A stretch of 64,000 bases of DNA, taken from the sequence record NC_055721.1; one strand, given 5' to 3'. This DNA comes from Escherichia phage EcS1. This document shows, piece by piece, positions 1 through 64,000 of this stretch (position 1 is its first letter; each line of letters starts with the position of its first letter). Below the pieces are notes generated by a model. The model worked only from the letters and a program-made list of their open reading frames with translations. It was not told the DNA's origin and ran no database searches. Both the position numbers and the translations under genes were made by a program.

Positions 1-183
1 AAATCGTTGACCTTTAAAAGGTCCTGACATGAATCGATACATTTTATAATCTAATACATCAATTGAATGAAGTATCTTAAAGAAGACTTTTTGATCGGTC
101 TGCTTTGAAGCCGTCATAAAATCAATGTATTCGGAAATGGTCATGCCTAGAGCATTCATAGCTTTTAAAAACGAAGTTTTCAT
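1..183 (-). CDS. hypothetical protein, partial (N-terminal 61 aa in window; C-terminus beyond window start)
   Basis: Minus-strand ATG at 183 overlaps the upstream stop (ATGA); frame stays open to position 1 (MKTSFLKAMNALGMTISEYIDF...). Confidence 0.35.
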   Translation of the reverse strand, partial: MKTSFLKAMNALGMTISEYIDFMTASKQTDQKVFFKILHSIDVLDYKMYRFMSGPFKGQRF

Positions 184-701
184 TGTATTCCCATCACGAA
201 GAAAAGAGGTAGAGGAACTTCACCTTGAGAAGTATAATTCACCCGCATAGATTCCCATGCTTCATAGAACTTATACATCTCAGGGATACGAATTGGTTCT
301 TCAATTATAATCAATGTTCTCTGAAGCGAAAGGCCTCGATAACGATCTTTATTATCACTCAAGAAGTTTCTGATTGTATCATCAACTAATACACCTTTGA
401 CTTTATCGATATTTTCTAAAGCCATCCATCGACGCATAATACGGTCTCTGGTTTTTCGAGCATAAGGAGATTTGTTGGCTAGAACAATTACTGATTTACC
501 GTCAGCGAGCCATTCAGCAGCGAATCTAGAGACAGCTTCAGTTTTACCAGATTGACGACCACCGTCAATACGAAGTGTGCAATATTCTTGCAGCAATGAG
601 ATAGGGTGTAACCCTTTATTATTCTTGTCTTCTAAACAATCATCAGCACGGTTATTAAAAGCATGCATCAAGGTTAGATAGATTGGAGTTAAGTATTTCA
701 T
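180..701 (-). CDS. hypothetical P-loop NTPase
   Basis: 173-aa ORF with a Walker-A-like motif GGRQSGKT; no closer family recognised. Confidence 0.5.
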   Translation of the reverse strand: MKYLTPIYLTLMHAFNNRADDCLEDKNNKGLHPISLLQEYCTLRIDGGRQSGKTEAVSRFAAEWLADGKSVIVLANKSPYARKTRDRIMRRWMALENIDKVKGVLVDDTIRNFLSDNKDRYRGLSLQRTLIIIEEPIRIPEMYKFYEAWESMRVNYTSQGEVPLPLFFVMGIQ

Positions 702-951
702 GTTGCCTCAGTTAGGGTATGCTTAAGAGGGGACATCCATGTCAATAAATCCATCAGCCGAATGTAACCTTTAGAGACGCGGTCTCACCTTAATTAAGAT
801 TAAGGTAGGAAGGCCCATTATTAAGAGGGTCGGGGTCCTTTTTTCTCGATTGTAACTGGCTTTACCGCACTTGGGCTAGACCTTTTCACAGGTACCAGAA
901 GCCACTTCACTAGAGGAACGAATGTTCATAGGAGAGGTTCGAGTTAGCTTT

Positions 952-1401
952 TTACATATCTACCAATTTGCCGTTTTTAACTCGCATAACTTTAGCGGCT
1001 AATTTATTAGTTGGATTTTTCTGACGGACAATAGATGCTAAGCTATTAGCTGCTGTTTTAGCTGCGGCATAATCGTCATACCAATCACGACCAGTTTTAA
1101 TACGCTTAGTTCCTTTGTCTACTGTAACAATCCATTGAGATTGATCATTAGGGTCCATTTCTATGCGAATATCACCACCTGATACTAAACCAGATTGGAC
1201 CTTAGTAGGTTTGTTAGGGACAGTACCACCTAATGCTTTCGCCGCCTTTACAGCATCTTCATAACTCAGCCCAGCTTCAATAGTTTCAGCCTTGCGTCCT
1301 TTGCCACGATTAACATTAAAGGTTGTACCCCATCCAGGAACAATTTCAATATCCATTTCATGTTTTGCCGCTTCAGCTATAAATTCTTGATAAGTTTTCA
1401 T
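952..1401 (-). CDS. internal head protein (IPII/IPIII-like) with capsid targeting sequence
   Basis: N-terminus MKTYQEFIAEA matches the T4 internal-protein capsid targeting sequence with a gp21 protease site after the Glu; basic 149-aa protein. Confidence 0.6.
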   Translation of the reverse strand: MKTYQEFIAEAAKHEMDIEIVPGWGTTFNVNRGKGRKAETIEAGLSYEDAVKAAKALGGTVPNKPTKVQSGLVSGGDIRIEMDPNDQSQWIVTVDKGTKRIKTGRDWYDDYAAAKTAANSLASIVRQKNPTNKLAAKVMRVKNGKLVDM

Positions 1402-1415
1402 AATATCCTTTGTAG

Positions 1416-1829
1416 TTAGTTAATAGCCTTACCATAATGTTTATACCACAAAGGCTTTTGAGTAATCTTTTCGTCAAGACGTTCCTGAGATAAACGAAGA
1501 GCACGTTGATTAGGAATATAATCATTACACCACTCGACAGGAATATCTGTTATGGGCTTAACAGTAGTATCAGTAATTTTGAAACCACGTTTTAAGCATT
1601 CATTGATGAGCTTAAACTGACGATTATGTAAGAACTTTAACTTGTTATAGAAGAATGTAACATGACCAGTCCCAAGCAAAAAGGTATCAGAGATTTTGAA
1701 ATCAGAAACCTTTTTACCAGCAGCAATATGCTTACGAACAGCACCAAACACACGAGGGAGCTCGCGATACTCCGCCATTAGATGTTGATCAGTTAATTCA
1801 GAAACAGGTGTTAAGTTAATACGTGTCAT
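1416..1829 (-). CDS. denV: endonuclease V, pyrimidine-dimer DNA glycosylase
   Basis: [34 protein letters not shown]... is near-identical in pattern to T4 DenV; start placed at the MTRINL Met, 4 codons inside the longest ORF. Confidence 0.85.
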
Positions 1830-1884
1830 GATGTCCTCCATTAGTTTAGGAAGACATCATACCACAGTACTATCTTGTTGTAAA

Positions 1885-2187
1885 CTACTTCTTAGAGTAA
1901 TCACTCATTAGTTTAACTATGTCACCAAGTTTCTTGTTGAACAGATAATCTACTTCTTTACCTGCTTTGTTAACAATCTGCCATTGGCCATCGCCTTTGT
2001 TACCGAAAGTGTAGTCGCCAACTTTAAATGAGTAGCCGCCTACTTTTTTAACAGGAGTTACTTCAAAGCCAAGTTTTTTAGCTTGGAAAGTTACACGACG
2101 CAGAGTGTCGTCCATTTCGCTTTCAGTTAGTGGTTGGGTATAAGTTTCAAGGTAAGATTCTAGTAAAGTCATTCGTATGCACCCCAA
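1885..2187 (-). CDS. hypothetical protein
   Basis: 100-aa ORF between denV and e; start uncertain (internal Met at MTLLESY). Confidence 0.4.
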
Positions 2188-2657
2188 GTGCCAGTTTTAA
2201 AAGTAGAGATAACACGCTTAGCGCGATTAGGTGTCTGATTATACCATCGGGATTTAGATAAATTAACTGCTGCTTCATCCCAACGTTTTTCTTTAAGCAT
2301 ACGCATAGAATTCGTAAATCCTGCGACGCCTGCAACACCCATTTGGAAGACCATATTAATCAGTGCAGCACGACGAACACCATCCAGAACATCATATACA
2401 GGCTTCAGAACTGAGTTGCCTAAGATGCCTCGAGTTGCCTTTTCAACATCTTTATTAAAGATGCTTTCAGCTTCGGCTTGACTGAGCTGACCGTTACAGT
2501 CGCGTCCAACAAGTTTATTAAGTTCAGTTTTAGCAATATCAAGAGATGGTTCTTTGGTCAAAAGATGACCGATACCAATTGTGTAATACCCTTCGGTATC
2601 TTTATAAATTTTAGAATCGTATCCTTCATCGATACGAAGCATTCCGAAAATATCCAT
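2169..2657 (-). CDS. e: T4-type lysozyme (endolysin)
   Basis: [35 protein letters not shown]...[15 protein letters not shown] matches T4 lysozyme along its whole length (162 aa). Confidence 0.9.
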
Positions 2658-2695
2658 AGAAACTCCTATACATTAATATAGGAGTATTTATTTAG

Positions 2696-3169
2696 TTACT
2701 TCCAGTTAGCTTCATGGATTTCCTTTCCGTAAAGCTTCTGCATTACATTGTAAAGAGATGGGCCCATTACGTAGTTCCACATACGAGGTTGGATAAAAGC
2801 AAATGCATCTAGTTCCGGGAAACTGACGCCGTCTTCACCAGTGTGTTGAGCTGTACAAACACAACCCTTGAAGTCCTCGACTTCGACAGCAAATGGATAG
2901 ACAAACAAATGAATATCTTTATTGGGCGCGTAGTCGTGTCGTCCTAGGTCCACTAGGGCTCCAGGATTGTACTTCTCGAAACTGGTTTCTTCTGTACATT
3001 CACGGACTGCAGCTTGAAGAACAGTTTCGCCTTCTTCAACATGTCCTTTAGGAATGTCCCAACGATGACCCTTGCCTGCTAGTCCCGAACCCGTAACGCG
3101 TCCCATGAATAAATGGTGTTCTTTTGTGAAGAACAAAATACCTGCTGATAATTCTTTTACTTTAGTCAT
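2696..3169 (-). CDS. nudE: Nudix hydrolase
   Basis: Nudix box GHVEEGETVLQAAVRECTEETS; sits next to e as in T4. Start placed at an internal Met; the longest ORF would begin at 3208. Confidence 0.7.
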   Translation of the reverse strand: MTKVKELSAGILFFTKEHHLFMGRVTGSGLAGKGHRWDIPKGHVEEGETVLQAAVRECTEETSFEKYNPGALVDLGRHDYAPNKDIHLFVYPFAVEVEDFKGCVCTAQHTGEDGVSFPELDAFAFIQPRMWNYVMGPSLYNVMQKLYGKEIHEANWK

Positions 3170-3401
3170 TAAAGTCGTCCCCGAGCCATGATAGGCTATA
3201 GATTTCACGAATCGTTTCTTCTACATCAGATTCTTCATATTCTGAATTTTCACTAACCGCTATAGTCCAATCAGCTATTGGTGAAAAATAGTCTAAATTT
3301 TCAGATAATTTAGAATGGATGGAATCTAATGATTGTGAATCTTCAAAAGAATACAGGTAAGAATCACCAGATTCAGATTTAATATAAACTGCTACAGCCA
3401 T
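3162..3401 (-). CDS. hypothetical acidic protein
   Basis: 79-aa ORF co-oriented and tightly packed with neighbours. Confidence 0.4.
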   Translation of the reverse strand: MAVAVYIKSESGDSYLYSFEDSQSLDSIHSKLSENLDYFSPIADWTIAVSENSEYEESDVEETIREIYSLSWLGDDFND

Positions 3402-3706
3402 TAAAAGGCCTCCACAAAGTTATAGAGATTAAAATCTTTTGCATCATACTTACCATAATGAATGGCTTTCATAGTATCGTACATATCATAATACTTTTCA
3501 CGAGCCAGCGTACCAAAGAGATGAATCTTGAGAATGTCCCAATCTTTGCCTAATTCACCACTACTGAAAGAATAAACCTTTTCTACTATTTTAATAATAC
3601 GAAGAGCAACTTCTTGGTCAGTAGGTGAGACCCAACCCCAGTTATGATAAACTGTTCCAGTCACTACACCATCTTTAAAACTTGCTAATCCGGTTGGACA
3701 ACTCAT
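3401..3706 (-). CDS. hypothetical protein
   Basis: 101-aa ORF; start overlaps the upstream stop. Confidence 0.45.
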   Translation of the reverse strand: MSCPTGLASFKDGVVTGTVYHNWGWVSPTDQEVALRIIKIVEKVYSFSSGELGKDWDILKIHLFGTLAREKYYDMYDTMKAIHYGKYDAKDFNLYNFVEAF

Positions 3707-4056
3707 GAGCGAATACCTTTTATGAAATCAAGTGCTTCATCTTTTTTAGATGGTTTAGTTTCTTTAACTATTTTAGGTTTCACAACATCAAAAGTTCCTC
3801 TTTGGACTTGACCTACAAAGAACACCCAACGAGCTGTGATACTTGAAAATGTAATTATTGCTGCAGCTATAGCTAAAAATAACAGTGGACTTCCAAAGAT
3901 AGGACTAAAGAAGAATAAAGTATAATAAGTCCCGAAGCCAGCTATTGCGGTTGAACCAAAAAGAACCAGAATGAAGAAGAATACCCAGCCTTCTTCATTG
4001 TAAGAAGACTTTCGGTACCCACGATAAATGGTCTTAATCATTTTGAACCTCTGCAT
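3703..4056 (-). CDS. hypothetical membrane protein
   Basis: 117 aa with two long hydrophobic segments (FFFILVLFGSTAIAGFG..., LLFLAIAAAIITF...). Confidence 0.45.
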   Translation of the reverse strand: MQRFKMIKTIYRGYRKSSYNEEGWVFFFILVLFGSTAIAGFGTYYTLFFFSPIFGSPLLFLAIAAAIITFSSITARWVFFVGQVQRGTFDVVKPKIVKETKPSKKDEALDFIKGIRS

Positions 4057-4583
4057 CCTTGAATAAAGTCAGCAATTGATTTCTGTGCTTCATATTTCTT
4101 CTCTTTACGAATAGCAAAAGGAAGTTTAACTAATGACCAAATGAGTCCATCAATCCAAGTTGTTAGAACAGAAAATAAAATCAATGTAATGTTAAGAAGA
4201 ATCCCTACAAAGATTAATTCAATTGTAGAATGAGACTGAGTTATAAAAGTAAAATTAGCTAAAACAATCATTGCAATAGTGATAGGGCCTAAGACACGGT
4301 TGATTCCAGTATCCTTAGGTTTCTTAATTTGAGGCTGATAACCTCTTGCTACGTAAGCCATAGTATTTTCCTCATAATGAAGACCAAGTTCTTCGGCTAC
4401 TTCTATTTCGGCTGATTTACGAATTTGGCGATCATAGTCACCATATTTTTCTTCAAAATTACGTACTCTTCTACAGAGTTTACAATCACAGTCGTCACTA
4501 TACCCTTCGCTAGTAGGCCAAAGGTCATGATGTTGAACAACCATTTTTAATCTCCAAAATTGAGTGACCAGTATATCACTCAA
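4038..4583 (-). CDS. hypothetical protein, Cys-containing N-terminal region and C-terminal transmembrane segments
   Basis: 181 aa; CDCKLCRR motif near the N-terminus, hydrophobic helices at the C-terminus. Confidence 0.5.
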   Translation of the reverse strand: MSDILVTQFWRLKMVVQHHDLWPTSEGYSDDCDCKLCRRVRNFEEKYGDYDRQIRKSAEIEVAEELGLHYEENTMAYVARGYQPQIKKPKDTGINRVLGPITIAMIVLANFTFITQSHSTIELIFVGILLNITLILFSVLTTWIDGLIWSLVKLPFAIRKEKKYEAQKSIADFIQGCRGSK

Positions 4584-4650
4584 TCTATTTGTTGTACACT
4601 ACTTTTTAACGTAGGTGATGAACTCAAGAGCATCAGAGATTTCAGCGCGT

Positions 4651-4989
4651 CTAGCTTCGGCTTTTTTTTTGTTTCTTAGCTTCTTTTGTTTCTTTGAATT
4701 GTTTACCGATCCATCCGTCTTGAGAATGAACTTGACAGCTGCTGTCCATTTTAACCCACCAACACCAACGGTAAATCCAATGAGCCCAAACATAGAATCC
4801 TGATACTATAAAGGACCAAACCAAGATACCTGAGTCTTCAACTTTAAAAATGGTTTCTAATCCAGTATAAACTGTGATTGCTGTCAACGTGCTGAAAATA
4901 ATTGAACATAAAAGGAACAAGAAGAATTTCTCAGTCTTCCAGATTTCACGAGAGTTACGATAATACATGTACAGAGTTTCAATAATCAT
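4651..4989 (-). CDS. hypothetical membrane protein (may extend to 4599 by a -1 shift at an A9 tract)
   Basis: 112-aa ORF with transmembrane helices, ending just after an A9 run; the overlapping 4599..4793 ORF continues in the -1 frame. Confidence 0.45.
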   Translation of the reverse strand: MIIETLYMYYRNSREIWKTEKFFLFLLCSIIFSTLTAITVYTGLETIFKVEDSGILVWSFIVSGFYVWAHWIYRWCWWVKMDSSCQVHSQDGWIGKQFKETKEAKKQKKSRS

Positions 4990-5363
4990 TATTTCACCTT
5001 ACATTCTTTGATGAACATCTCTATTTTAAGACTAGTTTTATTAGCTTCGGCTGCAGCTTCTTCTATTTGATTTTGTAGTTTGAGCTTTTGATTCCGAAGA
5101 CGAGCTGGGATAAAATAAATCCATCCTAATGGTTTATACCCAAATAATGCTAAAAATTCTACAATTACAAGAGAATAACCACCAATTGCGAAAAACAGTT
5201 TACCAAACTCTTGTCCAGAAACACCTATAATTCCTAAAGTCATAATTAATATTAATAAAACAAGACACCAAACTAATAATCCAATAAGAGCAGAAGATAT
5301 TTTATCAGGTTTATCAAATGAAGTGCGTTCAAAAGAATTATAACGAAAATAATGAGCCATCAT
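4989..5363 (-). CDS. hypothetical membrane protein
   Basis: 124 aa with long hydrophobic stretches (LIGLLVWCLVLLILIMTLGIIGV...). Confidence 0.5.
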   Translation of the reverse strand: MMAHYFRYNSFERTSFDKPDKISSALIGLLVWCLVLLILIMTLGIIGVSGQEFGKLFFAIGGYSLVIVEFLALFGYKPLGWIYFIPARLRNQKLKLQNQIEEAAAEANKTSLKIEMFIKECKVK

Positions 5364-6172
5364 TTCACCTCAACATGCTTAGTACGACACATCTTAACAA
5401 ACTCTTCTACAGCAAGAAGATTTACGCCTTTATCATGATCAACAAATGATTTCATTTGTTCTGGTAAATCTTCTAAGAACCATTGGCGATTTTTATCACT
5501 ATAACTTCCACGAGAAGATTCAAAATTATACACACTCATGCATAAAGCAAATCGGAATGTTTTACCTTCAATACGAGCTTCAAACCAGGCACCATATAAA
5601 GATTCAGTAGAATATTTACTTGAATCAGGTTTAATAAAATGATTAGCAGCATCATTATAATGCATCAAAGAATATTCATAAGCTCTGAGACCTAAGAACT
5701 TAATACCTTCAGACATACAAGAAACATCTTTTATAACTTTCAAAAATGTTTTTGAATCTTTAACATATACTGGAGCTGGGATTTTATTACCAATAGCATA
5801 TTGATGCATACGGATTTTATCAGTGCTCTGACGTTCGATATGCTTTACAATGTAATGTAAAAATGTATTAGGTGCTCCAGTATCAATTAGCTGTTGCATC
5901 ATAAGTACTCCGCCTGCGCTTGTTACATTCGACGGAATTTTAAATTTTTCTGGCTCTGCAGTCCAGACACCATCGCCTTCATAAAACATATTATTTCTCT
6001 CACTTAAAGGTAATGAATTTAATGCAATGAGTGCTTTCACTACGTATGAATCAAGTTTGCTCAATTCATAATTATCATGTAACAATGGTGTAATAAAACC
6101 TACACTCAGAGCATGTTCTTGACCTTGTTTGTTCGCATAGAAAACACGAAAGTCGTTAGTGAAAATAAACAT
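5360..6172 (-). CDS. hypothetical protein
   Basis: 270-aa ORF, 4-nt overlap with the downstream gene; no motif recognised. Confidence 0.55.
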   Translation of the reverse strand: MFIFTNDFRVFYANKQGQEHALSVGFITPLLHDNYELSKLDSYVVKALIALNSLPLSERNNMFYEGDGVWTAEPEKFKIPSNVTSAGGVLMMQQLIDTGAPNTFLHYIVKHIERQSTDKIRMHQYAIGNKIPAPVYVKDSKTFLKVIKDVSCMSEGIKFLGLRAYEYSLMHYNDAANHFIKPDSSKYSTESLYGAWFEARIEGKTFRFALCMSVYNFESSRGSYSDKNRQWFLEDLPEQMKSFVDHDKGVNLLAVEEFVKMCRTKHVEVK

Positions 6173-6211
6173 TGTTCCTCCAAAGAGGACCGAAGTCCTC
6201 TTTATTACGAT

Positions 6212-6817
6212 TTATGCTTTCAGAGATTCGAGGTATTCAGCCAAGTCAGCGCTGGTAGACTCGACACCTGTTGCATTGCTGCCGTTGAATGTATCGATAC
6301 GAGAGATAATGGTATCAACATCAACTTTAGCGAGTTCAGCTGTTTCAATGATATCGTCTGCGGTAGAGAGACCCATTGAGTTGGCTGCATTACTTTCACG
6401 GATGAACTCAAGCTTAACAGCCAGGTCAGCACGTTGGTCATCAAGAGCAACTGTAGTACGTTCAATTTCTTCTTGCATTGCTACAAGTTCAGAAGCTTTA
6501 GTACGAAGAGCTGCTGCGGTACGACGATACAGAAGACCCAGTTTAGCGTGAGTGGTCACATCAACTGTAGGCTGAGTTTGCATCAGATGACGGATTTCAC
6601 GTTCTTTAGAAGCTGCATTTTGGTCTTTTTCATCAGCCAGAGCTTTCAAACGTGAGATTTCTTTCTTAGAAGTCGCATAACGTTTACGCAACTGATTGAT
6701 TTTATCGATGATTTTGTTCGCTGCTTCAGCATACTGTTGTTCGATTGTAGTGTGCTTAGTCATGAAGAAAGACAGCTGAGAACGAATGAATTCAACGATT
6801 TTTTTCAGAATAGACAT
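6212..6817 (-). CDS. coiled-coil protein, PspA/IM30-like (tentative)
   Basis: 201 aa; N-terminal amphipathic helix followed by long charged heptad-like stretches (RLKALADEKDQNAASKEREIRHL..., ELVAMQEEIERTTVALDDQRADLAVKLEF...) resembling the PspA/Vipp1 family. Confidence 0.45.
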   Translation of the reverse strand: MSILKKIVEFIRSQLSFFMTKHTTIEQQYAEAANKIIDKINQLRKRYATSKKEISRLKALADEKDQNAASKEREIRHLMQTQPTVDVTTHAKLGLLYRRTAAALRTKASELVAMQEEIERTTVALDDQRADLAVKLEFIRESNAANSMGLSTADDIIETAELAKVDVDTIISRIDTFNGSNATGVESTSADLAEYLESLKA

Positions 6818-6874
6818 AATATTTCCTTTCAGTTTAAAGTAGATGTATTTTAATACTCAATAATATAAGCAAAC

Positions 6875-7099
6875 TTAGATTGTAGAACCAATCACAACTT
6901 TAGCGAAAGACCAATTTTTGTTAACATGCTTAACAATATCAGCCATTTTAACAGCTTCAAACAAATCAGTAACATGATACTCATGAGTTTCGGTATTCAG
7001 TATTGCACGGAAGTTTTCAAAACAGCCAAAGTCATCAGTGATTTCATCGATTGTTACTGTATTGAAAGTAGTCATTTTATTTCTCCAGGTTTCCATCAT
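6875..7099 (-). CDS. hypothetical protein
   Basis: 74-aa ORF. Confidence 0.4.
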   Translation of the reverse strand: MMETWRNKMTTFNTVTIDEITDDFGCFENFRAILNTETHEYHVTDLFEAVKMADIVKHVNKNWSFAKVVIGSTI

Positions 7100-7160
7100 T
7101 TGTTTCGATGGAGCTATAATAACATGCCCTCAGGAGAAGTAAACAGCTTTGTTTAAAGAC

Positions 7161-7196
7161 CCGAAAGGGACCGCTAGGGTCCCTTCTTTTATTTAC
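7161..7196 (-). terminator. intrinsic terminator candidate after internal-protein gene
   Basis: Hairpin GGGACC-CTAGC-GGTCCC followed on the minus strand by TTTCGGGTCTTT, immediately 3' of the 7189..7794 stop. Confidence 0.45.
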
Positions 7197-7794
7197 GTGA
7201 TTTTTCGTAACGAGCAGCGTCAGCAGCCAGAGTACCAGCGTTGCGAAGCTTATTGCTGATTTCTTTATGCAGAGGCTGAGTATAACGCAAACTTTCAATT
7301 GTTAGATACAGATTGTAAAGGTCTGGAGTTTCAAGGTTGTTCATGTGTTGATTATTACGCAGCTTAGCATATTCACGAACCAGAACGTTAGTTTCACTTT
7401 CAATCTCATTAATCAGTGAAGATAATTGCTTATACTTTTTAACTAATGAAGAAGTATCAAAGTTAAACTTAGGTCCTGCAACTGGTTTAGGAGCTGGCTT
7501 TGCGGCCGCAGGCTTAGGAGCCACAACTGGTTTAGCAACAGGAGCAGACTTAGGTGCTGGAGTTGCTTTTGGAGTTGCTTTAGCAGTACCGCCACCAGCT
7601 ACGATATCTTTAAACGCTTTAGATGCTTTATAATAGTCTTTTTGACTATCAGTACTAAAGCCATACATGTCTTTCACTGCTTTAAAGAACTCTGTAGTGG
7701 TTTTAGTTCCTTTAATCGAATCATAAGCAGCTTGCCACTTGTCTTTAGTCATACGCTCAGTAGCTTCTGAGATGAATTCTTTGAATTTTAACAT
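7189..7794 (-). CDS. internal head protein-like, capsid targeting sequence plus Ala/Pro/Lys-rich region
   Basis: N-terminus MLKFKEFISEA resembles the internal-protein targeting sequence; central low-complexity tract KATPKATPAPKSAPVAKPVVAPKPAAAKPAPKPVAGPK. Confidence 0.55.
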   Translation of the reverse strand: MLKFKEFISEATERMTKDKWQAAYDSIKGTKTTTEFFKAVKDMYGFSTDSQKDYYKASKAFKDIVAGGGTAKATPKATPAPKSAPVAKPVVAPKPAAAKPAPKPVAGPKFNFDTSSLVKKYKQLSSLINEIESETNVLVREYAKLRNNQHMNNLETPDLYNLYLTIESLRYTQPLHKEISNKLRNAGTLAADAARYEKSRK

Positions 7795-8119
7795 TTTTGG
7801 TTCCTTTGAATATGAATTAGGTTTATTTTATATTTATCATATTCGTCCAGTGCGCACCGCTTGCTCAGATAGCCCGAAAGGGTCCCACCGAAGTAGAACC
7901 CTTTCAGAAGAATTGACAGCACTACCCACTTGCGGATAGCCTGCAAATGTTCATTTTATTATGCTCGTAGAGGCAAGTCTCACATAATAAAACATAGCGT
8001 CAGGAGGTGTCACTTTGCAGGTGATTAACAACTATGCTCATCCTCGGATAGAACATAGCAACGTAAACGTTCTCTTCTAGACTGACGTCTTATCGTAGGG
8101 TTGCAGCCCTAAACGAAAT

Positions 8120-8196
8120 TGGTGCTGAATGCAGGAATCGAACCCGCGACCTTCTCATTACAAGTGAGCTGCTCTACCTACTGAGCTAATTCAGCA
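8120..8196 (-). tRNA. tRNA-Thr (anticodon TGT)
   Basis: Cloverleaf read by hand; sequence closely resembles T4 tRNA-Thr; CCA encoded. Confidence 0.75.
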
Positions 8197-8199
8197 ATT

Positions 8200-8284
8200 T
8201 GGTGCATCGAGAGGGATTCGAACCCTCAATCCTCGCGGCGTGGCATTTTAAGTGCCATGTGTATACCAGTTCCACCATCGATGC
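8200..8284 (-). tRNA. tRNA-Leu (anticodon TAA)
   Basis: 85-nt class II tRNA with long variable arm; anticodon loop CTTAAAA; CCA encoded. Confidence 0.7.
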
Positions 8285-8288
8285 GAAT

Positions 8289-8363
8289 TGGTCGAGACAG
8301 TAGGGATCGAACCTACGACCTAGGACTTAGAAGGTCCTTGCTCTTCCGTCTGAGCTATGCCCC
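8289..8363 (-). tRNA. tRNA-Arg (anticodon TCT)
   Basis: Anticodon arm GGAC-CTTCTAA-GTCC, T-loop TTCGATC, CCA encoded. Confidence 0.7.
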
Positions 8364-8525
8364 GTCTTTGTATAAACGTTCTAAGTAAACATGCTCCATC
8401 GGTTTAACGATTTCGCCTTGTTTCAATAATTGTGTTTGAATAGGATTCAAATTATAAAATTTGATCACATCTCTGAGATCTTGTTCGCTATAATTAAAAG
8501 TTCCTACTTCTACTCCGATTTGCAT
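8355..8525 (-). CDS. hypothetical small protein (56 aa)
   Basis: Small ORF between tRNA genes, not in the supplied track (below its length cut-off); stop overlaps the tRNA-Arg 5' end. Confidence 0.25.
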   Translation of the reverse strand: MQIGVEVGTFNYSEQDLRDVIKFYNLNPIQTQLLKQGEIVKPMEHVYLERLYKDGA

Positions 8526-8537
8526 AAGTATCCTTTT

Positions 8538-8624
8538 TGGAGCTAGGAGTGAGATTCGAACTCACGAAAGCATAACGCTACTGGATTTGCAATCCAGCGC
8601 CTTTGACCACTCGGCAATCCTAGC
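8538..8624 (-). tRNA. class II-type tRNA with anticodon GCA (Cys) and U73 discriminator
   Basis: 87 nt; acceptor GCTAGGA/TCCTAGC, Ser/Tyr-like D-arm GCCGAGTGGTCAAAGGC, anticodon stem CTGGA/TCCAG with loop TTGCAAA, 15-nt variable arm, T-loop TTCGAAT. Confidence 0.5.
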
Positions 8625-8626
8625 AA

Positions 8627-8754
8627 ATGTTCAGGTGGGAGTCGAACCCACACGATTGAAGCCTCTCATCGGGTTACCTCTTACTCAGCTGGGTGCTTAA
8701 ACCAGCGTTTCAAACAGAGTCCGCCAACATGTCTACCGATTCCATCACTGAACA
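8627..8754 (-). ncRNA. tRNA-like stable RNA candidate (about 128 nt)
   Basis: Perfect 7-bp acceptor-like pairing (TGTTCAG/CTGAACA) next to a canonical T-arm (GTGGG-TTCGACT-CCCAC) and a Leu-like D region (GGAATCGGTAGAC), but too long for a tRNA and without a clean anticodon arm. Confidence 0.35.
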
Positions 8755-8758
8755 ATTT

Positions 8759-8983
8759 TTACATATCTACTTGACAAAACCAGTTCATTTCAAAATATTC
8801 ATCAAAATGTAATGCAGGTTCTACTTGACAATTTTCTTCTAATAAGACCAAATTTCTTCTAACAATAGGGTCTAATGACGTGATGGTCAAAGCACTATCA
8901 TGATAGTAAATCAGAACACGAAGCGAATCTGTATCAACTAAATACCGAACATTCATATCAGGATGTTTGTAGAGGTTAATCAT
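8759..8983 (-). CDS. hypothetical protein
   Basis: 74-aa ORF upstream of the tRNA block. Confidence 0.4.
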   Translation of the reverse strand: MINLYKHPDMNVRYLVDTDSLRVLIYYHDSALTITSLDPIVRRNLVLLEENCQVEPALHFDEYFEMNWFCQVDM

Positions 8984-8989
8984 AACATT

Positions 8990-9436
8990 TTATCCTTGAA
9001 GCATTTCACGAACACGATAAAGATTAGAACAGAATTCTTGTTCAGTTAGAACAGTTTCATTCTTTTTATTCTTACCCATGCTATGAGTTAATGTTGAGTT
9101 ACGCGTAGCTAGGAGTGCTCTCTTGAATCCTTCATTCAAAGCCAGAGAATCATATGCTCGCTGAATTAAAGACGTATAGGCTATACTTTGACGTAAAATA
9201 GGGACACCTTTCCAGTACAACGTTTGGGTGCGCCACCAGTTCTTTTTCTTACCTTTGAACTTAGCTTTCTTACCAACTAATGTACAGACATGCTCTTGCA
9301 TTTCTACTGAAGAAAACTTCAATGATTGCAAGAAACCTTCCATTGATGCACACTGTACTCCATCAATTTCGAAAGCATGAGGAGCAAAGTTACTTAATGC
9401 ACAACTTGGGTACATTGAACCTGAACCAATATCCAT
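8990..9436 (-). CDS. NADAR-domain protein (YbiA/DUF1768-like)
   Basis: LSNFAPHAFEIDGVQCASMEGFLQSLKF and FKRALLATRNSTLTHS match conserved NADAR blocks (compare E. coli YbiA FSNFAAWPIKVDGKTWPTSEHYFQAQKF and LRALLLATAPAKLVEHT). Confidence 0.65.
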   Translation of the reverse strand: MDIGSGSMYPSCALSNFAPHAFEIDGVQCASMEGFLQSLKFSSVEMQEHVCTLVGKKAKFKGKKKNWWRTQTLYWKGVPILRQSIAYTSLIQRAYDSLALNEGFKRALLATRNSTLTHSMGKNKKNETVLTEQEFCSNLYRVREMLQG

Positions 9437-9527
9437 TATCCATTATTCCTTTGATGATAATAACAGCGTTTACATCGATACCAACCGAAATAATCTTTGT
9501 AGATTATTCTATTGCAGTTGGGACATT

Positions 9528-9782
9528 TCATGCTGGTTCTACCTCAGTCATTGTTGTCCGTTTCAGAACCACACAACCTTCTATTTCAGGGTCTTTCTTA
9601 ACCAGAACTCGTCCAGTAGGCGAAATAAGGCCAGTAATATGATTCAGAGCTTTAGCAGCATCATTGAAGCCATCAGCTTGCATAATCGTTCCGAATGAGA
9701 ACCCTTGATAGTGATTACTAAACTCGTAATAAGCGTATTCTTCACGAATAGGGCAATAAATCACATAATCAACATTCAGCAT
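9528..9782 (-). CDS. hypothetical protein
   Basis: 84-aa ORF. Confidence 0.4.
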   Translation of the reverse strand: MLNVDYVIYCPIREEYAYYEFSNHYQGFSFGTIMQADGFNDAAKALNHITGLISPTGRVLVKKDPEIEGCVVLKRTTMTEVEPA

Positions 9783-10114
9783 AAGTCACCTACACATTGG
9801 AGAGCACGATGGTGTGACCATATTTCTAAAGTCTTTTCGTTGGCTTTATTAATTCGACGAAGGTCATTTAAATTACCTTTAACATATAACCCAAGTTCAC
9901 TTAACAAATGATCGATAGTGAAATAAGAAATATCTCGCAGTGGAGCATAACGGAACTTAATGAAGTGCCATTCATCAAACTCGTTTTTGGTAAACGCATA
10001 ATCAGCATGCATCATGAGTTCGCGAATCGTTTCACGCATCAAAAAGACATTACCGTGATAAGAATCATTTATAGCAACAATATGTGGACCTACACCTAGA
10101 TAGATACGAGACAT
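9776..10114 (-). CDS. hypothetical protein
   Basis: 112-aa ORF preceded by RBS GAGGAAA. Confidence 0.45.
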   Translation of the reverse strand: MSRIYLGVGPHIVAINDSYHGNVFLMRETIRELMMHADYAFTKNEFDEWHFIKFRYAPLRDISYFTIDHLLSELGLYVKGNLNDLRRINKANEKTLEIWSHHRALQCVGDLC

Positions 10115-10133
10115 AATATTTTCCTCAGTCAGT

Positions 10134-10304
10134 TTATTCTACATCATATTCAACTACAAGCACTTCTTCATAATCTTCAGGATTAAGAGTTTTAATGTAG
10201 TCTTCTGCTTTTTCTTTACTCGATAGAATCTTTAATGGCTTTGAATATTCATCATATCCATATTCACAGTTAAACTCTGACATAACAACTGCGTATACTA
10301 TCAT
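10134..10304 (-). CDS. hypothetical small acidic protein (56 aa)
   Basis: ORF below the track cut-off; the same RBS (GAGGAAAATATT-ATG) as the downstream gene. Confidence 0.35.
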   Translation of the reverse strand: MIVYAVVMSEFNCEYGYDEYSKPLKILSSKEKAEDYIKTLNPEDYEEVLVVEYDVE

Positions 10305-10324
10305 AATATTTTCCTCATTTGAAT

Positions 10325-10401
10325 TGGTGGCCCTTGTCGGAGTCTAACCGACCTTACACCAGTTATGAGCTGGGCACTTTCACACGAAAGTATAAAGGGC
10401 C
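10325..10401 (-). tRNA. tRNA-Met-like (anticodon CAT), non-canonical D and T loops
   Basis: 77 nt with perfect acceptor stem and CCA, anticodon loop CTCATAA; D-loop lacks GG and T-loop is TTAGACT. Confidence 0.4.
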
Positions 10402-10458
10402 ATTATTAAAATATTTTTACTTTAATAATGGCCCTCTCCGAAGAGAGGACAGAGGGTA

Positions 10459-10743
10459 TTACTTACACATGAACTTAGCAACTTCATCGAAGCTGTTCAA
10501 GATGTAATAAGACTTAGGCGCACTGTATTCAGTAGGTTTAATAGTAATACGTACACGACCATGCAAGTCTTCAACTAATCCAACAACAGCACTTGAACGA
10601 ACAACAGCACGAGCAGTTGTAGGAATCTGACCGGTAGTCAGAGCTTGAAGTTCGGTGTCAATAAGGATTACAATACGTTCAGACATTTTAATTTCCATTT
10701 GTTGTTTCGATGTAGTAATAATAACATGATTATTTTGAAGCAT
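10459..10743 (-). CDS. hypothetical protein
   Basis: 94-aa ORF; start uncertain (internal Met candidates). Confidence 0.4.
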   Translation of the reverse strand: MLQNNHVIITTSKQQMEIKMSERIVILIDTELQALTTGQIPTTARAVVRSSAVVGLVEDLHGRVRITIKPTEYSAPKSYYILNSFDEVAKFMCK

Positions 10744-10801
10744 AACCGTTCAGAGACTAAAAAGCCCAGTACAAGATTTCTCTTGCCCGGGCGTCATTAT
10801 T

Positions 10802-10876
10802 TGGAGCAGCATATCGGACTCGAACCGATGTCGACTGGGTGGAAGCCAGTAATATTAACCACTATACGAATGCTGC
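10802..10876 (-). tRNA. tRNA-Gly (anticodon TCC)
   Basis: Acceptor GCAGCAT/ATGCTGC, anticodon arm ACTGG-CTTCCAC-CCAGT, T-loop TTCGAGT, CCA encoded. Confidence 0.7.
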
Positions 10877-10877
10877 A

Positions 10878-10951
10878 TGGCAGGCCCTGTAGGAATCGAA
10901 CCCACGTCGCTGAGGTTGGAGCTCAGAATGATACCACTATACCAAGGACCC
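10878..10951 (-). tRNA. tRNA-Trp (anticodon CCA)
   Basis: Anticodon arm CTGAG-CTCCAAC-CTCAG, T-loop TTCGATT, CCA encoded. Confidence 0.65.
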
Positions 10952-11102
10952 GTTGATTGTACGGAACGCCTGGATTCGAACCAGGTTACAAAGCAGTTGA
11001 CGCTCCTTTGTATTTTGTAAGGCCATCATCTCGACCATATCCGAACGTTTCGTCAAAAACGCTACTCGGCTTATGGCAAAGACAAATCCTCGAACCGATA
11101 AT

Positions 11103-11177
11103 TGGTGGGAGCTGTTGGTAACGATCCAACCTCTCGAGCTCTTCAGGCAAGCGCTAATCCGTCTCAGCTAAACTCCC
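11103..11177 (-). tRNA. tRNA-Phe-like (anticodon GAA), weakened anticodon stem
   Basis: 75 nt, acceptor GGGAGTT/AGCTCCC plus ACCA; anticodon loop CTGAAGA; two mismatches in the anticodon stem and an atypical T-loop. Confidence 0.4.
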
Positions 11178-11262
11178 AGATCCACAAGAACTTTACAAGC
11201 ATTGCGCTTAACCTTTTCAGGAAGTTAGGGTACTATTTCTAGTCTGTGGTTATCCCTATTTT

Positions 11263-11338
11263 TGGTGGGAATAGCTGGATTTGAACCAGCGACCTATCGC
11301 TTATCGGGCGAGTGCTCTACCAACTGAGCTATATTCCC
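11263..11338 (-). tRNA. tRNA-Ile (anticodon GAT)
   Basis: Acceptor GGGAATA/TATTCCC, D-arm GCTC-AGTTGGTA-GAGC, anticodon loop CCGATAA (C33), T-loop TTCAAAT, CCA encoded. Confidence 0.6.
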
Positions 11339-11344
11339 ATAATT

Positions 11345-11421
11345 TGGTCTCCATATAAGGATTTGAACCTTAGACCTCCTGGCCCCAAACCAGGCGCTCT
11401 ACCAAACTGAGCTACACGGAG
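11345..11421 (-). tRNA. tRNA-Pro (anticodon TGG)
   Basis: Anticodon arm CCTGG-TTTGGGG-CCAGG, T-loop TTCAAAT, CCA encoded. Confidence 0.7.
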
Positions 11422-11422
11422 A

Positions 11423-11668
11423 TTAATTTATATCAAATATGGTGCCATCTTTCCACATCATTGCGAAAAGAGGTGAAACTTTTGTTAAACGGTGTGCAAC
11501 TTTAACTTGACGGCTAAAACCTTCAATTTGAGCACCATAACCATTTATATCTAATACAAGACCAATATGAACTTTGCCAATATCAGACATACCATTTGAA
11601 GGTAATCCAATCATGACATAATCGTTAACTTCGATTTGTTTACCATATTTGTCAAATAATATCTTCAT
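11423..11668 (-). CDS. hypothetical protein
   Basis: 81-aa ORF embedded in the tRNA cluster. Confidence 0.4.
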   Translation of the reverse strand: MKILFDKYGKQIEVNDYVMIGLPSNGMSDIGKVHIGLVLDINGYGAQIEGFSRQVKVAHRLTKVSPLFAMMWKDGTIFDIN

Positions 11669-11693
11669 AATTATTTATTCACCATATTTTAAT

Positions 11694-11787
11694 TGGAGGA
11701 AGCTGTGAGATTTGAACTCACGGAACCTGTCCCCAGGACCTCTAGTTTTCAAGACTAGTGCAATAAACCAGACTCTGCCAAGCTTCC
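11694..11787 (-). tRNA. tRNA-Ser (anticodon TGA)
   Basis: 94-nt class II tRNA; anticodon arm CTAGT-CTTGAAA-ACTAG, long variable arm, T-loop TTCAAAT, CCA encoded. Confidence 0.7.
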
Positions 11788-11791
11788 GAAT

Positions 11792-11867
11792 TGGGGTGAC
11801 CTGTGGAATTCGAATCCACGACTACGAGAATCACAATCTCGAGTTCTACCAACTGAACTAAGGCCAC
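11792..11867 (-). tRNA. tRNA-His (anticodon GTG)
   Basis: Anticodon arm CGAGA-TTGTGAT-TCTCG, T-loop TTCGAAT, CCA encoded. Confidence 0.7.
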
Positions 11868-11967
11868 ATCAATATTCACTCAGCCACTTCGTGCGGACCT
11901 GTCTCGATATTACGTGTAGTGGATTAGCTAGTTCACACCACTATATCGTCTAGAATGAATATTAATT

Positions 11968-12043
11968 TGGCTAGAGCGCTTGGATTCGAACCAAGGAATA
12001 CCAGAATCAAAATCTGGTGTCGTAACCGCTTGACTACGCTCTA
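11968..12043 (-). tRNA. tRNA-Gln (anticodon TTG)
   Basis: Perfect acceptor TAGAGCG/CGCTCTA, anticodon arm CCAGA-TTTTGAT-TCTGG, T-loop TTCGAAT, CCA encoded. Confidence 0.7.
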
Positions 12044-12045
12044 AT

Positions 12046-12121
12046 TGGAGGCGAGTGATGGAATCGAACCATCGCGTAAAGGGATATGAACCCTTTATTC
12101 TACCACTGAAGTTAACTCGCT
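12046..12121 (-). tRNA. tRNA-Met (anticodon CAT), initiator-like features
   Basis: Anticodon loop TTCATAT closed by three consecutive G-C pairs (GGG/CCC); 1-72 position is an A-C mismatch; T-loop TTCGATT; CCA encoded. Confidence 0.55.
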
Positions 12122-12248
12122 ATTGTCCGGGTTCTCGAAGTAAAAACAAGTAGCTTGATGTAGAACACATAAAGTGGGAACAACTCACTTCATCTCCTAG
12201 CATTATTGTATGGAGACTCAAACTCATCTTCAAGAACTGCTTCGTATT

Positions 12249-12325
12249 TGGCGGACGTGCTTGGACTCGAACCAAGGACCTATCGCTTAACAGGCGACCG
12301 CTCTAACCAACTGAGCTACACATCC
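12249..12325 (-). tRNA. tRNA-Asn (anticodon GTT)
   Basis: Anticodon loop CTGTTAA, T-loop TTCGAGT, CCA encoded. Confidence 0.7.
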
Positions 12326-12329
12326 AAAA

Positions 12330-12461
12330 TTTACTTTCAGGGTTACTCGAAGCTCTCAAACCTTCCGGAAAGTCGAATAAGCATCTCATCCTCTCAGAAT
12401 CCCGTGCACAGGAAAAATCTTTATTAGGAGGAGACTAAATCAATATAACCCTGAAAGTAAA
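12330..12461. repeat. perfect 16-bp inverted repeat flanking a 100-nt spacer
   Basis: TTTACTTTCAGGGTTA (12330-12345) and its exact reverse complement TAACCCTGAAAGTAAA (12446-12461); the spacer contains the palindrome TTCCGGAA. Confidence 0.6.
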
Positions 12462-12475
12462 CTTACTTTCGAATT

Positions 12476-12552
12476 TGGTGGGACATCATGGACTCGAACC
12501 ATGGACACCCGGATTAAAAGTCCGGTGCTCTAACCAACTGAGCTAATATCCC
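12476..12552 (-). tRNA. tRNA-Lys (anticodon TTT)
   Basis: Anticodon arm CCGGA-CTTTTAA-TCCGG, T-loop TTCGAGT, CCA encoded. Confidence 0.7.
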
Positions 12553-13060
12553 ATAGATATTTATCTATAAATCTCTTAGCTTGAGTATGACTTATATTTA
12601 AACTTTTACTAAACTTGGTTAATGCACCTCGTTTAGTAAAATCTATTAAATTATAAGCTTCAATTCTAGAAGCAATTTCTTCTTCAGACAAAACCAAAGC
12701 ATGGTTTTCTGAAATCTTTTTACGAGATTCTGTTGTATGTGACATACCAGTAAAACCAAGAGTAGGTTTTAGTCTACCATTAGCTTTAGCGTCTTGTGCA
12801 TTTTGTTTATTTGTCGCACAATAAATGTTTTCTAATGAATAAGGACCTATATCGCCTTTACGACACATGCAATAATCCAAACTTGCTTTACCACGTAAAT
12901 GATATTTACCTGTTGATTTCCACCAAGTAAACCACTCATCAAAAGTTAGATTAAATTCAATACCACGAGCTTTGGCATGAACTTTTTGCATACGGTACTT
13001 TTCATAATCTTCCATACAACTCTCACAAATTGGCAGTGCCGACGGGATTCGAACCCGCAT
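12530..13060 (-). CDS. putative HNH-type homing endonuclease with NUMOD-like and HTH-like C-terminal motifs
   Basis: CxxC plus Cys/His-rich N-terminal region (CESC...DYCMCRKGDIGPYSLENIYCATNKQN), NUMOD3-like GFTGMSHTTESRKKISENH, C-terminal HTH-like segment; both ORF ends overlap tRNA genes, so the true start is probably the internal Met at about 13015. Confidence 0.45.
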   Translation of the reverse strand: MRVRIPSALPICESCMEDYEKYRMQKVHAKARGIEFNLTFDEWFTWWKSTGKYHLRGKASLDYCMCRKGDIGPYSLENIYCATNKQNAQDAKANGRLKPTLGFTGMSHTTESRKKISENHALVLSEEEIASRIEAYNLIDFTKRGALTKFSKSLNISHTQAKRFIDKYLWDISSVG

Positions 13061-13105
13061 GGTCTCCCGTGACAGGGGAGTATATTACCAAGTCTACCAC
13101 GGCAC
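13030..13105 (-). tRNA. tRNA-Asp (anticodon GTC)
   Basis: Perfect acceptor AGTGCCG/CGGCACT, anticodon arm CTCCC-CTGTCAC-GGGAG, T-loop TTCGAAT, CCA encoded. Confidence 0.7.
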
Positions 13106-13111
13106 TATTGT

Positions 13112-13187
13112 TTGGTACTCTGTAGGAGAATTGAACTCCTCTTCCCAGGTTGAAAACCTGGTGTCCTAACCGATAGACGAACAGAGC
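13112..13187 (-). tRNA. tRNA-Glu (anticodon TTC)
   Basis: Anticodon arm CCAGG-TTTTCAA-CCTGG, T-loop TTCAATT, CCA encoded. Confidence 0.65.
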
Positions 13188-13195
13188 TAAGAATT

Positions 13196-13284
13196 TGGTG
13201 CACCGAGAAGGACTCGAACCTACGAAGCTCATTACAAGCAGGAGATTTACAGTCTCCACCCTTTGCCACTCGGGTCATCGATGC
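13196..13284 (-). tRNA. tRNA-Tyr (anticodon GTA)
   Basis: 89-nt class II tRNA; D region CCCGAGTGGCAAAGGG and anticodon arm GGAGA-CTGTAAA-TCTCC resemble E. coli tRNA-Tyr; CCA encoded. Confidence 0.65.
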
Positions 13285-13394
13285 ATTGAAGACGTTATAT
13301 TTTATTTATATCATCGAAATGATATCGTCTTCGGCATGACTTGCTTCATTAGCAAGTCCATGTATTAATAATAACACTTAAAACTTAAAGCATA

Positions 13395-13628
13395 TTACAA
13401 ATCGCCACTTCCAACAACAGTGAATGAAGAATCAACAATTTGGTATTCACCACCACAACTGTAGCCTGATTCATTCTGTTTGGCTTCTACGGTCTTCATA
13501 GCTTCTTCAAGAGAATCGTATTCACCTTCAAGGTCGTTCAGCCCACCACGTGGGTAATAATTGTCCCACAAAAATAATTTATACATCTTCACGTTTCCAA
13601 GACATATGAATAACAAACAGACCAACAA
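13395..13628 (-). CDS. hypothetical protein
   Basis: 77-aa ORF; real start probably the internal Met (MYKLFLWDNYYPRGG...). Confidence 0.3.
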   Translation of the reverse strand: MLVCLLFICLGNVKMYKLFLWDNYYPRGGLNDLEGEYDSLEEAMKTVEAKQNESGYSCGGEYQIVDSSFTVVGSGDL

Positions 13629-13839
13629 GTAAAGCTAACATAAAACTACCAATATTTACTAAAGTAGCACCAGCAGCCATACCCATCATAGCGTAGTCCC
13701 ACTTGCCAAGTTCATCTTTAACTTCGTAGTTCTTTTTGAACCAAGTTTTAGCTTTCAAGAACAGTTCATTAACTTTTTGCATTTGCATTTGCAATTTTAT
13801 CCATAATGAATGATACAATACCAGATGCAAATGATGCAC
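13579..13839 (-). CDS. hypothetical small membrane protein
   Basis: ORF with one C-terminal transmembrane helix (MMGMAAGATLVNIGSFMLALLVGLFVI); start probably an internal Met. Confidence 0.35.
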   Translation of the reverse strand: MHHLHLVLYHSLWIKLQMQMQKVNELFLKAKTWFKKNYEVKDELGKWDYAMMGMAAGATLVNIGSFMLALLVGLFVIHMSWKREDV

Positions 13840-14020
13840 CTAGCACAATGATTGTTTCTTTAGTATCGATAACTCCAAGACTTCCAGCGAAGATTGCAGT
13901 ACCGACAGCTCCTAATGTTACTACACTTGCAATGTTACGAATCAGTTCACAACGTTTCATTTTACATCTCCATTTAGTTTGTAGGAGTACTATACCATGT
14001 TCAAATGGAGATGTAAACAC
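13769..14020 (-). CDS. hypothetical small membrane protein
   Basis: ORF with hydrophobic segments (VVTLGAVGTAIFAGSLGVI...); start probably at MKRCELIRN. Confidence 0.35.
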   Translation of the reverse strand: MFTSPFEHGIVLLQTKWRCKMKRCELIRNIASVVTLGAVGTAIFAGSLGVIDTKETIIVLGASFASGIVSFIMDKIANANAKS

Positions 14021-14021
14021 C

Positions 14022-14933
<912 letters not shown>

Positions 14934-14934
<1 letters not shown>

Positions 14935-15623
14935 TATATTACCTTTTTAATTTGTTCAAATAGTTGTTCTAAAGTACCAGTGTTCATTATAACACTGTCA
15001 CCAGGAGAAATTGGAAGACCTGCTTCAGTTATGTGCTGGTCTGTATTTTGATCGGTTTCAGGACGAACTACATGAATAATCGTAGCACCCATCGCCCTGA
15101 GCGAATCAATTTCGTGCACTTGACGGACATCAGGAATAACATAATAGTTATAACCTGAATAGAAGTTATCAAGATAGTTTTCTGTAAATAATTTAACCCA
15201 ATACATACGGTCGAGTTTATTAACAATCACATCAGTCCCAAGGGTCTGCATGAGACGACGGATTGTCCATTCCTCTACATTATTATTTAATACAGAAGAA
15301 ATCGCATCTTGGACTTTACTATCATATCGAGTGTATCTGAAATTGAAAACTTCATGAAGGACTTCAATACATTCATGCAGAAGAACACACACATCTTCAT
15401 TGTTTATAGGAAGGACCATTTCACGATCTATGCCAGTTCCTTCCCAATCACAATATAGTAACTGATGTAGTTCATTGATACCAGAGCGTTCCCAGGCACA
15501 CCTAAGAGCATACTTAATAGGCATAGCAAGTTGCCATTTCAAAGAACTAAAATTTTCAGTTATGTAATCAGCCGTAGTATCTTTACCACTACGTTTTTTA
15601 CCCACAATCACTAAGAGTTTCAT
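14934..15623 (-). CDS. 1: deoxynucleoside monophosphate kinase
   Basis: P-loop MKLLVIVGKKRSGKDT at the N-terminus; size and position match T4 gp1. Confidence 0.8.
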
Positions 15624-15624
15624 A

Positions 15625-16212
15625 TTACCTCATTGATGGATGCATAGCCATTCTGGCCTCTATATTACTTTGCGCCGCAGAATCAATCTGAGGACGACCT
15701 TGTACTATTTTACCATCAATTTCAACTTCAAAATATTTGTATTGGAATGTTGCTGTAGAAACAATTGCCGGGTCGCCATCTTCAGCATAGTTAAATTCAA
15801 CTTCGGTTAAATCTGATGGCCAAGCACCATAATAATGAATGGACATCACGATACTAGTTTTCTTATTGTCAAGGATATGTAGAGTTACCGCTTCAGGCTG
15901 TCCCTTTGGATGCCAGGCGGTGCTCTCGTGTGTAGAATAGTTATTGAGTGTTAACATCCATTTATAGATGTCGAGCCAACTGACGAGTTCCCTGTCCACT
16001 AGGAAGCGCACGACCAAAGGGTCAAATTCTATAGTTGAACCTGGTAGATTAGCACGGGCTATACCTTGAGTACCTGAAGGCACGTTTGATGGCGGAATAT
16101 GAATCCCAGGAATCAAAGCCATTTGTACATTCATTTTGAATGTTTCAGTTAATCCTGAATCAGCTACTTCAAGAATAAAGTTAGTTGTATTTGTTTGGTT
16201 AGATAATGACAT
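15625..16212 (-). CDS. 3: tail completion and sheath stabilizer protein gp3
   Basis: 195-aa ORF in the conserved 1-3-2-4 order. Confidence 0.75.
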   Translation of the reverse strand: MSLSNQTNTTNFILEVADSGLTETFKMNVQMALIPGIHIPPSNVPSGTQGIARANLPGSTIEFDPLVVRFLVDRELVSWLDIYKWMLTLNNYSTHESTAWHPKGQPEAVTLHILDNKKTSIVMSIHYYGAWPSDLTEVEFNYAEDGDPAIVSTATFQYKYFEVEIDGKIVQGRPQIDSAAQSNIEARMAMHPSMR

Positions 16213-16306
16213 AGTTCCTCCAGGGCCGAAGCCCTGTTTGCTAAATTATAATGACGGTATAATGGTTTTAGGTCTTTAAAACAGGGTGATTCAGTTGGTG
16301 ATAGAA

Positions 16307-17149
16307 TTAAGAAGACCAGACTTTGGTTGCTGAATAACGCTTACCTTGAGACATAAATTGCTGAGTTGGTAACATAACGACATTAGCCCAATCAGAAGGT
16401 TTTATTTCAATCAACTTTCCTTTTATATTGCCTGGAATATAGGCTTTAATCATCTTATCTGCACCAGCAAATCCTTTCACAGAAGACCAATCAATTTTTA
16501 ATTTAGTATTATTAGTTATCGTAGGTGTGCTTGCATATTGCTTCAGCAATTCTTCTAAGAACTGTTGACGAGCCTTAGGTGGAATATAGTGCAAGTTCAA
16601 ACCATACATTAAATGACCAGTAGTACCTGAACCACGTCCTAGATAAATGATAAGTGGATACTTATCCCAGAATGGAAGAGTATCTTTATGCTTTGCATCG
16701 TAGATGTAAGCATATAACTTACCAGCCATTGGTTTGGTTACTTGGTGACCACGCACGTTCTTTTTAATAGTTTCAGCAAACCATTTAGCTGATTTATTAT
16801 TGACTGCAGCACCTTCGTTAGCGAGTTTATCTCGAATCGAAGTACGAAAACTATTAATCATTAAAACTTGACGTTCTTGCTTAGTCATTTTATTAGGAGA
16901 TTTCTTTCCTAAATCATCAACTTGTAAAGCAACCTTGATTCGCGAAGCGTATCGAGACATCGATTTAGTAAATGTAGCATAATTGATACCACGTTCGTCT
17001 GCGAATGCTTTAGCTGTTACACCTTTACGCTTTTCTTTTTGATACTCTACACCAATCTTAACCCATTGTTGTTCTGATTTCGTAGCTGGTCTTAATGGTT
17101 TAGCAACTGATTCGTTTATTAATTGAAAAATAGCCATTATCCTCTCCAA
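16307..17149 (-). CDS. 2: DNA end protector protein gp2
   Basis: 280-aa basic protein in the conserved position (T4 gp2 is 274 aa). Confidence 0.75.
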
Positions 17150-17586
17150 CCTATTTTCTTCAATCCATCCTCAGTTAGAACTCTAAAGATGATACCCATT
17201 TTATCTGCTGTAGCTTGAGCAGCTTTCCATTTATCTTGATTCACACTCCATGTATAAACTTCATTGATATATCGTTTTTTAGCTGCTGTAGTAAGCTTAA
17301 CAGGCGTAGGTGGAGCAGTTGTTTCTTTCTTAGGCTTCACCTCAATGAAGAATTGTTTACCGTCTTGTGTTTTGAACCAAAAGTCCATAAAATAACGGCG
17401 CTTCTTTCCTTCAGCATTACAGAAATAAGGAATCACAACCTCTTCAGAGTTCCATTGAATTACTTCATTGTTATTATCTAACCATTTCATGAAGTAATGC
17501 TCCCAAGAAGAACGGTATGTAATCTTTCTGAAATCGCCTTTATATTTTTCTAATTTAGTTGGCAGAAACTTCCCGCTATAGGCCAT
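17137..17586 (-). CDS. 4: head completion protein gp4
   Basis: 149-aa ORF (T4 gp4 150 aa), divergent from gene 53. Confidence 0.75.
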
Positions 17587-17596
17587 AATGCCTCCT

Positions 17597-17604
17597 TATA
17601 AATA
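17597..17604 (+). promoter_or_regulatory. T4-type late promoter TATAAATA (gene 53)
   Basis: Exact TATAAATA 31 nt upstream of the gene 53 ATG. Confidence 0.55.
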
Positions 17605-17614
17605 TTCATATACT

Positions 17615-17622
17615 TATTTATA
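17615..17622 (-). promoter_or_regulatory. T4-type late promoter TATAAATA (gene 4, minus strand)
   Basis: Exact TATAAATA on the minus strand about 30 nt upstream of the gene 4 ATG. Confidence 0.5.
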
Positions 17623-17634
17623 AATGGAGACTCT

Positions 17635-18210
17635 ATGATCTTTTCATTTTTTGACCCAGTCTCATACCAGGCAAAAACTGTCGATGTGAATGCACCAGTT
17701 GTTAAGCTAACGGATATTTATCGAGACTACCAAACATACTTCAATCGTGTGATCGCTAAATTCAAATTAAAAACATATTACATTAGTGGTGCTCCACGCC
17801 CTGAAGAACTAGCTAACATTCTTTATGGTAATACTCAATTATATTGGGTCCTACTGATGTGTAATGCTAATTTCGATCCGTTCCATGGTTGGATTACATC
17901 TCAAGAAGCAGCATATCAATCAGCAATCCAAAGATATCAAGATGTTGGCGGCGAACAAGTTTTATACCATATTGATGCCCTAGGCGAACTCTGGTATAAC
18001 TTAGTTGAAGACCCAGCGAACCCAGGTAATTGGTATGATAAAGGCGATAAGCTTATGCGATATAGACAATATCAAGGGCCTTTAGCGGCTGTAGATACTT
18101 ATGAAGATGCTATTCGTAAGAATGAACACGCTCGCGAAATTAAAATAATTGACCCTAATGATATTGAGTCGTTCCTTTCCGGATTAATTAGAGAAATGGA
18201 AAAAGCATAA
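17635..18210 (+). CDS. 53: baseplate wedge protein gp53
   Basis: 191-aa ORF beginning the late baseplate block (T4 gp53 196 aa). Confidence 0.85.
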   Translation: MIFSFFDPVSYQAKTVDVNAPVVKLTDIYRDYQTYFNRVIAKFKLKTYYISGAPRPEELANILYGNTQLYWVLLMCNANFDPFHGWITSQEAAYQSAIQRYQDVGGEQVLYHIDALGELWYNLVEDPANPGNWYDKGDKLMRYRQYQGPLAAVDTYEDAIRKNEHAREIKIIDPNDIESFLSGLIREMEKA

Positions 18211-19937
18211 TGTTGAATATGAATACACACGTTGAGTGGTTCGTTGGCGTAGTTGAAGATCGAATGGACCCTCTAGAACAAGGCCGTGTACGCACCCGTG
18301 TATACGGTCTACACCCTTACCAGAAAACTCAAGGTAATATCTCTGGTGTCCCTACAGCAGAATTACCATGGATGTCTATCCTTCAAGGAACAAATTCAGC
18401 AGCTATTTCAGGCGTACAATCTGCAATTACCGGTATGGTTGAAGGGACCCATGTCTTTGGTCTTTGGTTAGATGAATATAAATTGAACGGTTTAATTATT
18501 GGAACATATTCATCTAATTCAAAAACAAAACCGAACTTTAATGAAGGCTTCTCTGACCCAACAGGTCAGTATCCTCGTTATTTAGGTAATGACACAAACC
18601 CATTAAACCGTGGTGGAGAATCGGGTTTTACATCAACACCAAACGTTATTCAAGATGCGAATTTAGACACAGGCATTAATCCAGATGATACAGATTTATC
18701 TGATATTCCTGAAGATGATAACCCAGACTATACAATCCAAGCAATGCTTCGCCGTGATGAAGGACTCAGATTAAAAGTGTATTGGGATAGTGAAGGATAT
18801 CCTACTATTGGTATTGGTCATTTAATAATGACAACCAAAACACGTAATATGGATGAAATCAATAAAGCATTAAGTAATCAAATAAAACGTGAAGTTAGAG
18901 GTAATCCTGGCTCAATCTCTATGGATGAAGCAGTTTCTTTATTCCAACAAGATTTAAAAAAGATGCAGGACGATATCACTAAAAATTCCACTGTTGGTCC
19001 TGTTTATGCTAAAATGAACAAATCCCGTAAAATGGCTCTTGAAAATATGTCATTCCAAATGGGCGTAGGTGGGTTAGCTAAATTTACTAATATGTTAGCT
19101 GCTATGTTTATCGGTGATTGGACTACAGCTTATAATGAAGCAAGAGATTCAACATGGTATAACCAAACTAAAGGCCGTGCATCAAGAGTATCAATGATTA
19201 TTCTTGTAGGCAACATGGAATCATATGGCATTCCTGTTTCAACTTCAACACCTAAATCATTATCGGCAGCAGCGACTGTAAGAACTAGTTCTGACCCTAG
19301 TGACCCATGGACTCCTACTGATTCTCGTATTCTGTTTAAAGAACCTATAAGTTCATATAAAGGACAATATCCTTATGTCCAAAGTATGGAAACTGAAGGT
19401 GGTCATATTCAAGAGTTTGATAATACTCCAGGACAAGAACGTTATCGCTTAAGTCATCCTACAGGAAGTTATGAAGAAGTTGCTCCTGACGGACGCAGAA
19501 CAATTAAAACTGTGGCTGACGGTTATTACATCACTAATGGTGACGGGAATACTTTAATTTCAGGTGACAATAAAGTCAACGTTGGCGGTGATGAAGTTTA
19601 TTACAACATGTCCAGCAGACGTCAACAAATTGACGGAAACCAAGAAATCTTTATAAGAGGAAATGATACTTGTACTGTTGAAGGCGATGGGACTTTAATT
19701 GTAAAGGGTAACATCAAAATTGTCGTAGAAGGTGATGCTGATATAGAAGTTCAAGGTAATGCCAAGTCTCATGTTGTTGGCAATCATGAATATACTGTAG
19801 ATGGGAATCTTGTTTGGAAAGTTGCTGGAACAGTTGATATGCAGGCTGGTGGCGCATGGACACAAACAATGGCTTCGATGTCTTCTAAAGCAGCTGGACA
19901 ATACACAATCGACGGTTCACGTATCGATATAGGCTAA
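18210..19937 (+). CDS. 5: baseplate hub and tail lysozyme gp5
   Basis: 575 aa; internal T4-lysozyme-like domain (LRRDEGLRLKVYWDSEGYPTIGIGHL...WYNQTKGRASRV) and C-terminal beta-helix repeats (VxGNxxxxVxG). Confidence 0.92.
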   Translation: MLNMNTHVEWFVGVVEDRMDPLEQGRVRTRVYGLHPYQKTQGNISGVPTAELPWMSILQGTNSAAISGVQSAITGMVEGTHVFGLWLDEYKLNGLIIGTYSSNSKTKPNFNEGFSDPTGQYPRYLGNDTNPLNRGGESGFTSTPNVIQDANLDTGINPDDTDLSDIPEDDNPDYTIQAMLRRDEGLRLKVYWDSEGYPTIGIGHLIMTTKTRNMDEINKALSNQIKREVRGNPGSISMDEAVSLFQQDLKKMQDDITKNSTVGPVYAKMNKSRKMALENMSFQMGVGGLAKFTNMLAAMFIGDWTTAYNEARDSTWYNQTKGRASRVSMIILVGNMESYGIPVSTSTPKSLSAAATVRTSSDPSDPWTPTDSRILFKEPISSYKGQYPYVQSMETEGGHIQEFDNTPGQERYRLSHPTGSYEEVAPDGRRTIKTVADGYYITNGDGNTLISGDNKVNVGGDEVYYNMSSRRQQIDGNQEIFIRGNDTCTVEGDGTLIVKGNIKIVVEGDADIEVQGNAKSHVVGNHEYTVDGNLVWKVAGTVDMQAGGAWTQTMASMSSKAAGQYTIDGSRIDIG

Positions 19938-20452
19938 TGGCTCAAATACTCCCAGTAAATACTACCCTAGATGAAGATATCGAGGGTAGTTCAATAGACA
20001 TAATGTTTACTCCTGTATTTGATACAGGAGAAAGTCTTGTCTCAATAAATATAACTGACTATCAACCTACTCCTGGTATAAATGTTGATGGAGCTCATTT
20101 ATATGGAACTTATTCAAGCGTATTTTCATTTAGTGGAGATGCATTAAGTTATAGAATAGGTGATGAATTAAAAAGTGCTTCAGCATGGGAGGACCTTCCT
20201 CCTAAAGAAGATGCTGATTTATACTTATGGAGAGCCCCCTCTAAGCTCGAGAGGACATTCACTTATACGGTTGAGTTAATCTATATGTACCAGGCTCCTG
20301 ATGTCCCTGGCGCTACAGGAAGTGACGGATCGGCTGGTACTCCAACTACGCCTCCTCCAGTTCAAAAGACCTTAACTCAAGTTTATTCAAAACGAATAGT
20401 CGGTAATTGGTCTAAATGGGCAATTCAACTTCGTAACTATGTGGTGAGATAA
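19937..20452 (+). CDS. gp5.1-like hypothetical protein
   Basis: 171-aa ORF between gene 5 and the PAAR gene, with ATGA start/stop overlaps. Confidence 0.55.
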
Positions 20453-20745
20453 TGGCAGGTCTTTCATTCAATCAATGCGTAACTGCTGGACATGATGCTT
20501 ATCCTCCTACAGCAGTTAATGCAACGCAATCTAAAGTATTCACTGGTGGAATCCCAGTATTAGTAGATGGTGATAAAATTACACCTCATACTAAAACAGT
20601 TAAGCCTTATGACACACATGATGGCACTGTTCAACCTCGTACGTCTAAAGTGTATGTGACAGGGAAAAAGGCAGTCCAAATGGCCGATCCTATTTCTTGT
20701 GGTGACACTGTGGCTCAATCCTCAAATAAAGTGTTTATAAAATAA
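20452..20745 (+). CDS. 5.4: PAAR-repeat spike tip protein gp5.4
   Basis: 97 aa with PAAR-like motifs (AGHDAYPP...[10 protein letters not shown]...ISCGDTVAQ); position matches T4 5.4. Confidence 0.8.
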
Positions 20746-22700
20746 TGGCAACTACTCAACCAGTAAATTACCAACTGACACGTACAGTTAATGCAATCCC
20801 AGAAGCATTCGTGGGTGGAACGTTCGATGAAATTAAAAAGAACTTAACTGACTGGCTACGTGGTCAAAAAGAATTCTTGGATTATGATTTCACCGGTTCA
20901 AGAATTAACGTCCTTTTAGACCTTTTAGCATATAACACTCTTTATATGCAGCAGTTCGCGAACACGGCAATCTATGAAAGTTTTATCGGAACTGCTAACC
21001 AACGTTCTTCAGTTGTTCAGGCTGCTCAAGACGAAGGATATCTGCCTTCATCTAAATCGGCTGCACAAACAAGTATCCTTTTAACATGTACTCATGCATT
21101 GAATCAGCCTAATATTAAAATTCCACGTGGAACAAGATTCTTGGCTTATGCTCGAGATACAAGCGCCGATCCATATGCATTCGTCGTATTAGAAGACGTA
21201 ATTGCAATTAAAGACAACAAGAGCCAATACAAGCCTATTGTTAATTTAGCTCAAGGTCGTATTATTCGTACTGAATTACTTTATGACCCAACACAACCTA
21301 TTTTGATTCGCGACGAAAAGATTGACCGTAAACAAGTCAACTTATCAGTGAATGGCGTTTCATGGACTGACTGGACCAATAAATCAATGGTTCATGCTGG
21401 CTCTACCTCTACTATTTTCTATATGCGTGAAACCATTGATGGTCATACTGAATTCTTCTTTGGTGAAGGTGTTCAGTCTAAAGCTGTTGCAGGTGGCGTG
21501 TTAGAATCAAATTATATTGGTGGGTTGAAGCCAACTGCCAATTCAAGTATTGTAATCGAATACTTACGTACTGATGGTGAATCAGCTAATGGTGCAACAG
21601 ACTTTAGTTATGCCGATTCATTGCAATATATCACTGTAGAAAAAATCACTGAAAACTACGATGAGAATCCTGATTATGTAGGTGCTGATGGTGGTGGTGA
21701 ACCTGAAAATATTGAACGTATTCGCGAACTAGCCGTAGTGAAACGTGAATCACAGATGCGTTGTGTAACAGCAAGTGACTATGATACATTTGTTTCCGAA
21801 CGTTTTGGTTCTATTGTTCAAGCTGTTCAAACGTTTACTGACTCTGAAAAACCTGGTTATGCATTCATTGCGATTAAACCTAATTCTGGTTTATACTTGA
21901 CTGCAGTACAACGTGAAGATATTCAAGCTTATTTGAATGACTACAACTTGGCTCCAATTACTCCTTCAGTTATTTCACCAAACTATCTTTTCTTGAAGCA
22001 TAATATCAAGGTGTCATATGCCTTAAATAAACTCCAAGAATCAGAACAATGGTTGAGAAGTCAGGTAATTGATCAAATTGATGCTTATTACACTAAAGAA
22101 GTTGAAATCTTTAATGCTGGATTTGCTAAATCTAAGATGTTGACTTATGTCGATAATGCAGACCATAGTATCTTGGGTTCAACTGCAGTAATAACAATGG
22201 TTCGTGAAATATTGAACTTTGCTGCGACTCCTTCAGCTGGTATTAAATACTATAATCAATATACGCCGCGTTCTGTAGTTTCAAGTCCATTTGAATTTAC
22301 CCCAGTAGCTCCACTCGTTCCGTATATGGTTCGAATTGCTTCAACTGATAAAGGCGAAGATGGAATGGGTAAAATGGTAATCGGTCCATTCAGGGATGGA
22401 GATGTTAAAGAAAATGCTAACATCGTTCCTTACACAGGAACTGATTTCAATAAAATGACTGCTCCTGCAGACCAAACAAAATATTACGTCATTGGTGAAT
22501 TAAGCTATTATTCTGATTACATTTATTGGGATATTGCTAAAATTGATTTAACTTCTGCTCAATTTGAAGTCCAATCAATTGAATTATCTGCTGACCCAAT
22601 AGAAGATAATATCTTTACTAAAGACGGTTCACTTATCGTATTTGAAGACGATCTTCGTCCTCAATACACAGTTATCACAATGGAGCCAATTACTCAATGA
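20745..22700 (+). CDS. 6: baseplate wedge protein gp6
   Basis: 651 aa (T4 gp6 660) in the conserved order. Confidence 0.88.
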   Translation: MATTQPVNYQLTRTVNAIPEAFVGGTFDEIKKNLTDWLRGQKEFLDYDFTGSRINVLLDLLAYNTLYMQQFANTAIYESFIGTANQRSSVVQAAQDEGYLPSSKSAAQTSILLTCTHALNQPNIKIPRGTRFLAYARDTSADPYAFVVLEDVIAIKDNKSQYKPIVNLAQGRIIRTELLYDPTQPILIRDEKIDRKQVNLSVNGVSWTDWTNKSMVHAGSTSTIFYMRETIDGHTEFFFGEGVQSKAVAGGVLESNYIGGLKPTANSSIVIEYLRTDGESANGATDFSYADSLQYITVEKITENYDENPDYVGADGGGEPENIERIRELAVVKRESQMRCVTASDYDTFVSERFGSIVQAVQTFTDSEKPGYAFIAIKPNSGLYLTAVQREDIQAYLNDYNLAPITPSVISPNYLFLKHNIKVSYALNKLQESEQWLRSQVIDQIDAYYTKEVEIFNAGFAKSKMLTYVDNADHSILGSTAVITMVREILNFAATPSAGIKYYNQYTPRSVVSSPFEFTPVAPLVPYMVRIASTDKGEDGMGKMVIGPFRDGDVKENANIVPYTGTDFNKMTAPADQTKYYVIGELSYYSDYIYWDIAKIDLTSAQFEVQSIELSADPIEDNIFTKDGSLIVFEDDLRPQYTVITMEPITQ

Positions 22701-25700
22701 CTGTAAAAGCACCTATCGTTACCAGTTTACGAATTGATAAACTGTCTGCGAACCAGGTTCACATTCGTTGGGATGACGTTGGTGCTAATTTCTACTATTT
22801 TGTAGAACTTACTAATACACGAGATGGTCTTGGGGTCGTAATTGACCCCTCTCGTTATCAGTGGAGAGCACTAGGTTATACCGCGGACAATGACTGGTTT
22901 GAAGAAGCATACATCTATCCACTCTCATATTATAAAATGCGCGTAGGCGTAGCTGCTGCAGGCTTCGAACAATCTGAATGGGTTACAACTGAAGAATTCC
23001 AAACATTTGAGACAAATGCGTATACATTTGAGACTATGCGTGAATTAACTTTAGTTAATAAGTTTATTCAAGAAAAATTTACAAAAAACAATCAAGATTA
23101 TATTAATTTCAACAGAGATTCTATTGAAGCTTCTTTAATGAATGAGAGCTTCCAATTTAGTCCTTCTTTTGACGACTTATCTTCAGTTAAAAACTTTATT
23201 TTAAATGAAGATCAATATCATGAGGTCCAAGGTCCAATAGTCCATGTTTGTAATCCGGACACAGACCGAGTAATGTTAGCTGAGATGGATGATGTTCTTT
23301 ATTTGTTTGAGCGCTTCCAACCTATGGTTAAAGTGTCAAATGATAAAGGACAGAACTGGCAATATATCCAATTGTTTAATGACCGTGTAGGCAATCCTGT
23401 TTCACGTATTTGTCATTATCAATCTAAATCGACTACGTATGTTCTTGGATATGACCGTATATTTTATGGACGTCGTTCTAATGATATCAGATGGTCAGCT
23501 GATGATGTTAAATTCAGTTCACAAGATATAACCTTCGCTAAAATCGGTGACCAATTAAAACTTGGATTTGATGTTGAAATCTTTGGGACTTATTCTAGAC
23601 TCCCAGGTGAAGTCTCTCGTATCGCAGAGGCAATCGTATGTAATGATGACTATGTCTATGTGGTTGCTCGTGATAAAGTCCGCTATGCTAAGCTGAAGAA
23701 TGCTCCTATAGATGTTGACCCAGCTTCTCCTACCTTTGGTGAGAAATTATTTGAAACTGAAGTTTTGAATATCACAGGCAATCCTAAAGCTGTATGCTTT
23801 AAAATGGATTCAATTGGCGGTCGTATATTTGCTTTAATCACAGGTGAAGTTAAAGTAGAAAAACAAGACCCAACGAATCCTGAAAATGTCATTGATTCAG
23901 CATCTAAAGGCGTTTATGTTCTTGAAGGTTCTACATGGCGCAGAGTATTCGGTAACACTGATGAAGAACGACGTCGGATTGAGCATCAATATACTTCAAT
24001 GTCTACTGATGGTATCGAATTATTCTTTAGCTCAAGTAACTTCAAATATCTTGAAACTGTTAAAGACACTGCACTGCTTCTTGAATACCCAGAATTATCA
24101 GATGCAATAAAATACGTCCCAGTCGAAGAGTTCTTGCATGATAAGCATTATCATATGATGAGCTTCCGTTCAGGCGAAGATTCTAATTGGGAAACATTTA
24201 AACCAGGACGTATGAAGTATTATGCTGAGCCATTCTTTGCTTGGATGAAACGTTCTGGGAATCGCAATTGGATTACAACTGATGACCACTGTATGGTTGT
24301 TTATGCAGACCGTTTGTATACAACTGTAATTGATGAATATGGTTCAGGTTCTCCAGACCGTATTATGCATGAAACTTGGAACAAAGGTGAATGTATTGTC
24401 AATTCGCCTAACATTGAGTTCAGAGGTTTTAAAAAATATGCCGGTGGTGTTTTGATTCATAAAAACACCGGTGAGCTTATTGGATATTTTGAATTTGACT
24501 ATCGAGTTCGTGATGAAGCTCGTATCATTTGGAAACCAAAAGAAGTAATGCTTAAAGCATATCTTCAGAACCAGGTTCGTGAAGTTCCTTGGACTCCAGA
24601 AGTAAACGATGCAGAACGTGATCCTGATTTACGACCACTAATTAATAAAATGATGCCTGACACTTACTTACTTCAAGATACTAATTTTGAAAAGTTTAGT
24701 GAATACTATTTGCAATATATTTCAGATGGATATGGCACTCATTATAATAAATTGTTGAATCTTATCAAAGAGAAATATCCTAGAGAAGAACATGCTTGGG
24801 AATACCTTTGGTCTGAAGTGTATAAACGCAATATCTATTTGGATAAAGAAAAACGTGATACAGTAACTCGATTCTTTGAGGCTCGTAAAGCTGACTTCTT
24901 TAAAACAAAAGGTATTGAAGAATCATATAAGTTCTTATTCAAAGTTCTTTATAATGAAGATGTTGAAATTGATATTGAATCTAAGAACACAACTGAATAT
25001 GGTGTTATTGTCGAATCTGATAATATCAGTGAAGATTTAGCAGGAAGAACAGTTTATACGCCAACAGGTCGTTGTAATGTGACTTATATCGAACGAGTTT
25101 ATTCTGAAGGTAAGCTGCAATGGCGATTAACTATTCATAACCTTTTAGGACGTTTCTTAGTTGGTCAAACTATTAAATCTGAAAAGACTAATTTCACTGG
25201 GACTATTGTTCAAGGTGTAAGAGGTAAAGAACTTCTTTCTAACAATATCGATTATATTAATCGTAATCGTTCTTATTACGTTATGAAGATTAAGTCTAAC
25301 CTGCCTACATCACGTTATCGTAATGACGTGTTAAGATTCGTTCATCCAGTTGGCTTTGGCTTTATTGGTATAACTCTTTTAACCATGTTCATTAACGTTG
25401 GTCTTACATTAAAGCATTCGGAAACAATCATCAATATGCTCAAAACATATCGTTGGGATGCTGGTTTACCTAATGTCTGGCCTGATAGAATTGCCGTCCT
25501 TGATTCAAATGGTAATATTGAATTTGACTCAGTTACAGGTGAAGCTAAATATGATAACCACCCTAATTCAGGACAACCGTTCCCATTGCCTACAGATTAT
25601 AATTCTGAAAATGACGATAGTATATTTGGTGGACAAACTCCGGATGAACGCCGTAAAGAATTAAGTCCAACTATGGACCAATCTGCAGTGACGTTCTCTA

Positions 25701-25786
25701 AATTCCGTAATTTGGTTGATAAGAGACTTAAAGATAATATTGGACATCCTCGTGACCCAATTAATCCAACACAGGCTAAAGTATAA
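22697..25786 (+). CDS. 7: baseplate wedge protein gp7
   Basis: 1029 aa (T4 gp7 1032) in the conserved order. Confidence 0.88.
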   Translation: MTVKAPIVTSLRIDKLSANQVHIRWDDVGANFYYFVELTNTRDGLGVVIDPSRYQWRALGYTADNDWFEEAYIYPLSYYKMRVGVAAAGFEQSEWVTTEEFQTFETNAYTFETMRELTLVNKFIQEKFTKNNQDYINFNRDSIEASLMNESFQFSPSFDDLSSVKNFILNEDQYHEVQGPIVHVCNPDTDRVMLAEMDDVLYLFERFQPMVKVSNDKGQNWQYIQLFNDRVGNPVSRICHYQSKSTTYVLGYDRIFYGRRSNDIRWSADDVKFSSQDITFAKIGDQLKLGFDVEIFGTYSRLPGEVSRIAEAIVCNDDYVYVVARDKVRYAKLKNAPIDVDPASPTFGEKLFETEVLNITGNPKAVCFKMDSIGGRIFALITGEVKVEKQDPTNPENVIDSASKGVYVLEGSTWRRVFGNTDEERRRIEHQYTSMSTDGIELFFSSSNFKYLETVKDTALLLEYPELSDAIKYVPVEEFLHDKHYHMMSFRSGEDSNWETFKPGRMKYYAEPFFAWMKRSGNRNWITTDDHCMVVYADRLYTTVIDEYGSGSPDRIMHETWNKGECIVNSPNIEFRGFKKYAGGVLIHKNTGELIGYFEFDYRVRDEARIIWKPKEVMLKAYLQNQVREVPWTPEVNDAERDPDLRPLINKMMPDTYLLQDTNFEKFSEYYLQYISDGYGTHYNKLLNLIKEKYPREEHAWEYLWSEVYKRNIYLDKEKRDTVTRFFEARKADFFKTKGIEESYKFLFKVLYNEDVEIDIESKNTTEYGVIVESDNISEDLAGRTVYTPTGRCNVTYIERVYSEGKLQWRLTIHNLLGRFLVGQTIKSEKTNFTGTIVQGVRGKELLSNNIDYINRNRSYYVMKIKSNLPTSRYRNDVLRFVHPVGFGFIGITLLTMFINVGLTLKHSETIINMLKTYRWDAGLPNVWPDRIAVLDSNGNIEFDSVTGEAKYDNHPNSGQPFPLPTDYNSENDDSIFGGQTPDERRKELSPTMDQSAVTFSKFRNLVDKRLKDNIGHPRDPINPTQAKV

Positions 25787-26790
25787 TGTTAAATTCAAGC
25801 GTAATTTATCGTGCAATTGTTACTTCAAAGTTTCGTACTGAGAAATTGCACACGTTTTACCAAAACGTAGGTGATGGTAAAACACAAAATACCTTGTTTA
25901 TTACATTTGGTCGTTCTGAGCCTTGGGCTGCAAACGAAACGGAGGCGGGCTTCGCCCCGCCTTATCCAAATGATAGTGAAGAAGGCGTAGTAGATATGTG
26001 GACTCATATGATGGGTTCAGTTAAAGTAATGCCATCAATGTTAGATGCTGTTACTCCGCGTAAAGACTGGGGTGATATTCGTTTTCCAAACCCAAGAAAC
26101 TTCCAAATTGGTGAAATAATTGTATCTAATACTGCTCCATATAACAAAACAGATGTAGGCGCAGGTTGGATGGTTTATCGTTGTGTCGATATTCCTGAAG
26201 ACGGAACTTGTTCTGTTGCTTCCATTACCAATAAGTCTGAATGTATTAAATTAGGCGGAACTTGGACTGCTAACCATGAATCAGCATTCCCACCTCGTGG
26301 TCGTGGCGATACAGAGGGAATGGTAGATTTAGGTGATGGATATCTATGGGAATATCTTTATGAGATCCCTGCCGACGTCTCTATTAACCGTTGCACTAAC
26401 GAATACATTGTTGTGCCATGGCCAGACGAAGTAGCTGCTGATCCTGAACGTTGGGGCTACAATAACAACTTGACTTGGCAACATAATGATTATGGAATCA
26501 TTTATCGAGTTAAGGCTAATACTATTCGATTCAAAGCTTATTTGGATTCGGTGTATTTCCCAGAAGCTTCTTTACCAGGTAATAAAGGTTTCCGTCAGAT
26601 TTCTTTAATCATAAATCCATTAGAGAAAAAAGTTCATCCAAGTGACCCTAATGTTAAAGCAGTTAAAGACTATTATAATGTAGTCGATATGGAACGTCAT
26701 TCAGGTGAAATGGTGTATATGGAAAACCGTCCTCCAATTGTTCGTTCAATGGACCAAACAGAAGAAATCAATTTGATCTTCGAATTCTAA
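25786..26790 (+). CDS. 8: baseplate wedge protein gp8
   Basis: 334 aa (T4 gp8 334). Confidence 0.88.
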   Translation: MLNSSVIYRAIVTSKFRTEKLHTFYQNVGDGKTQNTLFITFGRSEPWAANETEAGFAPPYPNDSEEGVVDMWTHMMGSVKVMPSMLDAVTPRKDWGDIRFPNPRNFQIGEIIVSNTAPYNKTDVGAGWMVYRCVDIPEDGTCSVASITNKSECIKLGGTWTANHESAFPPRGRGDTEGMVDLGDGYLWEYLYEIPADVSINRCTNEYIVVPWPDEVAADPERWGYNNNLTWQHNDYGIIYRVKANTIRFKAYLDSVYFPEASLPGNKGFRQISLIINPLEKKVHPSDPNVKAVKDYYNVVDMERHSGEMVYMENRPPIVRSMDQTEEINLIFEF

Positions 26791-26792
26791 TA

Positions 26793-26812
26793 AAGGGCCG
26801 AAAGGCCCTTTC
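26793..26812 (+). terminator. stem-loop after gene 8 (terminator or processing site candidate)
   Basis: AAAGGGCC-GAAA-GGCCCTTT hairpin directly after the gp8 stop. Confidence 0.35.
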
Positions 26813-26817
26813 GGGGC

Positions 26818-26825
26818 TATAAATA
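26818..26825 (+). promoter_or_regulatory. T4-type late promoter TATAAATA (gene 9)
   Basis: Exact TATAAATA 28 nt upstream of the gp9 ATG. Confidence 0.55.
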
Positions 26826-26852
26826 TAACTATAACTTATATGAGGCTAAATT

Positions 26853-27722
26853 ATGGTCGTTCAAACTCCAAAACAAATAGTAGACACCGGTGAAATCGGT
26901 AACGCCTCGACTGGCGACATTTTATTTGACGGTGGTAAAAAACTAAACGATAACTTCAATGCTGTGTATAACACCTTTGGAGACCAACGTCTTTTTGCTG
27001 GTAATGAAGGCGAAGCAACACAAGTTCTTCATGCTACTGGCTATTATCAAAAAGCTGTGAGTCCTAGTGAATTCGCAGTAGAATTACCACTTGGCTCTCA
27101 ACACGATATTGATAGCACAACTGGTCCTATAGTTGTTCGACTTAAAAAGGGTAAACTTGGCGAAGGCTATGTATTCATTAACTCTAACGGAACACTTAGT
27201 CAAGATAATCCATTAATCATTCAACCTAATGGTTCATTCGTTAATTTAGGTGGTGATGGTAATCTTCGAGTAACGTCTCCTCATTCTCGAGTACTAGTTT
27301 GGTGTATATCTGATGTAGGTGGCGTATCGCGCTGGGATTATTCTATTGAATCAATGTTTGGCCAGAAATATATTCCACTCGACAGAACTTACTCATTAAA
27401 TAATACTATTAAAGAGATTCGTATTTCATATCGTGACGAATTCCACACAATGAAACTTCTTTTGACTGCTGCAACAACGGATGACTCTAAAGTTAAAACT
27501 TCTGAAGTTATGGTTTCAGCTGATTGGAAGAACAAAAAAGTATATTCTACAGAGTATGCTGTTGTTCGTCGTGGCAATCTTAATGAAGAAGATGAAATAT
27601 ATGATCTTGACTTCAAATATGATAGTGATGGGTATTTGATTGCGGCTGCGCGCTCAGATAATAACAACTTACGCTTTGCTATTAAAGTAATTGCGACTCA
27701 GAAGATTGGGGTATCAGTATAA
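26853..27722 (+). CDS. 9: baseplate wedge tail fiber connector gp9
   Basis: 289 aa (T4 gp9 288). Confidence 0.85.
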   Translation: MVVQTPKQIVDTGEIGNASTGDILFDGGKKLNDNFNAVYNTFGDQRLFAGNEGEATQVLHATGYYQKAVSPSEFAVELPLGSQHDIDSTTGPIVVRLKKGKLGEGYVFINSNGTLSQDNPLIIQPNGSFVNLGGDGNLRVTSPHSRVLVWCISDVGGVSRWDYSIESMFGQKYIPLDRTYSLNNTIKEIRISYRDEFHTMKLLLTAATTDDSKVKTSEVMVSADWKNKKVYSTEYAVVRRGNLNEEDEIYDLDFKYDSDGYLIAAARSDNNNLRFAIKVIATQKIGVSV

Positions 27723-29548
27723 TGAAACAAAATTTAAAAATAGGTAATGTCGTTGATGATGGTACTGGCGACTATCTTCGTGCTGGTGGTTTAAAATTAA
27801 ATTCCAACTTTGACGAACTTTACTATCAATTAGGCGATGGCGATGTACCACATGCTGCTGGTGCCTGGAAAACTCATAAAACCTCAGATGGTGCTGATGT
27901 TGCTGCAGATTTTGGTAAATCCTACACATTAGATACAACTGCCGGTCGTATTAACTTTAAATTGCCTAAAGGCTCAATTACCGATTATAATAAAGTAATT
28001 CGTGTACGTGATGTATTCAATACTTGGCAACGTCAACCGGTTTCTTTGATTCCAGCTACAGGTGATACCATTAAAGGTGCTGCTACACCTAAAGAAATTG
28101 CTCGTAATTTAGCTGACCTTGAATTAGTTTATTGCGCACCAGGCCGTTGGGAATATATCGACAATAAACAAGTCGACAAAATTTCTAATAACGATTTAGC
28201 TACTGTTGTTCGTGAAGACTTTGTTGCTACTGAAGGTCAAACTGACTTCTTAGATGTCTTCTCTGGGTATGATTATAATATCGCAAGTCTTCAAGTTTAT
28301 CATCGTGGTAACTTGCTGTTTTATGCTGAAAAAGGCAAAGACTTCGATAAATCAATTGCTGAATTTGGTTCTCCTGATACTAACCCAGCTGATATCAAAG
28401 CCTTAGATGGAAGAAATATCCGTATTAAAATGGCTTGTAAAGCAGGTGATACTGTTACAGTTGTGTCATTTATGGATGGTATTAGCCAATGGCGTTCATC
28501 TTATAATCGTCGTGAAGTTCGTATTTTAGATAAAAACTTTACTCAAAAAACTACTATTAATGGTTCAATTGTTGTTGCTGATTTAGCTACTAAAACAAGT
28601 ATCACTGTTGCCGAATTAGGTATTGATACTTCATCACCAATAAATCCAAGATCGCTTCAAGTTTATTTGAATAGTACTTTGTTATATGAAGCTGGCACTG
28701 CTGGTTTACCTACATTTATTTGTGAAGGCTATGATCATATAACTGATAGTGCATCGTGTGCAACAGTAAATGGTAATTGGAAAGAATCTTATACTGATTA
28801 TTTGTTTACCACAGATGATGCTACAGGTATTATTGAAGAATTTAAATTCGATAGAAAATTCGAAGATAATGACGTTCTTTCAATTGTTTGGTATAATAAT
28901 GATATTGGAACTACATTAGATATTGATGATATCACTGATGTGACAAATGAAATGTATGTTGCAATTGGTAGCACACTTAGTATCACCGGTGCTGTTAATA
29001 TTACAGATTTTGATCACCCAGGTTGGCCTAACGTAGAACCAGCAGCGGCATCCGAAACAAAACCTTCTTCTGTTGGCTCTATTTTTGAATTAGTTTATCC
29101 AATTGGAACAATTTACGAAAATGCAGTGAACCCAAACAACCCTGCTACATATATGGGATTTGGTCAATGGAAACGTTGGGGTGAAGGTAAGTTTTTAGCT
29201 GGTTGGTCATCTGATTCAAGCAATGCAGCATTTGGCTTAAATAACAATGACATTAATGCTTCTGGTGACCCTTCTCATACAGCAGGTGGTACCCACGGTG
29301 TTGAAAGCATTTATATTAAAGATGTTAACGTTCCTAAGCTTAAAACTGACGACAAAGTTTTAGTATCTGACGCTAATGGAAACATTGTTATTGGTGGGTG
29401 TCAATTTGACCCAGATGACAACGGTCCTGCTTATACTAAATATCGTGAAGATAATGCGACAATTAATAAGCAATTTGACCCAGATGCTCAAGCCGTTGCC
29501 ACTATGCCGCCATATATCACCGTTTATCGCTGGTTAAGGATTTCATAA
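27722..29548 (+). CDS. 10: baseplate wedge and short tail fiber attachment protein gp10
   Basis: 608 aa (T4 gp10 602). Confidence 0.85.
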   Translation: MKQNLKIGNVVDDGTGDYLRAGGLKLNSNFDELYYQLGDGDVPHAAGAWKTHKTSDGADVAADFGKSYTLDTTAGRINFKLPKGSITDYNKVIRVRDVFNTWQRQPVSLIPATGDTIKGAATPKEIARNLADLELVYCAPGRWEYIDNKQVDKISNNDLATVVREDFVATEGQTDFLDVFSGYDYNIASLQVYHRGNLLFYAEKGKDFDKSIAEFGSPDTNPADIKALDGRNIRIKMACKAGDTVTVVSFMDGISQWRSSYNRREVRILDKNFTQKTTINGSIVVADLATKTSITVAELGIDTSSPINPRSLQVYLNSTLLYEAGTAGLPTFICEGYDHITDSASCATVNGNWKESYTDYLFTTDDATGIIEEFKFDRKFEDNDVLSIVWYNNDIGTTLDIDDITDVTNEMYVAIGSTLSITGAVNITDFDHPGWPNVEPAAASETKPSSVGSIFELVYPIGTIYENAVNPNNPATYMGFGQWKRWGEGKFLAGWSSDSSNAAFGLNNNDINASGDPSHTAGGTHGVESIYIKDVNVPKLKTDDKVLVSDANGNIVIGGCQFDPDDNGPAYTKYREDNATINKQFDPDAQAVATMPPYITVYRWLRIS

Positions 29549-30231
29549 TGATTAAAAGTAAAATTATTACCAAAGCGGGAGTTTACTCTCGTGATGCAGA
29601 CCATATTGAATTTAGACAAGACTTAACAAAACCTGCCGTAGTGGCAGGTAACAACAAATTTGGCGATGTGACTGTATCCCAATTGAGTTCTGGATTTGAC
29701 TTCCCAACAGTTCAAAGCGCGATTAATGACCTTCAATATCGTTGTGAAGTCCCAGTTAATGGTGTTGTAATGAATACAAGTGGTGTTATTCCAACATTCT
29801 TACAACAAAATGACCAATGGAAAATTACAGGTGAAATCAAACCAACTGCATCTTCATCTACAACTGGCGATGCTGTAATGATTTATTTCCTTGGGTTCCC
29901 AGTGATGGTATCTGTTGGTGACCAACCTGTAAAAATAGCATCAGAAATTCAAAAAGTATTGAATGAAGCTTCTATTAATTTAAAGGCTATTTCAACTGCT
30001 GCTATTGATGCTACAGATACGACTATCATTAATGTTAAATACTTAGATTACCAACATCATGTATTTGAGCCATTAGAATTACAAGGTGCGTTGGCTACCC
30101 AAACCACAGTCGTTTTACCACAAGCTGGATATGGCACATGGGAACAAATGGGTACTCAATCAGTAACTTTAGCAGGTGGTTCAGCTAATGGTACTCCATT
30201 CACTATGTATTATTTTAAGAGAACAGCATAA
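29548..30231 (+). CDS. 11: baseplate wedge protein gp11
   Basis: 227 aa (T4 gp11 219). Confidence 0.85.
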   Translation: MIKSKIITKAGVYSRDADHIEFRQDLTKPAVVAGNNKFGDVTVSQLSSGFDFPTVQSAINDLQYRCEVPVNGVVMNTSGVIPTFLQQNDQWKITGEIKPTASSSTTGDAVMIYFLGFPVMVSVGDQPVKIASEIQKVLNEASINLKAISTAAIDATDTTIINVKYLDYQHHVFEPLELQGALATQTTVVLPQAGYGTWEQMGTQSVTLAGGSANGTPFTMYYFKRTA

Positions 30232-31775
30232 TGGCTACTAATACTATTGCTCACATCAGTGATGATTCAAGATATAAAACATTTGACCCAGCGGGAACTA
30301 GTTTCCCTGGAAATATCACTAATGTTCAGGCAGCTTTGGCTGCCTTAAAACCTATTGCAGTTGATGGCATTCCTGATGCAACAACAACTGTAAAGGGTAT
30401 TATTCGTATTTCGACTCAACAAGAAGTAACAGATGGCGTTGATACAACATCAGCTGTTACTCCTGCTACTTTAGCTGTTCGACTTCAACACCCACAAGCA
30501 ACTGAAACTGTTTTAGGGATAACTCGTTATTCTACTTTAGCTGAAACAAAAGCCGGAACTATTTCTAATGCTGCTGTTGTTCCTTCAACATTAAAAGGAA
30601 CATTAGATGAAGCTTTCACTGTAAGAACTTCTTCTGAAACTGTTTTAGGTGTTATTAAGCTTTCAACCACTCCGGCTGCTTTAGCTGGTGTTGATGATAC
30701 TACCGCTATGACCCCTCTAAAGACCACTCAGGCTATTAATGCAGCTACTGCTAAGATACCATCACCTGCAGTAGGTAATGAAACAGTGACTGGCTTGCTA
30801 CGTTTAGCGACGGCAGCAGAAACTCGTGCAGGAACATTCCGTGATGGCGTGGCTGTTTCACCATTTGGATTAATGTCCTTACGCTCATCTGCTACAGAAT
30901 TTGGTATTGTTAAAGGAACATCTCAAGCTGAAGTTGCTGCAGGTGCAATTACTAACCAATACGTTTCGCCACAGTCTTTGTTAGGATTAACAGGTAATAC
31001 TGGACGTCTTGGGTTAGTTAAATTAACAACTACCGCTGGTGCCGGTGATGCAAATACCGCTTTAGCCTTTAATGCTGATGTTGTTCATTTACGTGGTGGA
31101 CAAACAATTAACGGTTCATTGGTTGTTGGTGGTAATTTTAATACAAACCGTATTGATATGACTTCAGGTTTTATTAATGGTCAACAAATCATGACTACCA
31201 ATATGATTACGGATGACGTTCCAGTTGGTTGTATTATGATGTGGCCTACAGATAATTTGCCTAATGGTAAGTGGCGCTTCTGTCATGGTGGAACATTGCC
31301 AAGTGCTAGTTTCCCTACTTATTATAATACTGTAGGAACTACGTATGGTGGTGATGGCGGAAATGCTGGTATACCTGATATGCGAGGACTTTTTGTTCGT
31401 GGTACAGGTCGAAGTGCTATGATGGCTGCATTTGACGGTAATGATTCTAAAGGTAAACAAGGTTTAGGTTATGGATGTTCAGGTGCAGGTATTGGACAAG
31501 TCCAGGCACAACAAAACCGTGTTCATAAACATGAATCTGGATGGGGTGAACATTATCAACGTGGTGAAGCTCGTAATGGGTGTTCGGTTTATAGCGGTCA
31601 ATTAGGTTCCAACAAAACTGACTGGGACAACTACAAATATTTTACCAATGATGGACAAGAAGTAGAAGCTGCTAATGTTCGAGACTCATGGGGTACGATG
31701 AATACTGAAAATCTTATGGGTTGGGAAAACCGTCCTTGGAATATATCAATGAACTATATTATCAAAGTAGCATAA
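30231..31775 (+). CDS. 12: short tail fiber protein gp12
   Basis: 514 aa (T4 gp12 527); repetitive Thr/Ala/Val-rich central segments typical of a fiber shaft. Confidence 0.85.
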   Translation: MATNTIAHISDDSRYKTFDPAGTSFPGNITNVQAALAALKPIAVDGIPDATTTVKGIIRISTQQEVTDGVDTTSAVTPATLAVRLQHPQATETVLGITRYSTLAETKAGTISNAAVVPSTLKGTLDEAFTVRTSSETVLGVIKLSTTPAALAGVDDTTAMTPLKTTQAINAATAKIPSPAVGNETVTGLLRLATAAETRAGTFRDGVAVSPFGLMSLRSSATEFGIVKGTSQAEVAAGAITNQYVSPQSLLGLTGNTGRLGLVKLTTTAGAGDANTALAFNADVVHLRGGQTINGSLVVGGNFNTNRIDMTSGFINGQQIMTTNMITDDVPVGCIMMWPTDNLPNGKWRFCHGGTLPSASFPTYYNTVGTTYGGDGGNAGIPDMRGLFVRGTGRSAMMAAFDGNDSKGKQGLGYGCSGAGIGQVQAQQNRVHKHESGWGEHYQRGEARNGCSVYSGQLGSNKTDWDNYKYFTNDGQEVEAANVRDSWGTMNTENLMGWENRPWNISMNYIIKVA

Positions 31776-31784
31776 GGAAAATAA

Positions 31785-33608
31785 ATGATTAACGATCTGG
31801 TACTAAAAGACATTCCTTTTGTTGATGGGCTCCCAGATGATGGTCAGCAGCGTATCCGTTGGATACGCACTGGCGATTGTTTAAGTGCCGCTGAAACAAA
31901 AAATGGCAATGAAGGTTTTCTTAATACAGCAGGAGTAGAGATTCAAAAGAACGTAGTTCTTCTGGATGAGAATGCTGAAACTACTAAAGCCACTGTTAAT
32001 GAACTGATTGCTAACGTTAATAATATTAACGAAGCTCTTGAAATGGGATCAGATACTGAGATCATTAAACAAGTAGGCATTAACAAAGACAATATCGAAA
32101 TTCTTCAAGAGCATATGCAATTTGCAGAAAATGATATTGGTAATCTTATTACTGGACTAACTCAAGTAGCTGATGATGTTGGTCCTTATGACCAAGATGT
32201 TGACCCGTATTACCGTACAGTGCGTGATAACCTTGTATGGGTTAAAAAAGAAATGGGTCAATACCCAGGACAAGATTTTAATGGTCAATCTGTAGTTGGA
32301 AATGTCTCGACAGGTATGAAACGTCGTATCATTGAAAACAGTTCAGAAATAGCTAGTCAAGGTTCTCGTATTACCGAGTTAGAAGACAATTACGAAAACT
32401 CAGATATCGGTGCATTAACAATTGAAGTAAACAAACTTCGTAAAGAAGTAGGTCCTTCAACTGCGGCTAAAGCTGATACTTTGTATAAACGTACTGATAC
32501 ATTAGAAACAAAATCAGCTTCAATGGATCGTAATATCGATGAGATCGAAATAGCAATTGGTTTTGGTGGAACTCCTATTGATACTCGTGTTACTACAAAC
32601 ACTAATAGCATCTCTACACTTACTACTCAAATCACTGCACCTATTACAGGTCTTTCGCCACGTGTTGTTGTAATTGAAAATGCTATTGGAACAACCACAC
32701 AACCTGCTACTATTAACGGTAAAATCTTTGTTTTACGTCGTGATTTAGATGCACTATCTCTTGTAGTCGGAAGCGATACTTCATCTGGTCTTCGCGGTGA
32801 TGTTGCATGGCTGAACCAGCGCGTAGGTATTGTCCCACAAGGACAACAACCTGGTCCTACTACAGCATTTGGTCAGATTGCTACTTTATCTTCATTGGCT
32901 AACTCTAATGCTTCAGCTATTCAGGATATCCAAGCTGAAATTGGTAACAACACAACTGGTCTTAAAGGACAAGTAATTAGCCTGACAAGTATCATTAATG
33001 GTACTAACCCTAATGGTGTTACTGTCGAAGAACGTGGTCTTTTAAGAACTGTTAAGGCTCATGATGTAACAATTAAGACATTAATTCCAGAAGCCCCAAT
33101 TAATGGTAAATCTTATGTGCGTAAAGATGCCGCTTGGAGTGAGTCTAATGCAATTGATACGAGTACTTTAGTTGCTGAAGCTCCTAACGACGGTAAAGAA
33201 TACGTCCGTAAGAGTAAAGCCTGGGAAGAACTTGTTTTAACATCTTATTTGACTGATGCTGCTTCTGATAGCAAATTATATGGAAGACAAGATGGAGCTT
33301 GGACTGAAGTTGTTATTCCAAGTGTAACCGGATTTATCACAGATGCTCCTAAAGAAGTTAAAAACTTCGTACGTAATAATGGCGCTTGGGTTGCTATTAC
33401 TATTCCTACTGTGCCGGATGTTTCAGATTTTATTACTGATGCACCTAACGATACCAAATTATATGGTCGTAAGGCTGAAGCATGGGAAGAAGTTGTTATT
33501 CCTGCAGCTCCAGATATCACTAATTTGATTCCTGAAGCGCCTAAAGATGGTAAGGCTTATGTTCGTAAAGATGGGGCTTGGGTAGATATTACCACATTGA
33601 CTCCATAA
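31785..33608 (+). CDS. wac: fibritin (whisker antigen control) with tandem foldon-like C-terminal repeats
   Basis: 607 aa; long coiled-coil body; the C-terminus carries six copies of an APxDGKxYVRKDGAW-like unit related to the T4 foldon ([27 protein letters not shown]). Confidence 0.85.
   Translation: MINDLVLKDIPFVDGLPDDGQQRIRWIRTGDCLSAAETKNGNEGFLNTAGVEIQKNVVLLDENAETTKATVNELIANVNNINEALEMGSDTEIIKQVGINKDNIEILQEHMQFAENDIGNLITGLTQVADDVGPYDQDVDPYYRTVRDNLVWVKKEMGQYPGQDFNGQSVVGNVSTGMKRRIIENSSEIASQGSRITELEDNYENSDIGALTIEVNKLRKEVGPSTAAKADTLYKRTDTLETKSASMDRNIDEIEIAIGFGGTPIDTRVTTNTNSISTLTTQITAPITGLSPRVVVIENAIGTTTQPATINGKIFVLRRDLDALSLVVGSDTSSGLRGDVAWLNQRVGIVPQGQQPGPTTAFGQIATLSSLANSNASAIQDIQAEIGNNTTGLKGQVISLTSIINGTNPNGVTVEERGLLRTVKAHDVTIKTLIPEAPINGKSYVRKDAAWSESNAIDTSTLVAEAPNDGKEYVRKSKAWEELVLTSYLTDAASDSKLYGRQDGAWTEVVIPSVTGFITDAPKEVKNFVRNNGAWVAITIPTVPDVSDFITDAPNDTKLYGRKAEAWEEVVIPAAPDITNLIPEAPKDGKAYVRKDGAWVDITTLTP
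33078..33605 (+). repeat. six tandem foldon-like repeats within wac
   Basis: IPEAPINGKSYVRKDAAW / VAEAPNDGKEYVRKSKAW / LTDAASDSKLYGRQDGAW / ITDAPKEVKNFVRNNGAW / ITDAPNDTKLYGRKAEAW / IPEAPKDGKAYVRKDGAW. Confidence 0.7.
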
Positions 33609-33613
33609 AAATT

Positions 33614-33640
33614 ATGGGAGACTTCGGTCTCCCTTTCTTG
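33614..33640 (+). terminator. intrinsic terminator after wac
   Basis: GGGAGAC-TTCG-GTCTCCC hairpin followed by TTTCTTG; the identical hairpin recurs after gene 23. Confidence 0.6.
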
Positions 33641-33672
33641 CATAAATACAGTTATTAATACAAGGACATCCT

Positions 33673-34614
33673 ATGGCCGGCTATAACGCATATAACCCAA
33701 AAGAGCTCAAGGACGTAATCCTACGTCGCCTGGGAGCTCCAATAGTAAACGTTGAAGTAACAACAGAACAAGTATATGATTGCATCCAGCGCTCCCTGGA
33801 GCTATTTGGCGAGTATCATTTCGATGGCCTTAATAAAGGCTATCAAGTATTCACAATAGGTGAAGATGACGAAGAACTTTATCGTACAGGTGTATTTGAC
33901 CTTTCAGGTAAAAACATTTATGCAATAACCCAAATTGTTCGTACTAATGTAGGCTCAATTACCTCAATGGATGGTAATGCTACTTATCCATGGTTCACTG
34001 ACTTTATGCTAGGCATGGCTGGTATTAATGGTGGTATGGGTTCAAGCTGTAATAAGTTTTATGGACCTAATGCCTTCGGTGCAGACCTTGGTTATTTCAC
34101 CCAATTGATGCAATACCGCACAATGATGCAAGACATGCTTTCGCCATTACCTGATTATTGGTATAATGATGCTACAGGCCAATTAAAGATTATGGGTAAC
34201 TTCAAAAAGAATGATATCATCATTTGTGAAGTATTCGTTAAATCTTATATAGATGTAGAGAAAGCCGTAGGGAATACTGCTGGCTATGGCTTTGCAAGTA
34301 ATTGTGCTTCTGTAAATCCTTATACCGCTAGCCAAATCTACGATAACCCAGACCGTGCGTTGTCCGGTATGCGTGCAGGTGAGGACCCTGTAATTAAGCA
34401 AGGTTCTTATAATAATCGTTGGGTCAAAGATTATGCGACCACATTAGTTAAAGAACTCAATGGACAAATTCTAGCCAAGCATCAAGGTATGCAATTACCT
34501 GGTGGAATTACAGTTGATGGCACTCGTCTAATTGAAGAAGCTCGTATTGAGAAAGAAGCATTACGACAAGAGCTTGATTTACTTGATCCACCATTTGGTA
34601 TTCTGTTAGGATAA
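33673..34614 (+). CDS. 13: neck protein gp13
   Basis: 313 aa (T4 gp13 309). Confidence 0.85.
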
Positions 34615-34616
34615 TT

Positions 34617-35393
34617 ATGACTACTTACGATTCATCGCTTTTTGCTAAATTAGAGAATCATACTGGGTACGGTAAAACAAATGAAGAAGAGATATTAAAC
34701 CCATTTGTTAATTTCCATAAGTATGAAAACACTCAGAATTTAGCCGATGTATTAGTAGCCGAAAGTATTCAGATGCGTGGGATAGAACTATACTATGTCC
34801 CACGTGAATTTGTTAAACCAGATATGATATTTGGTGAAGACATTCAATCTAAATTTACAAAGGCCTGGAAATTTGCGGCCTATTTAGATTCATTTGATGG
34901 TTATTCAGGCGATAATACATTCTTTAGTAAATTCGGTATGTCAGTTAATGATGAAGTAAACTTTAGTATTAACCCTAGACTCTTCAAACATCAATGTAAT
35001 GGAACAGAACCTATTGCAGGTGATTTGATTTATTTCCCAATGGATAACAGCTTATTTGAAATTAACTGGGTTGAACCTTATGACCCATTCTATCAAGTAG
35101 GGCAAAATGCTATCCGCAAAGTAACAGCTCAGAAATTCGTTTATTCTGGTGAAGAACTTAAGCCTGAACTTCAACGTAATGAAGGTATCAACATTGCTGA
35201 ATTCAGTGAACTTGATTTACGTCCTATCCATAATATTGATGGATTAGCTGATATCAATGACGACCAATATGCTGAATCAAATCAGTTTAATGAAGAAGCT
35301 TCTAAGTATGTAGAACCATACACTGTTATTAATGGTAAAGGTCTTCAAGAACCGCCTAAAGCAGATTCATTTGATGATTCTTTCTTTGATTAA
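34617..35393 (+). CDS. 14: neck protein gp14
   Basis: 258 aa (T4 gp14 256). Confidence 0.85.
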
Positions 35394-35437
35394 TAAATAA
35401 GCATATATCATGGGGCTTCGGCCCCTTAGGAGAAAAA

Positions 35438-36267
35438 ATGTTCGGACACTGGTATAATTCATCACTGCGTCGCTATATTGTTTTAATGGGTGATTTGTTT
35501 TCCCATGTCCAGGTAGCACGTGTCAGAGCGGATGTAGGCACTAAGTTTATTAAAGTTCCTATTACTTATGCTTCAAAAGAAAAATTTATGTCTCAACTTG
35601 GCAAATGGACTGCTATTCAAAGCGCTCAAGATAAAGCCAAGATTGAAACAGTTCTTCCACGTATGAATCTTCATTTAGTGGACTTGCAATATAACGCACA
35701 ATATAAAACAGCTACCCAAAACAGAACTGCGGCTCAATATCAAGACGGTGACCCAAGAAAATCTGTTTCACAATTCAGTCCTACTCCAGTCAAAATGATT
35801 TTTGAGTTAGGCATTTATACTCGTCACCAAGACGATATGTATCAAATCATAGAACAAATTTTGCCTTATTTCCAACCTCATTTTAATACAACAATAACAG
35901 AACTTTATACAAATGAGATTAAATTCGAGCGTGACATCAGGATTGTATTCCAATCAGCTGCAATGGACGAACAAATAGAAGGTGACCCGATGACAAGACG
36001 TCGTTTGGAATGGTCTATTATGTTCGAAGTGAATGGTTGGCTTTATCCACCAGTTGCATCAATTGAAGGCGAAATCAGAACAGTATATATTGACTTCTTT
36101 GCCAATACTAAAGAGCTTACGCCTGAAGGCATATTCGAATCAGTTGATAGTGAAGTAGTTCCTAGATATGTAGAAGAAGCCGATTGGGACGGAAAATCAG
36201 AACAAACTTATTCGCATGATATTCCTATTCCTGTTGAGCCTGCGCCACCTAGCCCGAGGACTAATAA

Positions 36268-36271
<4 letters not shown>
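35438..36271 (+). CDS. 15: tail sheath stabilizer and completion protein gp15
   Basis: 277 aa (T4 gp15 272). Confidence 0.85.
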
Positions 36272-38584
<2,313 letters not shown>

Positions 38585-38619
38585 ATAAAAGTAAAGCAAA
38601 ACAATATTGAGGATTCAAA

Positions 38620-40602
38620 ATGGCTTTATTATCCCCGGGCATTGAGCTCAAAGAAACTAGTGTACAAAGCACCGTCGTTCGTAACGCTACAGGACGTGCT
38701 GCATTGGTAGGGAAGTTCCAGTGGGGTCCTGCGTATCAGGTTACTCAAATCACTAACGAAGTAGAATTGGTTGAACGTTTCGGTGGACCTAATAATGAAA
38801 CGGCTGACTATTTTATGTCGGGTATGAACTTCCTCCAATATGGTAATGATTTACGTGTTGCACGTGTTGTTGACCGTTTGACTGCTAAGAACGCTTCGCC
38901 TATTGCAGGCAATATTAAAACAACTATCACTTCAGCCGGTGCAAACTATGCTGTAGGCGATAAAATCACAATTAAATATCTCCAAACTGTTGTTGAAACT
39001 GAAGGTGAAGTTTCACAAGTTGACGCCGATGGTAAAATTCTGAAAGTATTCATCCCTTCAGAAAAAATCATTGCATATGCTAAATCAGTAAATCAGTATC
39101 CAGCTCTTGGTTCTGCTTGGGTTGCCGAAACGGCATCAAGTTCTTCAGGTACAAACGGAACTATTGCAGTAAATTCAATAGTCACTGATTCAGGTATTTT
39201 ACTGACTGAACCAGAAAGTGCTACAGCTGAAATTACTTCAGTCAAGTATCAAGAACTGTTGGCTGAATATGCTATGCCTGGTATTGTCGCGATTTACCCA
39301 GGTGAAATTGGTTCTCAAATCGAAGTAGAAATTGTTTCTAAAACTTCTTACGATTCGACTACTATCACTGAGCTGCCTATTTACCCAAGTGGTGGTAGTC
39401 GTGCTTCTTCAGGACGTGCTGTATTCAATTACGGACCACAGAATGATAATCAATTTGGACTTATTGTTCGTCGTGATGGTGCTATTGTAGAAACTGTTAT
39501 CCTGTCTATTAAAGAAGGTGATAAAGACGTTTACGGTAATAACATCTTCATGGATGATTATTTCTCTAAAGGAACTTCTAATTACATCTTCGGTACTACT
39601 GTGGGTTGGCCAGTAAACTTCTCAGGTATTATCCAATTGTCTGGTGGTGTTTCTTCTAGCTCAACAATTACTGCCGGTGATTTGATGCAAGGTTGGGATT
39701 TGTTCGCTGACCGTGAAGCGCTTCATATCAACCTGTTAATTGCTGGTGCGTGCGCTGGTGAAGGTGATGAAATTGCAAGTACTGTTCAGAAGCATGTTGT
39801 TTCAATTGCAGATGAACGTCAAGATTGTTTAGCATTCCTTTCTCCACCTAAAGGTACCTTAGTTAATGTTCCATTGACTAATGCGATTGATAACCTTATT
39901 AATTGGCGTACAGGTAATGGGTCATTTGATACTAATAACATGAATATCAGCACGACTTATGCTGCTATTGATGGTAACTACAAATACCAATACGACAAAT
40001 ACAACGACGTAAACCGTTGGGTCCCATTATCTGCTGATATGGCAGGTTTGTGTGCTCGTACTGATGATATCTCTCAACCTTGGATGTCGCCAGCTGGTTA
40101 TAACCGTGGACAAATTCTGAATGTCATTAAATTGGCTGTAGAACCACGTCAAGCGCATCGTGACCGTATGTATCAAGAAGGTATTAACCCAGTTACTGGC
40201 TTCGCAGGTGGTGATGGATTTATTCTTTATGGCGACAAAACCGCTACTAAAGTTCCGACTCCATTTGACCATATTAACGTGCGTCGTTTGTTCAACATGT
40301 TGAAGAAAAATATCGGTGATGCATCTAAATATCGTCTGTTCGAAAATAACGATAACTTCACGCGTTCAAGCTTCCGTATGGAAACTTCACAATACCTGAG
40401 TGGTATTAAAGCCTTAGGTGGTGTATACGAATTCCGTGTAGTTTGCGATACGACTAACAACACCCCAGCTGTTATTGACCGTAATGAATTCGTAGGAAGC
40501 ATTTACGTTAAACCTGCTCGCAGCATTAACTACATCACTCTGAACTTTGTGGCTACAAGCACTGGTGCAGACTTCGATGAGCTGATTGGTCCTGCTCAAT
40601 AA
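38620..40602 (+). CDS. 18: tail sheath protein gp18
   Basis: 660 aa (T4 gp18 659). Confidence 0.92.
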   Translation: MALLSPGIELKETSVQSTVVRNATGRAALVGKFQWGPAYQVTQITNEVELVERFGGPNNETADYFMSGMNFLQYGNDLRVARVVDRLTAKNASPIAGNIKTTITSAGANYAVGDKITIKYLQTVVETEGEVSQVDADGKILKVFIPSEKIIAYAKSVNQYPALGSAWVAETASSSSGTNGTIAVNSIVTDSGILLTEPESATAEITSVKYQELLAEYAMPGIVAIYPGEIGSQIEVEIVSKTSYDSTTITELPIYPSGGSRASSGRAVFNYGPQNDNQFGLIVRRDGAIVETVILSIKEGDKDVYGNNIFMDDYFSKGTSNYIFGTTVGWPVNFSGIIQLSGGVSSSSTITAGDLMQGWDLFADREALHINLLIAGACAGEGDEIASTVQKHVVSIADERQDCLAFLSPPKGTLVNVPLTNAIDNLINWRTGNGSFDTNNMNISTTYAAIDGNYKYQYDKYNDVNRWVPLSADMAGLCARTDDISQPWMSPAGYNRGQILNVIKLAVEPRQAHRDRMYQEGINPVTGFAGGDGFILYGDKTATKVPTPFDHINVRRLFNMLKKNIGDASKYRLFENNDNFTRSSFRMETSQYLSGIKALGGVYEFRVVCDTTNNTPAVIDRNEFVGSIYVKPARSINYITLNFVATSTGADFDELIGPAQ

Positions 40603-40605
40603 TAG

Positions 40606-40650
40606 GATGGCGCCTAGGACATCTAATCTAGGCGCCATATATTCTATTAG
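40606..40650 (+). terminator. terminator candidate after gene 18
   Basis: 11-bp stem ATGGCGCCTAG / CTAGGCGCCAT followed by an AT-rich T-containing tract. Confidence 0.4.
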
Positions 40651-40688
40651 GTTAATAAAAATTCTTTCCCTGACGTCCACTGAGACGT

Positions 40689-40696
40689 TATAAATA
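40689..40696 (+). promoter_or_regulatory. T4-type late promoter TATAAATA (gene 19)
   Basis: Exact TATAAATA 18 nt upstream of the gp19 ATG. Confidence 0.55.
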
Positions 40697-40713
40697 ATAC
40701 ATGAGAGTGCACA

Positions 40714-41205
40714 ATGGAATTAACTGATATCACACGTGCCTTCGAATCCGGTGACTTCGCTCGTCCTAACTTGTTCGAAGTCGAAATCCCATTCCTTGGT
40801 AAAAACTTCAGCTTCAAATGTAAAGCTGCTCCGATGCCTGCAGGCATTGTAGATAAAGTCCCAGTCGGTTATATGAACCGTAAAATTAACGTTGCTGGCG
40901 ACCGTACCTTTGACGATTGGACTATCACCATTTATAATGATGACGCCCATAAAACACGTCAGTCTATTGTTGATTGGCAGAATATCTGTCATGGTATGAC
41001 TAACGAAATTACTGGTGGAGCTCCAGCAGAATATAAGAAAACTGCTATTGTTCGTCAATTCCATCGTGATGGCAAAACAGTAACTAAAGAACACACTATC
41101 ACTGGTCTGTGGCCAACTACTGTTGGTGAAGTACAGATGGACTGGGATTCAAATAACGAAGTAGAAACATTTGAAACTACTTTCGCTATCGATTGGTGGG
41201 AATAA
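40714..41205 (+). CDS. 19: tail tube protein gp19
   Basis: 163 aa (T4 gp19 163). Confidence 0.92.
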   Translation: MELTDITRAFESGDFARPNLFEVEIPFLGKNFSFKCKAAPMPAGIVDKVPVGYMNRKINVAGDRTFDDWTITIYNDDAHKTRQSIVDWQNICHGMTNEITGGAPAEYKKTAIVRQFHRDGKTVTKEHTITGLWPTTVGEVQMDWDSNNEVETFETTFAIDWWE

Positions 41206-41211
41206 ATAAGT

Positions 41212-41240
41212 ATGGAGCTTCGGCTCCATCAATTTTTAAA
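41212..41240 (+). terminator. intrinsic terminator after gene 19
   Basis: ATGGAGC-TTCG-GCTCCAT hairpin followed by CAATTTTTAAAAG. Confidence 0.5.
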
Positions 41241-41273
41241 AGTGTTTTAAGCAAATCACTTTTAAAAGTTCGG

Positions 41274-41281
41274 TATAAATA
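41274..41281 (+). promoter_or_regulatory. T4-type late promoter TATAAATA (gene 20)
   Basis: Exact TATAAATA 41 nt upstream of the portal gene ATG. Confidence 0.5.
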
Positions 41282-41321
41282 TTATCAGAGAGCAACGCTC
41301 TGTTAACTTTGGAGACTCTAA

Positions 41322-42890
41322 ATGGCTTTTGACATTCTAAGTATTTTTGTTCCTTGGGCAAAAGAAGACGAACAAGAATACAAACAAACAATAAATGATG
41401 GATTAGAGTCGATTACGGCACCTAAATTTGATGATGGTGCTCTTGAAATCGAAGCTAACGAGAACGATCGCCCTGGTAATGGCTTCATGCAACAAATGTT
41501 TGGTATTCAAGAACCAGGCATGAAGACTACACGAGATATCATTGATACTTATCGTAGTTTAATGAATAACTATGAAGTTGATAATGCTGTCCAAGAAATT
41601 GTTTCTGATGCTATCGTTTATGAAGATAATCATGACGTGGTTTCATTAGATTTAGATTCAACTGACTTTAGTCAGAATATCAAAGATCGAATTCATGAAG
41701 AATTTAATGACGTATTGACAAGTCTTAATTTCCAGCGTAAAGGAACAGACCATTTCCAGCGTTGGTATGTTGATTCACGTATTTTCTTCCATAAAATTAT
41801 AAATCCTAATAAGATTAAAGATGGTATCCAAGAACTTCGTAGATTAGACCCGCGTAATGTCCAATTCGTTCGTGAAGTAATCACTAAAGATGAAGCTGGA
41901 ACTAAAGTAGTTAAAGGATATCGTGATTTCTTTATTTACGATACAGGCAATGAATCATATCAAGCCGATGGCAGAATATATGCTGCTGGAACTAAAATTA
42001 AAATTCCTCGTGCAGCCATTGTGTATGCTCACTCTGGATTAGTTGATTGTTCAGGTAAAAATATAATTGGCTATTTACATCGTGCTGTAAAGCCTGCGAA
42101 CCAATTAAAACTAATGGAAGATTCATTAGTGATTTACCGTATTACGCGTGCACCTGATCGTCGTGTATTCTACATTGATACAGGTAATATGCCTTCACGT
42201 AAGGCAGCACAACACATGCAACACATCATGAACACGATGAAAAACCGTGTTGTGTATGATGCAAGTACCGGTAAAATTAAAAACCAACAACACAACATGT
42301 CAATGACCGAAGATTATTGGTTACAAAGACGTGATGGTAAAGCTGTTACAGAAGTTGACACAATGCCTGGCGCTACTGGTATGTCGGATATGGATGACGT
42401 CCGTTATTTCCGTACTAACCTTTATCGTGCTCTACGTATCCCTGAATCCCGTATCCCTAATGATCAAGGTGGTGGCGGTGTTCAATTCGAATCGGGTGTA
42501 GCAATTACTCGTGACGAACTTAAATTTTCTAAATTTATCCGTGACCTTCAACACAAATTTGAAGAAATCATGTTGGACCCACTCAAAACTAATTTAATTC
42601 TTCGTAAGGTTATTACAGAAGACGAGTGGAACAAAGAGATAAATAATATTAAAGTTGTGTTCCACCGTGATTCATACTTCACTGAAATGAAGGATGCTGA
42701 AATCATGGAACGTAGAATCAATATGCTGACTATGGCCGAACCGTTCATAGGTAAATATATTTCTCATCAAACTGCAATGAAAGATTTCTTGCAAATGTCT
42801 GAAGAGGAAATTGAACAAGAAGCTAAGCAGATTGAACTTGAGTCTAAAGAGGCTCGTTTCCAAGACCCTGAAAATGAAGAGGATTTCTAA
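41322..42890 (+). CDS. 20: portal vertex protein gp20
   Basis: 522 aa (T4 gp20 524). Confidence 0.92.
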
Positions 42891-43165
42891 TGGAAGATTT
42901 CGTTTCCGCAGTTAAATCCAACGACCTCATCAAAGCTAAGAAAGCGTTCAGCGCTATTATGCTTGAAAGGACCGCTGGTTTAGTCGCTGAGCAGCGTAAG
43001 CTTATTGCTCAGTCTATTGTTATCGAAGGCGAAGAAGCTGAAGATAATGATGACGAAGATAAAAAAGATAAAAAACCTCCTTTCCCACCTAAAAAAGGCG
43101 AAAAGGACGAAGATAAAGACGACAAATCTGATTCTGAAGACGACAAAGACGATAAGGAAGATTAA
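42890..43165 (+). CDS. 67: prohead core protein gp67
   Basis: 91 aa with a highly acidic Asp/Lys-rich C-terminal tail; position between 20 and 68. Confidence 0.7.
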   Translation: MEDFVSAVKSNDLIKAKKAFSAIMLERTAGLVAEQRKLIAQSIVIEGEEAEDNDDEDKKDKKPPFPPKKGEKDEDKDDKSDSEDDKDDKED

Positions 43166-43591
43166 ATGTTAATGCTCCCTGAAGACCACGAATTAGTAAT
43201 CGATAATGTCGAAGCTCTGATTCCTGAAGCACAGGGTCGCCTTGACATCTTGTCGAAAGCACTTGATAAAGCCGATATAAATAAAATTGTAGAGAACATG
43301 CTGAGTGATAATACCGATTTGGCTATTGCACTTGGTTCTCTCAATGAAGATATGCAATTAAATGAATTCATTGTTAAACATGTTTCTAGTCGTGGAGAAA
43401 TTACTCGTACTAAAGACCGTAAAACACGTGAACGTAATGCTTATCAGACAACTGGCTTATCTAAAGCAGCTCGTCGTCAAATTGCTCGCAAGGCGACCAA
43501 AACAAAACGCGCTAATCCGTCTATCACCACGCGTGCCCAACGTAAAAAGAAAAAAGCGATGGCCAAGCGTAAAGCATTTGGACTAAGCTAA
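43166..43591 (+). CDS. 68: prohead core protein gp68
   Basis: 141 aa (T4 gp68 141), basic C-terminus. Confidence 0.7.
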
Positions 43592-44235
43592 TGAATGAAC
43601 CCCAATTACTAATTGAAAATTGGGGTCAACCAGGCGAAGTGATTAATGGTATTCCGATGCTTGAATCTCACGATGGTTCAGATTCTGGTTTAAAACCAGG
43701 TCTTTATATCGAAGGTGTATTCATGCAAGCTGAAGTTGTTAACCGTAATAAACGTCTTTACCCAAAAACAATTTTGGAAAAAGCTGTTTCTAATTACATT
43801 AAAGAACAAGTTCAGACTAAACAAGCTTTAGGAGAATTAAACCATCCACCTCGTGCTAACGTTGACCCTATGCAAGCTGCCATCATCATTGAAGAAATGT
43901 GGTGGAAAGGCAATGATGTATACGGACGTGCACGTATTATCGAAGGTGACCACGGTCCTGGTGATAAATTAGCTGCAAACATCCGTGCAGGCTGGATTCC
44001 TGGTGTGTCCAGTCGCGGCCTAGGAGCTTTGAAAGCTTCAGGTAAAGGTTATAACATCGTTCAGGAAGGTTTTCGCCTGACGGTTGGTGTGGACGCTGTA
44101 TGGGGACCTAGTGCTCCTGATGCGTGGGTCCAGCCGAAACAAATTTCTGAAAGTACAGAAGAAAAGGCGCAAGTCGCCAATACAAGTGCTGATGATGCTT
44201 TTAATGCACTAGCCGAGCGCTTAAAAGCGTTATAA
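43591..44235 (+). CDS. 21: prohead core scaffold and protease gp21
   Basis: 214 aa (T4 gp21 212) in the conserved position. Confidence 0.88.
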   Translation: MNEPQLLIENWGQPGEVINGIPMLESHDGSDSGLKPGLYIEGVFMQAEVVNRNKRLYPKTILEKAVSNYIKEQVQTKQALGELNHPPRANVDPMQAAIIIEEMWWKGNDVYGRARIIEGDHGPGDKLAANIRAGWIPGVSSRGLGALKASGKGYNIVQEGFRLTVGVDAVWGPSAPDAWVQPKQISESTEEKAQVANTSADDAFNALAERLKAL

Positions 44236-44267
44236 ATAATTATGTAACTTAACAACAGGACTTAAAA

Positions 44268-45074
44268 ATGCTGAAAGAACTACTGATTAGCGAAGCTAAA
44301 GAAATCGAAGCTTCCGTAGAACTTGATAGCGTTTTCGAATCAGTTAATCTGTCTGATGAAGCAAAAGCTAATTTCAGCACTGTATTCGAAGCGACCGTCA
44401 AAAAACACGCCGTACAACTGGCAGAATCTCATATTACTAAAATTGCCGAATTGGCCGAATCTCAGGTTCAAGAAGGTATCGAAGCTGCTAAAATCGAAGC
44501 AGAAGCTACTTTGACCGAATCTGCTTCTAAATTCTTCGACCACATCGCTAAAGAATGGCTGGCAGAAAATAAAATTGCAATTGATCGTGGTATTAAAGGC
44601 GACCTGTTCGAATCTATGCTGACCGGCATGAAAGAACTGTTCGTAGAACACAACGTTGTTATTCCTGCTGAATCTGTAGATGTTGTTGCAGAAATGGAAG
44701 AAGAACTTGCTGAAGCTAACGCCGAAACTACTAAATTGTTTGAGTCTAATGTTTCTCTGACTGCTGAAATTGCTTCTATGAAGCGTGATTTTGCAATCAC
44801 TGAAATGACTCGTGATTTAACTGAATCTCAGAAAGAGAGTGTAACATCTCTAACTGAAGGAATGGATTATTCAGATGCTTTTACTGGTAAGTTGACCGCT
44901 ATCGTCGAGATGGTTAAAACATCTAAAGATAAAACCATTACTGAAGGTGTAATAAATACTCCTGAAGATGATGCTGCAAAACTGAACTTTGTATCAGAAG
45001 CAGTCGATGAAAAATCAACTAAAGCACCTTCAGTCATGGATGCATACATCCGCGGTGCGACCCGTCTTTCTTAA
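44268..45074 (+). CDS. 22: prohead core scaffold protein gp22
   Basis: 268 aa (T4 gp22 269); acidic, alanine/glutamate-rich helical protein. Confidence 0.85.
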   Translation: MLKELLISEAKEIEASVELDSVFESVNLSDEAKANFSTVFEATVKKHAVQLAESHITKIAELAESQVQEGIEAAKIEAEATLTESASKFFDHIAKEWLAENKIAIDRGIKGDLFESMLTGMKELFVEHNVVIPAESVDVVAEMEEELAEANAETTKLFESNVSLTAEIASMKRDFAITEMTRDLTESQKESVTSLTEGMDYSDAFTGKLTAIVEMVKTSKDKTITEGVINTPEDDAAKLNFVSEAVDEKSTKAPSVMDAYIRGATRLS

Positions 45075-45095
45075 TTTAACAAGGTTATACAACAC

Positions 45096-46655
45096 ATGAA
45101 AAAGAACGCTCTCTTAGAAAAATGGCAGCCACTGCTGGAAAATGAAGAACTGCCAGAAATTGTTGGTGCTTCAAAACAAGCCATTATCGCTAAAATCCTG
45201 GAAAACCAGGAAAAAGACTTTACTACTTCCCCTGAATACAAAGATGAAAAAATCGCAGAAGCTTTTGGTTCGTTCCTGAGTGAAGCAGAAATTGGTGGTG
45301 ACCATGGTTATGATGCAACCAATATCGCTGCTGGTCAAACCTCTGGTGCTGTAACTCATATCGGTCCTGCTGTAATGGGTATGGTTCGTCGTTCAATCCC
45401 TAATCTGATTGCTTTCGATATCTGTGGTGTTCAGCCGATGAATAACCCTACTGGCCAGGTGTTCGCACTGCGTGCTGTGTATGGCAAAGATCCAATCGCA
45501 GCTGGCGCTAAAGAAGCATTCCACCCAATGTTCGCTCCAGATGCAATGTTCTCTGGTCAAGGTGCTGCTGAAGTATTCCCTAAAGCAACCGCTGGTAAAG
45601 TGTTAGCTGTTGGTGATATTGTAGTTCATGATTTCGAACAAACTGGTCGTGCTCATCTTCAAACTGTAGTTGCTTTCACTATTGATGCTGCTGCTACTGA
45701 TGCTGGTAAACTGGACGTAGAAATCACTAAGCAATTAGAAGCTGGTAAACTGGCTGAAATCGCTGAAGGTATGGCTACCTCTATCGCCGAATTGCAAGAA
45801 GGCTTTAACGGTTCTACTGATAATGCTTGGAACGAAATGGGCTTCCGTATCGATAAACAAGTTATCGAAGCTAAATCTCGTCAGCTTAAAGCTGCTTACT
45901 CTATCGAACTGGCTCAAGACTTACGTGCTGTTCACGGTATGGACGCTGATGCCGAACTGAGTGGTATTCTGGCTACAGAAATTATGCTGGAAATTAACCG
46001 TGAAGTAATCGACTGGATTAACTATTCAGCACAGGTTGGTAAAACCGGTATGACTCAAACTGTTGGTTCTAAAGCCGGTGTGTTTGACTTCCAAGACCCA
46101 ATCGATACGCGTGGTGCTCGTTGGGCTGGTGAAAGCTTTAAAGCTCTTCTGTTCCAAATCGATAAAGAATCAGCTGAAATCGCACGTCAAACCGGTCGTG
46201 GTGCAGGTAACTTCCTGATTGCTTCACGTAACGTTGTTAACGTACTGGCTGCTGTTGATACCAACGTATCTGTAGCTGCTCAAGGTCTGGGTCGTGGTTT
46301 CGAAACTGATACCACTAAAGCCGTATTTGCTGGTGTATTGGGTGGACGCTACCGTGTCTATATCGACCAGTATGCACGTCAAGACTACTTCACCATGGGT
46401 TATAAAGGTTCTAACGAAATGGATGCTGGTATCTACTACGCGCCATACGTTGCACTGACTCCGCTGCGTGGTTCCGATCCTAAGAACTTCCAACCAGTAA
46501 TGGGCTTCAAAACTCGTTATGGTATCGGTATTAACCCATTCGCTGACCCAGAAGCTCAGGCTCCTAAAGGTCGTGTCGTGTCTGGTATGCCTTCATTGGC
46601 TAACAGCATCGGTAAAAACGGTTACTTCCGTCGTGTGTTCGTTAAAGGTATCTAA
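45096..46655 (+). CDS. 23: major capsid protein gp23
   Basis: 519 aa (T4 gp23 521); N-terminal propeptide followed by a conserved capsid fold region. Confidence 0.95.
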   Translation: MKKNALLEKWQPLLENEELPEIVGASKQAIIAKILENQEKDFTTSPEYKDEKIAEAFGSFLSEAEIGGDHGYDATNIAAGQTSGAVTHIGPAVMGMVRRSIPNLIAFDICGVQPMNNPTGQVFALRAVYGKDPIAAGAKEAFHPMFAPDAMFSGQGAAEVFPKATAGKVLAVGDIVVHDFEQTGRAHLQTVVAFTIDAAATDAGKLDVEITKQLEAGKLAEIAEGMATSIAELQEGFNGSTDNAWNEMGFRIDKQVIEAKSRQLKAAYSIELAQDLRAVHGMDADAELSGILATEIMLEINREVIDWINYSAQVGKTGMTQTVGSKAGVFDFQDPIDTRGARWAGESFKALLFQIDKESAEIARQTGRGAGNFLIASRNVVNVLAAVDTNVSVAAQGLGRGFETDTTKAVFAGVLGGRYRVYIDQYARQDYFTMGYKGSNEMDAGIYYAPYVALTPLRGSDPKNFQPVMGFKTRYGIGINPFADPEAQAPKGRVVSGMPSLANSIGKNGYFRRVFVKGI

Positions 46656-46671
46656 TACTTTAAAAAATTAT

Positions 46672-46700
46672 GGGAGACTTCGGTCTCCCATTTTTGTTTC
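46672..46700 (+). terminator. intrinsic terminator after gene 23
   Basis: GGGAGAC-TTCG-GTCTCCC hairpin followed by ATTTTTGTTT; identical to the hairpin after wac. Confidence 0.65.
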
Positions 46701-46708
46701 TGAAGCTT

Positions 46709-46728
46709 TATAAATAAACTTATAAATA
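46709..46728 (+). promoter_or_regulatory. tandem T4-type late promoters (two exact TATAAATA) upstream of gene 24
   Basis: 12-nt unit TTATAAATAAAC repeated twice, then a third degenerate copy TTATAAACAAAA, 30-45 nt upstream of the gp24 ATG. Confidence 0.55.
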
Positions 46729-46755
46729 AACTTATAAACAAAAGAGGAATGTGCA

Positions 46756-48036
46756 ATGAGCAAAATTCATACCCTGTTGCGCGAATCTACAACTACGAGC
46801 AGTTCGTCTCTTGGGCGTCCCGACCTCGTTGCATTGACTCGCGCCACGACTAAATTAATCTATAGCGATATTGTGGCAGAACAACGTACATCTCAACCAG
46901 TTGCGGCATTATATGGTATCAAATATTTGAACCCTAATGATGATATGACCTTTACTTCTGGTGCTACTTATGCTGGCCCATTCGGTACTAAAGAACGCAA
47001 AACGGTAGTTGAAATTACTGATGCAAATAAAGCAACATTTACAACAGGCAAATACTTCAAATATAAAGATATCGTTTATAAAGTATTAGGTGTTTCTGTT
47101 ACCGATGGGACTACTGAAACCGATCTTGATTTTATGATTCAAGAATCAATGGTTCTTTTGAATATTCGAAGTGTGCACGAAGCAGCTGAAACGGCTAAAT
47201 TTGAAGCCTCTGATGTAGAAGTATCTGAAGCATCATTTGAAGTGTCTAAATGGAATGCTCCAGTTAAATCACGTAAATTAAAAACAGCTTTGACTGTTGA
47301 ATTGATGCAAGACCTTGAAGCTAATGGATTCAATTCGCCTAATTTCGTAGAAGATCTTTTGGCTACCGAAATGGCTGATGAAATTAATAAAGACATTATC
47401 CAGTCATTGATTACAGTTTCTAGTCGTTATAAAGTTACTGGTGAAACAGATAAAGGCATTCTTGATTTAACTACTGTTGAAGACCCGTTAGCTGGACGTA
47501 AATTGTATCGTATGGTATGTGAAATCAATTCGCATATTCAAAGAACAACTTCTTATTCAGGAACTTATGTCGTTGCATCAACTCGTGTCGCTGCTGTATT
47601 AGCTTCTTCAGGTTGGTTAAAACATAAGCCAGAAGATGACCAATATCTGTCACCGGCTGCATATGGATTCTTGGCTAATGGTCTGCCACTTTATTGTGAT
47701 GCAAGTTCACCATTAGATTATGTTATTGTTGGTGTTAAAGAGGACTTTGGTGAACTAGAAATGGTTGGCTCATTGTTCTATGCGCCGTATACTGAAGGAT
47801 TGGATTTAGAAGACCCTGAACACGTAGGTGCGTTTAAGGTAATTGTTGACCCGGAATCTTTGCAACCATCTGTTGCATTACTGGTTAGATATGCTCTGTC
47901 AGCGAACCCTTATACAGTAGCTAAAAACGAGGCTGATGCTCGTATTATTGATGCTACTGATATGGATAAAATGGCAGGTCAAAGTGATATGTCTGTATTG
48001 CTTGGTGTTAAGTTACCGAAGTTAATTGCAGGCTAA
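46756..48036 (+). CDS. 24: capsid vertex protein gp24
   Basis: 426 aa (T4 gp24 427), paralogous to gp23. Confidence 0.9.
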   Translation: MSKIHTLLRESTTTSSSSLGRPDLVALTRATTKLIYSDIVAEQRTSQPVAALYGIKYLNPNDDMTFTSGATYAGPFGTKERKTVVEITDANKATFTTGKYFKYKDIVYKVLGVSVTDGTTETDLDFMIQESMVLLNIRSVHEAAETAKFEASDVEVSEASFEVSKWNAPVKSRKLKTALTVELMQDLEANGFNSPNFVEDLLATEMADEINKDIIQSLITVSSRYKVTGETDKGILDLTTVEDPLAGRKLYRMVCEINSHIQRTTSYSGTYVVASTRVAAVLASSGWLKHKPEDDQYLSPAAYGFLANGLPLYCDASSPLDYVIVGVKEDFGELEMVGSLFYAPYTEGLDLEDPEHVGAFKVIVDPESLQPSVALLVRYALSANPYTVAKNEADARIIDATDMDKMAGQSDMSVLLGVKLPKLIAG

Positions 48037-48075
48037 AAAAAAAAGGGAACCATATGGTTCCCTTTTTTTGTTTTT
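48035..48075. terminator. bidirectional intrinsic terminator between gene 24 and rnlB
   Basis: A10 - GGGAACCATATGGTTCCC palindrome - T7GT5; serves both convergent genes. Confidence 0.65.
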
Positions 48076-49078
48076 ATACTACTTCATGCCATTTTTCACG
48101 AATGGTAGCCATTACTATTTGCTGAAGTTCTTTCTTAACTAAGTTCGGTTGGTCAGCATCGATAAGTACGATACCTTCACGTTCTGCTTCGACAAAAATA
48201 TCTTGCATAGTAAGACCCATTACCTTACCGAAGTCTTTAGCTGTCACTTCACCAATATGACTCAAAACGTTGGACACACGGTTCCAGGTACTATATTCAG
48301 CTAATGTAGACAGTGCAACCTTATCTTGGTCGCTTAATACCGCAGCCGGCTTAATAGGCTTATCAGATTTAGCCTTTTCACTGAACTTAGAGTTCTTACA
48401 TTTAATAGCAACACGATTACCGTTAGCTAAAATCACTGGATAACAAGGCTTCAGAACATAGCCTTCTGCGATATTCTTTTCACCATGAGGCAAGAAACCA
48501 AAGTGAGCTATGTTAGCATATTCAATACCGTTGGCCACAGCAAGTTCATTATAATGATTAACTACAGAATCAAAGTCATTAACTAACTGAGATAATTCTT
48601 CGAAAGAGCCACGAGCTATTAGTGGTGCTACTTTAAAACCAAAGGTACAGCACATACGTTCAACCATGAAATCATCAGCATAAGTGCCTTCTTGGTCGTG
48701 TTCTGACTTAATTAAGATATCGAATACGTAGAAGTCTTTCTCACCGTAATCCATACCTTTTTGAATTCCACCACCTGCGAACTCGCCGAAAATTTGATAC
48801 GAAGATGCTGTACCACAGATAGAGTCTTGAAGAAACTTAATAGACTTATCATATTTCTTCATAATAATTTCATGAGCAAAGAAACTTTCACCGGGCAGAA
48901 TAGGTCCTGTCCGCTTACACGGAGTGACTGCGTCACGACTAATAATTAGAGAGAAGTTTGTACCATGAATCTTTTCACGTGCTACCCATACGCCAGTGTC
49001 ATTACCAGAGAAACGAATCTTCTCGATGAACTTACCGTTGTAATGATTCTCTAAAGAGGAGTACTTTTCAAATGTCAT
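48074..49078 (-). CDS. rnlB: RNA ligase 2
   Basis: 334 aa (T4 Rnl2 334); nucleotidyltransferase lysine motif KIHGTNFS. Confidence 0.85.
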
Positions 49079-49176
49079 AAATCACCATATTAAAATAATT
49101 AATCTTCTAGCCCCAGGCTTATAAATAGGCCTCTGAACCATTATATCGAATATATCACATATATTCTTAAAGCATA

Positions 49177-49449
49177 TTAGAACTTAATTTCAACCCATTC
49201 GCCATCACGTTGACAACTACGCCATTTGGCTTCAATACCTTCATCTTCGAGCCATTTAAGGAAAACGTCTTTATATTTCGAGAATTTTGAAACATTCTTC
49301 AAAGGATAATAATGGAATTCTCTGCGTCCTTGTTTAGCAACATCAGTGATACACTTTTCAAAGTCTTTTTTAAGTTCAGTGTATTCTGAACTTGAAATAG
49401 AATCGGCAATAGCACCATAGTAAGTAGCTAATTTAGTAGTACGTGTCAT
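49177..49449 (-). CDS. hypothetical protein (24.2-like position)
   Basis: ORF downstream of the HTH protein gene; start placed at an internal Met to avoid overlap. Confidence 0.4.
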   Translation of the reverse strand: MTRTTKLATYYGAIADSISSSEYTELKKDFEKCITDVAKQGRREFHYYPLKNVSKFSKYKDVFLKWLEDEGIEAKWRSCQRDGEWVEIKF

Positions 49450-49450
49450 T

Positions 49451-49726
49451 TTAGGCCTCGGTTTTGGATAAGGTAGCGTGTGCATTGATATTTTTAACCA
49501 ATTTTTTGTGATGCAAAGTTGATGTAGTCATTCGCTTGCGATAAACAACTTTCTCGCGTGATTTGAATTTGATTTTAAGCTTTTCACCTTCAGCCCAATG
49601 TTTAGCAGCTTCTCGAGCTGAAATACCTAATTTTTCAGCTACATCACCAAATGTCATTTTTAAATCTTCAATCATTGTATAAATTTGAACAGCAATATTC
49701 ATAGTCACCTCATGTTTGTAGGTCAA
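49451..49726 (-). CDS. hypothetical HTH DNA-binding protein (24.3-like position)
   Basis: 91 aa with a helix-turn-helix-like segment FGDVAEKLGISAREAAKHW. Confidence 0.45.
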   Translation of the reverse strand: MTYKHEVTMNIAVQIYTMIEDLKMTFGDVAEKLGISAREAAKHWAEGEKLKIKFKSREKVVYRKRMTTSTLHHKKLVKNINAHATLSKTEA

Positions 49727-49786
49727 TTATACTCAATATTCTTATAGCATAAATACACTATATTTCATAATAAGAGGACACATCTT

Positions 49787-51124
49787 ATGGCTATTCCTTC
49801 AGTAACGATTACCCCAGTTAATGCCTCACCACAACTTGGTCAGACATTAACTATCAATTCAGTAGTTGAATTCGACCCAACAGATGTTTATACATCGTAT
49901 AAATGGGAACTTTCTGGCGCAGATACAGGCGTTACTACTGCAACATACACTAAAGCCAATATCACAAGTGCTGATGCTGGTTCTTACGTATTAAAAGTTA
50001 TGCATGGTGTTGATGCAGGTTCTGCAACTGAAACCGCTTCAAGTCCTGCCGTTATTACTACTTTACCGGCAACAACTGTTTCTATTGTTTCAACCACTAC
50101 TGACATTTATGTCGGTGATACATTAACTATTACTGCTACCCCAACTGGTGTTCCTTCTGGCGCAACAGTAGGCGCATATGAATGGTCTAAAGGTGGTACT
50201 GTAGTTTCGGGCCAAACTACTTCTACATTGACTAAAACAGTTGCGGCTGGCGATGCCGGTTCTTATACTGCTAAAGTATCTTATACTGTAACAGGCCAAG
50301 CACCAATTAAAACTGCTGCATCTAATGCTATCTCTGTTACTGTTGGACCTGCATTAGCATTTGCTACTAACCTTAATGCAACAGCTTCTGTATCAACAGG
50401 CCAAGCTCTTACCCTAACTGTAGCAGCATCCGGTGGTAAATCTCCATATACATATCAATGGAAGAAAGGAAGTGCTAACATAGGAACTAATTTAAATACA
50501 TTTATAGTTCCTTCTGCGGATTCAACAACTGCAGGAACTTATACTGTTGAAGTGACAGATGCTGCAAGTCATAAAATCACATCAGCTTCTTGTGTTGTTA
50601 CAGTGGTGCCTGCTTTATCTTTGAGCACCGATTTGTCTGCGACTAAATCAGTTGTTTCAGGTAAAACTCTTACTCTAACTATTGTTGCAGCTAATGGCAA
50701 AACGCCTTATACATATCAATGGAAAAGAGCTGGCGTTGAAATCCCAAGTGAAACAGCTGCTACATTTACTAAATCTGCGTCACCAGCGGACGCAGGTACG
50801 TATACATGTGAAGTGACAGATGATAATAACGATAAAATCACATCTAATACATGTGTTGTAACTGTTAGTTTATTGCCTGATTTAGAAGTTCTTTGGACTG
50901 TACATCCTATCCCATGGCGAGATACAAGTTTCACTCCGTTAGGTTATTGGGTATTAGATGAAATCTTACTTCAAAAAGCTGATGGCAAAGACTGGAAAAC
51001 TGATTACGCTACTTATCATTACACAGAAGAAGTTCAAACTATTTTAGAAGCATTTAATGCTATGGGTGAAGTTGAAATTCAAGACTCGCGTAATGGGTAT
51101 ATCCACAAAATGAGTTTAATTTAA
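49787..51124 (+). CDS. hoc: highly immunogenic outer capsid protein Hoc
   Basis: 445 aa; repeated Ig-like modules (internal repeats TPYTYQWK...AGTYT...EVTD) followed by a C-terminal capsid-binding-like segment PIPWRDTSF...SRNGYIH. Confidence 0.8.
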   Translation: MAIPSVTITPVNASPQLGQTLTINSVVEFDPTDVYTSYKWELSGADTGVTTATYTKANITSADAGSYVLKVMHGVDAGSATETASSPAVITTLPATTVSIVSTTTDIYVGDTLTITATPTGVPSGATVGAYEWSKGGTVVSGQTTSTLTKTVAAGDAGSYTAKVSYTVTGQAPIKTAASNAISVTVGPALAFATNLNATASVSTGQALTLTVAASGGKSPYTYQWKKGSANIGTNLNTFIVPSADSTTAGTYTVEVTDAASHKITSASCVVTVVPALSLSTDLSATKSVVSGKTLTLTIVAANGKTPYTYQWKRAGVEIPSETAATFTKSASPADAGTYTCEVTDDNNDKITSNTCVVTVSLLPDLEVLWTVHPIPWRDTSFTPLGYWVLDEILLQKADGKDWKTDYATYHYTEEVQTILEAFNAMGEVEIQDSRNGYIHKMSLI

Positions 51125-51133
51125 GAAGGTTTT

Positions 51134-51631
51134 ATGGCTGATAAATGGACAACAGTTAACCCAATCCCGTGGCGAGATACAAGTTTTACGTATCTCCCTT
51201 ACTGGCTTTACGATATTATAGTTAAAGCCTTTAAAGACGGTAATGATTGGCGTGATTATTCTGAAACGAAATACAAATTAGAATTTGATACCTTGATTCA
51301 AGCATTCGAAGACTACGATGACATTTCAGTTATTGAATCACGTAATGGTAATCTACATGATTTATCTAATTTTACACCAGTAACAATCACAGCTAAATCA
51401 CCTGTGCCAGCTTTTAAAGTTGGTGACCCAGATTTAGTTATCAGCGCATTGTTCACAATTGATCCAGTTAAATTAGGGCAGCATGCAGTGTTATCTGTTG
51501 ATGCTTCTGGACATGCTGTATTAAGCAGCAGTGCTGTACCATCCGTTAAGGCTGTTTCGGCTGGGACAACTGTGGTGACATGTACTATTGGTGATGTATC
51601 AGAAACAATTAGTTTAGTTGTAACTGTATAG
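51134..51631 (+). CDS. Hoc-like protein: capsid-binding-like module plus Big_2-type Ig domain
   Basis: N-terminus VNPIPWRDTSFTYLPYW...ESRNGNLH repeats the Hoc C-terminal module; C-terminus resembles a bacterial Ig-like domain (SAGTTVVTCTIGDVSETISLVVTV). Confidence 0.6.
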   Translation: MADKWTTVNPIPWRDTSFTYLPYWLYDIIVKAFKDGNDWRDYSETKYKLEFDTLIQAFEDYDDISVIESRNGNLHDLSNFTPVTITAKSPVPAFKVGDPDLVISALFTIDPVKLGQHAVLSVDASGHAVLSSSAVPSVKAVSAGTTVVTCTIGDVSETISLVVTV

Positions 51632-51632
51632 C

Positions 51633-51668
51633 AAAAAGGGAGAGCTTACGCTCTCCCTTTTTTATTTT
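51633..51668. terminator. bidirectional terminator between the Hoc-like gene and inh
   Basis: A5 - GGGAGAGC-TTAC-GCTCTCCC - T6ATTTT. Confidence 0.6.
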
Positions 51669-52375
51669 ATAACTTGGAAACTTGAATTACGCGTTTCACG
51701 AACGCGAACTAACCCATCACGCTTAATGTAATATAAAAGACTTAATATCGTATCAATACCGTAGTGGTGTGGGAACGAATGCGGATTCACTTTCCATTCT
51801 GGGTTCTTTGTAATCCATTCATAAATCCACCAAGGTAGAGTTACATAAGTTAATCCACGTCCAATTTGAGCTAATGTAGGACTGAAATCTTTTGGAAGCT
51901 CAAATACCTTTTCAGATTCAATAATCTGTTCAATAGCTTTTTCAAGAGCAGGGAGATCTTCTTCAGTCATAGGCTTGGTTGGGATAGTTTCAATGCCTTC
52001 GCTATGAATAACTGTAACAACTTCACCAATTGGAGCTTGAATAGAGTTAATGATTTTAGCTTCAACGGAAGGAGCTCCGATAGAATCGATCAAAAGTGTC
52101 TTGGCTTCATCTTTAGCTTCATCTTTAAAAACAGAAGTGCCAGTGAGTTCATCATCAGCTTGAATCAAATCAGAGATACTCATTCCGCCAATATCTTCAG
52201 GCATTGGTTCAGAAGCAAGTTTTTTCATTTCTTCTGACAAGTCAGCAACCATGTTATCAAATGACTTAGTTTTCTTTAAAGTTATGTTGAAAGTAAGAGC
52301 GTAGTCGGCCAGTTTTTCTTTGGCTTCTTTTTTGTCTAGCTCACGAAGTTCGTCAATATAAATTTTATCAATCAT
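51662..52375 (-). CDS. inh: inhibitor of prohead protease (Inh)-like protein
   Basis: 237 aa (T4 Inh 226) in the conserved position between hoc and uvsW. Confidence 0.5.
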   Translation of the reverse strand: MIDKIYIDELRELDKKEAKEKLADYALTFNITLKKTKSFDNMVADLSEEMKKLASEPMPEDIGGMSISDLIQADDELTGTSVFKDEAKDEAKTLLIDSIGAPSVEAKIINSIQAPIGEVVTVIHSEGIETIPTKPMTEEDLPALEKAIEQIIESEKVFELPKDFSPTLAQIGRGLTYVTLPWWIYEWITKNPEWKVNPHSFPHHYGIDTILSLLYYIKRDGLVRVRETRNSSFQVIK

Positions 52376-52390
52376 AGTATAGCCTCAGTG

Positions 52391-52398
52391 TATAAATA
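52391..52398 (+). promoter_or_regulatory. T4-type late promoter TATAAATA (uvsW)
   Basis: Exact TATAAATA 30 nt upstream of the uvsW ATG. Confidence 0.45.
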
Positions 52399-52427
52399 TA
52401 TCTATATTTATTACTTAGGAATCTCTC

Positions 52428-53927
52428 GTGGATATCAATGTACATTTTGAAGATTATAGTCATGTTCTGATTGAATGCTCAGAGAGCATCTTCTTTGAAC
52501 TAAGAGACTACTTTTCATTTGAAGCTGATGGCTTCAAATTTAACCCACAATACAAATATGGTCATTGGGATGGACGAATTCGCCTTTTAGGTTATGACCG
52601 TCGTTTGCCATTTGGACTAGTTGGATTCATCGATAAATTTGCTTCCAATATGGATTACAAAGTAGCAATTGACCCTAAAATCAATGAGAAAGAAGATATC
52701 GCTCGTGTTGATTTTGATAATTGGTTGAATGCTCTTGAAATTTATTCTGGGTCTACCAAGATTGAGCCACATTGGTACCAGAAGGACGCCGTGTACACTG
52801 GCCTGATGAATCGTAGAAACATTCTTAATTTACCTACTTCCGCAGGTAAGTCATTGATTCAGGCGCTCCTGGCACGTTATTATGTTGAGAACTATGTTGG
52901 TAAGATTTTAATCATTGTTCCAACAACAGCTTTAGTTGATCAAATGATTGACGATTTTGTTGATTATCGTTTGTTCAATCGTAAGAATATGCTAGGCATT
53001 CGTGGTGGTACAGCTCGTGATTCTGACGCAGAGATTTATGTTGCTACTTGGCAAACTGCTGTTAAACAACCTAAAGAATGGTTCAGTCAGTTTGGTATGA
53101 TGATGAACGACGAATGTCATCTTGCTACAGGCAAAAGTATTTCATCTATTATTGCAGGCTTAAATAATTGTGCTTTCAAATATGGTCTTTCTGGTTCTTT
53201 AAAAGATGGTAAAGCCAATTTGATGCAATATGTAGGTATGTTTGGTAATGTTTTTAAGCCTGTGTCAACATCACAGCTTATGGAAGATGGTCAAGTAACT
53301 GATTTGAAAATCAACTCTATTTTCTTACGTTACCCTGATGAATTCTGTGCTCAAATGAAAGGCAAAGATTATCAGACAGAAATTAAGGTTATCCAAAAAG
53401 CTAAGAAACGAAATCTTTGGGTCTCTAAGCTTGCTGTTAAATTAGCTAAAAAAGAAGAGAACGTTTTCTTGATGTTCAAGAATGCCGAACATGGTAAAGA
53501 ACTTTTCCAAATGGTTAAAGACCTTGAGCATAAAGAAGTATTCTTCGTAAATGGTGAAGTTGATACTGATACTCGTAATGCATTGAAAGTAATGGCTGAA
53601 AATGGCAAGGGTATTATTGTTGTCGCTTCATACGGCGTATTCTCTACCGGCATCAGTGTTAAAAACTTACATCATATTATTTTTGCACACCCGGTAAAAT
53701 CAAAGATCATTGTGCTTCAGACTATTGGTCGTGTACTTCGTAAACACGTAAGTAAAACAACGGCTCAAGTCTGGGACATTATAGATGATATGGGTGTTAA
53801 ACCTAAGTCTGCTAATGCTAAAAAGAAATATGTTCATTTGAATTATGCATTAAAACATGCTCTTGAACGTATTCAACGTTATGCAGAAGAAAAATTCAAT
53901 TATGTAATGAAACAGGTAGACTTATGA
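52428..53927 (+). CDS. uvsW: DNA/RNA helicase UvsW
   Basis: 499 aa; Walker A LNLPTSAGKS and DECH box; size matches T4 UvsW. Confidence 0.9.
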   Translation: MDINVHFEDYSHVLIECSESIFFELRDYFSFEADGFKFNPQYKYGHWDGRIRLLGYDRRLPFGLVGFIDKFASNMDYKVAIDPKINEKEDIARVDFDNWLNALEIYSGSTKIEPHWYQKDAVYTGLMNRRNILNLPTSAGKSLIQALLARYYVENYVGKILIIVPTTALVDQMIDDFVDYRLFNRKNMLGIRGGTARDSDAEIYVATWQTAVKQPKEWFSQFGMMMNDECHLATGKSISSIIAGLNNCAFKYGLSGSLKDGKANLMQYVGMFGNVFKPVSTSQLMEDGQVTDLKINSIFLRYPDEFCAQMKGKDYQTEIKVIQKAKKRNLWVSKLAVKLAKKEENVFLMFKNAEHGKELFQMVKDLEHKEVFFVNGEVDTDTRNALKVMAENGKGIIVVASYGVFSTGISVKNLHHIIFAHPVKSKIIVLQTIGRVLRKHVSKTTAQVWDIIDDMGVKPKSANAKKKYVHLNYALKHALERIQRYAEEKFNYVMKQVDL

Positions 53928-54151
53928 TTGACTTCAAACAATTTGTTCATGAAGCAGCAATCGAAACCTTTATGTCTAAAATAGGGTCTTGTATGACCCT
54001 TGATGGACTTAAAGAACTCGAAGGCTATTACAAGAAACGTTCAGGTGAAACTGAATTAGGTGATTCAGACGACATCAGTATTCGTGATGCATTGGCAGGC
54101 AAGCGTACAGAGCTTGAGTCGATGGATGATGAAGAAGATGAAGATTTTTAA
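53924..54151 (+). CDS. uvsW.1: UvsW.1 protein
   Basis: 75-aa acidic ORF overlapping the uvsW stop (ATGA), as in T4. Confidence 0.7.
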   Translation: MIDFKQFVHEAAIETFMSKIGSCMTLDGLKELEGYYKKRSGETELGDSDDISIRDALAGKRTELESMDDEEDEDF

Positions 54152-54212
54152 TACAAAAAAGCCCCGACCATAAGGAAGGGGCAAAACCAACAAAGTGGCT
54201 ATCAACACTAGA

Positions 54213-54377
54213 CTAAATTAAAAGTTGCGTTTCGTTCAATTGCTCTTGTGTGTCTTCAGTGACAGGCAATTCACACGCATAATTATAGCAAGGACCTGGA
54301 TGAACCAGACCTTTGTCTGATTGAACAACCAATGCCGAATCGATTGGTGTTTTACAGACGACACAAATCTCAGACAT
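54213..54377 (-). CDS. UvsY.-2-like small Cys-containing protein (54 aa)
   Basis: ORF below the track cut-off: MSEICVVCKTPIDSALVVQSDKGLVHPGPCYNYACELPV...; located upstream of uvsY.-1 and uvsY. Confidence 0.5.
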   Translation of the reverse strand: MSEICVVCKTPIDSALVVQSDKGLVHPGPCYNYACELPVTEDTQEQLNETQLLI

Positions 54378-54406
54378 AATTGTCTCCTTGGTTGTCGTTA
54401 CATATC

Positions 54407-54414
54407 TATTTATA
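54407..54414 (-). promoter_or_regulatory. T4-type late promoter TATAAATA (minus strand)
   Basis: Exact TATAAATA on the minus strand 30 nt upstream of the 54377 ATG. Confidence 0.4.
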
Positions 54415-54625
54415 TTTGCTTTCTGGCTTTAGCTTTAAAGTCTCGCATATGCATGTCTATGCCCATTTGTGTTTCGTAGAAATACTCATCTATATACCCA
54501 GCAAACTTGCCTTTAATATAAAGAACATCTTCACCACACGGATGATCAGGTACAATACGGATATCTGAATCGGAAATTCCATGCTTTTTCTTTAAGAACT
54601 TTATCTCTTCTTCAAACTCTTCCAT
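54410..54625 (-). CDS. UvsY.-1-like protein
   Basis: 71-aa ORF directly downstream of uvsY (T4 uvsY.-1 is of similar size). Confidence 0.6.
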   Translation of the reverse strand: MEEFEEEIKFLKKKHGISDSDIRIVPDHPCGEDVLYIKGKFAGYIDEYFYETQMGIDMHMRDFKAKARKQI

Positions 54626-55059
54626 TACTTACCACCAGCTTCAAATACTCTGATATCAAGAATATGTTTAATGCTGAAACCACGAGCCTTTACAGCGTCC
54701 ATAGCACTTGAACAGAATTCAAGCAGAATAGCCCAATATTGCAATTGAGTTTCTACTTTCAACACATTGCTGTCTGCCGACAGAACCATTTTCATTTCTG
54801 ACTTCTCATATTGGTCCATACTCACAGCTTCACCTGGCTCACCACGACCGGTATAAAAATCCAATCGCTTCTTAAGCGCAGTCTTTTTCTGCGCTTCAAT
54901 TCTTAATATCTCTTTTCGACAAGTCGAATGCAGACGCAACCACTTCCCGTATAAAACAGGATTATTAGCAGCTTCATACTGTAACTTGGTTGAATCTATC
55001 TTTAAATCCTTATCTAACTCATCTTGAAACGACTCTAATTTAAACTCTAATCCACTCAT
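54625..55059 (-). CDS. uvsY: recombination mediator UvsY
   Basis: KIDSTKLQYEAANNPVLYGKWL...LRIEAQKK...YEKSEMKMVLSADSNVLKVETQLQYWAILLEFCSSAMDAVKARGFSIKHI tracks T4 UvsY. Confidence 0.88.
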   Translation of the reverse strand: MSGLEFKLESFQDELDKDLKIDSTKLQYEAANNPVLYGKWLRLHSTCRKEILRIEAQKKTALKKRLDFYTGRGEPGEAVSMDQYEKSEMKMVLSADSNVLKVETQLQYWAILLEFCSSAMDAVKARGFSIKHILDIRVFEAGGK

Positions 55060-55116
55060 TAATGTTCCTTAGCAATAAACCCGTAACCCATTATACACAC
55101 CTTCAAAAGAAAGCGT

Positions 55117-55515
55117 TTAACGAGCTGAATTACTAAGTTGAAGCTTGATTTGTTCAACGGTATCCGGGTTGTCTATAATACTAAATTGAACTGTCACAAT
55201 AAGCGTATAACTATCATACAACGGTGTAACATCAACTAATAGTTTATCAATACGAGGTTCAAAGTTACGAATAGCAGATATGATATTACGCTGAGTTGTA
55301 TCTGCTGTAAGTGGTGTCATGTTTTCAAAAAGCTGATCAGACAACTCACATCCAAATTCTGGATTAAAGGGTCGAGACCCTTTACGAGTCGTAATAATGC
55401 CTAACAAACTGTTTTTAACTGCACGAGACCCAGTGGCTTTAGAAATATCGCGATCCCAAGCCATATTCATCTCGGGATCGATATCAGAGTATAATTGATT
55501 TATGTTTTTGATCAT
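55117..55515 (-). CDS. 25: baseplate wedge protein gp25
   Basis: 132 aa (T4 gp25 132). Confidence 0.88.
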   Translation of the reverse strand: MIKNINQLYSDIDPEMNMAWDRDISKATGSRAVKNSLLGIITTRKGSRPFNPEFGCELSDQLFENMTPLTADTTQRNIISAIRNFEPRIDKLLVDVTPLYDSYTLIVTVQFSIIDNPDTVEQIKLQLSNSAR

Positions 55516-56144
55516 TATAGTAGCTTAAAGAATTCTTTAAGTCCTTTAATTACATGAACACTGGTTTCGCCACATTCACATGAAATAGGCACTGCTAATA
55601 CTACTTGTGGTTTTAATAGCATAGCGGTAATGTCTTTTAGTGCTTCACTAGAGATAGCAGCATAAAGATCATCTAATTCTAAATCTGAAAGATCATCTAC
55701 TTTAATGACTGAACCATCAACATCAATGAACTCAATACACTTAGCAACCATCATAGCCATATTAGAGTCATCAAAAAGTTTAGGGTATTTGAACTTGACC
55801 TTAAAGTTAGTGAATTCCCACACCAGGGGCTCAGAGGGAGCATCAATTTGTGCATGTGTAAAGTTAAGTGGCACCTCTTGTTCCCGCTTACAGGCACACA
55901 CCCACGTATGCTCATGATTAACTTCACCTAATGAATGAGCCCAAAGTTTAATGACAAGCAATTCAGATTCTTGGCGATTAAGGTTATCAGCATCAGTACA
56001 GTTTTTAATCAGTTCTACGATGGCTAAGTCTAATGTTCCCTTAAGCTTTGCATGCATAAGGTCTTTATATTCTCTAAGAGTAAATGCTCGGCAATTAACC
56101 ACTTTACCTGAGACATGTACTGTAAATTTATATTCAAAGTTCAT
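55515..56144 (-). CDS. 26: baseplate hub protein gp26
   Basis: 209 aa (T4 gp26 208). Confidence 0.8.
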   Translation of the reverse strand: MNFEYKFTVHVSGKVVNCRAFTLREYKDLMHAKLKGTLDLAIVELIKNCTDADNLNRQESELLVIKLWAHSLGEVNHEHTWVCACKREQEVPLNFTHAQIDAPSEPLVWEFTNFKVKFKYPKLFDDSNMAMMVAKCIEFIDVDGSVIKVDDLSDLELDDLYAAISSEALKDITAMLLKPQVVLAVPISCECGETSVHVIKGLKEFFKLL

Positions 56145-56166
56145 AAAATAGTTCCTCTTATATGTG

Positions 56167-56178
56167 TATTTATAAATA
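56167..56178. promoter_or_regulatory. palindromic divergent late promoter pair TATTTATAAATA (gene 26 minus, gene 51 plus)
   Basis: The 12-mer contains TATAAATA on both strands, centred between the divergent gene 26 and gene 51 start codons. Confidence 0.55.
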
Positions 56179-56194
56179 GATGAAAGGAGATACT

Positions 56195-56947
56195 ATGGCT
56201 AATATCGTACGTTGCAATTTGCCTGATGGTACTCATCGTTTCAAGCCGTTCACAGTCGCAGATTATCGAGATTTCTTGTTAGTTCGAAATGACATGAACA
56301 CTAAATCAAAAGAAGAACAAATCGAATTGCTTGACGATCTCTTAGATGATTATTTCGATGAATATCCTAAATCATGGCGCCCTTACATTTTTATTTCAGT
56401 TTTTACTTCATCTATCGGTAAAACAAAAATACCTGTAGCATATGAATGTTCTAAATGTGGTAACACAAAACGATTCATGATTAACCTGGCCCAACCGCCA
56501 TTAACAGCTCCAACCATTGAATGCTCAGGTGTCAAAATCAAATTCAAATACCCAAATGAATTCACTGATGACTTAGTCCAATTAGTCGCTGACAATATCG
56601 ATTCAGTCGAAGACAGTGAAGCTGTTTATAAGTGGGATGAACTTGATAATGAAACTAAAGTTCAAGTGATTGATTCTATTGATTACAAATCATTTGAAGC
56701 TCTTATCAAGAAAATGAAACCACTTTATATAGAAGTTAATTACGGCTGCTGTACAAAACACCAATATGTTTATGATTCATTAGTAGATGTATTTAAATTA
56801 TTATTGAACCCAGATGAAGTCTTTTCTTTTTATCAAGTGAATCATCTTTTAGTTAAAAGTCATTATGACTTAAATTCTGTTATGAGTATGATTCCAATTG
56901 AAAGAAGTATTGCTTTATCATTAGTCGAAAAGGACCTTAAGAAATGA
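56195..56947 (+). CDS. 51: baseplate hub assembly catalyst gp51
   Basis: Start placed at the Met preceded by AGGAG (MANIVRCNLPDG...); 250 aa (T4 gp51 249). Confidence 0.8.
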   Translation: MANIVRCNLPDGTHRFKPFTVADYRDFLLVRNDMNTKSKEEQIELLDDLLDDYFDEYPKSWRPYIFISVFTSSIGKTKIPVAYECSKCGNTKRFMINLAQPPLTAPTIECSGVKIKFKYPNEFTDDLVQLVADNIDSVEDSEAVYKWDELDNETKVQVIDSIDYKSFEALIKKMKPLYIEVNYGCCTKHQYVYDSLVDVFKLLLNPDEVFSFYQVNHLLVKSHYDLNSVMSMIPIERSIALSLVEKDLKK

Positions 56948-58152
56948 CCAAAACAGTCCAGATGGCTGGGTATCCTAATATTAGTATCAAGCTATATGAA
57001 AACTATGATGCTTGGCTTGAAAATAGATTTGTTGAACTTGCTGCTACATTCACTACACTCACAATGAGAGATGGACTTTATGGAAACAATGAAGGCCTTC
57101 TTCAGTTCTATGATAACAAGAATCTCCATACTAAAATGGATGGTGAACAAGTCATTCAGATTTCTGTAGCTAATGCTAACACTCAAAGAACATTATCTCG
57201 TATCTATGGATGTAAACACTTTGCTGTAGGTGTTGACTCTAAAAGTGATAACATCATTACGATTCAATTAGCACCAATTCATATTTTAGAAGACTTGAAA
57301 TTCTCAAGAACATTTTTTGCTAATGCCTCACAAAGTATTAACGAAATGATTAACGTCATCTATCAAGACCGACCGTTAATTGCACCACCCGTTGAATCAC
57401 TTAACATATATGTTCCTAAGGTTCCATGGTGTGGCAATGTTCCTAAATACTATGACTTCGTTCGCGATACTGGGTTAGCTGTTGATTCTGACCAATTCGT
57501 TTTTGTTTGGGAAGATATCCAAGGCATCAGGTTCATGGATTATCAACAAATGACTGCTCAAGAAGCTAAAACATTTGTTGTTGGTGAACCAAGACTAATT
57601 GGACAATATGTTAATCAATTAGAAACACCTATCGCATTTGACTTTGAATGGCTAACTAAAGCTAACCAACACACACGTAAGCCAATGACTAACGTTACGA
57701 TATATGCTCATTCATTTATGGATAAAGAGGTTACTCGTATTGTTGTTGGTGAAGGACAAAATAGTGTATTAGTTTCACGTTCAGGTGCTTATGCTGAACA
57801 GATTTATCGTAACGGTTATGAAGAAGCATTGCGATTAGGAACAATGGCTCAATACGATGGTTATGCTCACGTGAAGGTATACGGTGACTTTGAATTATGC
57901 CCAGGTCAAAAATTAAACTTTGCTGATATTAAGAACCAATTCGTATCTGATTTTTATATTGATGAAGTGATTCATGAAATAAGCAATAATCAATCAATCA
58001 CTAACATCTATGCATTTACAAATGGTAAGCCGATTACACCGGTAGAACCAATTAAGGTGAAAAATGAACTTAAAACTTATAATCCCGATGAAGACATTGA
58101 AACTGAATGGGAAGGACCTCAAGATCCCGAAACTGGGACTGAAACACCATAA
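56944..58152 (+). CDS. 27: baseplate hub protein gp27
   Basis: 402 aa (T4 gp27 391). Confidence 0.88.
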   Translation: MTKTVQMAGYPNISIKLYENYDAWLENRFVELAATFTTLTMRDGLYGNNEGLLQFYDNKNLHTKMDGEQVIQISVANANTQRTLSRIYGCKHFAVGVDSKSDNIITIQLAPIHILEDLKFSRTFFANASQSINEMINVIYQDRPLIAPPVESLNIYVPKVPWCGNVPKYYDFVRDTGLAVDSDQFVFVWEDIQGIRFMDYQQMTAQEAKTFVVGEPRLIGQYVNQLETPIAFDFEWLTKANQHTRKPMTNVTIYAHSFMDKEVTRIVVGEGQNSVLVSRSGAYAEQIYRNGYEEALRLGTMAQYDGYAHVKVYGDFELCPGQKLNFADIKNQFVSDFYIDEVIHEISNNQSITNIYAFTNGKPITPVEPIKVKNELKTYNPDEDIETEWEGPQDPETGTETP

Positions 58153-58606
58153 ACTAGTTCGTGATGTCCGCGGCCCAGATGAGAATCTTAAAATACTAAT
58201 GGATTCTATATGTCCTGGTTTAACGGCTGCTGAAACAGATTTCGTTGCTCTTCATGTATTAGCATTTAATAATCGTTTGAAAGATGAAGTCACAATAGAT
58301 GGCTTCACTTATAAATTGAATGACATTTATATTTGTCAACGATTAGAACAACAATTTGCTGGTCATACATTCTATTTCAGGTCTAATAAGCCATTTGAAC
58401 AGTTCGGACCAGTCGATGATGTATTAGAGAAATGTTTCTTAAAAGTAGATAATTCTACCGAATGCCCTGATTTCATGGGTATGCCTGCATTTGTTTCTAA
58501 ATGGGCTGATGATATTACTTCGACTGTAGCTATTCCTGGTCCTAATGGCCCTATCAAAGGAATAATACCTATTATGGACATTTTAAATGATTCAACCAAA
58601 CAGTGA
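58064..58606 (+). CDS. 28: baseplate hub distal protein gp28
   Basis: 180 aa (T4 gp28 177); start uncertain because the longest ORF overlaps the gp27 3' end by 89 nt. Confidence 0.7.
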   Translation: MNLKLIIPMKTLKLNGKDLKIPKLGLKHHKLVRDVRGPDENLKILMDSICPGLTAAETDFVALHVLAFNNRLKDEVTIDGFTYKLNDIYICQRLEQQFAGHTFYFRSNKPFEQFGPVDDVLEKCFLKVDNSTECPDFMGMPAFVSKWADDITSTVAIPGPNGPIKGIIPIMDILNDSTKQ

Positions 58607-60353
58607 TAAAACTACATTACGTCGTAAGAAAAAAATAGAAGATGGCGAACCTGAGCGTAAAGCTCAGGGGGCAGCATCAGATCAAACTGTTGTCCTTAAT
58701 GATATATCTGCTAAATTAACCGACGTACAAGCAGCAACTGAACTAATTTCAGATACGGTTGAAGCTAAAGGTAATCAAATATTAGGAAGCATTGATGGGC
58801 TTTCTAAAGGTCTAGAAAATGTAGAAGCGGCCTCAGAATTAGCGGCTGAAGCTTCAGAGAAAACAACTGAACAAGTTTCTAAACTCAATGATGTTGCTTC
58901 AGCTATTTCAGATAAATTAGCTAAGCTTTCAGAGATGTTCGAGCATAAGCTTTTTGGTGCATCTGATTTTGTTGGCCCACAACCTTCAGCATCTCCTGAT
59001 TCATCTTTACTTGAAGCAATTAAAGCTGCAATGCCTCTTGAAGTAATTCAGCCATCGTTGAATGAATTACTTGAAAAACTATTACCAGGAGGACAACCGC
59101 CAGAACCGCCAACTCCTCCACCTGAAGACCCTCCTGCAGAAGAGAAACCTTCTAAAGAAAAACCAGGTAAGAGTGAAGATTCTAAATTAGATGATTTGAT
59201 TAAAATCACTAAAGGAGGATTCAAAGCTTCAGTAGGTGTGTCTGACAAAATTGCTGGTATGTTGTTCAAATATACATTGACAGCAGCAGCCGAAGCAGCT
59301 AAATTAGCCGGGATGATGTTTGCACTTATTTTAGGTATTGATCTTATTAGAATTCATTTCAAATATTGGAGCGATTTGTTTAATAAGAGTTTTGAAGAGT
59401 TCTTTGCTAAAGCTGAAGAATGGGGACCTTTAATTCAATCAGTTGTTGAGATGGCTAAAAATATTTCTACAATGTGGGACGAAAAGAATTGGTCTGGTCT
59501 TGCAGGTGCTATTATTAAAGGCATCGGTGATATTACTATTGCATTAGCTGATTTAATGTTCTTAGGCATCACTAAAATTACGGCTGCAATGCTTCGTGCA
59601 ATGGGTATGGATGATAAAGCCTTAACTGTAGAAGGTTATGGTTTAGAACAATTCCAAAAATCAGGTGCAGTTCTTGATGAACAAGACCAAGATACTTTGG
59701 CTCGTTATCAAGATCGTAATATGCAAAAAGATACTAAGAAAAAAACTGAAACAGCTGAAAGGTACAAAAATAGCAAAGCGGCTCGTGAACAAGCAGTTAA
59801 TTATGGGTCTCTGACAAAAGAAGAAGCTGCTCAAATCGAAGCTGGTACTTATGGCAAAGAGAATGAAATTGCTAATCTTCCTGAAGATCAACGTATTAAA
59901 GCTATCAAGGCTCGTAATGAAACTCAAGCTGCATTAAAACGTACTAATGATTTAACAGCGACAACTCGAAGCAGTGATACTTCGCGCATCGAAAATCTCG
60001 ATAAATCTATTGACTCAATTGGTAAGCGTTTAGCTGATCCTGCATTAGCTAAAACACCTAAGCTTCGTAAAGACATGGAAGGCGAATTAGGTAAATTAAC
60101 GGCTGCAGTAGATAAGCTTAAAGCAGATGCTAAGGTAGCTCCAGCTCCGGTTGAAGAACAAGAAGATACTCAAAAATCTAATCGTATTGAACAACAGAAA
60201 CGAGCTAATGAAGCAGCTAAAAATGCTCCAGCATCAAATGCTCAAGTCACTAACAATACTGTTGTAAATAAGACTAGTAAAACCAATGTTACTGTGCCAC
60301 CTACAAGTTCAACTCCTGCTCCAGGCATGGGTGGCTCACGAAGGGTTAATTAA
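58587..60353 (+). CDS. 29: baseplate hub / tail length determinator gp29
   Basis: 588 aa (T4 gp29 590); Pro-rich linker and long helical regions. Confidence 0.85.
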   Translation: MIQPNSDKTTLRRKKKIEDGEPERKAQGAASDQTVVLNDISAKLTDVQAATELISDTVEAKGNQILGSIDGLSKGLENVEAASELAAEASEKTTEQVSKLNDVASAISDKLAKLSEMFEHKLFGASDFVGPQPSASPDSSLLEAIKAAMPLEVIQPSLNELLEKLLPGGQPPEPPTPPPEDPPAEEKPSKEKPGKSEDSKLDDLIKITKGGFKASVGVSDKIAGMLFKYTLTAAAEAAKLAGMMFALILGIDLIRIHFKYWSDLFNKSFEEFFAKAEEWGPLIQSVVEMAKNISTMWDEKNWSGLAGAIIKGIGDITIALADLMFLGITKITAAMLRAMGMDDKALTVEGYGLEQFQKSGAVLDEQDQDTLARYQDRNMQKDTKKKTETAERYKNSKAAREQAVNYGSLTKEEAAQIEAGTYGKENEIANLPEDQRIKAIKARNETQAALKRTNDLTATTRSSDTSRIENLDKSIDSIGKRLADPALAKTPKLRKDMEGELGKLTAAVDKLKADAKVAPAPVEEQEDTQKSNRIEQQKRANEAAKNAPASNAQVTNNTVVNKTSKTNVTVPPTSSTPAPGMGGSRRVN

Positions 60354-60361
60354 GGAATATT

Positions 60362-61420
60362 ATGGACATCAAAATTTTAGATGATTTCAAAGATAAGTTT
60401 GATTCACTTATTGGCGAAAAAACATCTGCCGGACAAAGTAAAGTTCAACCAATGAGAAAAACCATTAGCGCTCAATATCCGGCTGAGCGCGCCTCAGGCA
60501 ATGATGGTATAGACGATTTACGCATTAACGATCTTTATAAAAATGGGCTGTTATTTACAGCCTATGATTATAAATCAAGAACAACTCCTGATTTACGTTC
60601 AATGCGTTCATCTGTTATTGAAAGTGTTCGTAATAGTTTTGACCCTGTGAAAGGCACCACTGTTGGTGCCGGAACTCAATTCGATAAGAATCCTATTGCT
60701 AATATATTGTTACCACGTTCTAAATCTGACACCGATTCTATTTCGCATAAGTTCAATGATGTGGGTGAATCACTTATTACTCGTGGTGCAGGGACGGCCA
60801 CTGGTGTTTTAAGTAATGTCGCTTCTACCACAGTATTTGGTGCCATTGAATCAATTACTCAAGGTTGGATGTCAGACCATGGTGAACAGATTTATAACAC
60901 AGCACGTTCAATGTATGCTGGCCCTGATAATAGAAGCAAAGTATTCACGTGGGACTTAACCCCACGAAATGTTCAAGACTTAATTCAAATCATTAACATC
61001 TATGAGACCTTTAACTATTTCTCATATGGTGAAACAGGCAATAGTAATTTTGCTGCTGATTTGAAAGAACAGATTGACTCATGGTACAAAACCACATTCA
61101 TTAATAATCTGACACCAACAGGAGCTGACACTTCAAATACGATGATGGAACAAGTTACTTCGTTCTTGAGTAATGTCATTGTTGTGAGTAATCCAACAGT
61201 TTGGTTTATTCGTAACTTTGGTAAAACATCATCGTTTGACGGTCGCCCAGATGTGTTTGGGCCTTGTCAAATACAAAGTATAAGATTTGATAAGTCACCA
61301 AATGGTAATTTTAATGGATTGGCTATTGCTCCTAACTTACCAAGTTCATTCGTATTGGAAATCACTTTCCGTGAAATCTTGACATTGAACCGTGGAACTC
61401 TTTATAATGGAGCTCTATAA
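60362..61420 (+). CDS. 48: baseplate tail tube cap gp48
   Basis: 352 aa (T4 gp48 364). Confidence 0.85.
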   Translation: MDIKILDDFKDKFDSLIGEKTSAGQSKVQPMRKTISAQYPAERASGNDGIDDLRINDLYKNGLLFTAYDYKSRTTPDLRSMRSSVIESVRNSFDPVKGTTVGAGTQFDKNPIANILLPRSKSDTDSISHKFNDVGESLITRGAGTATGVLSNVASTTVFGAIESITQGWMSDHGEQIYNTARSMYAGPDNRSKVFTWDLTPRNVQDLIQIINIYETFNYFSYGETGNSNFAADLKEQIDSWYKTTFINNLTPTGADTSNTMMEQVTSFLSNVIVVSNPTVWFIRNFGKTSSFDGRPDVFGPCQIQSIRFDKSPNGNFNGLAIAPNLPSSFVLEITFREILTLNRGTLYNGAL

Positions 61421-62385
61421 TGTTTACATTAGAAGAATTTAAAAACCAAGCTGGGAATATAGATTTTCAGCGTACCAACCTTTTTAGTGTAGTCTTCGCG
61501 ACTACACCATCAAGTAAATCACAACAACTGCTCGATCAATTTGGCGGCATGATATTCAACAACATTGCATTAGATTCTGATTGGTTAGGGTTAAAGCCTG
61601 GAGATATTACTCAGGCAGTAACGTCTATAGCCGTCGCTGGCGGTCAGCAATTGATTCGTAAGTCAGGTATAAGTAAATATCTGATTGGTGCGATGTCCAA
61701 CAGGGTTGTGCAGAGCTTACTAGGTGAGTTCCAAGTAGGAACTTATCTTTTGGACTTCTTCAATATGGCATTCCCTACTTCAGGTTTAATGGTATCAGCA
61801 GTCAAATTGCCTGAGAACCAATTACAACATGAAATGGATTTGAATCATAATGCGCCAAACATTAGAATCACTGGTCGTGATTATACTCCTTTGATTCTTA
61901 CATTCCGTATGGACCCTGAAGCAAGTAACTTTCGTGCAATGCATGATTGGGTGAATGCAGTCCAAGACCCAGTAACAGGTTTACGAGCTTTACCTGAAGA
62001 TGTTGAAGCTGATATTCAAGTTAACTTACACGCACGTAATGGTTTACCACATACCGTAGTAATGATGCAAGGGTGTGTGCCTGTGGGCGTAGGAGCCCCT
62101 GAATTAACTTATGATGGTGATAATCAGATAGCTATTTTCGATGTGACCTTCGCATACAGAGTGATGTCTGTTGGTGCTGTAGGACGTCAAGCCGCATACG
62201 ATTGGTTAGAAGATAAAGCCATAAACGTTATAACTGGTATCAATGGCGATATGAGTATGAATTCATTACTTCCAAGATTAAGTCGCTTAGGCGGAGCAGG
62301 AGGTGGTATAAGTCAGATAGTTACTGGCGCAGGACGAGCTACAGGAGCATGGAATACTCAGTCGAGGATTTTAGGCGGGATATAA
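61420..62385 (+). CDS. 54: baseplate tail tube initiator gp54
   Basis: 321 aa (T4 gp54 320). Confidence 0.85.
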   Translation: MFTLEEFKNQAGNIDFQRTNLFSVVFATTPSSKSQQLLDQFGGMIFNNIALDSDWLGLKPGDITQAVTSIAVAGGQQLIRKSGISKYLIGAMSNRVVQSLLGEFQVGTYLLDFFNMAFPTSGLMVSAVKLPENQLQHEMDLNHNAPNIRITGRDYTPLILTFRMDPEASNFRAMHDWVNAVQDPVTGLRALPEDVEADIQVNLHARNGLPHTVVMMQGCVPVGVGAPELTYDGDNQIAIFDVTFAYRVMSVGAVGRQAAYDWLEDKAINVITGINGDMSMNSLLPRLSRLGGAGGGISQIVTGAGRATGAWNTQSRILGGI

Positions 62386-62409
62386 AAAAAGGGAGAGCTA
62401 AGCTCTCCC
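62384..62409 (-). terminator. intrinsic terminator (minus-strand orientation) between gene 54 and the alt-side operon
   Basis: Palindrome GGGAGAGCT-A-AGCTCTCCC preceded on the plus strand by A7 (a T7 run on the minus strand). Confidence 0.5.
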
Positions 62410-62417
62410 TTCAGGGT

Positions 62418-62729
62418 TTAGTTACGGAAACCAATGAAAGCTGGAATTTCAAGGAACAAACTTGTGAATTGCTCTTTACCTTCAAGAGATTTATGGAAGA
62501 ACTTCACTGATACTGGGAATTCACCTTCAATTTTGCCATGAAGGATACCGTCAACAATTGTTTCAGATTGTTCTTCTTTACCAAAGATTTCTTGAGGAAT
62601 CATTAGAACATCATATTGCTCAGGTGATTTAAAAATCTGAGATGAGGCTTTTAATGCAAACTCATCAGAAATAGGAGTAACATTTTCAACAACGATTTCA
62701 GTTTGGTTAATACGTAAGATAGATTTCAT
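62418..62729 (-). CDS. hypothetical protein (alt-proximal ORF)
   Basis: 103-aa ORF downstream of alt on the minus strand. Confidence 0.45.
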   Translation of the reverse strand: MKSILRINQTEIVVENVTPISDEFALKASSQIFKSPEQYDVLMIPQEIFGKEEQSETIVDGILHGKIEGEFPVSVKFFHKSLEGKEQFTSLFLEIPAFIGFRN

Positions 62730-62786
62730 AATAAGTTCCTCATGTGATTGAGGTTCTATAGTACCACATCCTTGTGGTGTTGTAAA

Positions 62787-64000
62787 CTACCCTTGAATAA
62801 AACGTTCTGGGATTTCTTGGATGTCTATTAAAGAAGCTAAAAGAGCTAGTCCTTCTTTGTTAGGATTAGGCTTTGAAGCCTTCACAAATGAGGTAAAGTT
62901 CAATGGTTCAGAAGTGTCCATAGCAACAAGTTCACCATTCTCAAACAATGCATCACCATCATACACTATAGTAGATTCTTCAATTTGTTCTGAAGTCATG
63001 ATTTCAGCTTGAATGAACTTTTGGTTACTATATTGAATACCGTCATTATAAGAAGCATCAGTTATAGAATTAATGGATACCATTGTTCCACGAGGTAAAA
63101 TGATTTCCATTTCAGAAGGCATATTACTCAAATCACCAGGGAAGATGACGTTAATTTTATGACCACCATCAATAGCCCAACCAACTGTAACTCTGATATC
63201 ATTTTCAAATTGGCCTGGCATATCTTTTGCTTCTTCGGAACCTGCATCAATGTTAAGTTCACTACGAACTTCTTCAGGAGCTAAACCAATAGCCGAATTT
63301 CCTTTCCAACCACCAAAGATGATAGGAGCTAATGAAGTAGAAACATAATTACGGAAATAGAATACACGGTTTTTAATCAATGATTCCCAAATAGGCTTAC
63401 GTATAGTTTGAGAACGCCATAACGTAATATTTTCTGGGATGCGGTCACCACGTTCAAAAGCAGCATCAATTCCATCAATAGCTTCTAAGACTTCATAGCG
63501 ATTCATTATATTGCTACTTTGCTCAGACCAACGGCCAAGCAAATAATCATTAATATCATGATAACCAGAACCAACATATTCTCTGATACCACGTTGCTCT
63601 TTTACTGGATATTGTAAAGGAGTACGAGAGCCAGCTATACCATTAATATTATCTGATACGTTTTTGGCATAGTTTTGAAGTGATTCTTTGATGAACTTAG
63701 TTCTTAACATAGTCCATTCAGCTTGAGCACGTTCTTTTGACATGCCATAATTATCATCCAATTGTTTATCTATAAAATCTTCTTTAAAATCTTCAGTCAT
63801 ATCCATGCATAATTTAGCATATTCTTGCATACTTTTAACAGAAGTTAAAGGAGCTTGACCTATATTTTTAATTAAAACTTCAGTCATTCGATCTGACATT
63901 CTAGCAATAGTATCTTCATCAATAAATCTTAAATTTTTTAATCTATAACCAATACCGTTGACGGCTCTTTCTGCTGATCTTGTTCTAGCAGCCTTAGAAG
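62787..64000 (-). CDS. alt: ADP-ribosyltransferase Alt, 5'-truncated by the window edge
   Basis: The frame is open from 62787 to the window end. Carries ART hallmarks: R-region YVGSGYHDINDYLLGR, STS motif (NYVSTSL) and E-x-E (SEMEIILPRG). Confidence 0.75.
   Translation of the reverse strand, partial: SKAARTRSAERAVNGIGYRLKNLRFIDEDTIARMSDRMTEVLIKNIGQAPLTSVKSMQEYAKLCMDMTEDFKEDFIDKQLDDNYGMSKERAQAEWTMLRTKFIKESLQNYAKNVSDNINGIAGSRTPLQYPVKEQRGIREYVGSGYHDINDYLLGRWSEQSSNIMNRYEVLEAIDGIDAAFERGDRIPENITLWRSQTIRKPIWESLIKNRVFYFRNYVSTSLAPIIFGGWKGNSAIGLAPEEVRSELNIDAGSEEAKDMPGQFENDIRVTVGWAIDGGHKINVIFPGDLSNMPSEMEIILPRGTMVSINSITDASYNDGIQYSNQKFIQAEIMTSEQIEESTIVYDGDALFENGELVAMDTSEPLNFTSFVKASKPNPNKEGLALLASLIDIQEIPERFIQG

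What the first reader, a model, noticed from the sequence alone, without database searches (positions are those of the whole stretch)
12330..12461. Perfect 16-bp inverted repeat enclosing a 100-nt spacer next to the endonuclease gene
TTTACTTTCAGGGTTA and its exact reverse complement bracket a 100-nt segment that contains the palindrome TTCCGGAA; a direct copy of TTACTTTC follows the right arm. The element lies between tRNA-Asn and tRNA-Lys, upstream of the HNH gene. It could be a structured RNA (a long stem-loop), a MITE-like remnant, or a recombination or endonuclease target site.
Basis: seen in the sequence. Interest (0 to 1): 0.45.

Follow-up and report, generated by a model that had tools for sequence, protein, structure and literature searches.

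The report
Unannotated structured RNA in phage tRNA cluster
The inverted repeat is the long closing helix of a conserved, about 139-nucleotide structured RNA that sits among the tRNA genes of about 200 sequenced T4-like phages of Klebsiella, Enterobacter, Serratia, Erwinia and Pectobacterium; it has no Rfam match and its function is unknown.

Summary
A perfect 16-bp inverted repeat (19 bp at 95%) brackets 100 nt at 12327-12464. None of 200 simulated windows contained such a repeat.

It is neither a transposon remnant nor an endonuclease site. The window comes from a T4-like phage. The element lies on the minus strand inside the tRNA gene cluster, between tRNA-Lys and tRNA-Asn.

Homologues occur in about 198 phage records across six lineages: Winklervirus, Roskildevirus, Karamvirus, Marfavirus, Jiaodavirus and Pectobacterium phages PM2/POP12. 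All lie in tRNA clusters on the tRNA strand.

In a 14-sequence alignment, 53 base pairs are 93.5% maintained and 36 show compensatory double changes (0 of 500 shuffles reach this). The repeat arms form helix P1, where 12 of 24 pairs covary. The fold is a three-way junction: P1, P2 (invariant GA-rich internal loop, apical UGCA loop) and P3 (apical CCGG loop).

It matches no Rfam family. It is distinct from T4 rnaC, which has its own homologue at 10960-11098, and from T4 rnaD.

Most likely it is a small stable RNA cut out of the tRNA precursor, like T4 species 1 and 2 RNAs. Function is unknown. The self-complementary apical loops hint at RNA-RNA pairing.

The parts
12327..12464 (-). Whole structured RNA element, about 138-139 nt (covariance-model hit 12327-12465). 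It forms a three-way junction P1/P2/P3.
   Evidence: Models R1 and R2 score 153 bits on the minus strand and 24-28 bits on the plus strand. MFE is -48 kcal/mol with z = -5.1. Covariation is shown.
12445..12464 (-). 5' strand of helix P1.
   Evidence: It pairs with 12327-12346. In helix 1, 12 of 24 pairs show changes on both sides and 94.5% of cells are paired.
12327..12346 (-). It ends 1 nt before the 5' end of tRNA-Asn.
   Evidence: In six lineages a tRNA 5' end follows within 0-8 nt. In Marfa-like phages, Pet-CM3-4 and PM2 another spacer RNA follows instead.
12440..12443 (-). Inner segment of P1 (P1b), 5' strand UUGA. It pairs with UCGA at 12347-12350 across an A bulge.
   Evidence: Pairs 23-26 with 120-123 in A14. 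This segment is less well kept in Karamvirus.
12383..12435 (-). Helix P2 domain. It has a basal stem, then an asymmetric internal loop with invariant UAAYRAAGAU (12417-12425) opposite UGAGAG (12391-12396), then the apical hairpin P2b.
   Evidence: In helices 2 and 3, 14 of 17 pairs show double changes. The invariant columns are listed.
12404..12409 (-). Apex of P2b: a UGCA tetraloop closed by G-C, giving the palindrome GUGCAC.
   Evidence: The loop is UGCA in 13 of 14 sequences. POP12 has AUGCAU. Jiaodavirus has a 7-nt loop GGUACCA that contains a different palindrome.
12352..12382 (-).
   Evidence: In helix 4, 10 of 12 pairs show double changes. The loop is CCGG in most sequences, CGCG in POP12 and UUCG in Jiaodavirus.
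12465..12475 (-). 11-nt leader AAUUCGAAAGU between the CCA end of tRNA-Lys and P1. It can pair with the P1 5' strand to form an alternative hairpin, H0 (12464-12475 with 12447-12459).
   Evidence: One search gives H0 at -8.1 kcal/mol. An equivalent GAAAG...CUUUC hairpin exists in every lineage examined. Per-lineage leader shuffles give only p = 0.03-0.28, so this part is suggestive only.
12249..12325 (-). tRNA-Asn (GUU), immediately 3' of the element. Its RNase P site would define the element's 3' end.
   Evidence: ARAGORN and Rfam. The RNase P step is inferred.
12476..12552 (-). tRNA-Lys (UUU), immediately 5' of the leader.

Best explanation
The inverted repeat is the terminal helix (P1, about 24 bp) of a gene for a small structured non-coding RNA of about 139 nt. 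The RNA is transcribed from the minus strand as part of the polycistronic tRNA precursor of a T4-like phage.

Shown: the RNA folds as a three-way junction, P1 plus hairpin domains P2 and P3. All helices are maintained by compensatory substitutions across six phage lineages. The fold is strand-specific, with many G-U pairs. Several unpaired segments are invariant: UAAYRAAGAU opposite UGAGAG, which probably form a tandem sheared G-A motif, and the apical UGCA.

Inferred: RNase P cleavage at the 5' end of the downstream tRNA creates the 3' end of the RNA flush with P1. 3' processing of the upstream tRNA, followed by trimming back to P1, creates the 5' end. Both termini are then locked in a long helix and the RNA accumulates as a stable species, as T4 species 1 (rnaC) and species 2 (rnaD) RNAs do.

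Inferred, weaker: a leader copy of the P1 3' strand forms a transient hairpin (H0) with the P1 5' strand during transcription. The true 3' strand then displaces it.

The invariant internal loop and apical loops are the likely contact surface for a protein or RNA partner. The molecular function is unknown.
For: The element lies on the tRNA strand between tRNA-Lys and tRNA-Asn.

Homologues occur in 58 + 137 + 3 phage records. All examined lie in tRNA clusters in the same orientation.

RNAalifold on 7 sequences gave 38 pairs, 19 with compensatory changes. A manual P1 re-alignment gave 26 of 53 pairs compensatory. The model-based alignment of 14 sequences gave 93.5% of cells paired, 36 of 53 pairs with double changes and 0 of 500 shuffles reaching this; slid controls were 35-49% paired.

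Strand asymmetry is strong: 153 against 24-28 bits and MFE -48.4 against -32.8 kcal/mol.

No promoter-like or terminator-like site lies inside the element.

In six lineages the P1 3' strand ends 0-8 nt before the next tRNA.

The same cluster carries a clear T4 rnaC homologue. T4 rnaD homologues lie directly upstream of the element in LC53, Karamvirus, Marfavirus, Jiaodavirus and PM2. The element therefore sits among known small stable RNA genes.

T4 RNAC and RNAD are expressed, and RNAC was confirmed by Northern blot (PMC9697503).
Against: There are no expression or end-mapping data for this RNA in any phage.

The element is dispensable. Close relatives (CHI14, Gravdalen) lack it, as do T4 and Merlin.

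Virsaitis27 has degenerate P2b and P3 apices, and Jiaodavirus has a shortened P3. Not every feature is under equal constraint.

The 14 sequences represent only about 8 independent lineages, and the alignment used was fitted to the model structure.

Support for H0 is modest.
Confidence: 0.78

Rival explanations
1. The element is purely a cis-acting processing cassette. P1 is an RNase III site or a structural insulator. It brings the 3' end of one tRNA next to the 5' end of the following tRNA, separates the precursor into units, and the excised piece has no function of its own.
For: P1 is about 24 bp and AU-rich, which is long enough for E. coli RNase III (established knowledge). At least two other inter-tRNA spacers in the same cluster also close with a terminal helix that runs from just after one tRNA to just before the next. 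These are 12122-12248 and 11868-11967. In the latter the stem is conserved while the interior varies. From my own knowledge, not retrieved here (one search found no paper): RNase III takes part in T4 tRNA precursor processing and cleaves T4 species 1 RNA in vitro.
Against: The interior of this element is as conserved as P1. It has invariant unpaired blocks (UAAYRAAGAU, UGAGAG, UGUGCAC) and covarying P2 and P3 helices. A mere cleavage stem would not need these. Related phages process the same tRNAs without the element. This rival does not exclude the main explanation.
Confidence: 0.2
2. The element is a DNA-level mobile element (a MITE-like remnant) whose terminal inverted repeats are the two arms.
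For: It has terminal inverted repeats. It is present in some Winklervirus genomes and absent from others. A partial third copy of the arm lies next to the right arm.
Against: There is one copy per genome and no other copy of the 16-mer in 64 kb. No copies were found in bacterial genomes. The arms evolve by compensatory changes and G-U pairs that work on one strand only. No target-site duplication flanks the arms. The presence/absence polymorphism is a swap of [element + 77-nt tRNA-Asn] for an 81-nt tRNA-Asn, not a clean insertion.
Confidence: 0.03
3. The element is the recognition or cleavage site of the neighbouring HNH-like homing endonuclease, or some other recombination site.
For: It lies close to a free-standing endonuclease-like ORF (12530-13060). 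It contains palindromes (GTGCAC, TTCCGGAA). tRNA clusters of T4-like phages are known homing hot spots (PMC2330249).
Against: The ORF is present next to the element only in the window phage and LC53. Virsaitis27, Karamvirus, Marfavirus, Jiaodavirus and the Pectobacterium phages have the element without the ORF nearby. A homing site is expected in genomes that lack the endonuclease gene, at the position where the gene inserts, and that is not where the element lies. SegB targets tRNA T-arm DNA. The covariation pattern is that of an RNA.
Confidence: 0.03
4. The element is an intrinsic terminator or attenuator that controls read-through into the downstream tRNAs.
For: A long hairpin-like fold is followed by UUUU. 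The alternative leader hairpin H0 resembles an anti-terminator/terminator arrangement.
Against: The base of P1 next to the U run is AU-rich, not GC-rich. The terminator scan finds nothing here. Essential-looking tRNAs follow immediately with no promoter of their own. The U run is only 3-4 nt and is itself paired within P1.
Confidence: 0.03
5. The inverted repeat is a chance feature of AT-rich DNA.
For: None beyond the AT-richness of the region.
Against: None of 200 simulated windows contains such a repeat. The repeat is conserved and covaries in about 200 phage genomes.
Confidence: 0.005

Closest known systems
Bacteriophage T4 species 1 and species 2 RNAs (rnaC, rnaD): small stable RNAs encoded in the T4 tRNA gene cluster
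   Same: They share the genomic niche: inside the tRNA cluster, on the same strand, with no promoter of their own. They are of similar size (119-139 nt). Their 5' and 3' ends are paired. Their function is unknown. The element is directly flanked by an rnaD homologue in several phages, and an rnaC homologue lies 1.2 kb away in this window.
   Different: There is no sequence or profile similarity to either RNA. The element lacks the tRNA-like T-arm of rnaC. It is absent from T4. It carries its own invariant motifs and a much longer terminal helix.
phi29-family prohead RNA (pRNA)
   Same: The overall shape is similar: a long helix formed by the paired 5' and 3' ends, a three-way junction and two hairpin arms. 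The apical loops have sequences suited to intermolecular Watson-Crick pairing.
   Different: No Rfam pRNA match appears at E <= 10. In pRNA the two loops are complementary to each other, whereas here each loop is self-complementary. T4-like packaging motors are not known to use an RNA. This is a resemblance of shape only.
HIV-1 dimerisation initiation site (DIS) and other kissing-loop dimerisation hairpins
   Same: The hairpin apex carries a 6-nt palindrome. GUGCAC is the very sequence of some HIV-1 DIS variants (own knowledge). Jiaodavirus presents GGUACC in a 7-nt loop.
   Different: In most lineages the palindrome sits in a 4-nt loop closed by G-C, which is too tight to kiss without opening the closing pairs. 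No dimerisation data exist. There is no evolutionary relationship.
RNase III processing stems of rRNA operons and phage T7 early transcripts
   Same: A long helix is formed by sequences that flank an RNA to be excised from a polycistronic precursor.
   Different: Here the excised interior is a small RNA with its own conserved motifs. Cleavage by RNase III has not been tested.
Bacterial Y RNAs (YrlA)
   Same: Both have a long terminal stem formed by the 5' and 3' ends plus a structured distal module. YrlA RNAs also occur in some phages.
   Different: The Rfam YrlA model hits only tRNA pairs in this window, not the element. The element has no tRNA-like module, and no Ro/Rsr gene was seen.

Membership tests
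T4 rnaC (species 1 RNA) | Sequence homology to T4 rnaC, including its tRNA-like T-arm GGGUUCGAAUCCC | tested here: not met
   blastn and nhmmer place the rnaC homologue at 10960-11098 (85% identity), not at the element. The element has no T-arm motif.
T4 rnaD (species 2 RNA) | Sequence homology to T4 rnaD (invariant AAGUCGUC ... ACGGCGC) | tested here: not met
   rnaD homologues are separate, adjacent units upstream of the element in LC53, Karamvirus and Marfavirus. The window has the element without rnaD. T4 has rnaD without the element.
Phage tRNA-cluster small stable RNAs (the kind, not a homology family) | Encoded within the tRNA gene cluster, on the tRNA strand, without its own promoter or terminator | tested here: met
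   The same context is seen in every homologue examined.
Phage tRNA-cluster small stable RNAs (the kind, not a homology family) | Accumulates as a discrete stable RNA after processing of the precursor by RNase P and other nucleases | not testable with these tools
   This needs Northern blotting, RNA-seq and end mapping. Only the juxtaposition with a tRNA 5' end is shown.
Any Rfam 15 family | Covariance-model score at or above the family gathering threshold | tested here: not met
   cmscan at E <= 10 on 7 kb, on the element alone and on the Jiaodavirus homologue gave only tRNAs and sub-threshold noise. The best non-tRNA hit was 24 bits against a 70-bit gathering score.
MITE / transposon remnant | Multiple dispersed copies with terminal inverted repeats flanked by target-site duplications | tested here: not met
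   There is a single copy in the window and in each related locus. No flanking duplication is present. None was found in bacterial genomes.
RNase III substrate | A roughly 20-bp or longer, largely regular double-stranded RNA helix | tested here: met
   P1 has 24 pairs interrupted by a single unpaired nucleotide (plus a 1-nt bulge in some lineages), and 94.5% of cells are paired across homologues.
RNase III substrate | Actual cleavage by RNase III | not testable with these tools
   This requires an in vitro cleavage assay or a comparison of rnc mutant and wild-type hosts.
phi29-type pRNA | Homology to pRNA and intermolecular pairing between its two loops | tested here: not met
   There is no RF00044 hit. 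The two loops (UGCA, CCGG) are not complementary to each other.
Intrinsic terminator | GC-rich stem immediately followed by a U run | tested here: not met
   The scan finds no terminator-like site in 12300-12480. The base of P1 is AU-rich.

The most novel reading that the evidence does not exclude
The RNA may be a self-associating molecule. Its two apical loops are self-complementary: UGCA/GUGCAC on P2 and CCGG on P3. This property is kept even where the sequence changes, as in AUGCAU and CGCG in POP12 and GGUACC in a 7-nt loop in Jiaodavirus. Pairing inside a 4-nt loop cannot explain it. The loops could mediate kissing-loop homodimers or higher assemblies, comparable in principle to the HIV DIS or to phi29 pRNA rings. 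Alternatively they could dock onto other palindromic RNA sites. That would make this a phage-encoded RNA scaffold or decoy, for example against a host RNA-targeting defence, produced from the tRNA operon.
Probability: 0.12. Interest if true: 0.75.

Novelty: new member of a known kind. Interest (0 to 1): 0.5.

Why it matters
T4's tRNA cluster has been known for fifty years to encode two small stable RNAs whose roles are still unknown (PMC3014915, PMC9697503, PMC12685909). This element is a further, unrelated RNA of the same kind with very strong comparative support. None of the GenBank records examined annotates it as an RNA; several call a 'hypothetical protein' over it.

It occurs in about 200 sequenced phages. 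Many of these are Klebsiella and Enterobacter phages studied for therapy.

Together with the other terminal-helix spacers found here, it suggests that tRNA clusters of T4-like phages are mixed operons of tRNAs and several families of structured RNAs. Its natural presence or absence among close relatives (LC53 and Virsaitis27 against CHI14 and Gravdalen) gives ready-made material for testing function.

At the least, annotation pipelines should stop placing ORFs over it.

Tried and rejected
- **Rfam.** Searches of the region, of the element alone and of a divergent homologue gave nothing above noise.
- **Homology to T4 rnaC/rnaD.** blastn, nhmmer and covariance models rejected this for the element, but revealed rnaC and rnaD homologues elsewhere.
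- **Paralogy with the neighbouring spacer 12122-12248.** Short repeats D3 and D8 suggested it. The two do not align convincingly, so it is treated as a separate RNA.
- **Coding potential.** Only a 28-aa ORF overlaps the element, it runs into tRNA-Asn, and it is not conserved. The substitution pattern is compensatory rather than codon-like.
- **Trans-target search.** No second site in 64 kb is complementary to the invariant UAAYRAAGAUU.
- **Host origin.** There is no match in 5,426 E. coli genomes. No true hit appears in 100,044 bacterial species representatives by pattern plus model.
- **Ribozyme classes.** Hammerhead, HDV-like, twister-sister, hatchet and pistol were considered. The junction lacks their cores and Rfam gives no hit.
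- **Other classes.** Retron msr-msd, ToxI-like antitoxin RNA, a CsrA sponge, a T-box-like specifier and an anticodon-loop decoy were considered from the sequence. All were dropped for lack of defining features.
- **Literature.** Searches for a prior description found none. The supplement of the 10,006-motif phage RNA catalogue (PMC10690425) is not held, so prior listing there could not be excluded.
- **RNase III in T4 tRNA processing.** A literature search found no paper to cite.

Full report
**Observation.** The sequence is as described. TTTACTTTCAGGGTTA lies at 12330-12345 and its exact reverse complement at 12446-12461, with 100 nt between them. The pairing extends to 19 nt at 95% (12327-12345 / 12446-12464). 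TTCCGGAA is at 12363-12370. A copy of TTACTTTC follows the right arm at 12463-12470. The 16-mer occurs nowhere else in the 64-kb window, even allowing 3 mismatches. None of 200 first-order Markov simulations of the window contained a perfect 16-bp inverted repeat within 200 nt. The real window has two; the other, at 48038-48069, looks like an ordinary bidirectional terminator.

**Context.** ARAGORN finds 17 tRNA genes at 8120-13284, all on the minus strand, and Rfam adds one more at 11106-11177. The nearest relatives are T4-like phages (Straboviridae, Tevenvirinae, genus Winklervirus), with Serratia phage LC53 at 88% identity. An IMG/VR contig of 175 kb carries an identical element and neighbourhood (L011). 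On the transcribed strand the order is tRNA-Asp, a 176-codon ORF, tRNA-Lys, an 11-nt leader, the element, then tRNA-Asn. The element is therefore downstream of the ORF, not upstream. The ORF has no Pfam hit. Its best PHROG match is a family of unknown function, and it gives only marginal hits to HNH families.

**It is a conserved RNA.**
- blastn finds the element in 58 phage records: Karamvirus, Marfavirus, Roskildevirus FBB1, and Winklervirus LC53 and Virsaitis27.
- Covariance models add Jiaodavirus (137 records, all at least 95% identical to one another) and Pectobacterium phages PM2 and POP12.
- In every locus examined the element lies in the tRNA cluster on the tRNA strand.
- RNAalifold on seven sequences predicted 38 pairs, 19 of them with compensatory changes.
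- MAFFT shifted the outer 5' strand by one base in some lineages. I therefore re-aligned P1 by hand (26 of 53 pairs compensatory). I then built a model from four well-aligned sequences with the full structure and let it align 14 homologues.
- On that alignment 93.5% of cells form standard pairs and 36 of 53 pairs show changes on both sides. No shuffle out of 500 reaches any of the five measures. Sliding the partners by 1-3 columns drops pairing to 35-49%.
- The alignment was fitted to the structure, which favours it. The effect is nevertheless far larger than that bias, and it agrees with the two independent counts.

**The repeat arms are an RNA helix.** Examples are UUUAC/GUAAA against UUAUC/GAUAA, UUUUC/GAAAA and UUCGC/GCGAA, and GGGUUA/UAACCC against GAGUAU/AUACUC and GCAAUAA/UUAUUGC.

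**Strand.** The fold belongs to the minus-strand transcript. It contains invariant G-U pairs (for example columns 4-142; G-U also predominates at 58-65, 89-114 and 92-112) that would be A-C mismatches on the other strand. The models score 153 bits on the minus strand against 24-28 bits on the plus strand. The MFE is -48.4 kcal/mol (z = -4.4) against -32.8 kcal/mol.

**Anatomy (RNA sense, window coordinates).**
- **P1:** 12445-12464 pairs with 12327-12346. An inner 4-bp segment (12440-12443 with 12347-12350) follows across a single unpaired nucleotide.
- **Junction:** a 4-nt junction leads into P2.
- **P2 (12383-12435):** a basal stem, then an asymmetric internal loop with invariant UAAYRAAGAU on the 5' side and UGAGAG on the 3' side. 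Their geometry suggests tandem sheared G-A pairs with a 5-6-nt bulge, resembling a K-turn (my inference from the sequence). A 7-10-bp hairpin, P2b, follows, capped by UGCA.
- **P3 (12352-12382):** a hairpin capped by CCGG.

**Relation to known RNAs.**
- Rfam 15 gives nothing but tRNAs and sub-threshold noise, whether on 7 kb, on the element alone or on the Jiaodavirus homologue.
- T4 encodes two small stable RNAs in its tRNA cluster, rnaC and rnaD.
- A full-length rnaC homologue (85% identity) is present in this window at 10960-11098, so the element is not rnaC.
- rnaD homologues, recognisable by invariant AAGUCGUC and ACGGCGC, lie immediately upstream of the element in LC53, Karamvirus, Marfavirus, Jiaodavirus and PM2.
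- The two are separable modules. The window phage, Virsaitis27 and FBB1 have the element without rnaD. T4 has rnaD without the element. CHI14 and Gravdalen lack the element.
- The functions of rnaC and rnaD remain unknown (PMC3014915; PMC9697503, which confirmed RNAC by Northern blot; PMC12685909).

**Presence and absence.** In CHI14 and Gravdalen the slot [element + canonical 77-nt tRNA-Asn] is occupied by an 81-nt tRNA-Asn(GUU) with a long variable arm. This is a cassette exchange rather than a clean insertion or deletion. Exchange of this kind fits the known homing-endonuclease-driven turnover of T4 tRNA regions (PMC2330249). The endonuclease-like ORF is adjacent only in the window phage and LC53, where it is unannotated. 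SegB, the characterised enzyme of this niche, cuts within tRNA T-arm DNA. Nothing links the ORF to the element.

The 11-nt leader between tRNA-Lys and P1 (AAUUCGAAAGU) is a degenerate copy of the P1 3' strand (AACCCUGAAAGUA). Together with the first base of P1, it can pair with the P1 5' strand to form a 12-bp hairpin, H0.
- An equivalent hairpin, GAAAG-N4-14-CUUUC, can be drawn in every lineage. Its extensions follow the lineage's own P1 sequence: GAUA/UAUC in Marfa-like phages, UAAAC/GUUUG in LC53, and a UUCG-capped version in Jiaodavirus.
- One metagenomic variant keeps it through A-to-G changes that give G-U pairs.
- Shuffling the leaders gives only p = 0.03-0.28 per lineage, because purine-rich leaders pair easily with the pyrimidine-rich strand.
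- I therefore rate H0 as suggestive. It could be a co-transcriptional folding intermediate that holds the 5' strand until the 3' strand is made, as reported for E. coli SRP RNA (own knowledge).

**Mechanism.** What is shown is a conserved, strand-specific, three-helix RNA fold embedded in a tRNA operon, with no promoter or terminator signals of its own. What is inferred is its release.
- The P1 3' strand ends 0-8 nt before the next tRNA in six lineages, so RNase P cleavage of that tRNA would leave the element's 3' end flush with P1.
- Maturation of the upstream tRNA's 3' end, followed by trimming, would define the 5' end.
- Both ends would then be protected in a 24-bp helix.
- P1 is also long enough to be an RNase III substrate.

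Two other spacers in the same cluster are built the same way, with a terminal helix that spans from one tRNA to the next: 12122-12248 and 11868-11967. Terminal helices may therefore be a general processing or insulating device in these operons. In this element, however, the interior is as constrained as the stem, which argues for a function of the excised RNA itself.

**A lead on function.** Both apical loops are self-complementary, UGCA and CCGG. This property survives sequence change. POP12 has A[UGCA]U and CGCG. Jiaodavirus presents GGUACC in a 7-nt loop, although its P3 is shortened and capped by UUCG. The central bases of a 4-nt loop cannot pair with each other, so intramolecular pairing does not explain this. 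Loop-loop pairing between molecules, or with another palindromic RNA site, is a testable possibility. The number of independent lineages is small, and in most lineages the loops are too tight to pair without opening the closing pairs. I give it about 12%.

**Distribution.**
- Pattern scans followed by model filtering found no further lineage in IMG/VR beyond those named.
- Only two Marfa-like copies turned up in JGI metagenomes.
- None turned up in one genome per bacterial species, and none in E. coli genomes.
- The family appears restricted to T4-like phages of Enterobacterales. The pattern scans require exact conserved blocks, so they can miss divergent members.

**Verdict.** The structured-RNA reading is right. 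The MITE and endonuclease-target readings are not supported. The element is a new family within a known kind, the small structured RNAs of T4-type tRNA clusters. It has excellent comparative support and unknown function.

Noticed in passing
window 10960-11098 (-): A full-length homologue of T4 rnaC (species 1 RNA), 85% identical to T4, lies between tRNA-Trp and the tRNA at 11106-11177. Homologues also occur in LC53, EnA02 and other loci, none annotated in the stretches examined. ARAGORN called part of it in L019 as a 96-nt 'tRNA-Phe'.
   Followed up: partly
window 12122-12248 (-): The spacer between tRNA-Asn and tRNA-Met is a second conserved candidate RNA of about 125 nt. It is present even in CHI14, which lacks the inverted-repeat element. 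It has a covarying 12-bp closing stem (CAGUUCUUGAAG / CUUCAGGAAUC; Marfa has CAGUCUAAAGAG / CUCUUUAGAC) and invariant GUUCCC and CCGGA blocks. No homologue is seen in the T4 tRNA region.
   Followed up: partly
window 11868-11967 (-): The spacer between tRNA-Gln and tRNA-His closes with a conserved 14-bp terminal helix (AUUAAUAUUCAUUC / GAGUGAAUAUUGAU) around a poorly conserved interior. This is the same end-to-end architecture as the element under study.
   Followed up: partly
L001 2773-2876, L006 1640-1746, L007 1640-1787, L099 3214-3339, L136 about 6367-6520 and 6150-6215: Homologues of T4 rnaD, none annotated as an RNA, sit directly upstream of the element in LC53, Karamvirus, Marfavirus, Jiaodavirus and PM2. 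PM2 appears to have rnaD-like sequence on both sides of the element.
   Followed up: partly
L016 1548-1628, L006 1747-1828, L004 1660-1741, L007 1788-1870, L099 3340-3424: Related phages carry an 81-85-nt tRNA with anticodon GUU (Asn) and a long variable arm, a class II shape that is unusual for tRNA-Asn. In the window phage, LC53 and Virsaitis27 a canonical 74-77-nt tRNA-Asn plus the element takes its place.
   Followed up: partly
window 11106-11177 (-): Rfam reports a tRNA here at 36 bits that ARAGORN misses. LC53 annotates a tRNA-Phe at the corresponding position.
   Followed up: no
window 12530-13060 (-): The endonuclease-like ORF overlaps tRNA-Asp at its 5' end, so the true start is probably the internal Met at codon 16. 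It overlaps tRNA-Lys by 23 nt at its 3' end. An 88%-identical homologue in LC53 (L001 2953-3459) is not annotated. It has no Pfam domain.
   Followed up: partly
window 48038-48069: A 32-bp perfect palindrome, AAAAAAAAGGGAACCATATGGTTCCCTTTTTTT, flanked by A and T runs. It looks like a bidirectional intrinsic terminator.
   Followed up: no
window 10396-10435: A 15-bp perfect inverted repeat (GGGCCATTATTAAAA / TTTTAATAATGGCCC) with a short loop, just upstream (in plus-strand coordinates) of the tRNA cluster.
   Followed up: no
window 8538-8624 and 8365-8537 (-): tRNA-Cys is unusually long at 87 nt. A 173-nt unannotated gap separates it from tRNA-Arg, possibly another spacer RNA.
   Followed up: no
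L141 about 1096-1195 (+): In Pectobacterium phage POP12 the segment upstream of the element contains a tRNA-like sequence with a T-arm (GCGGGUUCGAAUCCUGC). It is enclosed by a very long extended acceptor-type stem (AAAAUCUUAGGGUUGACG ... CGUCAACGCCUAAGAUUUU). It is not annotated in the GenBank record.
   Followed up: no
L007 1529-1762 and many Jiaodavirus and Marfavirus records: GenBank annotations place 'hypothetical protein' CDSs across the rnaD homologue and the element. These are probably false gene calls.
   Followed up: no

What the first reader, a model, noticed from the sequence alone, without database searches (positions are those of the whole stretch)
50881..51631. Duplicated and domain-shuffled Hoc capsid-binding module: a second decoration protein
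The C-terminal segment of Hoc (VHPIPWRDTSFTPLGYW...DSRNGYIHKM) is repeated, with about 26 nt of near-identical DNA, at the N-terminus of the next ORF (VNPIPWRDTSFTYLPYW...ESRNGNLHDL), which then ends in a Big_2-type Ig-like domain. The capsid-anchoring module appears to have been duplicated and fused in inverted order to a different Ig domain, giving a second capsid-displayed protein that could bind a different surface (mucin, glycan or host envelope). A weaker echo of the motif (LPWW...RETRNSSF) is present at the C-terminus of the inh product.
Basis: seen in the sequence. Interest (0 to 1): 0.6.

Follow-up and report, generated by a model that had tools for sequence, protein, structure and literature searches.

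The report
Second, short Hoc capsid decoration protein
The gene after hoc in this T4-like phage (Escherichia phage EcS1) encodes a small second decoration protein with the Hoc capsid anchor at its front end and one Ig-like domain behind it; this protein family is real but already annotated and widespread, and the one less expected result is that the neighbouring protease-inhibitor protein Inh carries a distant copy of the same anchor.

Summary
Hoc residues 371-443 and ORF165 residues 7-78 are 47% identical (BLASTP E 5e-22). ORF165 folds into a Hoc-type capsid-binding domain (CBD) followed by a Big_2-like Ig domain.

It is not new and not a local event:
- The window is Escherichia phage EcS1, and ORF165 is 100% identical to its NCBI protein "Hoc-like head decoration".
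- It belongs to PHROG families 14282 and 11091. In RB16 and RB43 this short form carries the hoc name.
- The tandem of a long Hoc and a short Hoc recurs in Klebsiella phages Metamorpho and Lemur_ER36, and in KP15 and many similar Klebsiella and Enterobacter phage records, some annotated hoc_1/hoc_2.
- A CBD tree shows one old duplication.
- DNA identity (119 of 216 nt) equals what codon usage predicts, so the near-identical 26-nt stretch reflects a conserved motif.
- Fokine et al. 2023 already describe phages with two Hocs and a Hoc-like protein with an N-terminal CBD.

Most likely mechanism (inferred, not shown): ORF165 is co-transcribed with hoc and competes with it for the single site at each gp23 hexamer centre, giving a mixed capsid surface.

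The "weak echo" in Inh is true remote homology: hhalign E 7e-8, and the only credible PDB fold match is the T4 Hoc CBD. I found no paper describing it.

Interest is low for the main finding and moderate for the Inh link.

The parts
49787..51124 (+). [quoted passage not shown]
   Evidence: ORF; Pfam Ig_3 E 3e-23, Ig_2, PKD; phrog_1149 Hoc-like, E 2e-64
50885..51121 (+). Capsid-binding domain (CBD) of long Hoc, aa 367-445 (TVHPIPWRDTSF ... QDSRNGY)
   Evidence: CBD HMM E 1.5e-36; about 80% identical to the long-Hoc CBDs of Metamorpho, Lemur and L008
51125..51129 (+). Shine-Dalgarno-like GAAGG, 4 nt before the ORF165 ATG. Only 9 nt separate the hoc stop from the ORF165 start.
   Evidence: Read from the sequence
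51134..51631 (+). ORF165 = short Hoc paralog (HocS, hoc_2 type), 165 aa, 18.1 kDa, pI 4.55
   Evidence: 100% identical to NCBI 'Hoc-like head decoration [Escherichia phage EcS1]'; phrog_14282 E 1.6e-62, phrog_11091 E 1.1e-53; mass and pI
51146..51373 (+). N-terminal capsid-binding domain of ORF165 (aa 5-80), topology beta-alpha-alpha-beta-beta
   Evidence: aligns to T4 Hoc 293-363, E 2.6e-16; Foldseek 8t1x_X, probability 1.0, 35% identity; model
51383..51628 (+). C-terminal Big_2-like Ig domain of ORF165 (aa 84-165)
   Evidence: all-beta, pLDDT about 90; 7quz Big_2-CBM56, lambda gpV C-domain, LigB; Big_2 in 5 of 12 aligned sequences
51633..51662 (.). Bidirectional intrinsic terminator shared by hoc-ORF165 (+) and inh (-)
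   Evidence: 13-bp stem, T tracts on both strands
51662..52375 (-). inh (minor head protein, inhibitor of the prohead protease), 237 aa
   Evidence: phrog_1051 E 5e-80
51665..51859 (-). C-terminal domain of Inh (aa 173-237), a remote homolog of the Hoc capsid-binding domain (PWWIY...ETRNSSF)
   Evidence: hhalign; pLDDT above 90; top PDB hit 8t1x_X, probability 0.99; Hoc proteins at BFVD ranks 8-28
49748..49755 (+). CATAAATA, a 7-of-8 match to the T4 late promoter consensus, 32 nt upstream of the hoc ATG. An exact TATAAATA lies at 49120-49127 (+).
   Evidence: Pattern match only; promoter function is inferred.
49721..51683 (.). Replaced hoc cassette: the stretch with no nucleotide similarity to the closest relative, Winklervirus Virsaitis27, which carries a T4-type 179-aa hoc on the opposite strand
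   Evidence: about 80% identity up to 49720 and again from 51684
46065..46121 (+). gp23 residues 324-342, the counterpart of the T4 gp23 Gly326-Arg344 Hoc-docking loop
   Evidence: 18 of 19 identical to T4; D336 and R344 equivalents conserved; the loop's role in T4

Best explanation
ORF165 is the short member of a pair of paralogous Hoc decoration proteins. It has an N-terminal Hoc capsid-binding domain (CBD), a short linker, and one C-terminal Big_2-like Ig domain.

Proposed mechanism, all of it inferred:
- ORF165 is transcribed late on the same mRNA as the long hoc, has its own ribosome-binding site, and ends at a shared bidirectional terminator.
- After capsid expansion its CBD docks at the centre of gp23* hexamers through the residues T4 Hoc uses (Arg300, Trp310, Asp313 and the Glu-Ser-Arg-Asn-Gly loop).
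- Each hexamer has one such site, so long Hoc and short Hoc exclude each other capsomer by capsomer. The head should carry a mosaic of long four-Ig fibres and short one-Ig stubs, both acidic.

Origin, as the comparisons show:
- The pair arose from one old duplication and travels as a cassette among T4-like phages.
- In EcS1 the cassette replaced the T4-type hoc that its closest relatives carry.
For: Shown here.
- Homology to T4 Hoc residues 293-363: E 2.6e-16.
- Contact residues kept: R14, W24, D27 and E68-S-R-N-G72 (read).
- The model's N-domain matches 8t1x_X, the capsid-bound T4 Hoc CBD, with probability 1.0.
- Its C-domain matches Big_2-type Ig folds.
- Full-length membership of the PHROG 'Hoc-like head decoration' families.
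- 100% identity to the EcS1 protein annotated as Hoc-like.
- 66 phage records hold full-length homologs, including those carrying the hoc name in RB16 and RB43.
- The same tandem occurs in Metamorpho, Lemur_ER36, an ENA contig, and KP15 and many similar Klebsiella and Enterobacter phage records.
- The gp23 docking loop is 18 of 19 identical to T4.
- 9-nt gap to hoc, GAAGG before the ATG, shared terminator.
- The tree gives one clade of short-form CBDs and one of long-form CBDs.
- Cassette boundaries at 49720 and 51684.
- All Hoc forms compared are acidic, pI 4.5-4.9, as Fokine et al. 2023 stress for Hoc (PMC10385173).

From the literature: two Hoc-like proteins per phage and an N-terminal CBD are described for phages Muldoon and PG7.
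Against: - I found no virion proteomics, cryo-EM or binding data for this protein or any short Hoc. Capsid attachment is inferred from homology.
- EcS1 ORF165 has Asn at the position of T4 His295, a gp23 contact. All 11 other sequences in alignment A1 have His there, and Tyr360 is also replaced by Asn. Affinity may therefore differ.
- The first 17 residues of the model, which include the first conserved strand, have low confidence.
- How an Ig domain leaving the C-terminal end of the CBD would project from the capsid is unknown.
Confidence: 0.8

Rival explanations
1. The short paralog is mainly an occupancy regulator. It caps hexamer centres to thin out the long Hoc fibres, tuning fibre density, aggregation or charge. 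It would not be a second adhesin with its own ligand.
For: - In KP15 the gene in the same position encodes a bare 91-aa CBD with only a Pro/Asp-rich tail. Other bare-CBD or CBD-plus-tail proteins exist (P0140, P0153, P0217).
- Both paralogs target the same single site per hexamer.
- The contact-residue changes H9N and Y-to-N73 in EcS1 could set relative affinity.
Against: - The Ig domain is kept intact across the family at 45-61% identity.
- Some members have it doubled (P0006, P0007).
- In RB16-type phages I saw no long Hoc in the 6.5 kb inspected around the short gene, so there may be nothing to dilute there.
- This rival is compatible with the best explanation rather than exclusive of it.
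Confidence: 0.25
2. A recent in-situ duplication of the Hoc anchor within this phage, followed by fusion to a foreign Ig domain.
For: A 17-nt exact run and 24 of 26 nt identical between the two copies. The two genes are adjacent.
Against: - The ORF165 CBD is 69-76% identical to short Hocs of other genera but only 48% identical to its neighbour's CBD.
- The tree separates paralogs before phages.
- Overall nucleotide identity equals the codon-usage expectation, and the exact run has P = 0.10.
- The PWRDTSF motif is conserved, with a single substitution at most, in all long and short copies compared.
- The block spanning the long-Hoc CBD, the spacer and the short-Hoc CBD is conserved as DNA in other phages.
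Confidence: 0.03
3. ORF165 is a decaying or unexpressed remnant with no role in the virion.
For: It is small. In RB43 the homolog is split into two ORFs. No expression data are available.
Against: - The frame is intact, with a ribosome-binding site and a terminator.
- 27 columns are invariant across all 12 aligned sequences.
- The predicted fold is confident.
- The gene is kept in several phage genera.
Confidence: 0.04

Closest known systems
T4 Hoc (highly immunogenic outer capsid protein; PDB 8T1X, 5VF3)
   Same: - Homologous capsid-binding domain: E 2.6e-16, with the same fold.
- Conserved Arg300, Trp310, Asp313 and ESRNG loop.
- Acidic.
- Carries an Ig-like domain.
- Encoded beside inh.
   Different: - Domain order is inverted: the CBD is first and the Ig last.
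- One Big_2-like Ig domain instead of three Ig domains of the Ig_3/I-set type.
- 165 aa against 376 aa.
- His295 and Tyr360 equivalents are Asn.
- Encoded on the strand opposite to inh.
Short Hoc of Pseudotevenvirus (RB16 hoc, 167 aa; RB43 hoc) and PHROG families 14282 and 11091
   Same: Same architecture over the full length, 55-57% identity. Same conserved motifs. ORF165 belongs to this family.
   Different: In the 6.5 kb inspected around the RB16 gene no long Hoc is annotated. In EcS1 the short form follows a long Hoc.
Tandem hoc_1/hoc_2 cassettes of Klebsiella phages Metamorpho (Jiaodavirus), Lemur_ER36 and KP15 (Slopekvirus)
   Same: - Same gene order: a long Hoc with a C-terminal CBD, a spacer of about 10 nt, then a short protein with an N-terminal CBD.
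- The junction block is 70-74% identical at DNA level.
- Metamorpho also shares the flanks (24.3-like gene and inh).
   Different: - The N-terminal Ig strings of the long Hoc are unrelated at DNA level.
- The KP15 second gene lacks the Ig domain (91 aa).
- In Lemur and KP15 the pair lies on the same strand as inh, downstream of it and followed by nucleotidase genes. In EcS1 and Metamorpho it lies between the 24.3-like gene and inh and converges on inh.
Enterobacter phage PG7 511-aa Hoc-like protein, and the second Hoc of Serratia phage Muldoon (Fokine et al. 2023, PMC10385173 section 3.6)
   Same: Published precedent for two Hoc-like proteins in one phage and for a CBD placed at the N-terminus to display another module.
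   Different: The PG7 cargo is a GDSL-like lipase, not an Ig domain. Muldoon's second Hoc keeps the CBD at the C-terminus.
Inh C-terminal domain (Pfam PF26098, Phage_Inh_C)
   Same: - Same beta-alpha-alpha-beta-beta fold.
- Shared motifs: WW at the start of helix 1, DWK, and an E-S/T-R-N loop.
- hhalign E 7e-8.
- PF26098 gives a weak hit on a short Hoc.
   Different: - About 20% identity.
- The first Hoc strand (VHPxPxR) has no clear counterpart.
- The loop reads ETRNSSF rather than ESRNGY.
- It is attached to a helical Inh N-domain, not to Ig domains.
- Its binding partner is unknown.

Membership tests
Hoc family (T4-type capsid decoration protein) | Sequence homology to the Hoc capsid-binding domain | tested here: met
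   Profile against PDB sequences: T4 Hoc 293-363, E 2.6e-16. BLASTP against the neighbouring Hoc: E 5e-22. phrog_1149 E 1.3e-22.
Hoc family (T4-type capsid decoration protein) | Conserved capsid-contact residues: Arg300, Trp309/310, Asp313 and the Glu355-Gly359 loop (Fokine 2023) | tested here: met
   R14, Y23/W24, D27 and E68-S-R-N-G72 are present. Exceptions: His295 is Asn9 and Tyr360 is Asn73.
Hoc family (T4-type capsid decoration protein) | Fold of the capsid-binding domain | tested here: met
   AF2 model pLDDT 85.8. Foldseek hit 8t1x_X: probability 1.0, TM-score normalised to target 0.53, 35% identity.
Hoc family (T4-type capsid decoration protein) | Canonical order: a string of Ig-like domains followed by a C-terminal capsid-binding domain | tested here: not met
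   The CBD occupies residues 5-80 and the Ig domain residues 84-165. In the survey, about 7 of 142 representative clusters have a CBD within the first 15 residues plus a longer C-terminal extension (my count).
Hoc family (T4-type capsid decoration protein) | Binds the centre of expanded gp23* hexamers, one copy per capsomer | not testable with these tools
   Indirect only: the gp23 docking loop is 18 of 19 identical to T4.
Short Hoc family (phrog_14282 and phrog_11091; RB16 and RB43 hoc) | Full-length match: N-terminal CBD plus C-terminal Ig-like domain, about 160-250 aa | tested here: met
   phrog_14282 E 1.6e-62 (residues 3-163) and phrog_11091 E 1.1e-53. 55-67% identity over 97-99% of the length to RB16, Metamorpho and metagenomic members.
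Big_2 (PF02368) bacterial Ig-like domain | Pfam match above the gathering threshold | tested here: inconclusive
   ORF165 itself gets only Big-like PF22359, E 0.012 and 16.3 bits against a cut-off of 27. 5 of 12 sequences in alignment A1 hit Big_2, best E 2e-4.
Big_2 (PF02368) bacterial Ig-like domain | Big_2-type Ig fold | tested here: met
   Foldseek hits 7quz (Big_2-CBM56, probability 1.0, 27% identity), 2l04 (lambda gpV C-terminal Ig-like domain) and LigB 2mog.
Relation of Inh C-domain (PF26098, Phage_Inh_C) to the Hoc CBD | Significant profile-profile similarity, checked against shuffled controls | tested here: met
   hhalign probability 94.6%, E 7e-8. Shuffled score 11.4 +/- 2.6, maximum 18.5, against 42.2 for the real alignment. 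Tool hhalign E 3.5e-6. The Inh homolog P0271 was recovered by the CBD profile at E 3e-4 among 1.84 billion proteins.
Relation of Inh C-domain (PF26098, Phage_Inh_C) to the Hoc CBD | Shared fold | tested here: met
   Inh model C-domain pLDDT above 90. The top and only credible PDB hit is 8t1x_X: probability 0.99, TM-score normalised to target 0.58. BFVD ranks 8-28 are almost all Hoc, outer-capsid or unnamed proteins, and probability then drops below 0.2 for nearly every later hit.
Relation of Inh C-domain (PF26098, Phage_Inh_C) to the Hoc CBD | Inh binds gp23 capsomers through this domain | not testable with these tools
   No data. No paper found.

The most novel reading that the evidence does not exclude
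The hoc-inh locus holds three copies of one capsid-anchor fold: long Hoc, short Hoc and the C-terminal domain of Inh. Inh, the poorly understood minor head protein that inhibits the prohead protease, would then be targeted to gp23 capsomers by a Hoc-type anchor, possibly at the same hexamer-centre site or at its prohead-state counterpart. hoc and inh would be ancient tandem paralogs. The homology itself is well supported here (about 0.9). The probability given below refers to the functional reading (Inh docks on gp23 through this domain) together with its being unreported.
Probability: 0.3. Interest if true: 0.55.

Novelty: already known. Interest (0 to 1): 0.25.

Why it matters
- **For the main finding, little changes.** The protein is already annotated as Hoc-like, its family is in PHROGs, and the principle of an N-terminal anchor and of two Hocs per phage is published. 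The useful additions are that the pair is an old, mobile cassette, that the two products must share one site per capsomer, and that the cassette replaced a T4-type hoc in EcS1.
- **For phage display and vaccine work.** Cargo sits naturally at the C-terminal side of the anchor in short Hocs, so fusions in that orientation are probably tolerated.
- **The Inh link.** It could give a first structural handle on how Inh reaches the capsid.

Tried and rejected
- **Recent duplication or gene conversion as the source of the 26-nt patch: rejected.** A codon-usage simulation puts the observed identity at expectation. Motif codons compared across four phages showed within-phage sharing of synonymous codons in Metamorpho and Lemur, but no consistent excess over orthologous pairs.
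- **Megablast of the locus against the phage collection** found only inh fragments. The EcS1 record itself does not appear among the hits. Identity came from the protein search.
- **The look-up of encoding contigs for ORF165** returned nothing.
- **Pfam on Inh** gave no hit, because the local copy lacks PF26097 and PF26098. Those names came from precomputed annotations.
- **Literature searches** for an Inh-Hoc relation, for EcS1 Hoc and for virion proteomics of short Hocs found nothing usable. Sathaliyawala 2010 and Fokine 2011 are not held.
- **Five proteins with 6-7 partial matches to the CBD profile.** The one I read, P0166, looks like a metalloprotease with Gly/Asp-rich repeats. I judged these matches spurious.
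- **Co-variation between gp23 and CBD type: none.** The gp23 docking loop is nearly invariant whichever CBD type the phage carries.
Full report
**What is there**

The window is a T4-like phage. Around the finding the genes run as follows:

| Gene | Coordinates | Strand |
|---|---|---|
| gp23 | 45096-46655 | + |
| gp24 | 46756-48036 | + |
| rnlB | 48074-49078 | - |
| two small 24.2/24.3-like genes | between rnlB and hoc | - |
| hoc | 49787-51124 (445 aa) | + |
| ORF165 | 51134-51631 (165 aa) | + |
| hairpin terminator | 51633-51662 | both |
| inh | 51662-52375 | - |
| uvsW | 52428-53927 | + |

ORF165 is 100% identical to the NCBI protein "Hoc-like head decoration [Escherichia phage EcS1]". EcS1 belongs to the genus Kagamiyamavirus, subfamily Tevenvirinae. 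The closest genomes in the phage collection are Winklervirus phages at about 82% nucleotide identity.

**Check of the observation**

- BLASTP aligns Hoc 371-443 with ORF165 7-78 at 47% identity, E 5e-22. The repeat is real.
- The DNA patch exists: a 17-nt exact run and 24 of 26-27 nt identical. It carries no extra information. I re-drew codons for the two peptide sequences from the window's own codon usage.
  - Expected identity was 118.8 +/- 4.2 of 216 nt. Observed identity is 119.
  - A run of 17 or more occurs in 10% of simulations.
  - The patch encodes PWRDTSF. That motif is conserved, with a single substitution at most, in every long and short copy I compared.

**Structure and family**

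- An AlphaFold model built on 12 sequences has pLDDT 85.8. It shows a beta-alpha-alpha-beta-beta N-domain (to about residue 80) and an all-beta C-domain (84-164).
- It matches the C-domain to Big_2-type Ig domains: 7quz, the lambda gpV C-domain and LigB.
- A sequence profile hits T4 Hoc residues 293-363 at E 2.6e-16.
- Read against the contact map of Fokine et al. 2023, ORF165 keeps Arg300 (R14), Trp310 (W24), Asp313 (D27) and the Glu-Ser-Arg-Asn-Gly loop (68-72). It has Asn where T4 has His295 and Tyr360. The His is present in all 11 other sequences of the alignment.
- PHROGs places ORF165 full-length in phrog_14282 and phrog_11091, both "Hoc-like head decoration" (E 1.6e-62 and 1.1e-53).
- The Big_2 assignment is good at fold level but sub-threshold by Pfam for ORF165 itself.

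**How common it is**

- tblastn finds full-length homologs in 66 phage records. In RB16 and RB43 this short form carries the hoc name.
- The tandem of a long Hoc followed after about 10 nt by the short form also occurs in:
  - Klebsiella phage Metamorpho, with the same flanks and both genes annotated Hoc-like;
  - Lemur_ER36;
  - an ENA metagenome contig.
- A DNA query spanning the junction finds 164 records. Most listed hits are Klebsiella and Enterobacter phages such as KP15, Matisse and phiEap-3. They cover the long-form CBD, the spacer and the short-form CBD, and several are annotated hoc_1/hoc_2.
- In KP15 the second gene is a bare 91-aa CBD.
- A profile search of 1.84 billion representative proteins finds 142 clusters with this CBD. 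By my count about 7 have it at the N-terminus with a longer extension, a few are bare, and the rest have it at the C-terminus.
- Fokine et al. 2023 (PMC10385173, section 3.6) already describe phages with two Hoc-like proteins (Muldoon, PG7). They also describe a PG7 protein whose CBD is N-terminal.

**Evolution**

- In a neighbour-joining tree of CBDs, all short-form CBDs form one clade and the long-form CBDs of EcS1, Metamorpho, Lemur and L008 form its sister. T4 and Virsaitis27 Hoc lie outside.
- Pairwise identity is about 80% among long forms, 64-76% among short forms, and 44-51% between paralogs.
- One old duplication is therefore inherited or transferred as a pair.
- EcS1 and its closest relative Virsaitis27 are about 80% identical up to 49720 and again from 51684, with nothing between.
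- Virsaitis27 instead has an unannotated 179-aa T4-type Hoc on the other strand.
- Window 50894-51516 is 69-73% identical to Metamorpho, Lemur and L008. EcS1 thus acquired the cassette by replacement.

**Likely mechanism (inferred)**

- A 7-of-8 late-promoter match lies 32 nt before hoc. There is no room for a promoter in the 9-nt gap between the genes. GAAGG precedes the ORF165 ATG, and one bidirectional terminator follows. This suggests late co-transcription with hoc.
- The gp23 loop that forms the Hoc site in T4 is 18 of 19 identical in EcS1. It does not vary with CBD type.
- With one site per hexamer, the two paralogs should compete and give a mosaic surface.
- Both proteins are acidic.
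- Whether the short form acts as a second adhesin or mainly thins out the long fibres cannot be decided here. The bare-CBD variants favour the second role. The conserved and sometimes doubled Ig domain favours the first.

**The Inh echo**

- Pairwise BLASTP is marginal.
- A profile of 20 CBDs against a profile of 124 Inh C-termini gives hhalign probability 94.6%, E 7e-8, over 61 columns.
- One hundred column shuffles scored 11.4 +/- 2.6 (maximum 18.5) against 42.2 for the real alignment. The tool's own hhalign gave E 3.5e-6.
- Among 530 six-frame ORFs of the window, the CBD HMM hits only Hoc, ORF165 and Inh.
- The Inh AlphaFold model has a confident C-domain (pLDDT above 90) with the same beta-alpha-alpha-beta-beta order.
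- Its only credible PDB match is the T4 Hoc CBD: probability 0.99, with every other hit below 0.2.
- In BFVD the hits after the Inh homologs are almost all Hoc, outer-capsid or unnamed proteins, including EcS1's own Hoc.
- Pfam's Phage_Inh_C gives a weak hit on a short Hoc.
- Inh keeps the WW at the start of helix 1, a DWK-like motif and an invariant E-T-R-N loop.
- In T4, inh and hoc are adjacent on the same strand with a 9-nt gap, which fits an ancient tandem origin.
- I found no paper on this relation. The library lacks most of the older T4 literature, so I cannot claim it is unreported.

**Verdict**

The object is already annotated and belongs to a widespread family. The Inh relation is the only part that might be new.

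Noticed in passing
window 51665-51859 (-), Inh aa 173-237: The C-terminal domain of Inh is a remote homolog of the Hoc capsid-binding domain by sequence profile and by predicted fold. In T4, inh and hoc are adjacent and co-oriented, which suggests an ancient tandem duplication. I found no publication on this.
   Followed up: yes
window 49787-51124: In UniProt/BFVD the long Hoc of EcS1 (A0A2Z5ZCP2, 445 aa) is named 'Phage tail fibers', while the 165-aa protein carries the Hoc name. Several other phage records label the long partner 'tail fibers' or 'whisker protein'.
   Followed up: partly
L001 3981-4520 (-), Erwinia phage Virsaitis27 ORF193: This 179-aa protein is annotated 'hypothetical' but is a T4-type Hoc: one Ig-like domain plus a C-terminal CBD (IHPLDHR...VQESRHGY).
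   Followed up: partly
window 49721-51683: Nucleotide similarity to the closest relatives breaks exactly at the borders of the hoc module. The module is inverted relative to T4 and Winklervirus, so this is a cassette replacement.
   Followed up: yes
L013 3742-4017, Klebsiella phage KP15 KP15_196: The second Hoc gene of KP15 is a 91-aa bare capsid-binding domain with a Pro/Asp-rich tail and no Ig domain. Metagenomic relatives P0010 and P0011 are similar. It may act as a cap for hexamer centres.
   Followed up: partly
window 51158-51160 (ORF165 Asn9): EcS1 short Hoc has Asn where all 11 other aligned sequences have His. In T4 this is His295, a conserved gp23 contact. It might lower affinity.
   Followed up: no
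L003 2016-2936 (RB43 inh) and L003 3992-4495 (RB43 hoc): RB43 Inh (306 aa) carries four tandem copies of a repeat of about 29 aa in its middle region. RB43 hoc is split into two ORFs in this record, whereas other RB43 records show one continuous match.
   Followed up: no
protein P0133 (184 aa, metagenomic): An N-terminal CBD fused to an Ig_3/I-set-like domain with the SPYTYVW motif, the kind found in long Hocs. This shows further shuffling of cargo on the same anchor.
   Followed up: no
proteins P0166, P0221, P0223, P0248, P0251: Large proteins with 6-7 partial matches to positions 8-47 of the CBD profile. The one I read, P0166, looks like a metalloprotease with Gly/Asp-rich repeats. Probably low-complexity artefacts.
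   Followed up: partly
whole window: The T4 late promoter core TATAAATA occurs 16 times against 6.3 expected (0 of 100 shuffles reach 16), mostly on the + strand upstream of structural genes. An exact copy at 49120 (+) points through the minus-strand 24.2/24.3-like genes towards hoc.
   Followed up: no
L002 5371-7792, Klebsiella phage Metamorpho uvsW: uvsW is annotated as a two-piece joined CDS, interrupted by a GIY-YIG homing endonuclease gene.
   Followed up: no
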